Shown here piece after piece: positions 1 to 36,064 of a stretch of DNA of 36,064 nt. The position numbers were made by a program, and so were the translations under genes. The notes below the pieces were generated by a model that saw nothing but the letters and a program-made list of their open reading frames with translations, did not search any database and was not told the DNA's origin. The stretch's first letter is position 1. Each line of letters starts with the position of its first letter. Source of the stretch: Candidatus Iainarchaeum sp. Its GTDB lineage: Archaea > Iainarchaeota > Iainarchaeia > JAGGVJ01. The DNA lies in the NCBI GenBank assembly GCA_021158055.1, contig JAGGVJ010000039.1, positions 1 through 36,064 on the forward strand, in the 5' to 3' direction.

Positions 1-459
1 CATTCTATATAAAAAGGTTAATATTTTGATTTGATTTTAGTCGGGTATTTTACTTTTTTGTTGGTTTTTATTTTTCGTTTTTGTTCATTTTTTTAGTTTA
101 CTTTTTATTTTTTTTATGTAAGATGTTTTTATTAGTAAAGAATTAGAATTAAAAAAATAGAGAACTAAAAATTAAAAAAAAATTTGAATAACCAGCAGAA
201 AAAGTAAATAAAATAATAATCAAGTTAGTGTTTTTGGTAAATCCGCAATCAATAATTTAAGTGAATTTGTAACTACTAATTAGTTTATACTTTTTTACGG
301 TTTTTTTGTAATTATTTCAACATTAAACATAGGTCTTTAAAAACAAGTTTTCTTCTTTTAGTTATATATTTTTGTTTTGAAAAGTTTAAGAGAAAATCTT
401 ATACTGACATATAATATTATGTATAATTATTATCCAATTGGTTAATTAAGGTGATTTAA

Positions 460-1443
460 ATTAAAGTACTAAAAATTTGTTTTGTTTTGGTTGCAGTGTT
501 TTCATTTTTGATTTATTCAAATGCGTTGATTTCTCTTTCTCCGGAAGCACAGTTTGGTGTTACGGAATGTTGCGGTGACTGTTGCCTGTATATAATTCCC
601 GGGGAACTGACTGTTAAAACCGTTCAACCTTCAGGAAATCCTTATTTTCAGGATTTTCTGGTCGTTGACGTAAGCACAGTGCCAGGTGCCTGTAACGAGG
701 GCGGTGTTTCTCTTGACATCACTTCAAAAGCAGCCAAAGAAAGCACCAATCAGTATGTTTCCCTTGCATCAGGACAGCCAGCCATCCTTAATTTTGCTGA
801 ACATTCAAATGGATATGCGTTTGTTTCAACGAAAATCATTACAGCTTCATCGCCTCTTTCAGCCTTTGACCAGCTTCGTTTTTACAGGGGCGCGGATATG
901 TGCGGCGCAGTACCCGTAAATATTTCTGTTGAAGGGACAAACAATGAAGCTTTTGGCTTTAACCCCCTTCACACGGAATTCCTTAACGCTTCTGTGGGCA
1001 GCGCTTCAGAGGATTCTTATTCACTTGCAGAGGAAAGCAATGTAAACCCAATGGATGTGACCGGTGCTTCCACTGAAGAATTTATTTATATTGATGACCT
1101 GAAAAACAGTGTGATAACCACGTTGGATATGAACGAAACTGTTTTTAACAAGTCGTCTTTTATAATACCTAAAAATAGTTCTGATTCAGTTTTTTTTTCA
1201 ATGACTCCGGGCACAACTGAAATTAGTTTGCCAAGTGTTTTTGTGTCTTTGAACGAATTCCAGACAGACAGGGGCCCGATAAAAATACCCATTGCAGCGA
1301 TGGTTTATCCCGCGGGTCTTGACGGCGGGGGATATGTCAGCAAATCAGTTCCGGGAATCGGTGTTTTGGGGTTTGCTCTGGTAAGCATGATCAGTTTAAT
1401 AATCTTGGTTTTTGCAAGAAGAAACAAGAAATCGGCGGTGTGA
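460..1443 (+). CDS. Secreted/surface protein with C-terminal PGF-CTERM-like membrane anchor
   Basis: ORF track starts at TTG 487. The frame is open back to ATT 460 (stop at 457), 5 nt after SD GGTGA (450-454), giving the signal peptide (M)KVLKICFVLVAVFSFLIYSNA. C-terminus is VPGIG + hydrophobic helix + RRNKK. Confidence 0.7.
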   Translation: MKVLKICFVLVAVFSFLIYSNALISLSPEAQFGVTECCGDCCLYIIPGELTVKTVQPSGNPYFQDFLVVDVSTVPGACNEGGVSLDITSKAAKESTNQYVSLASGQPAILNFAEHSNGYAFVSTKIITASSPLSAFDQLRFYRGADMCGAVPVNISVEGTNNEAFGFNPLHTEFLNASVGSASEDSYSLAEESNVNPMDVTGASTEEFIYIDDLKNSVITTLDMNETVFNKSSFIIPKNSSDSVFFSMTPGTTEISLPSVFVSLNEFQTDRGPIKIPIAAMVYPAGLDGGGYVSKSVPGIGVLGFALVSMISLIILVFARRNKKSAV

Positions 1444-1446
1444 TAA

Positions 1447-2151
1447 ATGTTGGATAAATTAAAAGGTCGCAGTGAAATAAAAATCGGCGGAATCAAGCTG
1501 ATGGGTGAAAAGACCGATAAGAGAATAGTAATCGGCGGAGTTTTTCTGGTTCTTTTGGCTCTCGGGTTTATTATCTATATCGTGACCCCCTATTTGATGG
1601 ATCTGGCAGTGCCAAGAAACCCTGAGCTTGATGACATCATAACGATTGACACCGGAAAAAGCACTGCTGAAAGTTTTATACCTGTTGCCGGTGAAGAGCT
1701 AACTGAACAGCAAAAGCTCACTCTCAATTACATAGAGGAAGAGTTTAAGGACCCGATTATGGTTGCGGCAGTTTATGACGGGACTTCAACCGAGCTTAAT
1801 CCGAAAGGCGTCTGGAGTTATACTTTTGTGGACAACGGGACATACACGGGTGTGAAAATAAAAGTTGATGCTGAAACAAATGAACTGGTTGACACCCCGT
1901 TAAAATACACTCCGCAGCACCGCGCAACTGAAGAAGCAAGAAACAGGTTTACTGATATTGACGTTGTCAGGCTGGTCAAGCAAAAAACAGGCAATTCGGA
2001 TATTAAGTTTACTCAAATAGTTTATTTCTCTGAAATAAATACAGCCACAAAAACTTATGTAAGACTCTGGAATATCATTGTTGAAGGTCCGGAAGGTGTG
2101 CAGACCTACCAGCTTGATGACGTATCAGGAAACTTCAGGGGTCCGTTTTAA
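1447..2151 (+). CDS. Membrane-anchored protein with two PepSY-like segments
   Basis: N-terminal TM helix and two 'W-x-Y/I...V/L-D-x-x-T/S-x-E/N' segments (WSYTF..VDAETNELV; WNIIV..LDDVSGNF). Alternative start at ATG 1501. Confidence 0.55.
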   Translation: MLDKLKGRSEIKIGGIKLMGEKTDKRIVIGGVFLVLLALGFIIYIVTPYLMDLAVPRNPELDDIITIDTGKSTAESFIPVAGEELTEQQKLTLNYIEEEFKDPIMVAAVYDGTSTELNPKGVWSYTFVDNGTYTGVKIKVDAETNELVDTPLKYTPQHRATEEARNRFTDIDVVRLVKQKTGNSDIKFTQIVYFSEINTATKTYVRLWNIIVEGPEGVQTYQLDDVSGNFRGPF

Positions 2152-2167
2152 AGAGGGGCATGTATAA

Positions 2168-2327
2168 TACTGCGGTAAAAGGATTGCGGTTGTCGCCCAC
2201 CAGGCTCCCCCAGTTGGCTTTGGATGTCAAAATTAATGGAAGGACTTGGGCGGGAGCAGGCAATCAACGAGGACTGGTGGAAAAGGAAAGCCTGGCAGCC
2301 CGGATGGAATACAGGCTTGAATGTTAA
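2168..2327 (+). pseudogene. C-terminal remnant of a histidine phosphatase family gene
   Basis: Stitching across 3 frameshifts gives YCGKRIAVVAHQAP/QLALDVKINGRTW/EQAINEDWWKRKAWQPGW/EYRLEC*, with the 'VVAH' second-His motif. The N-terminal RHG half is absent. Confidence 0.7.
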
Positions 2328-2343
2328 GCAATAGCCTGGGGGT

Positions 2344-2997
2344 TTATTTTTTCCCGCTCCATTCATCGAAAAATTCCTGAAGAAATGATTCCATGAATTT
2401 GTGCCTTTCTTTAGCCATGTTTTTTGCTGTTTCTGTATGCATGTTTTCCTTTAATTTCAGGAGTTTGCTGTGGAAATGATGTATTGTCGAGGGGTTGTTT
2501 TCGGATTCCTCGTATGTGTGCCTGTCAAAGGGTTTTTTAGGATTCCACATTGTGACATTGTTTGCCCCCCAAAGAAAAAGTCCTGCTTATTCCAATTGCT
2601 CCGATCGTATCCAGATTGTCGGCATCCTGCAGAATCATGGTTTCAAGGTCATTTACGGTTTTTCCATTTTCTGAAAAACTGTATTCCTCGTGATATTCAA
2701 TGCAATGGGTGATTTTTTCTTTTTGCTTTTCTGTCAAGTTTGTCTTATCAAGGATTTCCTTGACTTTTGGCAGGGAATCTTTTGGAGAGCAGAATTTTCC
2801 GGTTTCTTTTTGGATGATTCTGTGGATGTCATGCAGGAATGCAGAAACCCCAATAACTGCTTTGTCTCTGCCTTCTTTGCTTTGAAGAGCCAGGGCATTT
2901 TTAAAGTGCGCTTTAAGTGGTACATGTCGTGACCGCTGGGGTCTTCATGAAAAAGCTCTTTGACTTTTTCTTCAAGCTGGTTGATTGTTTTTTCTAT
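2344..2997 (-). pseudogene. HD-domain phosphohydrolase (YedJ/YpgQ-like) split by two -1 frameshifts
   Basis: Three fragments join into SGHDMYHLKR / NALALQSKEGGDKAVIGVSAFLHDIHR...LQDADNLDTIGAIGISRTF / GGANNVTMWNP...IHHFHSKLLKLKENMHTETAK. Shifts lie at ~2900 and ~2570. Confidence 0.85.
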
Positions 2998-3135
2998 AAA
3001 TATATGTAAATGAATTGAGATTAAGAATGTTTTGTTCTCTTTTTGAAGCCACATTTAAGAATTGAATATAATTCCCGCAATTTTATGAAGTTCAATGATG
3101 CCGAAGGCAAAAAATCAAAGTTTTCGTGCCTGAAT

Positions 3136-4308
3136 TTAAATTAGGGGAGCCTTTGCCGTCGATTTATCCAATTGCTTTTCCTGGATAATTGATTTTAGTT
3201 CGCTTACGATGTGATTTATCAGCTCTTTTGATTTTATTTCGTTTATCTTTTTTCTAGGGTTCCAGTCTATTCCGGGCCTGTCGTTTCCTTCAATAAAATA
3301 TAAGTTGCCGTTATTGCTCCGGATAAAATCCAAAGAGTATATGGCGTGTTTTAAATCCAGTTTTTTGTTTAAATTTTTAATTATTTTCCTGGCCATGGTC
3401 AGAACGTCTTTGGGAATTGTGTTTATGGGCATATAGACTAGATTTCCCCCTTGTTGTTCATTGCATTTAAAATTCCCTTCTTTGGCAATTCTGATATAAG
3501 TCTGTATAATTTTTTGGTTTAGCATAATTATTCTCAAATCAATTAGCCCGCTGTATTTTCCAAAAACAAAGCCATTGTCGCAGTTAATGAATGGTTGAAT
3601 TATGTAAGGCGATGTTTTTCTGTTCTCTACGCCCGATTCATAAAGTTTTTTGTTTTCTTCAAAGTCAAATTCATCAAAATTTACTTTGAATATGTTGAAA
3701 CCGCCCACGCCTGTTTTGTCTTTTATTATATAATCGTCACTAAAATCAACGTTATGCCTGTGCTTTTTTAATAATTTATCCAGTTTGGTTTTAGCCTGGA
3801 TTATTTTTTGTTTTGAAAGGTTGGTTATTTCAACTGTCGGTATTGCAAATTCCTTAAACTGTTTATAGGTGTTTATTTTATTCTGGAAAACATTTTTTAT
3901 TTTTTTATTATTAAACATATAAGTGGATTTGGAAGATGTGAGCAATTTTAATTTATTTTTTTGTTTGCTATTGACGGAGGTGAATTTATCGAAAAAGACC
4001 TGCGAGTGCGCTTTGCCATTATTTTTAACCCATTTTTTATCATATGTCCAAAAACTCTGAAAAAGACCTGACCCGATAATGTCTTTGGATGTTGCAAAAG
4101 CGGCCTTAATGCCCATTTTTTTGCAGATCAATAAAAAATAACGATAACTATCATTGTAAATTACGCTGCTGCCAGTGGATGAAAACGGAGATTTTCCCCT
4201 ATATTGTTTGTCTCCAGCACTATTTGCGCTGGGTTTCGCGTAAACTACAATTGCATCATACTGTTGTGTGTTAACGTGCTGTTTTATTTTAATATCCATA
4301 TTTATCAT
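3136..4308 (-). CDS. ATP-grasp ligase (YheC/YheD- or RimK-like)
   Basis: Motifs NKINTY, YIIKDKTGVGGFNIFKV, IIQPFI, DLRII, FKCNEQQGG, YSLDF, FIEGNDRPG. Start is likely ATG 4308 or 4299. Visibly AT-richer than neighbours. Confidence 0.85.
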   Translation of the reverse strand: MINMDIKIKQHVNTQQYDAIVVYAKPSANSAGDKQYRGKSPFSSTGSSVIYNDSYRYFLLICKKMGIKAAFATSKDIIGSGLFQSFWTYDKKWVKNNGKAHSQVFFDKFTSVNSKQKNKLKLLTSSKSTYMFNNKKIKNVFQNKINTYKQFKEFAIPTVEITNLSKQKIIQAKTKLDKLLKKHRHNVDFSDDYIIKDKTGVGGFNIFKVNFDEFDFEENKKLYESGVENRKTSPYIIQPFINCDNGFVFGKYSGLIDLRIIMLNQKIIQTYIRIAKEGNFKCNEQQGGNLVYMPINTIPKDVLTMARKIIKNLNKKLDLKHAIYSLDFIRSNNGNLYFIEGNDRPGIDWNPRKKINEIKSKELINHIVSELKSIIQEKQLDKSTAKAPLI

Positions 4309-4482
4309 AATGCATATAAAGAGTTTTGAATAACCTTTTTTGTAAGTTGACTTGGTTTTTTGTTGTTTTTGTCTTGCACATAATTTCTGCAATCAACTGA
4401 AATCCAAGCAGTAGGTACGGGTTTGGACAGAGCGGGGTGCAACGCAGTGAAGCGAGAGCATAACGTGATTGAAGCGAAGAAG

Positions 4483-4730
4483 TTAATTTTTAAATCCGTT
4501 ATGTAACTTAAGAACTTTGCCTTTTAAAACACCGTGGTTTATTTTGATTTTATTTCCGCTCATCTGATTCAATGCGTTTACGTCAATATTCATTTTATCA
4601 GGCAATTTGGCACCGCACACTATTCTTTTTATTCCCGCTCTCCACGCGGCAGAAAAACACAGGGGCAGGGGGTCGCGGTTGTATAGAGCGTGCAGTCCGG
4701 GATTTTCACGGCATTTAATTTTTTGCAGGT
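4483..4730 (-). pseudogene. 5'-truncated, frameshifted nucleoside deaminase (GuaD/TadA-like CDA fold)
   Basis: Minus-strand translation CKKLNAVKIPDCTLYTTATPCP / LCFSAAWRAGIKRIVCGA...* contains the PCxxC zinc motif broken by a frameshift. The HAE half is missing. Confidence 0.75.
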
Positions 4731-4854
4731 TAAGTATTTAAATATAATTTTTATTTTTGTATCCAGAAGACTTAACAACTCATAATTTTGATAGATTTAA
4801 ATAGTTTTTTATCATTATAATAATATTCTTATTGTGTTTTTTATTGTATTTTTC

Positions 4855-4932
4855 GCTCCCTTAGTCTAGTCCGGCCAAGGATACTGCCCTTTCGAGGCAG
4901 CGACGTGGGTTCAAATCCCGCAGGGAGCACCA
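4855..4932 (+). tRNA. tRNA-Glu(TTC)
   Basis: Cloverleaf: acceptor GCTCCCT/AGGGAGC, anticodon arm CTGCC-CTTTCGA-GGCAG, GTTCAAATC T-loop, encoded CCA. Confidence 0.97.
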
Positions 4933-4939
4933 TTAATTT

Positions 4940-5055
4940 GTGGGGGTCGCCTAGCCTGGTATGGCGCTAGCCTGCTATAAAGTTTTTTTGAAATGCAGTG
5001 TTTTGCAGAAAGCTAGTGTCTTTTAGACACGTGGGTTCGAATCCCACCCCTCACG
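4940..5055 (+). tRNA. tRNA-Ser(GCT) with 33-nt canonical 37/38 intron (4978-5010)
   Basis: Stem CTAGC/GCTAG, anticodon GCT 4974-4976, BHB helix CTGC/GCAG, long variable arm, G discriminator. Confidence 0.93.
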
Positions 5056-5168
5056 CTTATTTTTTTTGAAATTTGTTTTTTGTTGTTGCGGATTCACGTG
5101 CTCGAAAAAATAAATGTTTTTTGCAACTTACAGAAAGATAAATATGTTATTGAACACACATTGTTTTC

Positions 5169-6791
5169 ATGCAGACTGAAGCAGAGATTTTTCTTGGCAC
5201 AAAAAGCCGCAAACTCTTGTTTGACGCAGAAGAAGTGGACGCAGCAGAGCTTCAGAGGCTTTTTGAGTCGCAGGGATTCGTGACAAAGTTCAGTGAAAAC
5301 CGCGGGAGTGAGCCGTTGCAGGGTCATGCCGGGCTGGCCAGAAAACTGTTTTTGGAGTCAGTTGCTTTTTTTTCAAAGACAAACAGCGTTGATGAACTGC
5401 CTTTTTTCGGGGATCATTTTGCAGTATTTGAACTCCCTGAAGAACTGGGTGGAAAGCGTGTTTTTTTTGCCTGTGACCCTGAAATTTGCGAGTGGGAAAA
5501 GCCGGTTGAAGTTGCTTTCAAAGTGTTTGAAAAAGTTGCGAAACTAAGAAAAATCAGGTTTGAAAACGGGCTTTTTGTGGGAATAACTTCAGGCAAAAAA
5601 ACAAGGAACAATGCTTCTTTTGGAATTCCGTCCGGGGGGTGGCACAAGTATTTTTGTGATTTCGGGGAAAAGGAATCCCTGCAGATATCAAAAAAACTTA
5701 TCTGGGGAATAAACAATTTTTTTGACCTTGCATACATCCGCTCTGATTTTCTTGACTGCAGCCCAAGTTTCCTCAATGTTTTTGCAGACTTGGTTCTTTT
5801 GGGGTTTTACCCGAAAGAAAGGTTGCCTGTGTTTTTTTTAAATGAAAAAAAGCTTGCCTCGCTTCCGGTTGCGTTTGGCGTTGTAAGCCACGAAGTCGAG
5901 CATTATCTGGCTGAGACATCTGGCTGGAAGAAAAACTACATTCAGGCAAGGGAAAAAATTGACTGGGACAAGAAACTTGCGCATTTTTTCAGGCACGAAT
6001 TTTACGAAAAAAACAAGGCAAAGCTTCGCGCGACTTTTTTAAAGTGGCTTAACAAAATTTTTTACGAAGTGGTAACAGATGCAAACCTGTACCTCAACGC
6101 AGTCGGTTCAGATTCAAAATGCAATGTTTTGTTGTGCCGGGACAGGGAAAAATCATGGGATTTCCGCATGAAAGTGTTTGAAAAGTTTGTCAGGCGGGGT
6201 GCGGAAAAAGACGATTATATTGTTTATTTTCTTTTTTCATATTACCCATATCTTCTTTCCCTTTACGTTGTCGAGAACAAGATCCCCGGGGAAAAATTCA
6301 AGGCAGCAGAAAACAGGCTGCTTGAGCAATCAAAAGATATTGCGCCTGGGTTTTCGGAATTCAACGCGTTCATGAAAAAAAAATCAATTGAACTTTACAG
6401 CAGGTTCCTGTTAGGAGAGGATCTTTCCCAAGACGTTGACGAGGTTTTGGCCAGAGTAATAGCTTTTTATTTTTCAGTTAACAGGGAGCAGATAAATTCA
6501 ATAGTTATGGAAAAGCACAAATCCGGGCAGTTTGGCAGCTGTGAAGTCGGCAAGACAGTTAATGAAATAGTTCTTTCAAGCAGGATAATTTCATTGAAAA
6601 AAAAACCCAATCATTTCCAGTTTTTGTTTGAGCGGCGCGGAAGAAAGTTTTACAGGTTCACGACTGAAAGAGTGGAAAAAGCATTGAATGATTTCACGCG
6701 CGAAAGACACGGGGCTGTTGCACGCAAGGGGCAAGAGACTGTTGCACGCGAGAGATGCGAAACTGTTTTGGAGGGAGACCAGCTTGGCTGA
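5169..6791 (+). CDS. Hypothetical 540-aa protein with gluzincin-type metallopeptidase motif
   Basis: VVSHEVEHY (HExxH) with downstream FYEVVTD (ExxxD third ligand). Overlaps the next gene's start. Confidence 0.6.
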   Translation: MQTEAEIFLGTKSRKLLFDAEEVDAAELQRLFESQGFVTKFSENRGSEPLQGHAGLARKLFLESVAFFSKTNSVDELPFFGDHFAVFELPEELGGKRVFFACDPEICEWEKPVEVAFKVFEKVAKLRKIRFENGLFVGITSGKKTRNNASFGIPSGGWHKYFCDFGEKESLQISKKLIWGINNFFDLAYIRSDFLDCSPSFLNVFADLVLLGFYPKERLPVFFLNEKKLASLPVAFGVVSHEVEHYLAETSGWKKNYIQAREKIDWDKKLAHFFRHEFYEKNKAKLRATFLKWLNKIFYEVVTDANLYLNAVGSDSKCNVLLCRDREKSWDFRMKVFEKFVRRGAEKDDYIVYFLFSYYPYLLSLYVVENKIPGEKFKAAENRLLEQSKDIAPGFSEFNAFMKKKSIELYSRFLLGEDLSQDVDEVLARVIAFYFSVNREQINSIVMEKHKSGQFGSCEVGKTVNEIVLSSRIISLKKKPNHFQFLFERRGRKFYRFTTERVEKALNDFTRERHGAVARKGQETVARERCETVLEGDQLG

Positions 6792-7785
6792 TTCAGTTGC
6801 CTTTGTTTACCGCCAGCTTGTGAGCTGGGAGGACCGGACTCCTTTTTCAAAGGAAAGTTCAGATAAGGCACTGGAGCTTTTTTCTCAAGTTGCTGAAATG
6901 CATTCAGTTAAGGTTTTCATCTGCCACTTTGACTGGATTGAAAAAGACACCTTAAAGAAAGCGTGGTGTTTTGAAGATTCGAAGTGGAAGAGGGTTTTTA
7001 ACGTGAAAGTTGACCTGCTCTACCAAAAGTTTGGGTTTAGGGAAGAGACAAGGAAAATAAAAGAAATACTTTCAAAACACTTCAATGTTGTGAATTCCCT
7101 GGAAATGGAAGAGGTGTGCAGGGACAAGTTTGCAACCCACAAGATGTTTTTTGATTACATGAAGCCCTGCTTTTTGGTTAAAAACAGTGATGACATCAAA
7201 AGCGTTCTTGAGGAAATACGCGGCGATCTTGTGGTGCTAAAGCCGAGGTACGGGTTTGCAGGCAGGGACGTGAAAGTTGTCCCGGCAGAGTTTCCTTTGC
7301 TTGTTCAACTGCTTGGCGGGTCAAAAGACGATATGCTTCTTGAAGAATTCATTGATTCCTCAAGGGGAGTCGAATGCCTTGGGATAAGCGGGGTCCACGA
7401 CCTTCGCGTGGTGGTTGTGGATAGCGTCATTGCAGTCTCTTATGCGAGGTTTCCAAAATCAGGTCTTGTGAGCAACGTCGCAAAAGGCGGGGAACTAAGG
7501 GTGCTTGATGTTGGAAAACTTCCGAAAAGCGTTGTGTGGATGGTTGCGGGAGTCGACCTGAAGCTCAAGAAGTTCGGGCTGAATGCCTACACCGTTGACT
7601 TCGTGTTTGATGCAAACCAGCAGCCATGGATTATTGAGCTGAACTGCCAGCCTGACTTTGAATTCAGCGATGACGAGGAAAAGAAGATGGAAACAGAGCA
7701 TTTTGGAGTTATGTGCGCGCAGTTCAAACGCTACCAAGTTCAAAAGAAGCAAGGGATAAAAGAGGAAATGAAGAAAAACAGGTAA
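6784..7785 (+). CDS. ATP-grasp ligase (RimK/GshB-like)
   Basis: Motifs CRDKFATH, VVLKPRYGFAGRDV, LEEFI, HDLRVVV, VSNVAKGG, YTVDF, IIELNCQP. TTG 6784 follows SD GAGGGAG and overlaps the upstream stop. Confidence 0.88.
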   Translation: MADSVAFVYRQLVSWEDRTPFSKESSDKALELFSQVAEMHSVKVFICHFDWIEKDTLKKAWCFEDSKWKRVFNVKVDLLYQKFGFREETRKIKEILSKHFNVVNSLEMEEVCRDKFATHKMFFDYMKPCFLVKNSDDIKSVLEEIRGDLVVLKPRYGFAGRDVKVVPAEFPLLVQLLGGSKDDMLLEEFIDSSRGVECLGISGVHDLRVVVVDSVIAVSYARFPKSGLVSNVAKGGELRVLDVGKLPKSVVWMVAGVDLKLKKFGLNAYTVDFVFDANQQPWIIELNCQPDFEFSDDEEKKMETEHFGVMCAQFKRYQVQKKQGIKEEMKKNR

Positions 7786-7805
7786 ACTAAAAAAATAAAG
7801 GAAAG

Positions 7806-8648
7806 CTACATTTTTGAAACAAAGCTTTTGGTAACTGCTATCGGAATTTCCGGGCTGGCTTCGGTCAGGTAAGAACTGTATTCAAACTGCACTGCCTGCC
7901 CGCGGGTTTTTTCAAGAAGTTCTTTTACAAGTGTTTTAACTGTTTTGCCGTTGAATTTGTGCTCAAAGGTTATTTCAAGAGGGCTTGAGCTGAACGCTTT
8001 TTTTATAGCTTCAAGGTAGCATGCAAAATCCCCTGACTCAATATACTTTTCAACCAGTTTTGCTTCTTTTTCAAAGCCCTTGCTTTTCAGGTTATTGATG
8101 TCTTTTTGAATGCTGTCTTCTTCAAGGTGATTGTAAAAAAATTTTGCGCAATAGCAGGCATAGTCGCAAAAGCCATGTCTTTGGGCTTTTATTTCTTCTG
8201 AAAACTCGCTGTTTACCTGCTTTGTCAACCTTTCGGCTTTTTTTGCATCAATGCCGATTCCTTCAATTGAACCAATGTCGATTATTGTGGGCAGCACAGA
8301 CAGTTTTGTCACAAGGTTGTGGACAAACACATATTTCGGGTTTTGTTGCTGCAAACCGGTTTTTTCAACTTCGCTCCAGAACCCGTTGTAAATGCCTTTT
8401 AACTCGTCTGTTTTTGAACCGGAATACTCGCTTAATCGGTAGTGGTTGAAATGCCAGCGGTTGTAGCGCGGAAAGCTTGAGATGATTGCTTTTCCCCCGC
8501 TCCTGCACAAGTTGTAAGCAATCGCTTCTGTTCCAATGTCCCCTCTGATGTGTTTTTTCAGCGAAGTTGCAGAGTGGGCGGCGACATAAACAGGGCCGGG
8601 TTTTTCAGAATCAAAGATCATAAATCCTTTTTTTATTTCCACTTTCAT
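7806..8648 (-). CDS. N-formylglutamate amidohydrolase-like (zinc exopeptidase fold) protein
   Basis: Ordered motifs VAAHS...GDIGT...VFVHN...IDIG...FNG...AVQFE match the FGase pattern PHS..D..T..xH..D..G..Q.E. Start ATG 8648. Confidence 0.6.
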   Translation of the reverse strand: MKVEIKKGFMIFDSEKPGPVYVAAHSATSLKKHIRGDIGTEAIAYNLCRSGGKAIISSFPRYNRWHFNHYRLSEYSGSKTDELKGIYNGFWSEVEKTGLQQQNPKYVFVHNLVTKLSVLPTIIDIGSIEGIGIDAKKAERLTKQVNSEFSEEIKAQRHGFCDYACYCAKFFYNHLEEDSIQKDINNLKSKGFEKEAKLVEKYIESGDFACYLEAIKKAFSSSPLEITFEHKFNGKTVKTLVKELLEKTRGQAVQFEYSSYLTEASPEIPIAVTKSFVSKM

Positions 8649-8688
8649 GATTAATATAAACGGTTTGTTAAATAAAAATTTGCCGAAA

Positions 8689-9540
8689 TTATTTTTTTGC
8701 GTTTCTTTCAAGGAAATTGACTATTGCTTCCGCGGGGTTTATGCCGGTTGTTTTTGAAAAGTCCCGAAACTGCGGCGCCCTGTTGACTTCAACCACCATG
8801 AACCCGTTTGGAGATTCAAGCAAGTCAACTCCGGCGACCTGAAAGTCCAGTGCTTTAACCGCTTTTATCGCAAGCTCTTCTGCCTCTAAAGGCGCTTCGC
8901 ATGCTTTTCCTTTTCCTCCAAGCGCAATGTTTGAGCGGAAATCACCTTCGGGAACAAACCGGTACATTGACCCTATGACCTGGTTGTCCACTATGAAAAG
9001 CCGCATGTCGCGTCCCGGGTTCTGGATGAATGTCTGGACATAAATTTCTTCTTCCTTTGGAACAAATTCCCGCAGTTCAACCTCGTTTTCGGTTTTGACT
9101 ACCCCGCGCCCTTTCGCGCCGATAACAGGTTTTATTACCGCGGGATAGCTTGTCAGTTCAACAGTGTGGTCTGCAAGTTCCGCTCCAAAACCGTAAATTG
9201 TCCGGGGGGTTGGTATTTTGTGCTGCAAAAGCACAAAAGTGTGAACTGCCTTGTTGTCAAGCTTGTAAACCTCGGGTTTTTCAAAAACAGGAATGTGTTT
9301 GTTTTTAAGGTGTTGGGTGATGATGTAAGCAAGGTTTTTCCACCTTCCGACACCGCGCACGAGCGCAACGTCAGGCAGTTTGTATTTTTTTCCGCTGTAA
9401 TAAACATATGGCTTGTCTGAAAAGTCAATCAAAAACCTGTTGAAGTAACGAAACCGCACTTCGTGTCCGCGTCTGAGAGCTTCAGTCATAATCTCGCGGT
9501 TTTCCCAGCTTTTGCTTGCGCCGATAATCCATATTAACAT
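8689..9540 (-). CDS. RimK/LysX family alpha-L-glutamate ligase
   Basis: DNK, IPTPRT, PAVIKPVIGAKGRGV, YVQTFI, GRDMRLF, DFRSNIALGG, AGVDLL, VVEVNRAP. Start ATG 9540. Confidence 0.93.
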   Translation of the reverse strand: MLIWIIGASKSWENREIMTEALRRGHEVRFRYFNRFLIDFSDKPYVYYSGKKYKLPDVALVRGVGRWKNLAYIITQHLKNKHIPVFEKPEVYKLDNKAVHTFVLLQHKIPTPRTIYGFGAELADHTVELTSYPAVIKPVIGAKGRGVVKTENEVELREFVPKEEEIYVQTFIQNPGRDMRLFIVDNQVIGSMYRFVPEGDFRSNIALGGKGKACEAPLEAEELAIKAVKALDFQVAGVDLLESPNGFMVVEVNRAPQFRDFSKTTGINPAEAIVNFLERNAKK

Positions 9541-9617
9541 GAATGAAACTAAGTTCAGGATCATTAATTAATGTTTTGAGCATGTCCTTTTTTGAAAAAG
9601 AAACGCCTGAAAAAAAG

Positions 9618-9692
9618 TAGCGGGGGGTCGATTTGAACGACCGGCTTTCGGGTTATGAGCCCGACGGGCACTCCAGGCTGCCCTACCCCGCT
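9618..9692 (-). tRNA. Initiator tRNA-Met(CAT)
   Basis: A1-U72 pair (AGCGGGG/CCCCGCT) and anticodon arm TCGGG-CTCATAA-CCCGA with three consecutive G-C pairs. Confidence 0.95.
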
Positions 9693-9878
9693 TTTTTGAG
9701 TCGATTAAAACGCGCACTGTGAAGCACAAGTTTTTTTATTTTTTATCAATTAGGATTCACGCTACTGTTGCGCGTCAGTTTTTGTACTCAATTCTGTACT
9801 AATATTGTTTTTATCCCTTTTAAAATGAACTGATTTTTGAGTTTGATACAATATGTGACTATAGTTTGTTTTTTAGCT

Positions 9879-9943
9879 GTGTTCAGGTGAGTTTTTGCTT
9901 TCATGTCCTTTCGGATCAAAGGTTGTACACGTCATCACTACAC
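9879..9943 (-). ncRNA. C/D box guide sRNA
   Basis: Minus strand: GTGT-A-GTGATGA(C)-CGTGTACAACCT-TTGA(D')-TCCGAAAGGA-CATGA(C')-AAGCAAAAACTCAC-CTGA(D)-ACAC, with terminal stem GTGT/ACAC. TATA-like CTTAAAAA lies ~25 bp upstream. Confidence 0.75.
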
Positions 9944-10056
9944 ATATAATATTGATTTTTTTTATTTTTAAGGTTTTGCGGAAAGACGCCTGCAAACAAT
10001 AAAAAAGCCCTTGTTTTCTATTATCTAACGGGATTTTTTATTTTAAGATGGTTTTT

Positions 10057-10932
10057 ATGGATCTGATTGCGTACATTTTTTTGGGAATCCTTCAGGGCAT
10101 TGCCGAATGGCTGCCTGTTTCTTCCCAGGGGCAGCTGATGCTTGCGGGAATGGCTTTTTTCGGGATGCTTCCTTCGCGCGCAATCGAGTTGAGTGTGTGG
10201 CTGCATCTTGGAACAATGCTTTCTGCGCTCGTTTATTTCAGGCGCGAGGTAGCCGGCCTTTTGCGCAGGTTTCCGGCGTTTGTTTTATTGATTGCTTCAG
10301 GAAAACACATTTTAGTTAAACAAGATAGGGTTTCAGTCAGGCAAGGCAGGGTTTTAGATGAACACGACAAGCTGACTTTTTTCCTTATTGTTTCAACGTT
10401 TTTTTCAGGGCTTGTCGGGATTCCGTTGTATGTTTTTTTAAAGAAATCGTTTGTTTTTTTCGGGGGGGAAGCGGCGGTTGCGTTAATCGGGTTTTTCCTG
10501 ATTGTGACGGGGGTCATGCTTTATGGGGCGGGCTCAGGGACATTCGGCAACAGGAAAATCACTGATTTGGGTTTGAAAGACGCGGTTTTTACAGGGGTCT
10601 TGCAGGGGTTTTCTGTTCTCCCGGGAATATCCCGCTCGGGAACTTCTACAGCGGCTTTGCTGTTTATGGGTTTTCGCCAGGAGGATTCCCTGAAAATCTC
10701 GTTTTTGATGAGTATCATTGTGGTGGGTGCCGCAGAACTTGTTTTCGGGTTATTTGAAGGGTTTTCGTTTTCAACAGGTTCGCTTGTAGCATTGCTTTTT
10801 GCGTTTGTTTCAGGGTTTTTGTCAATCGGGGTTCTTTTGAAGGTGGCGAAAAAAGTGCGTTTCTGGCTTTTTTGCATTGCTCTTGGGGTCGTGTCGCTGA
10901 TTCCGTTTATTTTTTCAGTGGTTTTTTCATAA
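10057..10932 (+). CDS. uppP: Undecaprenyl-diphosphate phosphatase (BacA family)
   Basis: LGILQGIAEWLPVSSQG, LHLGT, PGISRSG and SFLMS motifs; polytopic membrane protein. Start 10048 or 10057. Confidence 0.92.
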   Translation: MDLIAYIFLGILQGIAEWLPVSSQGQLMLAGMAFFGMLPSRAIELSVWLHLGTMLSALVYFRREVAGLLRRFPAFVLLIASGKHILVKQDRVSVRQGRVLDEHDKLTFFLIVSTFFSGLVGIPLYVFLKKSFVFFGGEAAVALIGFFLIVTGVMLYGAGSGTFGNRKITDLGLKDAVFTGVLQGFSVLPGISRSGTSTAALLFMGFRQEDSLKISFLMSIIVVGAAELVFGLFEGFSFSTGSLVALLFAFVSGFLSIGVLLKVAKKVRFWLFCIALGVVSLIPFIFSVVFS

Positions 10933-11101
10933 TTTTTTTATAAGTGGGGTTTAAGTGTTTGCAAATAATTTTTATTTTTTTGACTCATTTTTTGAGGTTT
11001 TATTGTTGCTTTTGTTGTGGTTCTGCTGTATGGTTTTTTATTGATGCGTATTGATATTATTAATATATTGGCATTGATGGCATAATGCATTTTTGGCATT
11101 T

Positions 11102-11222
11102 GCGAGGGTTCCCAAGCGGCCAATCAACGGCAGTGCTTTTGCATTGCATTGGGTTAAAGGGGCTGGGCTTAGGACCCAGTAGTTTAGTGCTTTCGTCGGT
11201 TCGAATCCGGCCCCTCGCACCA
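11102..11222 (+). tRNA. tRNA-Leu(TAG) with 34-nt non-canonical D-loop intron at 21/22 (11124-11157)
   Basis: Removing 11124-11157 gives a body colinear with the nearby tRNA-Leu(CAG). BHB helix GGCC/GGTT with bulges AA|T and AA|A; encoded CCA. Confidence 0.92.
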
Positions 11223-11252
11223 ACAGGCAAAACCACTTGGTTTGGTGATTAA

Positions 11253-11600
11253 ATGACAGGCGCAACAGATTGCATAAGCTTTGATGATTTTTTGAAAGTG
11301 GACATCAGGGTCGGGAAGATAATTTCAGTAAATGATTTTCCGCAGGCAAGAAAACCCGCTTACAGGCTTGAAATTGATTTTGGAAAAGAAATCGGTGTCA
11401 AAAAGTCGTCGGCGCAGATAACTGAAAAGTATTCAAAAGAAGACCTTTTGGACAGGTTTGTTATCGGTGTCGTGAATTTCCCCCCAAAGCAGATTGCAAA
11501 TTTTATTTCCGAAGCACTTGTTTTGGGAGTGGCTGAAGAAGGAGGGGTTGTCCTGCTCGGCTTTGACAGGCAGGTTGAGATCGGGCAAAGGATATGCTGA
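11253..11600 (+). CDS. csaA: CsaA/Trbp111 tRNA-binding OB-fold protein
   Basis: ISFDDFLKVDIRVG, FPQARKPAY, KKSSAQIT, VVNFPPKQIA, SEALVLG; SD GGTGA. Confidence 0.92.
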   Translation: MTGATDCISFDDFLKVDIRVGKIISVNDFPQARKPAYRLEIDFGKEIGVKKSSAQITEKYSKEDLLDRFVIGVVNFPPKQIANFISEALVLGVAEEGGVVLLGFDRQVEIGQRIC

Positions 11601-11730
11601 AATACAGTAATCAGTTGTTCAGAGAAGCATCCTGAAATCTTAATAAACCATAAAGACAGTTAGTTATATGCTATAAAATACCATAAAAGCAGTTTGTTTT
11701 GCAGTTCTTTTTACTGTTGTTTTTGATTTT

Positions 11731-11817
11731 GCGGGGGTACCCGAGTGGCCAAAGGGGTCAGGTTCAGGGCCTGATAGTTTAGCGCTTTCGTCGGTTCGAA
11801 TCCGGCCTCCCGCACCA
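11731..11817 (+). tRNA. tRNA-Leu(CAG)
   Basis: Cloverleaf with arm TCAGG-TTCAGGG-CCTGA, long variable arm, encoded CCA. Confidence 0.96.
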
Positions 11818-11850
11818 GTTCTTTGTGAAAAACTGCCTTTGCCGGTTACT

Positions 11851-12522
11851 TTATTTTTTATTTAACAGCTCTTCATCTGCCCAGTGGTCTTTGTTTCCAC
11901 GCACATATAGCCAAAAAAATTGTTCGGGATAAATTTGTTTAAAAATATCAACTTTTTTCTCAAAAATGTCTTTGCTAAAAGAGATTCTTTGGTCTGATTC
12001 AAAATTTCCATAATTTTTCTTGTTTTCTCTTGACCAAAAATAAGGATATTCTTTGTAATATTTAGTTGCTATGCCCTCTAATAGCATAGAAACAAGAGAA
12101 TGCATGGGATGTTTTATTCCCATGGGGGCGATAATCTCTGTTTTTTTAGTAATATTTGATTTCACTTCTTTCAGCAAATCATTTGCTGTTTTCGAATCAG
12201 TATTGCAGTCTTCAAAAATTTTTGTCAAAAGCTCTTTTTTGTAGGTTGCATTTGTTTTGAAACCGTATTTTTCCCGCAACTCTTTTCTTTTTGTCTTCAC
12301 CCAGTTGATATCTACAAAATTAAGAAAAGTAACTTTTTTTACATTCTCTATTATTTCAGATAATTTTTCTGATGTAGATTTATTGCATGGGCTACTTGAA
12401 CAAGTGATTATTTCAAAATTTATTTTCGGGTGAGATAGAATGTATCCTCCCAAATTAAGCCAAGCATCATCTGGATGCGGTTCAATAATTACAATTTCTT
12501 TTTTCTCTTTGGATTCACCCAT
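11851..12522 (-). CDS. PIG-L/LmbE family deacetylase-like protein
   Basis: IEPHPDDA, HPMH (HxDH variant) and YKEYPY motifs; AT-rich. Confidence 0.8.
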   Translation of the reverse strand: MGESKEKKEIVIIEPHPDDAWLNLGGYILSHPKINFEIITCSSSPCNKSTSEKLSEIIENVKKVTFLNFVDINWVKTKRKELREKYGFKTNATYKKELLTKIFEDCNTDSKTANDLLKEVKSNITKKTEIIAPMGIKHPMHSLVSMLLEGIATKYYKEYPYFWSRENKKNYGNFESDQRISFSKDIFEKKVDIFKQIYPEQFFWLYVRGNKDHWADEELLNKK

Positions 12523-12772
12523 TAAGACCCCTTTTTTTGATTTATTTCCTCACGCACCCGTGAAATTGGCGCATAAACAGTTTGCTGATGCTTTTTTTGT
12601 ATCCGGGTTTTTCAGGATAATCATATGCTTGTTTCCGCGTAAATTTTGTGTGCAATGGAAATTTGCATTTACCATCAATTGTTTTATGATAATTAAATGG
12701 AGTTTTTTCAAGTGTTTTATCTGCGATTTCACCGCACCAGTTCTTTTTGGGTTTCCCTGTTGTGTTATCCTG

Positions 12773-13480
12773 TTATTCAAACAGTCTCTTGAACCTGTTT
12801 GGCATGGCGATTCCCCAGTAGGTTATTATTGCAAAAACACCGATCAATGCTTTTATCGGGAGAAAGATGTGGTTCAGAATCCCTGTGAAATCAAGGTACA
12901 TTAGTATCCAAAGCCCCATTATGCCAAGGGTTCCGAGAGTTACTCTTGCTTTGTATTGCTTGAACTTTTTTTCCGGAAGTTCATCTCTGTGTTTAAGCAT
13001 GCGGATCTGAAAGAAAAAAAGAGCCCCGAACATTATTGCAAGGTTTGTGCTGAACAAAAAAGCGTCTCTTGAAATCTTGGTTGTAATGAATGAACCGGAA
13101 CCTGCAAACACCTGCAAATCAAAGAGCACGGCAACAGCGAAGGTTACAGCGGTAACAGTTACTGCGGCAATTTTTACTTTTTTCAGATGCTTTTCAGCTG
13201 TAATGGCTGCAACAAGGCTTAAAGTAACGGCAATGGCTGCAAAGACAGACGCAACGCCAAGGATCCAGAAAGGCAGTTCAAGCACAGGAAACATGTTTTT
13301 AGAAAACACAAAAAAGTAAGCCAGTCCCACAAATGAGAACAGTATTGAAAGGTACTTTTTTCCGATTCTTCTCTTGAGCTGGAATTTTTTTAATGACCTG
13401 TGAGCAAGAAGAAAGCTCACAAGTGCGATTGATAAGTTAATCGTAGGAATCAGATATGTGTTTTCCATTAAACCAATCAT
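12773..13480 (-). CDS. Multi-pass (about 7 TM) membrane protein of unknown function
   Basis: About 7 hydrophobic segments; ATG 13480 lies 4 nt after SD GGTGA. Confidence 0.75.
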   Translation of the reverse strand: MIGLMENTYLIPTINLSIALVSFLLAHRSLKKFQLKRRIGKKYLSILFSFVGLAYFFVFSKNMFPVLELPFWILGVASVFAAIAVTLSLVAAITAEKHLKKVKIAAVTVTAVTFAVAVLFDLQVFAGSGSFITTKISRDAFLFSTNLAIMFGALFFFQIRMLKHRDELPEKKFKQYKARVTLGTLGIMGLWILMYLDFTGILNHIFLPIKALIGVFAIITYWGIAMPNRFKRLFE

Positions 13481-13597
13481 TTTTTCACCAATACCCAACA
13501 GGCCTTGACCCTCAATGCTTCAACAAATTTTGTTATAACCTAAATTGCAACTGATTTATTAACCAATAAGTTTTAGCAGGTATTTAAGAGGTTAACC

Positions 13598-13778
13598 GGT
13601 GTTTGCAATGGTTTGGCAGGTGTTTGCAATGGTTTGGGGGTGGGTGTTTGGAATGGTTTAATGCTTGTTTGGGCGGTTTTGTTATATTGCAGCGCAGTTT
13701 ATTTGGCACCTGATTGTTTATTATATTGCATTTGTTTGTTTATTATGCAGGCAGATGTTTGACGCAGGCAGATGTTTG
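13598..13778. repeat. Intergenic short direct repeats
   Basis: GGTGTTTG(C/G)AATGGTTT at 13598, 13619 and 13643; GCAGGCAGATGTTTG at 13747 and 13764. Confidence 0.85.
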
Positions 13779-13838
13779 TTTAGTATGCAAGTGAGTTTTA
13801 AGTGTTTTTGATTTTGACAGTTTTTAAAAGGTGTTTTT

Positions 13839-14600
13839 ATGGTTGAGTTAACGAGAATAGTGTCGTTTTTAGATGACTATCTGGAAACAAAAAACTTTGC
13901 AGAAGACCAGTCATGCAACGGGTTGCAGGTGCAGGGGAAGAAAGAAGTCAAAAAGATTGCTTTTGCAGTTGATGCGTGCATTAGATCAATTGAATCTGCT
14001 TCAAGGCAAGGTGCTGACATGCTTTTTGTGCACCACGGCCTTTTATGGAACAAAGTAAACCCCATAACTGTGTTTGAAAAGAACAGGCTGAAACCTCTTT
14101 TTGACAGCGATATTTCGCTTTACGGCGTTCACCTTCCTCTTGACGCGCACGAAGAAGTCGGCAACAATATTGAGCTTGCAAGAATTTTCGGGTTGGGGAA
14201 AAAAGAGTTTTTCGGAACAGGAACAACAAAACCGCTCGGGTGCTTTGGTAATCTGGAAAAACCGCTTAAAGCAGAAGAATTTGCGGCGGTTGTGTCAGAA
14301 AAACTTGGCTCGAAAACAATTCTTGAGAAAAACGGCAAAGACATTATTTCAAGAGTGGGGATTGTTTCAGGTGGTGGGTCAGGATATGTCAGTGAATGTG
14401 CAGACCTTGGAATAGACTGCCTTGTGACGGGAGAGTCCACGCTTTCAGCGGTCCGGGAAGCAGAAGAAAGGAACATTGCAATGATATTTGCAGGCCATTA
14501 CGCCACAGAAACAGTTGGTGTAAAAGCAGTAATGAAAAAGATAAAGGAAGTTTTTCCGGAAATTGAAACGGTATTTATTGATCTTCAAACAGATTTTTAA
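13839..14600 (+). CDS. Nif3-like (DUF34/YbgI) dinuclear metal protein
   Basis: NGLQVQG, FVHHGLLW, YGVHLPLDAH..VGNN, VSGGG, TGE, AGHYATE. Confidence 0.95.
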   Translation: MVELTRIVSFLDDYLETKNFAEDQSCNGLQVQGKKEVKKIAFAVDACIRSIESASRQGADMLFVHHGLLWNKVNPITVFEKNRLKPLFDSDISLYGVHLPLDAHEEVGNNIELARIFGLGKKEFFGTGTTKPLGCFGNLEKPLKAEEFAAVVSEKLGSKTILEKNGKDIISRVGIVSGGGSGYVSECADLGIDCLVTGESTLSAVREAEERNIAMIFAGHYATETVGVKAVMKKIKEVFPEIETVFIDLQTDF

Positions 14601-14651
14601 AAGAATTAACCGGATTTTGCAGATTTTCCGGCGCTTGTTTCAGGTGAAAAA

Positions 14652-15305
14652 ATGATAAATGATGCAATGTGGGTGTTTATAGGACAAGCAGTCGTGTACT
14701 TGGCAGCGCTGTTTCTTGTTGCCGGTTCACTTGTTTTTTTGCTGTTGCTTTACTCGCTTAAAACCGAAAGATTTTTTTTCCCGACATTCACGCTTGCATT
14801 AGTCGTGTTTTTCGAAGGGTTGCTTAAAGCGTTTTTTAACTTTTTTCACCTTGACAGTACAGCAGTTGATTTTGTGGTGATTGATTTAAAAAACAAGATA
14901 TCTTCGTCTGCTTTCAACAGCGCGCCAAACAATCGCGTTGCGTTGTTTCTTCCCCAGTGCCTCCGTGCAAAAACCTGCCCGGCAAAACTTTCGCCGCAGG
15001 GAATTCAATGCGTTTCGTGCGGGGCATGCGAGATACACAAGGCAAAAAAAGTAGCTGAAGATCTGGGTTACATGTTTTTTTTGATTCCCGGCGGAAGTTT
15101 CATTCCCCGTCTTGTAAGAGAACACAAGCCAATGGCACTCCTTGGAGTCGGGTGCCGAATGGAAGTGCGGCAAGGTTTTGAACTATGCGAAAAAATAAAC
15201 ATGCCTGCCCGCGGTATTTTACTGCTTCGTGACGGTTGCGTGGAAACAGACCTTGACTGGGATTTGTTTTACAGGACGATAAAGCGTGAAAAAGTTTTGT
15301 GCTAA
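14652..15305 (+). CDS. DUF116-family membrane protein with Cys cluster
   Basis: FLPQCLR..CPA...CVSCGACEI, IPGGSF, GVGC, DGCVET; N-terminal TM helices. Confidence 0.88.
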   Translation: MINDAMWVFIGQAVVYLAALFLVAGSLVFLLLLYSLKTERFFFPTFTLALVVFFEGLLKAFFNFFHLDSTAVDFVVIDLKNKISSSAFNSAPNNRVALFLPQCLRAKTCPAKLSPQGIQCVSCGACEIHKAKKVAEDLGYMFFLIPGGSFIPRLVREHKPMALLGVGCRMEVRQGFELCEKINMPARGILLLRDGCVETDLDWDLFYRTIKREKVLC

Positions 15306-15480
15306 GATAAGTTATTGTTGGGGTTTTTTATCGCTTTGTTTTTGCCTGAAGCAAAACCTGGAATTTACCGAAAGTTATTTTTAACCAGGCAACCAAATAA
15401 TAATTAAGCAGTGTTTTGCAATGCATTGCAAGACCAAAAGAGTTTTCAGCGCGGGTTTGCAGCATGCGTGGGCTTATTTT

Positions 15481-15634
15481 GGGGTCGTAGTATAGCTTGG
15501 CTAGTATGGCTGGCTCCAGACAGTTTAATGTTTGGAGCGATGAGTCCGCTTTGCGGGCAATGATGAAGTACTGGTAATACGGTTCGCTCCTTGGGAGAAA
15601 CCAGTAGACGGGAGTTCAAATCTCTCCGACCCCA
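15481..15634 (+). tRNA. tRNA-Trp(CCA) with 80-nt 37/38 intron (15520-15599) carrying C/D guide elements
   Basis: Anticodon CCA 15516-15518; BHB helix CTCC/GGAG. The intron has TGTTTGGAGC complementary to the anticodon loop and ATGATGA. Confidence 0.93.
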
Positions 15635-15636
15635 CT

Positions 15637-16302
15637 TTATTCCAGTTTGAGAATTATTACTTTCACGGAGTCGCCGGTTCTTTCCATGAACTTTTCCGCG
15701 TTCATTTCGAGCCCTGGAAGGCTTCCATAATGCATTGGGATGACAATTTTTGCTTTTATTGCGTTTGCTGCTTCTCCTGCTTCATTGCCGTCCATTGTGT
15801 AAGTGCCTCCGATGGGCAGCAGCGCGATATCAATATTTTGCGTGGCAAGATTTTTCATTTCAGGCGTCAGGTCAGTGTCTCCTGCAAAATATATTTTGAC
15901 ACCGGAAACAGTGAAAATAAATCCGACCCCGCATGCGTTTTTTGGGTGAAAGTTTTTTGAGATGTTGTATGCGGGAATTGTGCTTATTTCAATTCCTTTG
16001 ACTGTTGCGCTTTCCCCGGGCAGCATTGTTTTTATGTTAAAATCAAAGTTTGCAAGCTTGATTGCAGCATTTTTTGACGCGATTATTTTTGTGTCTTCTT
16101 TTTTTGCAGCATTGATTTTTGTGTCGTCGCAGTGGTCGTAATGTTCGTGGCTTACAAGTACAAGGTCTGCTTTTTCAGAGTAATTCCCAATTGTTCCTGC
16201 GTAAGGGTCAATGTACATGACAATGTCGCTTGTTTTTATTTTGAAGCTCGCGTGCCCGAACCATTGAATTGTGACGTCCCCTGTTTTAAAGAAATTCCCC
16301 AT
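15637..16302 (-). CDS. Metallo-beta-lactamase fold hydrolase (UlaG/UPF0173-like)
   Basis: WFGHAS, IDPY, SHEHYDH, YFAGDT, LLPIGGTYTM, IPMHY. Confidence 0.93.
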   Translation of the reverse strand: MGNFFKTGDVTIQWFGHASFKIKTSDIVMYIDPYAGTIGNYSEKADLVLVSHEHYDHCDDTKINAAKKEDTKIIASKNAAIKLANFDFNIKTMLPGESATVKGIEISTIPAYNISKNFHPKNACGVGFIFTVSGVKIYFAGDTDLTPEMKNLATQNIDIALLPIGGTYTMDGNEAGEAANAIKAKIVIPMHYGSLPGLEMNAEKFMERTGDSVKVIILKLE

Positions 16303-16515
16303 GAAACAACCTCCCTTGCAGTTATTTTTTGCTGCCTGCTTTTAAGCTGTGCTGAATCTGTTTTGCTGACAAAAATTTTTTTTAACACACAGTTAATTAA
16401 TGCTAATTTTAATATTAATTCACATAGTTAATTAATACATAGTTGAACACATGTTAATAATGTTTTTAGTGCTCAAATTTTTTGATCTTTTGATTATCTG
16501 ATTAATAGCATGTGG

Positions 16516-16570
16516 GATAATAATGTGGAATGGTAGTGTGAGATAATAATGTGGAATGGTAGTGTGAGAT
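16516..16570. repeat. Perfect 26-bp tandem duplication
   Basis: GATAATAATGTGGAATGGTAGTGTGA at 16516 and 16542. Confidence 0.9.
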
Positions 16571-16641
16571 TGTAACACAGAATGATAATATAAGATGATA
16601 ACATAAAATGATGACATGAAGTAATAATGCAGGGTGAGAGG

Positions 16642-17142
16642 TTGGCTAAAAAACATATTGACGGTAAAAAAAGGAAATTGGCTGCGGATTCAAACAAAAA
16701 CGCAAAAAAGTTTAACATGAAACAAGCCATGGATTACGTGGGAATTGCGGTTATTCTTTTGATTGCGGTTGCATCAATTTATTATGTGCTGGTTAGCGGC
16801 AGTCCTGAAAAAATGAAGGACAAGTTTAACATTGATGTAATGCTTTCAAAAGCAGTGAAAGATTCAATGAAAGTTCAGGGAAAGTCAATTGAGTACTTTT
16901 TTTTCCTGGCGCCGAATTCAAAAGTGTGTGTAAGCGACGCTGTTTTTGAAACCGGGCTGGAGCCGGAAAACATGTCGTTTGATTTCAGCAGGCTGACTGA
17001 AGAACCCGGTGCTTTGGACGGCTTTAAAATACCTGAAGAAGAAAACTGTCTTGAGTCTGTTTCTGAAAAAGACCAAAATTTAGTTTTGAAAATAAAATGC
17101 GAAAACGACTCCTGCAACGTGTCATTTTCAGCAGGAAAGTAA
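16642..17142 (+). CDS. Hypothetical single-TM protein with extracellular Cys-containing domain
   Basis: TTG 4 nt after GGTGA; basic N-terminus, one TM helix, four Cys. Confidence 0.7.
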   Translation: MAKKHIDGKKRKLAADSNKNAKKFNMKQAMDYVGIAVILLIAVASIYYVLVSGSPEKMKDKFNIDVMLSKAVKDSMKVQGKSIEYFFFLAPNSKVCVSDAVFETGLEPENMSFDFSRLTEEPGALDGFKIPEEENCLESVSEKDQNLVLKIKCENDSCNVSFSAGK

Positions 17143-17236
17143 TTGGATTAAACAAGTAATCGGATTGAACACCTGTCACTGCAGGACGCTTTCAAAAAGA
17201 TGAAAAAACAGAAAGAGTGGTTGGTTTTTTAGTGAA

Positions 17237-17617
17237 TCACTCTTTTATCAGTTTTGCGTTGATGACCATGTCCTGGGCAGGCCGTGATGTTACAATTGCT
17301 TTACCCAGTTCTGTTTCAATAACGGCGCCTTTGGTGATGATGTTCCGCCTTGAGTAGTGGCGGTTGGCGTTGTTTTCTGATACTTTCAGAATTTTTGTTT
17401 TTTGGATTTTTCCCGGTTCAACTGTTATATTTGCACTGTCAATTGCGCTGAACCTGACTTTAGTGGACCCGCCTTTGTTTTTGATTGTTTTGCTTTTGCT
17501 TTCTCCAACGGTTACTTCTGTCGGAATGTTTCCAATCTGTGAAAGCCTTTTTTTGCAGGACTTGGTGATTTTTGCTCCTGTAGACTTTGTTTTTGATTTC
17601 AAGTGCCATTGTGTCAA
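17237..17617 (-). CDS. rps8e: 30S ribosomal protein eS8
   Basis: ENNANRHYSRRNIITKGAVIETELGKAIVTSRPAQD; SD GGAGG with TTG start. Confidence 0.95.
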   Translation of the reverse strand: MTQWHLKSKTKSTGAKITKSCKKRLSQIGNIPTEVTVGESKSKTIKNKGGSTKVRFSAIDSANITVEPGKIQKTKILKVSENNANRHYSRRNIITKGAVIETELGKAIVTSRPAQDMVINAKLIKE

Positions 17618-17665
17618 ATTAATCCCTCCGATGTTAAAGATTACTTTTTTATTTACTGGCTTGCC

Positions 17666-18253
17666 ATGTTAGATATGTTTTTTTTTAACGTGAAAACAAA
17701 TTTGAATAATGATTCAAACACTGCTTTTGCATGGGTGTGTTTTGCAAACAAAAACGAAGAAGGCATGTTAAAATCTGCAAACAGGGCTGCAAAGCGATTT
17801 GACTGCGTTGTCCAGTTGATTGATGCGAAAAATATCTGTTCAAAACAACACATAGTTAATAGTGTGTTTTTGGCTTTAAAATCTTTCGAAAATAAATCTA
17901 ATTTTTCCCAAAATTTGGGTCTTGAGATTCTCCTGCGTGCTTCTGCAGGGAAAAACATAAAAAACGCAATTGAAGTCATGGGCGTGAAAAACACACAAGA
18001 TACTTACGTTGCAGTTGCGCTTGGAGACTCGTGCAGGGAAGCGGTTTCTTTTCTGTTGTCTGACGCAGTCGGTTCAAAAGAAGTTGCGGAAAAAAAACCT
18101 TCGCAAGAGTCCACGGGTCATATTATGCAGGTGTTTGATGTTTCTTCTGCGCAAATCAGTTTGATTGCGCAAACCAAGGGGTTTGAAGAAAGATACAATG
18201 CATTATGCGGCCTTGTTCTTGAAAAAGTTGCACTGCTTGACCTTGAACGCTGA
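17666..18253 (+). CDS. cgi121: KEOPS complex subunit Cgi121
   Basis: VQLIDA...H...LALKSF..N...LGLEILLRASAGKNIKNAIEVMGVK and C-terminal LEKVALL. Start uncertain (the track start overlaps rps8e). Confidence 0.82.
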   Translation: MLDMFFFNVKTNLNNDSNTAFAWVCFANKNEEGMLKSANRAAKRFDCVVQLIDAKNICSKQHIVNSVFLALKSFENKSNFSQNLGLEILLRASAGKNIKNAIEVMGVKNTQDTYVAVALGDSCREAVSFLLSDAVGSKEVAEKKPSQESTGHIMQVFDVSSAQISLIAQTKGFEERYNALCGLVLEKVALLDLER

Positions 18254-18277
18254 TTTTGCATTTGTCAGCTGCAGTAA

Positions 18278-20599
18278 TCAGTTGTTGATTTTGTCTTCTT
18301 CAAATTTTCTTGTCAGTATGTCGCGGATTGCCTGTGCTTTTTTCTCCCCAAGGTTTTCTGTTTTTTTCAATTCTTCATCGCTTGCACTGAAAACTGCTTC
18401 AACCGAGCCGAATTTTTTCAGCAGTTCACATGCCATTACAGGACCGATTCCGGGAAGGCTTTCAACGATAAACTGCTGCTGTTGCGCAGCCGTCATTGCG
18501 GTTTTTTCACCTTGAAGCCTGACAGGCCTTTTTTCGTCAAACTGCTCCCTTTTTGCCATGGCAGCCAAAATCATTGCGGTTTCCGCAGGGTTTTGCGTTG
18601 ACACGACCGGCATTGAATAATCCACGATGATTGATGCGATTGCTCCACTAATTGCTTTTGGACTGATGTTCCTGAGCGAGTAAATGTTGCTTCCTTCAAC
18701 GATTAGCACTGGTTTTTCAAAATTCCTGCGCAGTTCTTTAACTTGGGAAAAAAGCCTCCCGTCAAGCAGGGACTGCAAAAAGTCGTCTGCTGCTTTTCGC
18801 TCCACAGCGACCCTGTCGCTTAAAATGTAGTCTGCAACAGGCAACTGCTTTGCTTTCACTGCAATATCCAGTTCTGCAAGGTGCCGCATGACCCTGCTTG
18901 CTTTTTCCCTGTGGTCAACGATTATTATGGCTTGCGTCTGTTTCAAGTCAGTTTCCCCCTTGTTGTTTTCGCGTGAAAATTCAAGAATGCTTTTTTGATG
19001 CCGGTCTTCCGTCGGTTTGCTTTCACTTTTTTGTTCAAAGAGTGAAGTGTTTTTGCCGTTGAAAACTTTGCTCATGGAATTAAGCGTGCGGATCATTTTT
19101 CTTTCTTTTGATATGCTTGACCAGTAAAAGGATTCGTCGCGGGTTTTTTTTGCCATGAAGATGAATACTTTTCCTTTCTGCGAGCGTCCGGTCCTTCCGC
19201 GCCTTTGTATAAACCGTATTTCTGAAGGCACAGGCTCGTAAAGTATGACCGCGTCAACTGCGGGAATGTCAAGGCCTTCTTCTGCAACAGAAGTTGCAAC
19301 AAGCACATTGAATTTTCCTTTTCGAAAACGCTCAAGCATTTCATGCTGTTTTTTTTGTGAGAGCCCTTTGTCGTTTGTCTTCATGGCCTGCCCGATAAAC
19401 CGTTCTGCAGAGATGCCTTTGATGCCGTTGATTTCGTTGACTATCCTGCTGGCGGTGTTTCTGTAGTTTGAAAAAACAATGAATTTTGCCTTTGGGTTTT
19501 TTGAAAGAAGAAGTTTCAGGGTTTCAAGGAGTTTCGGAAGCTTTGGGTGATCTATTCCCTTGTTTTTGAGTTTTTCGCAAAGGACCCTGGCTTTAGTTAT
19601 CTGCATGTCGGAAAGCAGGCGTTTTTCTGCTTTGCTTTTGATTTTTTTTTCATTTATGGAATTGAAATACTTGCTTAAGGAATGAATGCCTTGCGTTTCA
19701 AGCAGTTCTATGGCGTAAGTGAGTTTCATTAATGATGCCTGCAGCGATATCGCAGCAAAACTGAGGGGATCCCGTTTTTCAAGCATGATGGTTCTTATCT
19801 TGCTTCCGAGGTCAAGCAGGTTTTTTTTGGTTAAGTTTTTGATGTCGGCGCTTTCGATAAATTCCATTTTTTTGAGTTCGTTCAGCCTTTGCGAACATAC
19901 GTTTTCAAGCAGCTTTTTTATGTCAGTGAACTCTTGCGGCAGGTCAACTTTCACCCAGTCGATCTCAAGCTCTTTTACATATTCTTTGACGTCGCTGTCT
20001 CCTGAAGTTTTTATTTCAATGTTGTTTATGTTCAAATTTGAGCACACGTCGTTTATTTTTTCAACGCTTGCTCCCGGAGACGCGGTAAGCGCAAGGACCA
20101 GCTGGTTTTTGCCCTGCCGTTGATACTGTTTTGATATAAAGACGTAGGCATAGTTTTTCACTGCGCGGTGCGCCTCGTCAAAGATAAGCAGTGAGACGTC
20201 GCTTAAGTCAATGTTTGAAGAGACAAGCTCGTTTTCAATGGTCTGGGGCGTTGCGCAGATGACTGTGCTTTTCCTCCATAAATCGCTTCTTTCTTCCGGT
20301 TTTAACGCGCCGGTCATGAGTGAAAAGGAATCTTCTTTGAGATTGATGAATGCTTTCATGGACCTGTGGTGCTGGACTGCAAGCGGTTTTGTTGGGGCAA
20401 GGAAAAGCACTTTTGACTTTGGGTTTTTTTTAAGGACGGCTGCAGACACCATTGCTGCAATGACTGTTTTTCCAAGCGCGGTGGGAGCAACCACCAAAGA
20501 GCTGCCTTTGTCGATTATTCTTGCAGTGAGGATTTCCTGATAAAGCCTTGATTTGATGGAACCGGACCGGATGAGCGGGTGTTTAATTGTGCCTGCCAT
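18278..20599 (-). CDS. hef: Hef helicase-nuclease (SF2 DEAH + ERCC4 + HhH)
   Basis: APTALGKT, DEAH, TASPG, ATSVAEEGLDIP, QRRGRTGR, VDHRE, ERK, HhH LPGIGP. Confidence 0.96.
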   Translation of the reverse strand: MAGTIKHPLIRSGSIKSRLYQEILTARIIDKGSSLVVAPTALGKTVIAAMVSAAVLKKNPKSKVLFLAPTKPLAVQHHRSMKAFINLKEDSFSLMTGALKPEERSDLWRKSTVICATPQTIENELVSSNIDLSDVSLLIFDEAHRAVKNYAYVFISKQYQRQGKNQLVLALTASPGASVEKINDVCSNLNINNIEIKTSGDSDVKEYVKELEIDWVKVDLPQEFTDIKKLLENVCSQRLNELKKMEFIESADIKNLTKKNLLDLGSKIRTIMLEKRDPLSFAAISLQASLMKLTYAIELLETQGIHSLSKYFNSINEKKIKSKAEKRLLSDMQITKARVLCEKLKNKGIDHPKLPKLLETLKLLLSKNPKAKFIVFSNYRNTASRIVNEINGIKGISAERFIGQAMKTNDKGLSQKKQHEMLERFRKGKFNVLVATSVAEEGLDIPAVDAVILYEPVPSEIRFIQRRGRTGRSQKGKVFIFMAKKTRDESFYWSSISKERKMIRTLNSMSKVFNGKNTSLFEQKSESKPTEDRHQKSILEFSRENNKGETDLKQTQAIIIVDHREKASRVMRHLAELDIAVKAKQLPVADYILSDRVAVERKAADDFLQSLLDGRLFSQVKELRRNFEKPVLIVEGSNIYSLRNISPKAISGAIASIIVDYSMPVVSTQNPAETAMILAAMAKREQFDEKRPVRLQGEKTAMTAAQQQQFIVESLPGIGPVMACELLKKFGSVEAVFSASDEELKKTENLGEKKAQAIRDILTRKFEEDKINN

Positions 20600-20779
20600 G
20601 AATTAATTAAGTTAATCAGGCCTTAAATAATATAAGTTTTCCAATTAGCACTGTATTTTGCATATGGGAATATGGTGGAAAACTCAATTTATTTTTGACA
20701 ATGTCCGAAAATCCACGGGTTTTTGCAGGAAAAATGCTGAAACGTTAGTGTGGGCACACATAACCCAGGCAAACAATCA

Positions 20780-21244
20780 TCACTTAATACCTAATTGTTC
20801 ATCTAAAGGTGGATTTGAAAAATATGCCCGTACATTAAAATCAAAATTCACAAGTTCAATCATTTCAAAGTCTTTTCTTTCTATTAATTTGAAGCCGTCT
20901 TTAGGTAAATATTTATTTTTAAAATCGAAATAGTTAAAAACAGTGAAATCTGCATCGCCACGTTCAGGCCTGGTTTTATCTGGATTACGTATCTTAAGTA
21001 ATCTGAGATTTCCTGCAACTGTTTTAATTGGATTAATCTCAAATAAAGGGCCTGTAGGAGTATCTTTAATTATTTTTCCGATTTTATTAGCAACCTTGAT
21101 TAAGATTTCAAATTCTTCAGAACTTTGAGAAAAGATGCAAGCATAATTTACTTGTGCATTCTGTTCTGCAGTATATTTATTTTTTAACTCGCAAGATTGT
21201 TTTACAATTCCTTGAACTTGTTTTTTTAAATCTTCTGTTTCCAT
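20780..21244 (-). CDS. Hypothetical protein, AT-rich
   Basis: 154-aa intact ORF with ATG start; compositionally distinct from flanks. Confidence 0.75.
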   Translation of the reverse strand: METEDLKKQVQGIVKQSCELKNKYTAEQNAQVNYACIFSQSSEEFEILIKVANKIGKIIKDTPTGPLFEINPIKTVAGNLRLLKIRNPDKTRPERGDADFTVFNYFDFKNKYLPKDGFKLIERKDFEMIELVNFDFNVRAYFSNPPLDEQLGIK

Positions 21245-21387
21245 AACAATAATTAGATTAAACTTATTTTATATAGATTTCTAAACGGTTGTTTGATGGT
21301 GTGCTGACTTGACAGATTAGTTTTTAGATAATTATTTAAACAATTTTGCGGTTATTTGTTAATAGTTTAGTTGATGGAGGTTTTTAG

Positions 21388-21600
21388 ATGTCTGAATTGC
21401 CAGTAGCACCCGTAGCAAGGATTATTAAGAACGCGGGGGGTTCCAGAGTTTCTGATGTCGCTGCAAAAGAACTCGCGGAATTTCTCGAAGAAGTCGGAAC
21501 AGATGTTGCCATCCAGGCGATAGCAATGGCAAAACACGCCGGAAGAACAACTGTCAAAGCCGTTGACATAAAAATGGCCAAAAAAACACTTGGCGTCTGA
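21388..21600 (+). CDS. Archaeal histone (HMf family)
   Basis: [19 protein letters not shown]...[14 protein letters not shown]; SD GGAGG. Confidence 0.96.
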
Positions 21601-21619
21601 CCACTTAAACTGAAAGCGC

Positions 21620-21690
21620 GGGAAAGAATAATTGCAGTTAAAATGCAGTCAATCGGATTGCTTTTAATTGAATTATTTCCTCCGTTTTTT
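21620..21690 (+). terminator. Long imperfect hairpin plus T-tract after histone gene
   Basis: AATAATT-g-CAGTTAAAA-t-GCAGTC pairs with GATTGC-TTTTAATTG-AATTATT, followed by a T run. Confidence 0.5.
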
Positions 21691-21728
21691 GGTTATTTTT
21701 TATTTTAAAAAATTTTTAGGGTGATTTT

Positions 21729-23000
21729 ATCCAGTACATAGACCTTGGTTACCAGCCTACAAAAAACGACTTAATCTGTGAATACACTTTTGAATCCGGA
21801 CTCTCCCCGGAAGATGCAGCTTCAAGGCTTGCCGGCGAGTCATCCATAGGCACGTGGACTGAAATATCCACCATGAAACCGGGGATTGCGAAAAAACTTG
21901 CACCGCACGTGTTTTTTATTGATAAAAAGACAAAGACTGTGAGAATCGCGTATCCTGAAGAGCTTTTTGAACAGGGCAACATGCCGCAGATACTCAGCAG
22001 CATTGCAGGAAACATTTTCGGCATGAAAGCAGTGGACAATCTTCGTTTGCAGGATATTGATTTTCCTTCTTTGGTAATAAAATCGTTTAAGGGGCCGAAG
22101 TTTGGAATAAAAGGGATAAGAAAGTTCATGTCAGTGAAAAACAGGCCGTTTGTCGGGACAATAGTCAAACCAAAAGTCGGGCTGAATGAAACAGAACACG
22201 CCAAAGTGGCTTTTGATGCATGGACAGGTGGCTGTGACATAGTAAAAGACGACGAGAACCTCACTTCAATGACGTTCAATAATTTTGAGGACAGGGTGAT
22301 AAAAACCCTTGAAGCAAGGGACCGCGCGCAGCAAGAAACCGGTGAGAAAAAAGCATACATGCCGAATGTTACTGCCGAGACAGGCGAGATGATTAAAAGA
22401 GCCGAGTTTGTCAGGGAACACGGCGGCCGCTATGCAATGATTGACATAATAACAAGCGGTTTTTCCGGGCTCCAGTCGCTTCGGGAAGCAGACCTTGGCC
22501 TTGCAATCCACGCCCACCGCGCCATGTACGCGGCACTTTCAAGGAACCCAAAGCACGGCGTAAGCATGCTTGTAATTGCAAAGATTGCGAGAATAGTTGG
22601 GGTTGACCAGCTGCACATAGGGACTATTATCGGGAAAATGCACGGCGGTGCCGGTGAAGTGAAATCAATTCAAGATGCTGTTGAAAAACAAAAAATAAGC
22701 GCCGGCTCAAAGATTTCGTCGCACGTGCTTGGGCAAGATTGGGGTGATACAAACACTGTTTTGGCGGTTTCTTCGGGGGGATTGCACCCTGGACACATTT
22801 CAAAACTGGTTGAACTCATGGGCTCTGACGTGGTAATCCAGCTTGGTGGCGGAATACACGGTCACCCGGACGGGACATTTGCCGGTGCGAAAGCCGCGAG
22901 GGATGCGATTAACGCAAGCGTTTCAGGAGTTTCATTGGAAGAAGCTTCAAAGCAGTCAACAGAGCTTGCGGCAGCCATAAAAAAATGGGGCGTTGTGTGA
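21729..23000 (+). CDS. rbcL: Form III RuBisCO large subunit
   Basis: GESSIGTWT, GNIFGMK, GTIVKPKVG, DIVKDDE, HAHRAM, HIGTIIGKM, SSGGLH, QLGGGIHGHPDG. The conserved N-terminus extends 48 codons upstream of the track ATG, to ATC 21729. Confidence 0.95.
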   Translation: MQYIDLGYQPTKNDLICEYTFESGLSPEDAASRLAGESSIGTWTEISTMKPGIAKKLAPHVFFIDKKTKTVRIAYPEELFEQGNMPQILSSIAGNIFGMKAVDNLRLQDIDFPSLVIKSFKGPKFGIKGIRKFMSVKNRPFVGTIVKPKVGLNETEHAKVAFDAWTGGCDIVKDDENLTSMTFNNFEDRVIKTLEARDRAQQETGEKKAYMPNVTAETGEMIKRAEFVREHGGRYAMIDIITSGFSGLQSLREADLGLAIHAHRAMYAALSRNPKHGVSMLVIAKIARIVGVDQLHIGTIIGKMHGGAGEVKSIQDAVEKQKISAGSKISSHVLGQDWGDTNTVLAVSSGGLHPGHISKLVELMGSDVVIQLGGGIHGHPDGTFAGAKAARDAINASVSGVSLEEASKQSTELAAAIKKWGVV

Positions 23001-23570
23001 TTGCCGGCTTTGTGCGGTTCCTTTGAAAAACAAGGCCGTGTTCTTCTTGCAACATCAAACAAGAAAAAAGTCAGGGAGTTTTCAGGCATTCTCGGCTTTG
23101 AACTTGAGCAGTTTGATGTTGACCTTGACGAAGTGCAGGCAGTTGATCCTGAAAAAGTGGCGTTTCACAAGGCAAAGAAAGCATTTGAGCTTTCACGGTG
23201 TCCTGTGGTAGTTGAAGACACGGCGCTTTATTTTTCTGCTTTGGGGGGTTTTCCGGGAGCGCTCATTAAATGGCTTGAGGACACAGCCGGGCTTGAATCA
23301 GCCTGCCGCGTCCTTGACGGGTTTTCTGACAGAAGCGCTGTTGCCGAGTCATGCGTGGTGTTTTTTGACGGTTCAGTGCAAAAAATGTTTCGCGGAAGAG
23401 TCAAGGGGATGATTTCAATGCATCCCTGCGGGGACAACGGTTTCGGGTGGGATTCCATTTTCATCCCGAAAAATGAAAACAAAAGCTTTGCACAGATGTC
23501 CGCAGTGAAAAAAGACTCCATGTCAATGCGAAAAAAAGCGCTTTTGCAACTGAAAGAATTTTTTTTCTGA
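23001..23570 (+). CDS. rdgB: Non-canonical purine NTP pyrophosphatase (RdgB/HAM1)
   Basis: ATSNKKK, VEDTAL, GFPGALIK, GFGWDSIF, SMR (SHR variant). Confidence 0.92.
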   Translation: MPALCGSFEKQGRVLLATSNKKKVREFSGILGFELEQFDVDLDEVQAVDPEKVAFHKAKKAFELSRCPVVVEDTALYFSALGGFPGALIKWLEDTAGLESACRVLDGFSDRSAVAESCVVFFDGSVQKMFRGRVKGMISMHPCGDNGFGWDSIFIPKNENKSFAQMSAVKKDSMSMRKKALLQLKEFFF

Positions 23571-23592
23571 AAGTTTTTAATCGCGACTGTTT

Positions 23593-24252
23593 TTATTCAA
23601 TCATGATGTCTATTGCGTCATCCAGATCCGAAACAAATTTGACTTTGAGGCCGTTGATTTTTTGAAGCTCTTCTTTTTCGGTTGGTGTGTGAAATTCTGA
23701 AACCACAAGCACTTTCCCGCCGATGTTTCTCACTGCGTGTGCTTTTTCAAGTATTTTTTGCACTTTTTCAATTTTGCCGATATCTGAAATTGTCCCTGAT
23801 GCAAAATACCCTTCCCTGATTTTTTTGTTTTCCGCAAGGCAGTAAATGGCAAGTCCGATGGGAAGCCCGGCGCTCGGGCCCTTTGCAAGGGACGCTTCTG
23901 ATTCAATGTGAATATACAGGTCATGGTTTCCGAAAAAAAAATTTGTTTTCGGGTTAATGAAAGTCACGGCGTCTTTGAACGACTGCTGGATGCTTGAATC
24001 TATTTTTGATTTTGTTGCGTCAAAGAACATTTTTCCGCTTCCGGGAACTGCAGTGACGTTTATTTTTACAACGGTTGCTTTTCCGCCGAGAAATGCCATG
24101 TCGGAAACCGCCGGCACTTGAACTGAAACAGTTTTTGATCCCTTCAGTAAAGGGTTTATGTTCAGAGCCCCGTAAACAGCAAACGCGCCAAGCAGAAAGG
24201 AAAGAATGAGCAGTCCTGCAAGAACGGGTTTTTTGAAATTGTTTTTTTTCAT
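23593..24252 (-). CDS. Membrane-anchored Lon-type (S16) serine protease domain without ATPase
   Basis: KGPSAG catalytic Ser, SGTI..G.I..V..ILEKAHA catalytic Lys, N-terminal TM; ATG 4 nt after GGTGA. Confidence 0.85.
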   Translation of the reverse strand: MKKNNFKKPVLAGLLILSFLLGAFAVYGALNINPLLKGSKTVSVQVPAVSDMAFLGGKATVVKINVTAVPGSGKMFFDATKSKIDSSIQQSFKDAVTFINPKTNFFFGNHDLYIHIESEASLAKGPSAGLPIGLAIYCLAENKKIREGYFASGTISDIGKIEKVQKILEKAHAVRNIGGKVLVVSEFHTPTEKEELQKINGLKVKFVSDLDDAIDIMIE

Positions 24253-24292
24253 ATTTTCACCTGCTGGTTTTGAGTTCACATGGTGGTTTCAA

Positions 24293-24571
24293 GCGCGCCG
24301 AAAGCATGCAAAGTGACTGTTCACGCCAAAGGGTTTCAACAGGAAAAGCTCCTTTCCGCAACCCAAAAGACGTAACTTCAAAAAGTTACAGTTGCTCCCT
24401 TCCGGGTCTGGCTGGGTTTACTTTATGAAGCCACCCTTTTGGACGGAAATTCAACGCTTAAATCAAGCTAAAAGGCCAACGGCAGAATACAGTGCCTTTG
24501 CAATTTCGCCCCTGCGTAAGCCCGCTGCAGGTTACAGGGGAGGGCTAGCCCCCCGGCATATTCCGGCGCAC
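24293..24571 (-). ncRNA. Archaeal SRP (7S) RNA
   Basis: Helix-8 motif CCAGACCCGGAAGGGAGCAA (24411-24392), Alu-like GGGGGGCTAGCC..CCTGTAACC, terminal pairing GTGCGCCGGAA/TTTCGGCGCGC, TATA TTTATAAG ~25 bp upstream. Confidence 0.92.
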
Positions 24572-24833
24572 AAAAATAATGCACTTGCTCTTATAAATAT
24601 CTTGAGATTTGAGTGCCTTTGTTCAGGGGATTTATTTGATTTTTTGAAGGATTGACTGTAAATTTGCGGGAGCTTGACTGAAAAATAATCTTGTTTAAGG
24701 GCTTGCCATCAAAAAAATTTTGCAAAAAATAATCCAAAAATAGGTATCATGCAAATTGATTCTTCTAAAGCTTTTTATATATCTTTAATTCTAATTATAA
24801 CAATCTATTTTCTTTTTGGGTTGAGGTGGTTTT

Positions 24834-25901
24834 TTGGAATCAATAGTTAAAGAAGCATTGAGTAAAGAAGTTTCTGTAGACAAATACGCTGAAGAATTCG
24901 GCGTTCCAAAGATTCGGGTTATCGGTTGCGGTGGAGCAGGAAACAACACTATTAACCGGCTTGCAAAACTTGGTGTTTCAGGCGCGGAACTTATTGCAAT
25001 AAACACTGACAAGCAACATCTTTCAATTATTGATGAGTCAATCAAGAAAGTGCTTATCGGAAAAAGCATTACAAGGGGGCTTGGAGCAGGTGGTTATCCT
25101 GAAATGGGTGCAAAGTCAGCTGAAGTTTCAAGAGCATCTCTTGAAGAAGCGCTTTCTGACACCGATATGCTTTTCCTGTGCGCCGGAATGGGTGGGGGAA
25201 CCGGAACAGGTTCTGCACCTGTTGTTGCAGAAATTGCAAAAGAACAAGGCGCAATAGTAATCGGGATGGTTACTTATCCGTTTGCGCTTGAGCGTGCAAG
25301 GCTTTCAAAAGCCGACGACGGGTTAAAGGCTTTGTCTGAAGTCGCTGACACGGTGATTGTCATTGATAACAACAGGCTTGTTCACCTTGTGCCGAACCTT
25401 CCCATGAATCAGGCGTTTGCGGTTGCGGATGAGGTTATTTCAAGAGCAGTCAGGGGAATAACTGAAACCATTACCCAGCCGTCACTCATAAACCTTGATT
25501 ATGCGGACGTTCGTTCTGTCATGAGCAACGCAGGGCTTTCAATGATTGCCGTGGGTGAAGCAAAAGGCGTCAATAGGGTTGAAGAAGCAGCACAGTCCAC
25601 AATGGAAAACGCTTTGCTTGATGTCGACTGGAAAGGCGCAAAAGGCGCGTTGATTCACATAACCGGTGGGCAGGATCTTACGCTCGGTGAAGCAAATGAC
25701 CTTGGAGAACTCGTAACCGGTGACGTTGACTCGGCAGCAAGTGTTATCTGGGGCGCGAGAATTTCCCCGATGTTTGAAGGAAAAATTGAAGTTATTGCAA
25801 TCATGACCGGGGTTACAGGCGCCCACATTTCAGGACCTGTGTCAAAAGGAATGGATGGCTCAAAAGGCGGCCATGACCTTGGAATTGATTTCATAAAGTA
25901 A
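24834..25901 (+). CDS. ftsZ: Cell division protein FtsZ
   Basis: [33 protein letters not shown]; TTG after GAGGTG. Confidence 0.97.
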
Positions 25902-25924
25902 GTCTTCAGATATATTACCTGATG

Positions 25925-25967
25925 AAAAGGCATGCAAAAGCGTGCCTTTTTACTTTTTCTTTTTTTG
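25925..25967. terminator. Hairpin with T-tract between convergent ftsZ and xpd
   Basis: AAAAGGCATGC-AAAA-GCGTGCCTTTT followed by a T-rich stretch. Confidence 0.6.
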
Positions 25968-25998
25968 TTGAATTGTTTATTTGTTCATTTTGAATTCT

Positions 25999-27876
25999 TT
26001 AATCTTTCCAGAACTCTTCAATCGGTTCACCCATTCTGATGGATTCAAGATTGATTTCTTGTGGCATGCATTCCCTGAACTTGGACCAGTCAAACCGTTC
26101 ATCCATAAACACAATGACTCCCTTGTCAGTTTCGCTTCGGATGCATCTTCCCGCAGCCTGGACAGCGCGCTGTATTGCCGGGTAGTTGTAGCCGTAGTTT
26201 TGGCCTTGGCCGAATTTTTCCTCGTAATATTCAATCAATGCCTTTATTTCAATTGACGGAACGCTTAGCGCCACCCCGACGATTATGACTGAAAGCAGGC
26301 TTGTTCCGGGCAGATCTATCCCTTCAGCGAAACTGCCTCCCTGCACCCCGACAAGAACTCCTCCAAAACCCATGCCGGCGTTTTTGAATGCAATCAATGT
26401 GTTTTTTACGTCTTTTGGCTTCATTGCCTCTTCCTGCACAAACAACTGTTTTGATATCTTTTCTTCCATGAAAGGCAGAACCATTCTCAGGTAATTGTGG
26501 CTTGGGAAAAACACTGCACAGTTGCCTGGCGTCTTGCTGACGACCATTGCTATCCTTGACGCAATCCTTTCAAATTCAGAGGGGGTTCTTTTCGAGAAAG
26601 AGGTTGAAACGCTTCGGACAATCAAATCAATCCTGTTGTTTTTTGGAAAAGGGGAATCAAAAGACGCAAGTATTGCGCGGTCTTTTCCCACGCCGAGAAT
26701 GTCCGAATACATTTTCGGGGGGTAAAGGGTTCCGCTCATCATGATTGTGGAATGGGAATTGTCAATTACTTTTGAAGACGAAATTGACGGGTCAAGGCAT
26801 TTTACAGACAGTGCGGCTCCAAAGTTTTTCCGCGAGACAACCCTGACAAAAGAATTGCTTTTTTCTGCCCACGAATTAAGAAAAGAAGCTGTTTTGAATA
26901 ACGCCGCAAATTCCTTGTTTGTCTTTTCAGAAAAGGCTTCTCCGGCGCTGTCAAACAACCCGGCGTAGTTTTTTGCGTCTTCAGCGCTTAAGCCGAGTTC
27001 AGAAAATTCCACGCGTGCTGAATCGCATTTTTGAAGCTTTTTTGACGCAATGTTGTTTAATGAGTTTATCAGGACAGTCGCTTCTTCAGTATCCCATTCT
27101 ATTTCCGTCAATTCTTCTTTTGCTTTTTTCAGGAGGGAGTTGTTTATTGAAGTGCTTAAAAAATCGCGTATCCGGTCAGGCAAATTGTGCGCCTCGTCAA
27201 CGATTATTATGCAGTCCTCAAGGTTCAGGTTGTGCTTTGAAAGGAACGTTCCCCGGATTGACGGGGAAAAAATCTGCAGGAAATCGCAGATTATCAGGTT
27301 TGCTTTCCCGCATAAAATAGATGCTATTTCGTAAGCGCACGGGCTTTTCCCGTTTATTTTGTTGTTTTTGCAAAATTCCATTATCTGGGAATTTGAAACC
27401 ACTCTGTTGTGCCGGTCAAGCAGTTGTTCTGAAAAGTTTTTTGTTTCAGCAGTTATTTTTCCATTGTCTTTCATGACTGAAAGGTTTTGGCACGAATCGT
27501 TTTTCCTGTGGCTTTCGCAAATCCTGTAAAAGTCGCCTGACTGCATGTCCTGCATGAATGGGTTTGAGCACATGTTGTTTCTGCCCACGAAGTCCACTGC
27601 AGTTATGTCAATGTTGTGCTTTTCTTTTATTCCGCGCGCGACATCAATTGCCATCTGGTGCTGGGCGGTTTTCGGAGTCAAAAAGATTACTTTTTTGTTG
27701 TTTTGAATTGCGTAAGACATGCAGACTGAAATGGAGGCATCGGTTTTTCCAAGACCCGTCGGCGCGTTTGCAACCAGGTGTTTTTTTTCAGTTACTGCTT
27801 TTTGCATTTTGTCCATCAGTTTTTGCTGTTCTTTTCTTGGGTTGTCGTGCCTGAAATAAGTTTCCATGTTTATCAT
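25999..27876 (-). CDS. xpd: XPD/Rad3-family Fe-S DNA helicase
   Basis: APTGLGKT, four Cys of the Fe-S domain, VDEAHNL, MSGTL, FAEGIDLP, QAAGRCIR. Confidence 0.92.
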   Translation of the reverse strand: MINMETYFRHDNPRKEQQKLMDKMQKAVTEKKHLVANAPTGLGKTDASISVCMSYAIQNNKKVIFLTPKTAQHQMAIDVARGIKEKHNIDITAVDFVGRNNMCSNPFMQDMQSGDFYRICESHRKNDSCQNLSVMKDNGKITAETKNFSEQLLDRHNRVVSNSQIMEFCKNNKINGKSPCAYEIASILCGKANLIICDFLQIFSPSIRGTFLSKHNLNLEDCIIIVDEAHNLPDRIRDFLSTSINNSLLKKAKEELTEIEWDTEEATVLINSLNNIASKKLQKCDSARVEFSELGLSAEDAKNYAGLFDSAGEAFSEKTNKEFAALFKTASFLNSWAEKSNSFVRVVSRKNFGAALSVKCLDPSISSSKVIDNSHSTIMMSGTLYPPKMYSDILGVGKDRAILASFDSPFPKNNRIDLIVRSVSTSFSKRTPSEFERIASRIAMVVSKTPGNCAVFFPSHNYLRMVLPFMEEKISKQLFVQEEAMKPKDVKNTLIAFKNAGMGFGGVLVGVQGGSFAEGIDLPGTSLLSVIIVGVALSVPSIEIKALIEYYEEKFGQGQNYGYNYPAIQRAVQAAGRCIRSETDKGVIVFMDERFDWSKFRECMPQEINLESIRMGEPIEEFWKD

Positions 27877-28047
27877 CTGTGTGTGTTTTTAGCTTGTGCG
27901 TGTCAATTTATGCGAGCATTGCAATGTGTATATTATCAATTAGTTTAATTACATGGAACTATTTTTTGAAAGTAACTTGCCGGTAAAATTGTCTGTTAGT
28001 TGCTTTGAATGTCTTTCAATTGATTTGAAATGGTTTCAATTGCTTTT

Positions 28048-29490
28048 TTACAAAAATAAAGGCAGGGCATTTAATAACAATATTGACAGCACTACGATGA
28101 GTGAGGTGCGGCTTACCAGTTCCTGTGCTTTTATTTCATTTATATTGAATTTTTTGGTTATGAATGCTCCAAGCGCAAGCGAGGTCATTTTTCCACCGTC
28201 AAACGGCTCCATTGGAATGAAGTTGACCATCCCGACCGCGAAGTTCAGCAGGATCATCCAGGAAAGCAAACTCACAATAAAAAAATAAACCGTTAAAGAA
28301 AAAGGCAGGGGCCCTGACAGCATTTCGTTCACAAAGATGCCGAATCTTTTTTCCTGGTTGATTTCAAGCATGAAAGGTTCGTCATATCCCTTTATTTTGA
28401 AAACAGCGCTTGAGCCCACTGCAAGATTTGGTTTTAGTTCTTCGAGGTCGTTTCTGGTTTTTATTGTTTTTCCGTTGATGGATTCTATCACCATGCCTTT
28501 TTCAAGAACCTCCAGTGCAGGCGGGGTTTCACCGGTTGAAGCGAGTGCTGTTTCGTCCAGGCCGGTAATTTCAAGACCTGTGACGTTTTTGTTGTATACT
28601 TCTGAAAATGCGGGTCCCAGAGTGAAAAGCGTTCCCATTAAGATTACAATCAAGACAGCCATTGCTGCAAAGTTTGCCATTGAACCTGCGGCATACATTC
28701 GTTGCTGTTCAAGAGCGGGTTTTTCCATGAGTTCTTTTTCGTCTGGTTCAGTGAATGCGCCGATTGGAATGATCCCGAGTGTAACAAGGCCAAGTGACTG
28801 GACTTTTACTTTGGCTACTCTTGAAAGAATTCCGTGCGCAAGCTCGTGAACAATCATGAGTGAAATCAGTGCAATCCAGCCTTCTGCAAACGGCACTACA
28901 AAGTCTGTTTTTGGTATTTTCATGCCGGGAATGATCGGGGCAATTCCCGGAAGTGCTTTTTGTCCGGCGGCAAGAGTTGAGATGATGATTATCGCCTGGG
29001 TGGCAAGCATTCCGACTCCGAACAAGGCAAACCCGCCGACTGCACCGGCAATTGTGAGGGGGATGACTGCAAAGGAAATGGTGTTTGACATATTGAGCGC
29101 AGAGATTAAACCCCCGAAAAACAGCCCGTTTGCAATTGACGTGACTGCAAAAACCCCTGCTTTTTTTGCCATGGAGTATTGTTTTTTGTAAAGGTGAAGG
29201 AGGTAAAGCGACCCAAGGCCGCCGAAAGCCATGATGATGCCGAGGTCTCCGAAGCCGTTCCAAAACCGTTCGTGTTTTGCCAGTCTGTCAAGTGTTTTGA
29301 GCCCGTGTTTTGTGCGCGTCATCAGGCAGATTTTTCCGTAAGTGTCAATGTTTGGCGCGAGTTTTTTTATGATGAAAGTCGGAATCACCACAAATAAAAG
29401 CAGGATTAAAATTATGTCCCAGTAAGGGATTGATGTAAGAGCGGAAATGGCTGTTGAAATAAAGTTGGTTGTTAAAAACGGGCAAGTCAA
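28048..29490 (-). CDS. Site-2 protease (M50) with PDZ insert
   Basis: VHELAHG, GAFTEP, AAGSMAN, NFIPMEPFDGG; TTG 29490 after AGGTGA. Confidence 0.93.
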   Translation of the reverse strand: MTCPFLTTNFISTAISALTSIPYWDIILILLLFVVIPTFIIKKLAPNIDTYGKICLMTRTKHGLKTLDRLAKHERFWNGFGDLGIIMAFGGLGSLYLLHLYKKQYSMAKKAGVFAVTSIANGLFFGGLISALNMSNTISFAVIPLTIAGAVGGFALFGVGMLATQAIIIISTLAAGQKALPGIAPIIPGMKIPKTDFVVPFAEGWIALISLMIVHELAHGILSRVAKVKVQSLGLVTLGIIPIGAFTEPDEKELMEKPALEQQRMYAAGSMANFAAMAVLIVILMGTLFTLGPAFSEVYNKNVTGLEITGLDETALASTGETPPALEVLEKGMVIESINGKTIKTRNDLEELKPNLAVGSSAVFKIKGYDEPFMLEINQEKRFGIFVNEMLSGPLPFSLTVYFFIVSLLSWMILLNFAVGMVNFIPMEPFDGGKMTSLALGAFITKKFNINEIKAQELVSRTSLIVVLSILLLNALPLFL

Positions 29491-29916
29491 AATTTTCACC
29501 TTTTGTATTTGTTTAAATGTATCTGGCAACAGGTTCAGCAATCAGCCGCTGATTATTTGTGGTGATTGGGTTGTTGCTTTGATTTTTTTGCTTTAGTCTG
29601 TAATTGGTTCAGGGAGGTATATAATTTTTTATATTATTTAGGTTTTGTGTTCAATTATTTTTACAGGGTTTTAAATAAAAGTTGTTTTTTGTATTTTGGA
29701 ACTTATGCAGGTATTTTTAATATGCGGAGTAGTTTTAATAATGTCAATATCTTTAAATAATAGTTTTCTTTGATCTATAAATAGAAATATACAATAATAG
29801 AAATATGTAATTGTGATTATAGTAAGATTATTAAAAAATAAGTTTGTATTATGATAAGATATAAGATTATTAAAAAATTGAAAATATTGAAAGAAGTTTG
29901 TTGAGGGGTGTATGTC

Positions 29917-30057
29917 GTGGTTGATGCGAAAGAGAACGAGATATTGATGGAGATTGCAGTTGGAAAAGGAGTAATGCGAAAGCTGCCAAGTTACCTGAGA
30001 AACACGCAAAAAGAGACCTGTGAAAAGACTGTGGCTGAAGAAGTTCTTTTTGACTAA
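29917..30057 (+). CDS. Small 46-aa ORF missing from the track
   Basis: GTG after SD GAGGGGTG (29903-29910); MVDAKENEILMEIAVGKGVMRKLPSYLRNTQKETCEKTVAEEVLFD*. GC rises sharply relative to the AT-rich upstream region. Confidence 0.55.
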   Translation: MVDAKENEILMEIAVGKGVMRKLPSYLRNTQKETCEKTVAEEVLFD

Positions 30058-30149
30058 TCTGAACGGCAACTCAGATGCGGTAAGCGATGCATTATTTTGG
30101 ATAGCTGTGCTTTTTATTTTCAGTAATTTAGCATTTGTTTTTTAGCGAG

Positions 30150-30250
30150 ACCGTTTAACCTGGCGATAAACCGTTTAACCTGGCGATAAACCGTTTAACC
30201 TGGCGATAAACCGTTTAACCTGGCAGTAAACAATCTAACCTGACAATCAC
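30150..30250. repeat. 20-bp tandem array
   Basis: CCGTTTAACCTGGCGATAAA perfect at 30151, 30171 and 30191; degenerate at 30211 and 30231; no spacers. Confidence 0.95.
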
Positions 30251-30325
30251 GATTTGTGCGTGGTTGCAGGGGTGTTTTGGCATGGCAAGTTTTTGGCAAG
30301 GGTAAGTGTGACTGCGGAGTGGATA

Positions 30326-31771
30326 ATGATCAAACCTTTTTTTAACTTTGTTGAGTGGAAGAAAAATAAGGACAACATATTTTGCGTGAATGAAAATACG
30401 ACGTATGCCCAGTTAAAGGAAGAGATAGAAAAAACATGCGGGGAATTAAAAGGAATCATCAGCAAAAAAGACCGGGTGATGGTGAAGTTTTCAAATTGCG
30501 CCAAAGCAGTTGTGTATTTTTATGCAATAGACAAACTTGGAGGGGTGATGATCCCGCTTCATGATTTTGCAACGGAACAGGAAACAAAATACATGATTGA
30601 TGAAGTGCAGGCAAATGCTTTTGTGTCAAAGGGCGGTGCGGAAAGGCTCGGTGATGAAAAAGACGCGGGCTTTCTTCCGGAAGACGCAAGCATGATATTT
30701 TATACGTCAGGTACAACTGGGAAGCCGAAGGGAATAGTCCATACAAGGCAATCAATTTTTACCCCTTGTTTTGAGGAAGGCAAAGCTTACAGCATAACAG
30801 GAAACGATGTCGTGGGCGGGAACCCGTCATTGTCTTTTACTTACGGGTTCGGCGCTTTTGCAGTTATCCCGCTTTTGTTTGGAGCGTCGGTTTCGTTTTT
30901 TGATTCAAGGATTTCCGCAGAGAACCCGAAAGTACCCATAAAGACAGTGACTTATTGCGCAAAGCTGCTTGAGTCAATAACGGAACACAAAATTACGGTG
31001 CTTTACAGCATACCTACAGTTTACCGTGTTTTACTTGAAATATTGTTAAGAATGCCTCAAAAGTATGATTTGAGCTCCCTTCGGCTTCTGATTACTGCCG
31101 GTGAACCAATGGGGGTTCCGCTGCATAAGAGATTAAAGGAAACTTTTTCGCACGCGGGCATATTGGAACACCTTGGTTGCACGGAATCCTTTCACGCCAT
31201 AGCCTCAAACACGGTTGAATCCGTAAGACCGGGTTCTTTCGGAAAGAAAATGAGTTGTTTTGACATAAAAGTGGTTGACGAAAAAGGCAACGAATGCCCG
31301 CCGATGAAGAGCGGGAACCTGGTCTACAAAGGACCTTCAGGAAACCATATTGGAAAAGACAGTGGGTTTCAGGACCAATGGAGGTATACGGGAGATGTTG
31401 TGCATAGGGATGAAGAAGGGTTTTTCTGGTTTGAATCAAGAAATGATGACCTTATAAAAACCGCGGGGTACCTTGTTTCCCCGAGTGAGATAGAAGCTGT
31501 TTTAACAGCACACAAAGCTGTTTTGGAAGCAGTGGTTGTGGGTTTGCCTGATTTTTTCGTGAATCAGAAAATAGGCGCTGTTGTCGTATTGAAAGACGCG
31601 GCTGAACAGCCGGAAAAAATCAGGGAAAATTTAATAAGATTTGCAGGCGAGCGCCTGCCGCCGTACAAGATTCCTTACCATGTAATGTTTGCGGAGTCGG
31701 TTCCAAGAAACAAGAGGGGAAAAATAGTCCGAAAGGATATTTCAGCCATGTTCAGCGACTCGCCGGTTTAG
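30326..31771 (+). CDS. AMP-dependent acyl/aryl-CoA ligase (ANL superfamily)
   Basis: YTSGTTGKPKG, TAGEP, LGCTE, YTGD, SRNDDLIK, PRNKRGKI. Start ATG 30326. Confidence 0.92.
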   Translation: MIKPFFNFVEWKKNKDNIFCVNENTTYAQLKEEIEKTCGELKGIISKKDRVMVKFSNCAKAVVYFYAIDKLGGVMIPLHDFATEQETKYMIDEVQANAFVSKGGAERLGDEKDAGFLPEDASMIFYTSGTTGKPKGIVHTRQSIFTPCFEEGKAYSITGNDVVGGNPSLSFTYGFGAFAVIPLLFGASVSFFDSRISAENPKVPIKTVTYCAKLLESITEHKITVLYSIPTVYRVLLEILLRMPQKYDLSSLRLLITAGEPMGVPLHKRLKETFSHAGILEHLGCTESFHAIASNTVESVRPGSFGKKMSCFDIKVVDEKGNECPPMKSGNLVYKGPSGNHIGKDSGFQDQWRYTGDVVHRDEEGFFWFESRNDDLIKTAGYLVSPSEIEAVLTAHKAVLEAVVVGLPDFFVNQKIGAVVVLKDAAEQPEKIRENLIRFAGERLPPYKIPYHVMFAESVPRNKRGKIVRKDISAMFSDSPV

Positions 31772-31834
31772 CCTTTCGTTTGCTTAATTTCCCAATCCTT
31801 TTGTGATTTGGTTGTTTTTTTGTACTTGGGTTGC

Positions 31835-32314
31835 CTATTTTTTGCGTTTGCTTTTAATCATGTCGGCAAGAGTGAAGTCAGCTGTTCCTTTTGGCGCAGG
31901 CGGTGCGATGTTTTTTACTTCCTCAAACAGGTTGATATTAAACAGGTTTTCAAGTTTTTTTGCAATTGACTCGCTTGGATGCATTTTTGATTTTTCAATT
32001 CTTTGGATAATTGATTCCTTTTCGTATATTTTTGCAGCGACCTGCTCTTGCGTCAGCCCTGTTTTTTCCCTTGCCTTCCTTATCCTTTCCGCGTAATCCG
32101 GCGCAAGTTCAAAGTCGGGCTGAGACGGTTTTTTTGAGGTTTGTTCAGTCAAGGTCCGGATTCCGGGGCCTGAAGCAGTATTATTTTGCTGCTCGCGCAC
32201 TTTTTTTATTACCCTGCCGTAGCTTGAGCAGTTCTGGCAGGCAAGAAGTTTTGTGCCTTCTGTTTCAATCAAAAACAAGAATTCTCTTTCTTTTCCGCAA
32301 ATTTCACAACGCAT
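31835..32314 (-). CDS. mbf1: Archaeal multiprotein bridging factor aMBF1
   Basis: CEICG..CQNC zinc ribbon, HTH (IRKAREKTGLTQEQVA), TLAD tail. Confidence 0.93.
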   Translation of the reverse strand: MRCEICGKEREFLFLIETEGTKLLACQNCSSYGRVIKKVREQQNNTASGPGIRTLTEQTSKKPSQPDFELAPDYAERIRKAREKTGLTQEQVAAKIYEKESIIQRIEKSKMHPSESIAKKLENLFNINLFEEVKNIAPPAPKGTADFTLADMIKSKRKK

Positions 32315-32348
32315 ACTTTTAAATTGTTCAAACTTGCTTAAATATTTA
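32315..32348. promoter_or_regulatory. Overlapping divergent TATA boxes for leaderless mbf1 and pan
   Basis: TTTTAAAT 32317-32324 (+) and TATTTAAG 32344-32337 (-), each ~24-30 bp before the respective ATG. Confidence 0.55.
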
Positions 32349-33539
32349 ATGAGTGGAAATACAGCAGACCCCGAAATCGAAAAGAGTCAGGAGAATATTT
32401 TTTCTTATCTTTACAAGCTTGAGTTAGAGCTGGAAACAGTTAAAAGGGACAATAAAAACATTTTAGATAAAAACGCCGATTTGGAAAATCGTTTCAACGC
32501 GGTTAACGCGGAACTCAGCAAAATGCGAAAACCGCCTCTTATTGTCGGATACGTAGCGGATTCGTTTGAAGACGGAACTGCAGTAGTGCGAAATTCAAAC
32601 GGCATGCAGTTTCTTGTTAGCATGGGTTCTGACGTTAAAGGAAAAGTGATGCACGGCAGCAGGGTTACAATGAATCAGCAAACGCTTGCCATAGTGAACG
32701 TGCTCAACGACGAGAACGACCCCCAGGCAAAAGCAATGGAGCTTGTTGAAAAGCCGGATGTCAGGTTTTCTGATGTCGGCGGATTAAAAAACGCGATTAT
32801 GGAACTCAAGGAAACAATCGAGCTTCCGCTTACAAACCCAGAGCTTTTTGAAAGAATAGGCGTCGAGCCGCCAAAAGGGGTTTTGATGCACGGTCCGCCA
32901 GGGTGCGGGAAAACCATGCTTGCAAAAGCCATTGCAACCGAAACTCACGCTTCTTTTATCCGCCTTGTCGGCTCCGAACTTGTGAAAAAATACATTGGGG
33001 AAGGCGCGCGGCTTGTGAAAAATGTATTCAAGCTTGCCCAGAAAAAAGCGCCTTGTATTCTTTTCATTGACGAAATTGACGCCGTGGGGGCGCTTCGCTC
33101 AGAGTCTTATTCCACTGGAGAGCGTGAAGTTCACCGCACAATGATGCAGCTTTTGGCTGAAATGGACGGGTTCAACAACAGGGGAGATGTGAGGGTGGTT
33201 GCTGCCACGAACCGCGTTGATATCCTTGACCCCGCGCTTATGAGGCCCGGGCGTTTTGACAGGATAATATACATCGAGGAACCTGATGAAAACGCAAGGA
33301 TGGAAATACTTAAGATTCACACGAAAAAAATGGGTCTTGAAAAAATTGATTTCAAAAGACTCATCAACATAACAAAAGCTGCAAACGGGGCTGATTTGAA
33401 GTCAATCTGCACTGAAGCAGGTATTTTTGCCATTCGCGCCAAGCGATCGAAAGTCACTCAAAAGGACTTTGAAAAAGCAATCGCAAAAGTCACGAAAGAC
33501 AAGCAGTTCCTTCTCGGCAGTTCAAGAATTTACGGATAA
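32349..33539 (+). CDS. pan: Proteasome-activating nucleotidase
   Basis: Coiled coil + OB, GPPGCGKT, FIDEIDA, LMRPGRFDR, C-terminal HbYX (IYG). Start ATG 32349. Confidence 0.96.
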   Translation: MSGNTADPEIEKSQENIFSYLYKLELELETVKRDNKNILDKNADLENRFNAVNAELSKMRKPPLIVGYVADSFEDGTAVVRNSNGMQFLVSMGSDVKGKVMHGSRVTMNQQTLAIVNVLNDENDPQAKAMELVEKPDVRFSDVGGLKNAIMELKETIELPLTNPELFERIGVEPPKGVLMHGPPGCGKTMLAKAIATETHASFIRLVGSELVKKYIGEGARLVKNVFKLAQKKAPCILFIDEIDAVGALRSESYSTGEREVHRTMMQLLAEMDGFNNRGDVRVVAATNRVDILDPALMRPGRFDRIIYIEEPDENARMEILKIHTKKMGLEKIDFKRLINITKAANGADLKSICTEAGIFAIRAKRSKVTQKDFEKAIAKVTKDKQFLLGSSRIYG

Positions 33540-33551
33540 AGAGGCGTTTTT

Positions 33552-34580
33552 TTGGGTGTTGATTTTTCCGATATTGTGGAAAAACAAAAAATAGAACTTG
33601 AGTATCTTTCAGGGCGAAGGATCGCTTTTGACGCATTCAACAACATTTACCAGTTTCTTTCGATAATCCGCCAGCCGGACGGAACCCCGTTGATGGATTC
33701 TTCCGGGAAAGTGACAAGTCACTTAAGCGGGCTTTTTTACAGGACAATAAAACTGGTTGAAATAGGCATCAAGCCCGTGTTTGTTTTTGACGGAAAATCC
33801 CCGGAGCTGAAAACGAAAACAAAACAACAGCGCCGTGAAGTACGCGAGAACTCAAAGAAAAAATGGGATGATGCGCTTTTGCGCGGAGACATGGCGGATG
33901 CAAGAAAATATGCCATGGGCTCTTCTTCTCTTGACTCGCAAATGATTGAGGATTCAAAAAGACTGCTTTCATTGATGGGAATTCCTGTTGTCCAGGCGCC
34001 AAGCGAGGGCGAGTCGCAGGCAGCATACCTTGCAGGCACCGGGAAAGTTTGGGCAGTGGGCTCCCAGGATTTTGACTCACTGCTTTTCGGGGCACCGGTT
34101 CTTTTAAGGAATGTGACAATCACGGGCAGGAGAAAAATACCAAACAAAAGCATTTACAAGGAGATATCCCTGGAACTGATCGAGCTTTCAAAAGTGTTGT
34201 CTTCCCTTGAAATTTCCCGCGGGCAACTGGTTGACATTGCAATTCTTGCAGGGACTGATTTCAACAAAGGCCTTCCGAAAGTCGGTCCGAAAACCGCGCT
34301 GAAAGAAATACGCGCGGGAAAAACAGCGGAACAGGTGTTTTCAGAGCGCGGGGTTGAATGCGAAGTTGGAATAAGTGATGTCCGGGAGATTTTTTTGAAC
34401 CCGGAAATCAATGAAGACGTGTCTCTTGAATGGGGACAGGCAGATGTTGAAGGGCTTGTCGAGTTTTTGTGCATGGAAAAAGACTTCTCGCGCGAGCGGG
34501 TGGAAAAAGCAGGCGGAAACTTAAGATTAAAAATGAGCGACAAAACCGAACAATCACGCCTCACTACGTGGTTCGGGTGA
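33552..34580 (+). CDS. fen: Flap endonuclease 1
   Basis: YQFLSIIRQPDG, TSHLSG, VFDG, APSEGE, SQDFDSLLFG, GTDFN, PIP box QSRLTTWF. Confidence 0.97.
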   Translation: MGVDFSDIVEKQKIELEYLSGRRIAFDAFNNIYQFLSIIRQPDGTPLMDSSGKVTSHLSGLFYRTIKLVEIGIKPVFVFDGKSPELKTKTKQQRREVRENSKKKWDDALLRGDMADARKYAMGSSSLDSQMIEDSKRLLSLMGIPVVQAPSEGESQAAYLAGTGKVWAVGSQDFDSLLFGAPVLLRNVTITGRRKIPNKSIYKEISLELIELSKVLSSLEISRGQLVDIAILAGTDFNKGLPKVGPKTALKEIRAGKTAEQVFSERGVECEVGISDVREIFLNPEINEDVSLEWGQADVEGLVEFLCMEKDFSRERVEKAGGNLRLKMSDKTEQSRLTTWFG

Positions 34581-34723
34581 GTTCAGTTGTTTTGATGACC
34601 CGCCTGATTATGCGACTTATTTTAGCCTCCCGCGATATGCTGGATGCGGAATGGCCGGGGATTTTTCCCGGGCCGCAACAAAAGTTTGCTGTGCATATTC
34701 ACGAACGGATAAATTTTAGTTTT

Positions 34724-35668
34724 TTACTGGAGTATGAACTCAGGCGGCGGCGTCAGGGGGATGTCAAAACCGGAAGAATCTCCAGTTGTTTCATCTTCTG
34801 CTTCAGGTCCGTTTGCCGGCGGGTCTTCAGGAGTTCCGCTTCCGAGCATGGCCAGGCAGTCGTTTTTCATTTCAAGCATGGTAATTGATTCGCATGATTG
34901 CGCGTCGTTGTTTTCGATAGCGACTGTCAGTATGCACTGGTTTAAGGAAATTTCGTCTTTGATTGCCTGGCATGCCGAAACGTCGTTGTTCAGGGCAGCG
35001 CGGCAGATAGTTGAAGAGTCTGATTTGCTTTCAGGGCATATTTCAATGTTTTTTGTCCGTAGAGCCATTGAAAAAAGGCAGTTTTCCTGTTCCATTTCGG
35101 TTCCGAGCCCGTTGCAAATTTCAGGGTCGGTTGAGGTCTGCGCAATGCAGGTGTTTTTGTTCAGGGGGTCAAGCACGTTTTCGCAGATTTTTATGTCTTG
35201 CGAGAAAATCGCGTAGTCCATGAAGCAGTTGTCTTTTTTCCACTGGGTGTCTTGGGCGTCGCAAAGCGAAGTGTCCTTGGTGACTTTTACGATGCAGCTT
35301 GTTTTTATCTCCTCGTATTCCAGTGCGTCGCAGATTGAAGCGTCATTCAATTCCAGTGCTTTTTCCACGATGCAGATTTCAACCATGGCAGGGTTATCCA
35401 GGTTTAATGCAGTGCATTCTTCCTGCGGGCTCAACCCTGTTTCAGGGGGCTGCAGGTTTGTCTGGTCAGCTGTGGGGTCAACAGCGGTTGTTTCAAAACC
35501 GGTTGCCGGGTTTTCCGGCAGGTTGTCGCCCGGGTCAGTTGCCGTGGCGTCTCCAATTGTGCTTTCCAAAGCACTCTTGTCTGAAGCAATGTCCTGCGGT
35601 GCTGTAACGCACCCGGCGAGAAATGCAATCAACAAAATTGCAGATATCTTGAAAGTTACTGGTTTCAT
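34724..35668 (-). CDS. Lipoprotein with cysteine-rich repeats
   Basis: Lipobox FLAGC, acidic/Pro/Thr linker, and about 8 'D...C..I......C' repeats. Confidence 0.85.
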   Translation of the reverse strand: MKPVTFKISAILLIAFLAGCVTAPQDIASDKSALESTIGDATATDPGDNLPENPATGFETTAVDPTADQTNLQPPETGLSPQEECTALNLDNPAMVEICIVEKALELNDASICDALEYEEIKTSCIVKVTKDTSLCDAQDTQWKKDNCFMDYAIFSQDIKICENVLDPLNKNTCIAQTSTDPEICNGLGTEMEQENCLFSMALRTKNIEICPESKSDSSTICRAALNNDVSACQAIKDEISLNQCILTVAIENNDAQSCESITMLEMKNDCLAMLGSGTPEDPPANGPEAEDETTGDSSGFDIPLTPPPEFILQ

Positions 35669-35730
35669 TTTAAATCCCCCGGTGTTTGATTGTTTTGTTT
35701 TATTGGATGTTGGTTTTGTTTAATTTTTAC

Positions 35731-35776
35731 CTGTGATTCCTGTCTGTTATGTCTGTGATTCCTGCCTGTTATGTCT
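35731..35776. repeat. 22-bp tandem duplication
   Basis: CTGTGATTCCTG(T/C)CTGTTATGT at 35731 and 35753. Confidence 0.85.
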
Positions 35777-36064
35777 TTGATGTATTGTTAATTTAAACTT
35801 GAGATTTTGTTGTAAACTTTTTGTTATAAATTTAAATGCTTATTACTATTAAAAATGCAATGCATAATTTTTTGGTGTTAAGTTTAATTTTTTGAAGTTT
35901 GTTTTTTTCTATTAGATTTATTAAGTAAATTAGATTTATTACCTAAGTTTTTAGTCTTTTTTATACACTACGGTTTTTTGTGTGTTGTTGTTATGTTTAA
36001 ACGTGGGGTTTATATATTTGTAATGTATAACTTTATACATTATGGTTTTTGTTCGTAGAATTAA

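Follow-up and report, generated by a model that had tools for sequence, protein, structure and literature searches.

A cluster of ATP-grasp ligases and putative hydrolases in a small archaeal genome: a probable local form of a modular ligate-and-trim set

We analyzed a window of 36,064 nt (the whole stretch of DNA presented here, contig JAGGVJ010000039.1) from Candidatus Iainarchaeum sp., an archaeon of symbiont type with a very small genome, and found a cluster of ATP-grasp ligase and putative hydrolase genes that probably adds amino acids to, and removes them from, an acidic protein tail or peptide. In our interpretation, to which we assign a probability of about 0.55, the cluster is a local variant of a modular ligate-and-trim set, composed of two ligase–hydrolase pairs and with a LysW-like tail as the best candidate target; the system of which it is a variant is a predicted and uncharacterized one. 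The cluster is not a self-contained 6.4-kb unit but a reshuffled local form of a modular, class-wide cluster.

Results

Three intact ATP-grasp ligases in two convergent pairs and a separate gene

The original prediction, made from the letters of the window, described three ATP-grasp ligases within this region, and searches with Pfam and NCBIfam bear it out: positions 3136–9564 carry three intact ligases, one belonging to the RimK family and the other two, AG1 and AG2, being paralogues from a rare clade (Table 1). The ATP-grasp catalytic positions are invariant among AG1, AG2, RimK and their relatives. The HExxH protein said to overlap a ligase gene is X540, whose stop (6791) lies beyond the start of AG2 (6784), giving an overlap of 8 nt, and the two ligase–hydrolase pairs converge as described with a gap of 20 bp, since AG2 ends at 7785 and Y280 at 7806. 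Y280 starts (8648) 40 nt past the RimK stop, and a 780-bp interval with two tRNA genes separates AG1 from its neighbours. An FtsZ gene is also present in the window, 17 kb off; we saw no evidence tying it to the cluster.

Table 1. Genes of the cluster and their positions in the window
Gene	Description	Position	Strand	Remarks
AG1	ATP-grasp ligase, 390 aa, AG2 paralogue	3136-4308	(-)	ORF open to 4392
X540	Orphan, 540 aa, HExxH, putative metallopeptidase	5169-6791	(+)	
AG2	ATP-grasp ligase, 333 aa, AG1/AG2 clade	6784-7785	(+)	ORF open from 6688
Y280	Divergent FGase-superfamily, predicted amidohydrolase, 280 aa	7806-8648	(-)	ORF open to 8711
RimK	RimK-family alpha-L-amino-acid (probably glutamate) ligase, 291 aa	8689-9564	(-)	PF08443, rimK_fam

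The RimK gene matches PF08443 in Pfam (8.3e-39, 133.6 bits with a cut-off of 21) and lies above the curated cut-off of rimK_fam (TIGR00768) in NCBIfam (191 versus 143.4 bits). Its ATP-grasp catalytic residues K145, R188, D247, E259 and N261 are invariant among 16 RimKs, and it falls into one clade (support 100/99) with the RimKs of L015, which is linked to Y280-family genes (the Y family), and of G080, which is linked to an FGase. Scores for the specific identities were low: LysX/ArgX (TIGR02144, 160.1 bits, cut-off 275.6), MptN (161.9 bits, equivalog cut-off 350) and CofF (67.4 bits, equivalog cut-off 300). The original prediction had noted that no partner of these known roles lies in the window, and the scores below the equivalog cut-offs, together with the fact that neither argC/LysY nor lysW (TIGR01206) was found in the genome (1.15 Mb, 94.9% complete), leave them unsupported; for argB/LysZ the genome gave a weak sub-threshold match (37 versus 151 bits).

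For AG1 we obtained Pfam matches to ATPgrasp_ST (1.9e-10) and RimK (5.5e-8), and for AG2 to ATPgrasp_ST (4.8e-11), RimK (2.8e-9) and TTL (7.8e-5). AG2 shows a weak likeness to TTL, YheCD and ATPgrasp_ST; its TTL match (PF03133, 22.5 bits, cut-off 20.1) covers only 35 residues (299–333), and it scores better with ATPgrasp_ST and RimK. Both proteins keep the invariant catalytic Lys, Asp, Arg and Glu-x-Asn positions, and gene callers and homologues agree on the length of AG2 (333 aa).

The predicted fold of Y280

Y280 had been labelled FGase-like, a label that fails by sequence but holds for the fold of the predicted structure. PF05013 gave nothing at E ≤ 10 for Y280 and nothing at E ≤ 1 for any of 33 Y-family members, which had no Pfam match, the PDB profile search with Y280 gave no match, and an hhalign comparison of its family with nine canonical FGases of the class was negative (probability 1.3). 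An AF2 model of Y280, built from 33 sequences (pLDDT 91.9), matches 2odf_A best in VIA-align (Z 16.1, rmsd 3.0 over 195 residues) and next the FGase 2q7s_B (Z 13.7), both matches covering residues 5–280; Csd4, the poly-gamma-glutamate hydrolases YndL/PghP and carboxypeptidases follow at Z 9–11, and Foldseek TM values are 0.48–0.50. As modelled, Y280 has an FGase/zinc-peptidase-like alpha-beta fold.

Within the Y family H25, D37, R71, H110 and D124 are invariant and E256 is nearly so, and in a comparison of sequence order these residues, candidates for the metal-binding or catalytic His, Asp, His and Glu and the substrate-binding Arg of FGase, are arranged like its H9, D33, R61, H125 and E194. 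Unlike the FGase family (PF05013; 2q7s, 2odf), the Y family contains an inserted helical region, and unlike HutG, Y280 has no histidine-degradation context. The Y280 of the window and a close relative share two changes: the Y-family motif G-I-D-F-N-R has Asn in place of its Asp, and a stretch of about 30 residues behind the motif is absent. The activity of Y280 could therefore be altered. The family comprises 34 representative clusters among 1.84 billion, with Y280 homologues of 280 aa, and Y280 is present in just 1 of the 215 genomes of the class. Judged by the model, the Y family, which Pfam does not recognize, is a RimK-linked branch of the FGase fold.

The orphan HExxH protein X540

X540 carries H-E-V-E-H at residues 241–245 and ExxxD downstream at 300–304. 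Gluzincin metallopeptidases combine HExxH with a downstream Glu ligand, which is found in ExxxD in several families. Across the 966 long ORFs of the genome HExxH occurs in 19 and HExxH followed by ExxxD in 5. The sole homologue found is 73% identical and keeps the motif as HE(V/I)EH; none of the other 214 genomes of the class carries X540, no match was found in Pfam, NCBIfam or PDB, and sequence and profile searches detected no homology to any peptidase or other family. Homology of X540 to MATCAP/QEGLA (PF08014, TIGR02421) was likewise not detected: it has no profile match, an hhalign probability of 0.3, and neither HExxxH nor the second E-E-G-L-A-type motif of archaeal MATCAPs. The genome of the window is without MATCAP, and X540 overlaps the start of AG2 in the position that MATCAP holds in the loci of AG2 orthologues. 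From its motif and gene position we infer a putative peptidase, and the orphan apparently replaces MATCAP in this genome.

Conservation of ligase–hydrolase neighbourhoods

We compared 215 genomes of the class, including that of the window, and found RimK in 88, MATCAP in 49 and FGase in 11 of them. Canonical FGase genes (PF05013) lie directly after RimK, the place of Y280, in 7 of 10 loci (those over the cut-off; two of the loci without RimK are cut by contig ends), and Y-family genes adjoin ATP-grasp genes in all three loci read, namely the window, L015 and L016. L015 shows the order Y, RimK, Y genes with 4-nt overlaps, and in L016 the Y gene is divergent from an ATP-grasp gene beside a RimB–RimK–RimK' operon. 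The gene-neighbourhood check suggested with the original prediction thus identified the pair of RimK and an FGase-like gene as a conserved unit (7/10 FGase loci, 3/3 Y loci).

The further ligases recur in such neighbourhoods as well. In one genome (G184) an AG1 orthologue (38% identity, E 1.5e-80) is convergent to a RimK–FGase operon, the same layout as in the window, and AG2 orthologues (31–36% identity) occur in seven genomes of family f12, in all seven of which the neighbouring gene encodes a MATCAP/QEGLA metallopeptidase; the f12 MATCAP matches TIGR02421 at 155 bits. At one locus (L039) MATCAP and AG2 overlap by 4 nt, which is mirrored by the 8-nt overlap of X540 and AG2. RimK–peptidase clusters have an AG1/AG2-type ligase as neighbour in G184 and at 5 of 6 f12 loci, and a near relative has AG2 and Y280 together on one contig of 3987 nt. 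Related clusters carry M29-like, M20 and M17-type exopeptidases; a GNAT acetyltransferase is found within f12 clusters. The exact set of five genes is not conserved, because Y280 and X540 each occur in only 1 of 215 genomes. The comparison supports a coupling of AG2 to an HExxH protein at the site that a MATCAP-family carboxypeptidase takes up in relatives, and comparative genomics supports a pairing of ligases with predicted hydrolases.

A LysW-like protein encoded elsewhere in the genome

It had been stated that the window holds no LysW, Cof or Mpt partner and that no substrate is identifiable in it. Both statements stand for the window; the genome itself offers a candidate on another contig. 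Contig C19 encodes a 65-aa LysW-like zinc-ribbon protein with an acidic tail of Asp/Glu residues and a final Tyr, which passes Pfam Zn_ribbon_LysW (29.8 bits, cut-off 27); its gene is unlinked to the window cluster in this genome. A RimK gene is no more than about 4 kb away for 24 of the best 33 LysW-like homologues in the class, and for 11 weaker homologues from nine other families a RimK gene was found at 2.4–7 kb; most of the RimK-linked cases come from a single family (f12) and do not count as independent. These LysW-like tails end in Tyr or acidic runs. Over the families the distributions of the two genes do not match: RimK is present in 13 of 13 genomes of f10, 4 of 23 of f22 and 0 of 4 of f36, and the LysW-like protein in 0 of 13, 15 of 23 and 4 of 4, respectively. 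We regard the LysW-like protein as a candidate substrate because its homologues lie within a few kilobases of such clusters in many relatives. On a further contig (C16) the genome carries an operon of a RimB-like protease (retropepsin), RimK and RimK'.

Discussion

We propose that a modular set extending across this DPANN class combines RimK-type ATP-grasp ligases with assorted peptidases, which would include RimB-like retropepsin, FGase, MATCAP/QEGLA, M29-like, M20 and C39-like enzymes. In the window, RimK would attach an amino acid, L-glutamate or a different one, to a carboxylate at a C-terminus or on a side chain via an acyl-phosphate intermediate, and Y280, as a divergent FGase-superfamily metallo-amidohydrolase, would remove the added residue. 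AG2 would be translationally coupled to X540, the putative matching carboxypeptidase, as X540 stands exactly where relatives carry MATCAP, and AG1, paralogous to AG2, would be the third ligase of the set. The target would most likely be an acidic C-terminal tail, for which the LysW-like protein of C19 is the best candidate. What the analysis shows is the gene content, the modelled fold of Y280, the intact active sites of the ligases and the conserved linkage; the activities, the assignment of each hydrolase to a ligase and the substrate are inferences.

Pairs of a ligase and a trimming peptidase have been studied in few cases, RimK/RimB on bS6 and TTL/TTLL versus MATCAP/CCP on tubulin. The RimK–RimB(–RimA) system of Pseudomonas and the RimK of E. 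coli concern poly-alpha-L-glutamylation of bS6 and its trimming; according to PMC11957791, bacterial RimB removes glutamates added by RimK, and a RimK-family ligase is co-transcribed there with a hydrolase that undoes its product, as would be the case in our cluster. The C16 operon of a RimB-like retropepsin and RimK is a further likeness, whereas the partner in the window is an FGase-fold predicted metallohydrolase instead of a retropepsin, RimA is absent, and two ligases of another clade and the HExxH orphan are added. bS6 itself is absent from Archaea. With the eukaryotic tubulin tail cycle, in which TTL/TTLL ATP-grasp ligases oppose MATCAP/CCP carboxypeptidases, the archaeal genes share the pairing of an AG2-orthologue ligase with a PF08014 MATCAP-family peptidase in relatives, the weak TTL match of AG2, and a candidate substrate tail that is acidic and ends in Tyr, as the tail of alpha-tubulin does. 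The differences are that MATCAP is absent from this genome, that X540 has HExxH and not HExxxH and shows no detectable homology, and that no tubulin is involved. Iyer et al. reportedly predicted ATP-grasp/peptidase neighbourhoods in 2009, and there are bacterial cassettes of a GshB-like ligase, FGase and QEGLA/MATCAP (TIGR02421). These contain the same enzyme classes, a ligase and trimming hydrolases, but the window combines RimK-type and AG1/AG2-type ligases with an FGase branch that Pfam does not recognize, and MATCAP is apparently replaced by an orphan.

The same enzymes could instead serve the metabolism of free peptides, the ligases making poly-alpha-glutamate or a small acidic peptide separate from any protein, which Y280, X540 and aminopeptidases would turn over; the product would be a storage compound, osmolyte or signalling peptide. 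We consider this rather unlikely, although the FGase substrate is a small N-acyl-glutamate, the next-best fold matches of Y280 hydrolyse free poly-gamma-glutamate, and the GNAT acetyltransferase of f12 clusters would fit as well. While the exopeptidases of related clusters (M29-like, M20, M17-type) typically act on free peptides, MATCAP-family peptidases act on protein tails where studied, and the linkage of a LysW-like acidic-tail protein to the clusters in many genomes also speaks against free products. RimK makes free poly-alpha-glutamate in vitro (PMC10375531 and PMC11957791), but RimB-type peptidases, which occur in the same clusters, act on protein tails where studied (PMC11957791).

Another conceivable role is a carrier-protein route (LysW/AmCP-type) modelled on LysW-dependent lysine/arginine synthesis, in which the RimK-family ligase would load an amino acid on the LysW-like tail, further enzymes would modify it, and its release would fall to a hydrolase, either Y280 or one of the M20 type. 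A RimK-family ligase and a small acidic-tail zinc ribbon above the Pfam threshold are shared with the LysW/LysX/ArgX system of archaea and Thermus, the window RimK does reach 160 bits with LysX, and M20 (LysK-like) peptidases adjoin RimK–FGase in two genomes (G124 and G003). However, this score stays below the cut-off of 275.6, TIGR01206 lysW and argC/LysY were not found and argB/LysZ is weak and sub-threshold in this genome of 94.9% completeness, the genes are unlinked, the window holds no modifying enzymes, and LysW tails end in E-D-W-G-E, unlike the Tyr or acidic runs observed here; the route therefore appears very unlikely. Just as improbable to us is that only RimK and Y280 form a functional unit, with AG1, AG2 and X540 as unrelated neighbours and X540 no hydrolase. 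X540 indeed lacks a recognizable family or fold evidence, 780 bp and two tRNA genes lie between AG1 and the rest, and no other lineage has the five-gene set, but the AG1/AG2-type ligases beside RimK–peptidase clusters in G184 and 5 of 6 f12 loci, the near relative with AG2 beside Y280 and the mirrored overlaps with AG2 (8 nt for X540, 4 nt for MATCAP in L039) argue for a larger set.

Extending the preferred reading of a ligate-and-trim set acting on a LysW-like tail, one may imagine an archaeal 'tail code', a quite unlikely one in our estimation, in which this tail would be cyclically trimmed and rebuilt: the aromatic residue at its end would be cleaved off by X540 (or MATCAP in relatives) and restored by an AG1/AG2 ligase, and the tail would grow through glutamates added by RimK and be shortened by the FGase-fold enzyme. 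If true, such a code would parallel the tubulin tyrosination/glutamylation cycle in a prokaryote and might be where that cycle originated; here it would move a small regulatory or carrier protein between states.

In the literature searched we found no function for such archaeal clusters. To the ligase–peptidase pairs studied so far the window adds a RimK-tied, Pfam-invisible branch of the predicted FGase fold and an orphan HExxH protein apparently replacing MATCAP. The LysW-like acidic-tail protein is a concrete candidate substrate, which makes the function of the cluster family experimentally approachable. The presence of at least five ligase genes on this theme in a genome of 1.15 Mb suggests that this function is important to organisms whose reduced genomes of about 1 Mb can afford few genes.

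Gene layout of the ligase cluster

The genome (1.15 Mb, 45 contigs, 94.9% complete) contains the window as its complete 36-kb contig C42. The cluster comprises three ATP-grasp ligase genes (AG1, AG2 and the RimK-family gene RimK), a gene for a 540-aa HExxH protein (X540) and a gene for a 280-aa protein (Y280). We could confirm the predicted gene geometry: the X540 stop and the AG2 start overlap by 8 nt, 40 nt separate the RimK stop from the Y280 start, and the X540–AG2 and RimK–Y280 pairs converge with a 20-bp gap between them. The remaining genes of the window are archaeal housekeeping genes (Hef, CGI-121, PAN, FEN1, FtsZ and a form-III-like RuBisCO), and the nearest named homologues come from a 'Candidatus Diapherotrites' MAG, which points to a DPANN-type archaeon. 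No match was found between the five cluster proteins and the PADLOC defence models. For comparison we used 214 other genomes of the same class, none of which comes from the organism's own family, so that kinship is at class level only.

Just 3' of AG1, at about 2148-3054 on the minus strand, an HD-domain phosphohydrolase-like gene is spread over three reading frames with two frameshifts, which makes it either a pseudogene or a product of misassembly. Immediately 3' of a tRNA-Glu(UUC) gene we observed an Rfam tRNA match not called by ARAGORN; read by eye, it is a putative tRNA-Ser(GCU) that has a long variable arm and is interrupted by an intron after position 37. We dropped a link between the tRNA-Glu, which stands in tandem with this intron-containing gene, and the cluster, because related clusters contain no such tRNA genes. 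A link to FtsZ (24834-25901) was also dropped, as we saw no connecting evidence.

Coordinates of the cluster genes and of related features in the same genome
Feature	Position	Strand	Remarks
AG1	3136-4308	-	protein gene
tRNA-Ser(GCU), read by eye	4938-5057	+	Rfam tRNA model, 43.3 bits
X540	5169-6791	+	protein gene
AG2	6784-7785	+	protein gene
Y280	7806-8648	-	protein gene
RimK	8689-9564	-	protein gene
RimB-like retropepsin (128 aa), RimK (287 aa), degenerate RimK' (286 aa, no Pfam)	C16:16136-18239 (L002)		
LysW-like zinc-ribbon protein, 65 aa	C19:9129-9326 (L057:2130-2327)		two CxxC pairs; tail end D-E-D-D-E-Y

The assignment of three genes to the ATP-grasp ligases was borne out by domain matches and by invariant catalytic positions. 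The window RimK matches PF08443 (8.3e-39) and an NCBIfam RimK subfamily (191 bits, cut-off 143.4). For AG1 and AG2 the matches to ATPgrasp_ST and RimK range from 1e-8 to 1e-11, and AG2 has an additional short Pfam match to TTL. Searches with AG1 and AG2 retrieve each other and the same loci in other genomes, and judging from their sequences the two are paralogues. Two alignments, one of 16 RimKs and one of 12 AG1/AG2/RimK sequences, show no variation at the ATP-binding Lys, the Asp-x-Arg or the Mg-binding Asp/Glu-x-Asn, and all three ligases look active. The window RimK stays below the equivalog cut-offs of LysX (160 versus 275.6 bits), MptN (162 versus 350), CofF (67 versus 300) and bacterial RimK (92 versus 331).

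RimK is linked to probable hydrolases of the FGase fold

By sequence, Y280 has no match in Pfam, NCBIfam or the PDB, and among 1.84 billion representative proteins, scanned in full with HMMER, only 34 relatives turned up, mostly of about 300–330 aa. The 33 aligned members gave no consistent Pfam family match, and a profile search of the PDB was negative. Within this Y family H25, D37, R71, H110, P120 and D124 are invariant and E256 is nearly so; in the window Y280 one motif Asp is replaced by Asn and about 30 residues are missing compared to the family. An AlphaFold2 model built with the family alignment reached a pLDDT of 91.9 and a pTM of 0.90 (pLDDT only 37.4 from the single sequence). Foldseek by itself gave weak matches to this model (best E 1.9e-3), and the clear result came from exhaustive structural comparison with VIA-align: the top match was Atu2144 (2odf; Z 16.1, rmsd 3.0 over 195 residues), followed by an N-formylglutamate amidohydrolase (2q7s; Z 13.7) and, at Z 9–11, by Csd4, the poly-gamma-glutamate hydrolases YndL/PghP and M14 carboxypeptidases. 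From this ranking we conclude that the label 'FGase-like' (formylglutamate amidohydrolase) given to Y280 in the original prediction is correct for the fold, but does not extend to Pfam membership. The order of conserved residues in the Y family parallels that of the canonical FGases of the same class, although profile–profile comparison of the two (hhalign) gave no match. The Y family would most simply be a rapidly evolving FGase that fills the same gene slot.

Canonical FGase (PF05013) was detected in 11 of 215 class genomes, ten of them over the cut-off, and was not found in the genome under study. RimK lies directly upstream of FGase in seven of these ten loci; of the other three, two are cut short where the contig ends and the third lacks a RimK in its vicinity. 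For the Y family we read two independent contexts beyond the window. On a 37-kb archaeal metagenome contig (L015), a RimK that is 35% identical to the window RimK over its full length stands between two Y-family genes, with mutual 4-nt overlaps. In L016, from an uncultured archaeon, a Y-family gene and an ATP-grasp gene form a divergent pair that adjoins an operon of a RimB-like retropepsin, RimK and a degenerate RimK partner (RimK'). In the ATP-grasp ORF of this locus (L016:5032-5964, minus strand) the C-terminal Pfam motif lies at 9-30 and the N-terminal/central part at 138-280, and the ORF may be circularly permuted or rearranged. A near relative carries orthologues of AG2 and Y280 with consecutive locus tags on one contig of 3987 nt.

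In the RimK tree the window RimK groups with the Y-linked RimK of L015 and an FGase-linked RimK of genome G080 (support 100/99), apart from the RimKs accompanied by RimK'. This grouping argues that RimK and its FGase-fold partner were inherited as a unit. The clusters of G080 and of two further genomes, G003 and G124, contain an additional C39-like 500-aa protein and M20 and M29-like peptidases. In four loci of genus g54 (L047, L050, L051 and L052) we observed, just 3' of FGase, a conserved hydrophobic protein of 84–85 aa with a P-Q-(L/F) motif, which by eye looks like a small PQ-loop/SemiSWEET-type membrane protein.

AG2 orthologues are accompanied by metallopeptidases

Orthologues of AG2 (31–36% identity) occur in seven genomes of one family, f12, and in all seven a metallopeptidase of the MATCAP type (PF08014/TIGR02421, QEGLA) adjoins AG2. 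In five of six fetched loci it belongs to a larger cluster with a GNAT protein and a RimB-like retropepsin on one side and RimK', RimK, MATCAP, AG2 and an M29-like peptidase on the other. MATCAP is present in 49 of 215 class genomes and was not found in the genome under study, where the gene overlapping the AG2 start is X540. This genome has in addition, on contig C16, a RimB-like–RimK–RimK' operon that is orthologous to the operon of L016 (42% and 29% identity).

X540 has a single homologue, 73% identical, from which it differs by conservative changes and whole-codon indels with HE(V/I)EH kept; by this pattern it is a real gene, and its family has two members among 5.8 billion clusters. No match was found in Pfam (E<=10), NCBIfam or, by sequence, the PDB; the Atlas gave nothing named (best score 0.89, unnamed clusters), and hhalign detected no homology to archaeal MATCAPs. 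The HExxH at 241-245 is followed by ExxxD at 300-304, a spacing that occurs in several gluzincin families; among 966 long ORFs of the genome 19 contain HExxH and five contain both motifs. Most simply, X540 in MATCAP's place would mean either that another HExxH protein has displaced MATCAP or that MATCAP has diverged past recognition. The RimK–FGase linkage recurs in the class; X540 was not found in the 214 other genomes.

A LysW-like protein as candidate substrate

Only five ORFs of the genome encode at least five Asp/Glu among the final eight residues, and one of them is the 65-aa protein of contig C19. It matches the Pfam LysW zinc ribbon (PF21344; 29.8 bits, cut-off 27) and is missed by TIGR01206. 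It aligns with 67–71-aa proteins of f12, which lie one or two genes off the GNAT/RimB side of the clusters and whose tails end in D-E-D-E-D-Y plus one residue. The LysW-like profile matches 101 and RimK 88 of 215 genomes. Of the 33 best LysW-like matches (E <= 4e-19), we counted 24 that share a contig with a RimK at a distance of about 4 kb or less; the remaining nine comprise the C19 protein itself, four matches with RimK on a different contig and four from genomes that gave no RimK match. At lower scores, eleven matches from nine other families lie 2.4–7 kb from RimK, three of them confirmed by locus reading. Against a role as substrate, however, most linked cases are kin (f12), the C19 gene is unlinked to the window, and in family f10 RimK is present in 13 of 13 genomes and the small protein in none, with the reverse pattern in f22, f4 and f36. 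A complex prediction for the window RimK and the LysW-like protein (score 0.00, mark 0.32) counts neither for nor against it.

The closest peptidase/candidate-substrate pairing was seen in genome G176 (C21:14578-15923), where about 230 nt separate MATCAP from a LysW-like gene of the same strand. The LysW-like tails vary by lineage (L093, G124:C27, 9216-9422; L092, G003, 1423-1629), one having a four-Glu run and another V-E-E-D, as if some lineages encoded part of a glutamate tail in the gene itself.

Discussion

We infer that RimK, AG1 and AG2 would activate a carboxylate as acyl phosphate and then add amino acids, the residue added by RimK probably being glutamate, as judged by its family. 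Removal of these residues would fall to Y280, a putative metallohydrolase that shares its fold with an enzyme releasing glutamate from an N-acyl bond, and to X540 with its HExxH motif. Paired writer and eraser activities are suggested by the tight spacing of the genes, with 40 nt between RimK and Y280, an 8-nt overlap between X540 and AG2 and 4-nt overlaps in relatives; RimK/RimB (PMC11957791) offers a bacterial precedent. We favour ligation and trimming on a protein tail, with a probability of roughly 0.55; an acidic tail as target is in keeping with partners of the MATCAP and RimB type.

A free acidic peptide as target would fit the FGase, M29 and M20 partners, and metabolism of free peptides is the rival we regard as unlikely rather than far-fetched. 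A biosynthetic route on a carrier protein is improbable: lysW (TIGR01206) and argC/LysY were not found in the genome (94.9% complete) and an amino-acid-kinase match was only weak; a LysW-like zinc-ribbon protein is present on C19. We also give little credence to RimK and Y280 being the only functional unit; in genome G184, an AG1 orthologue (38% identity, E 1.5e-80) converges on RimK', RimK and FGase, which is the layout of the window.

Ligation and trimming on a protein tail would belong to a kind of system that is already known or predicted. RimK/RimB have been studied, as have TTL/MATCAP in eukaryotes, and neighbourhoods of ATP-grasp and peptidase genes were reportedly predicted bioinformatically by Iyer et al. 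2009. In the literature, supplements aside, we found no account of archaeal RimK–FGase, MATCAP–ATP-grasp or LysW-like–RimK clusters, nor of the Y family or X540. New are a family of FGase-fold proteins that escapes Pfam and is tied to RimK, an HExxH orphan that occupies MATCAP's place, the gathering of five or more RimK-type or related ligase genes in one 1.15-Mb genome and, in the LysW-like protein, a concrete first candidate for the substrate.
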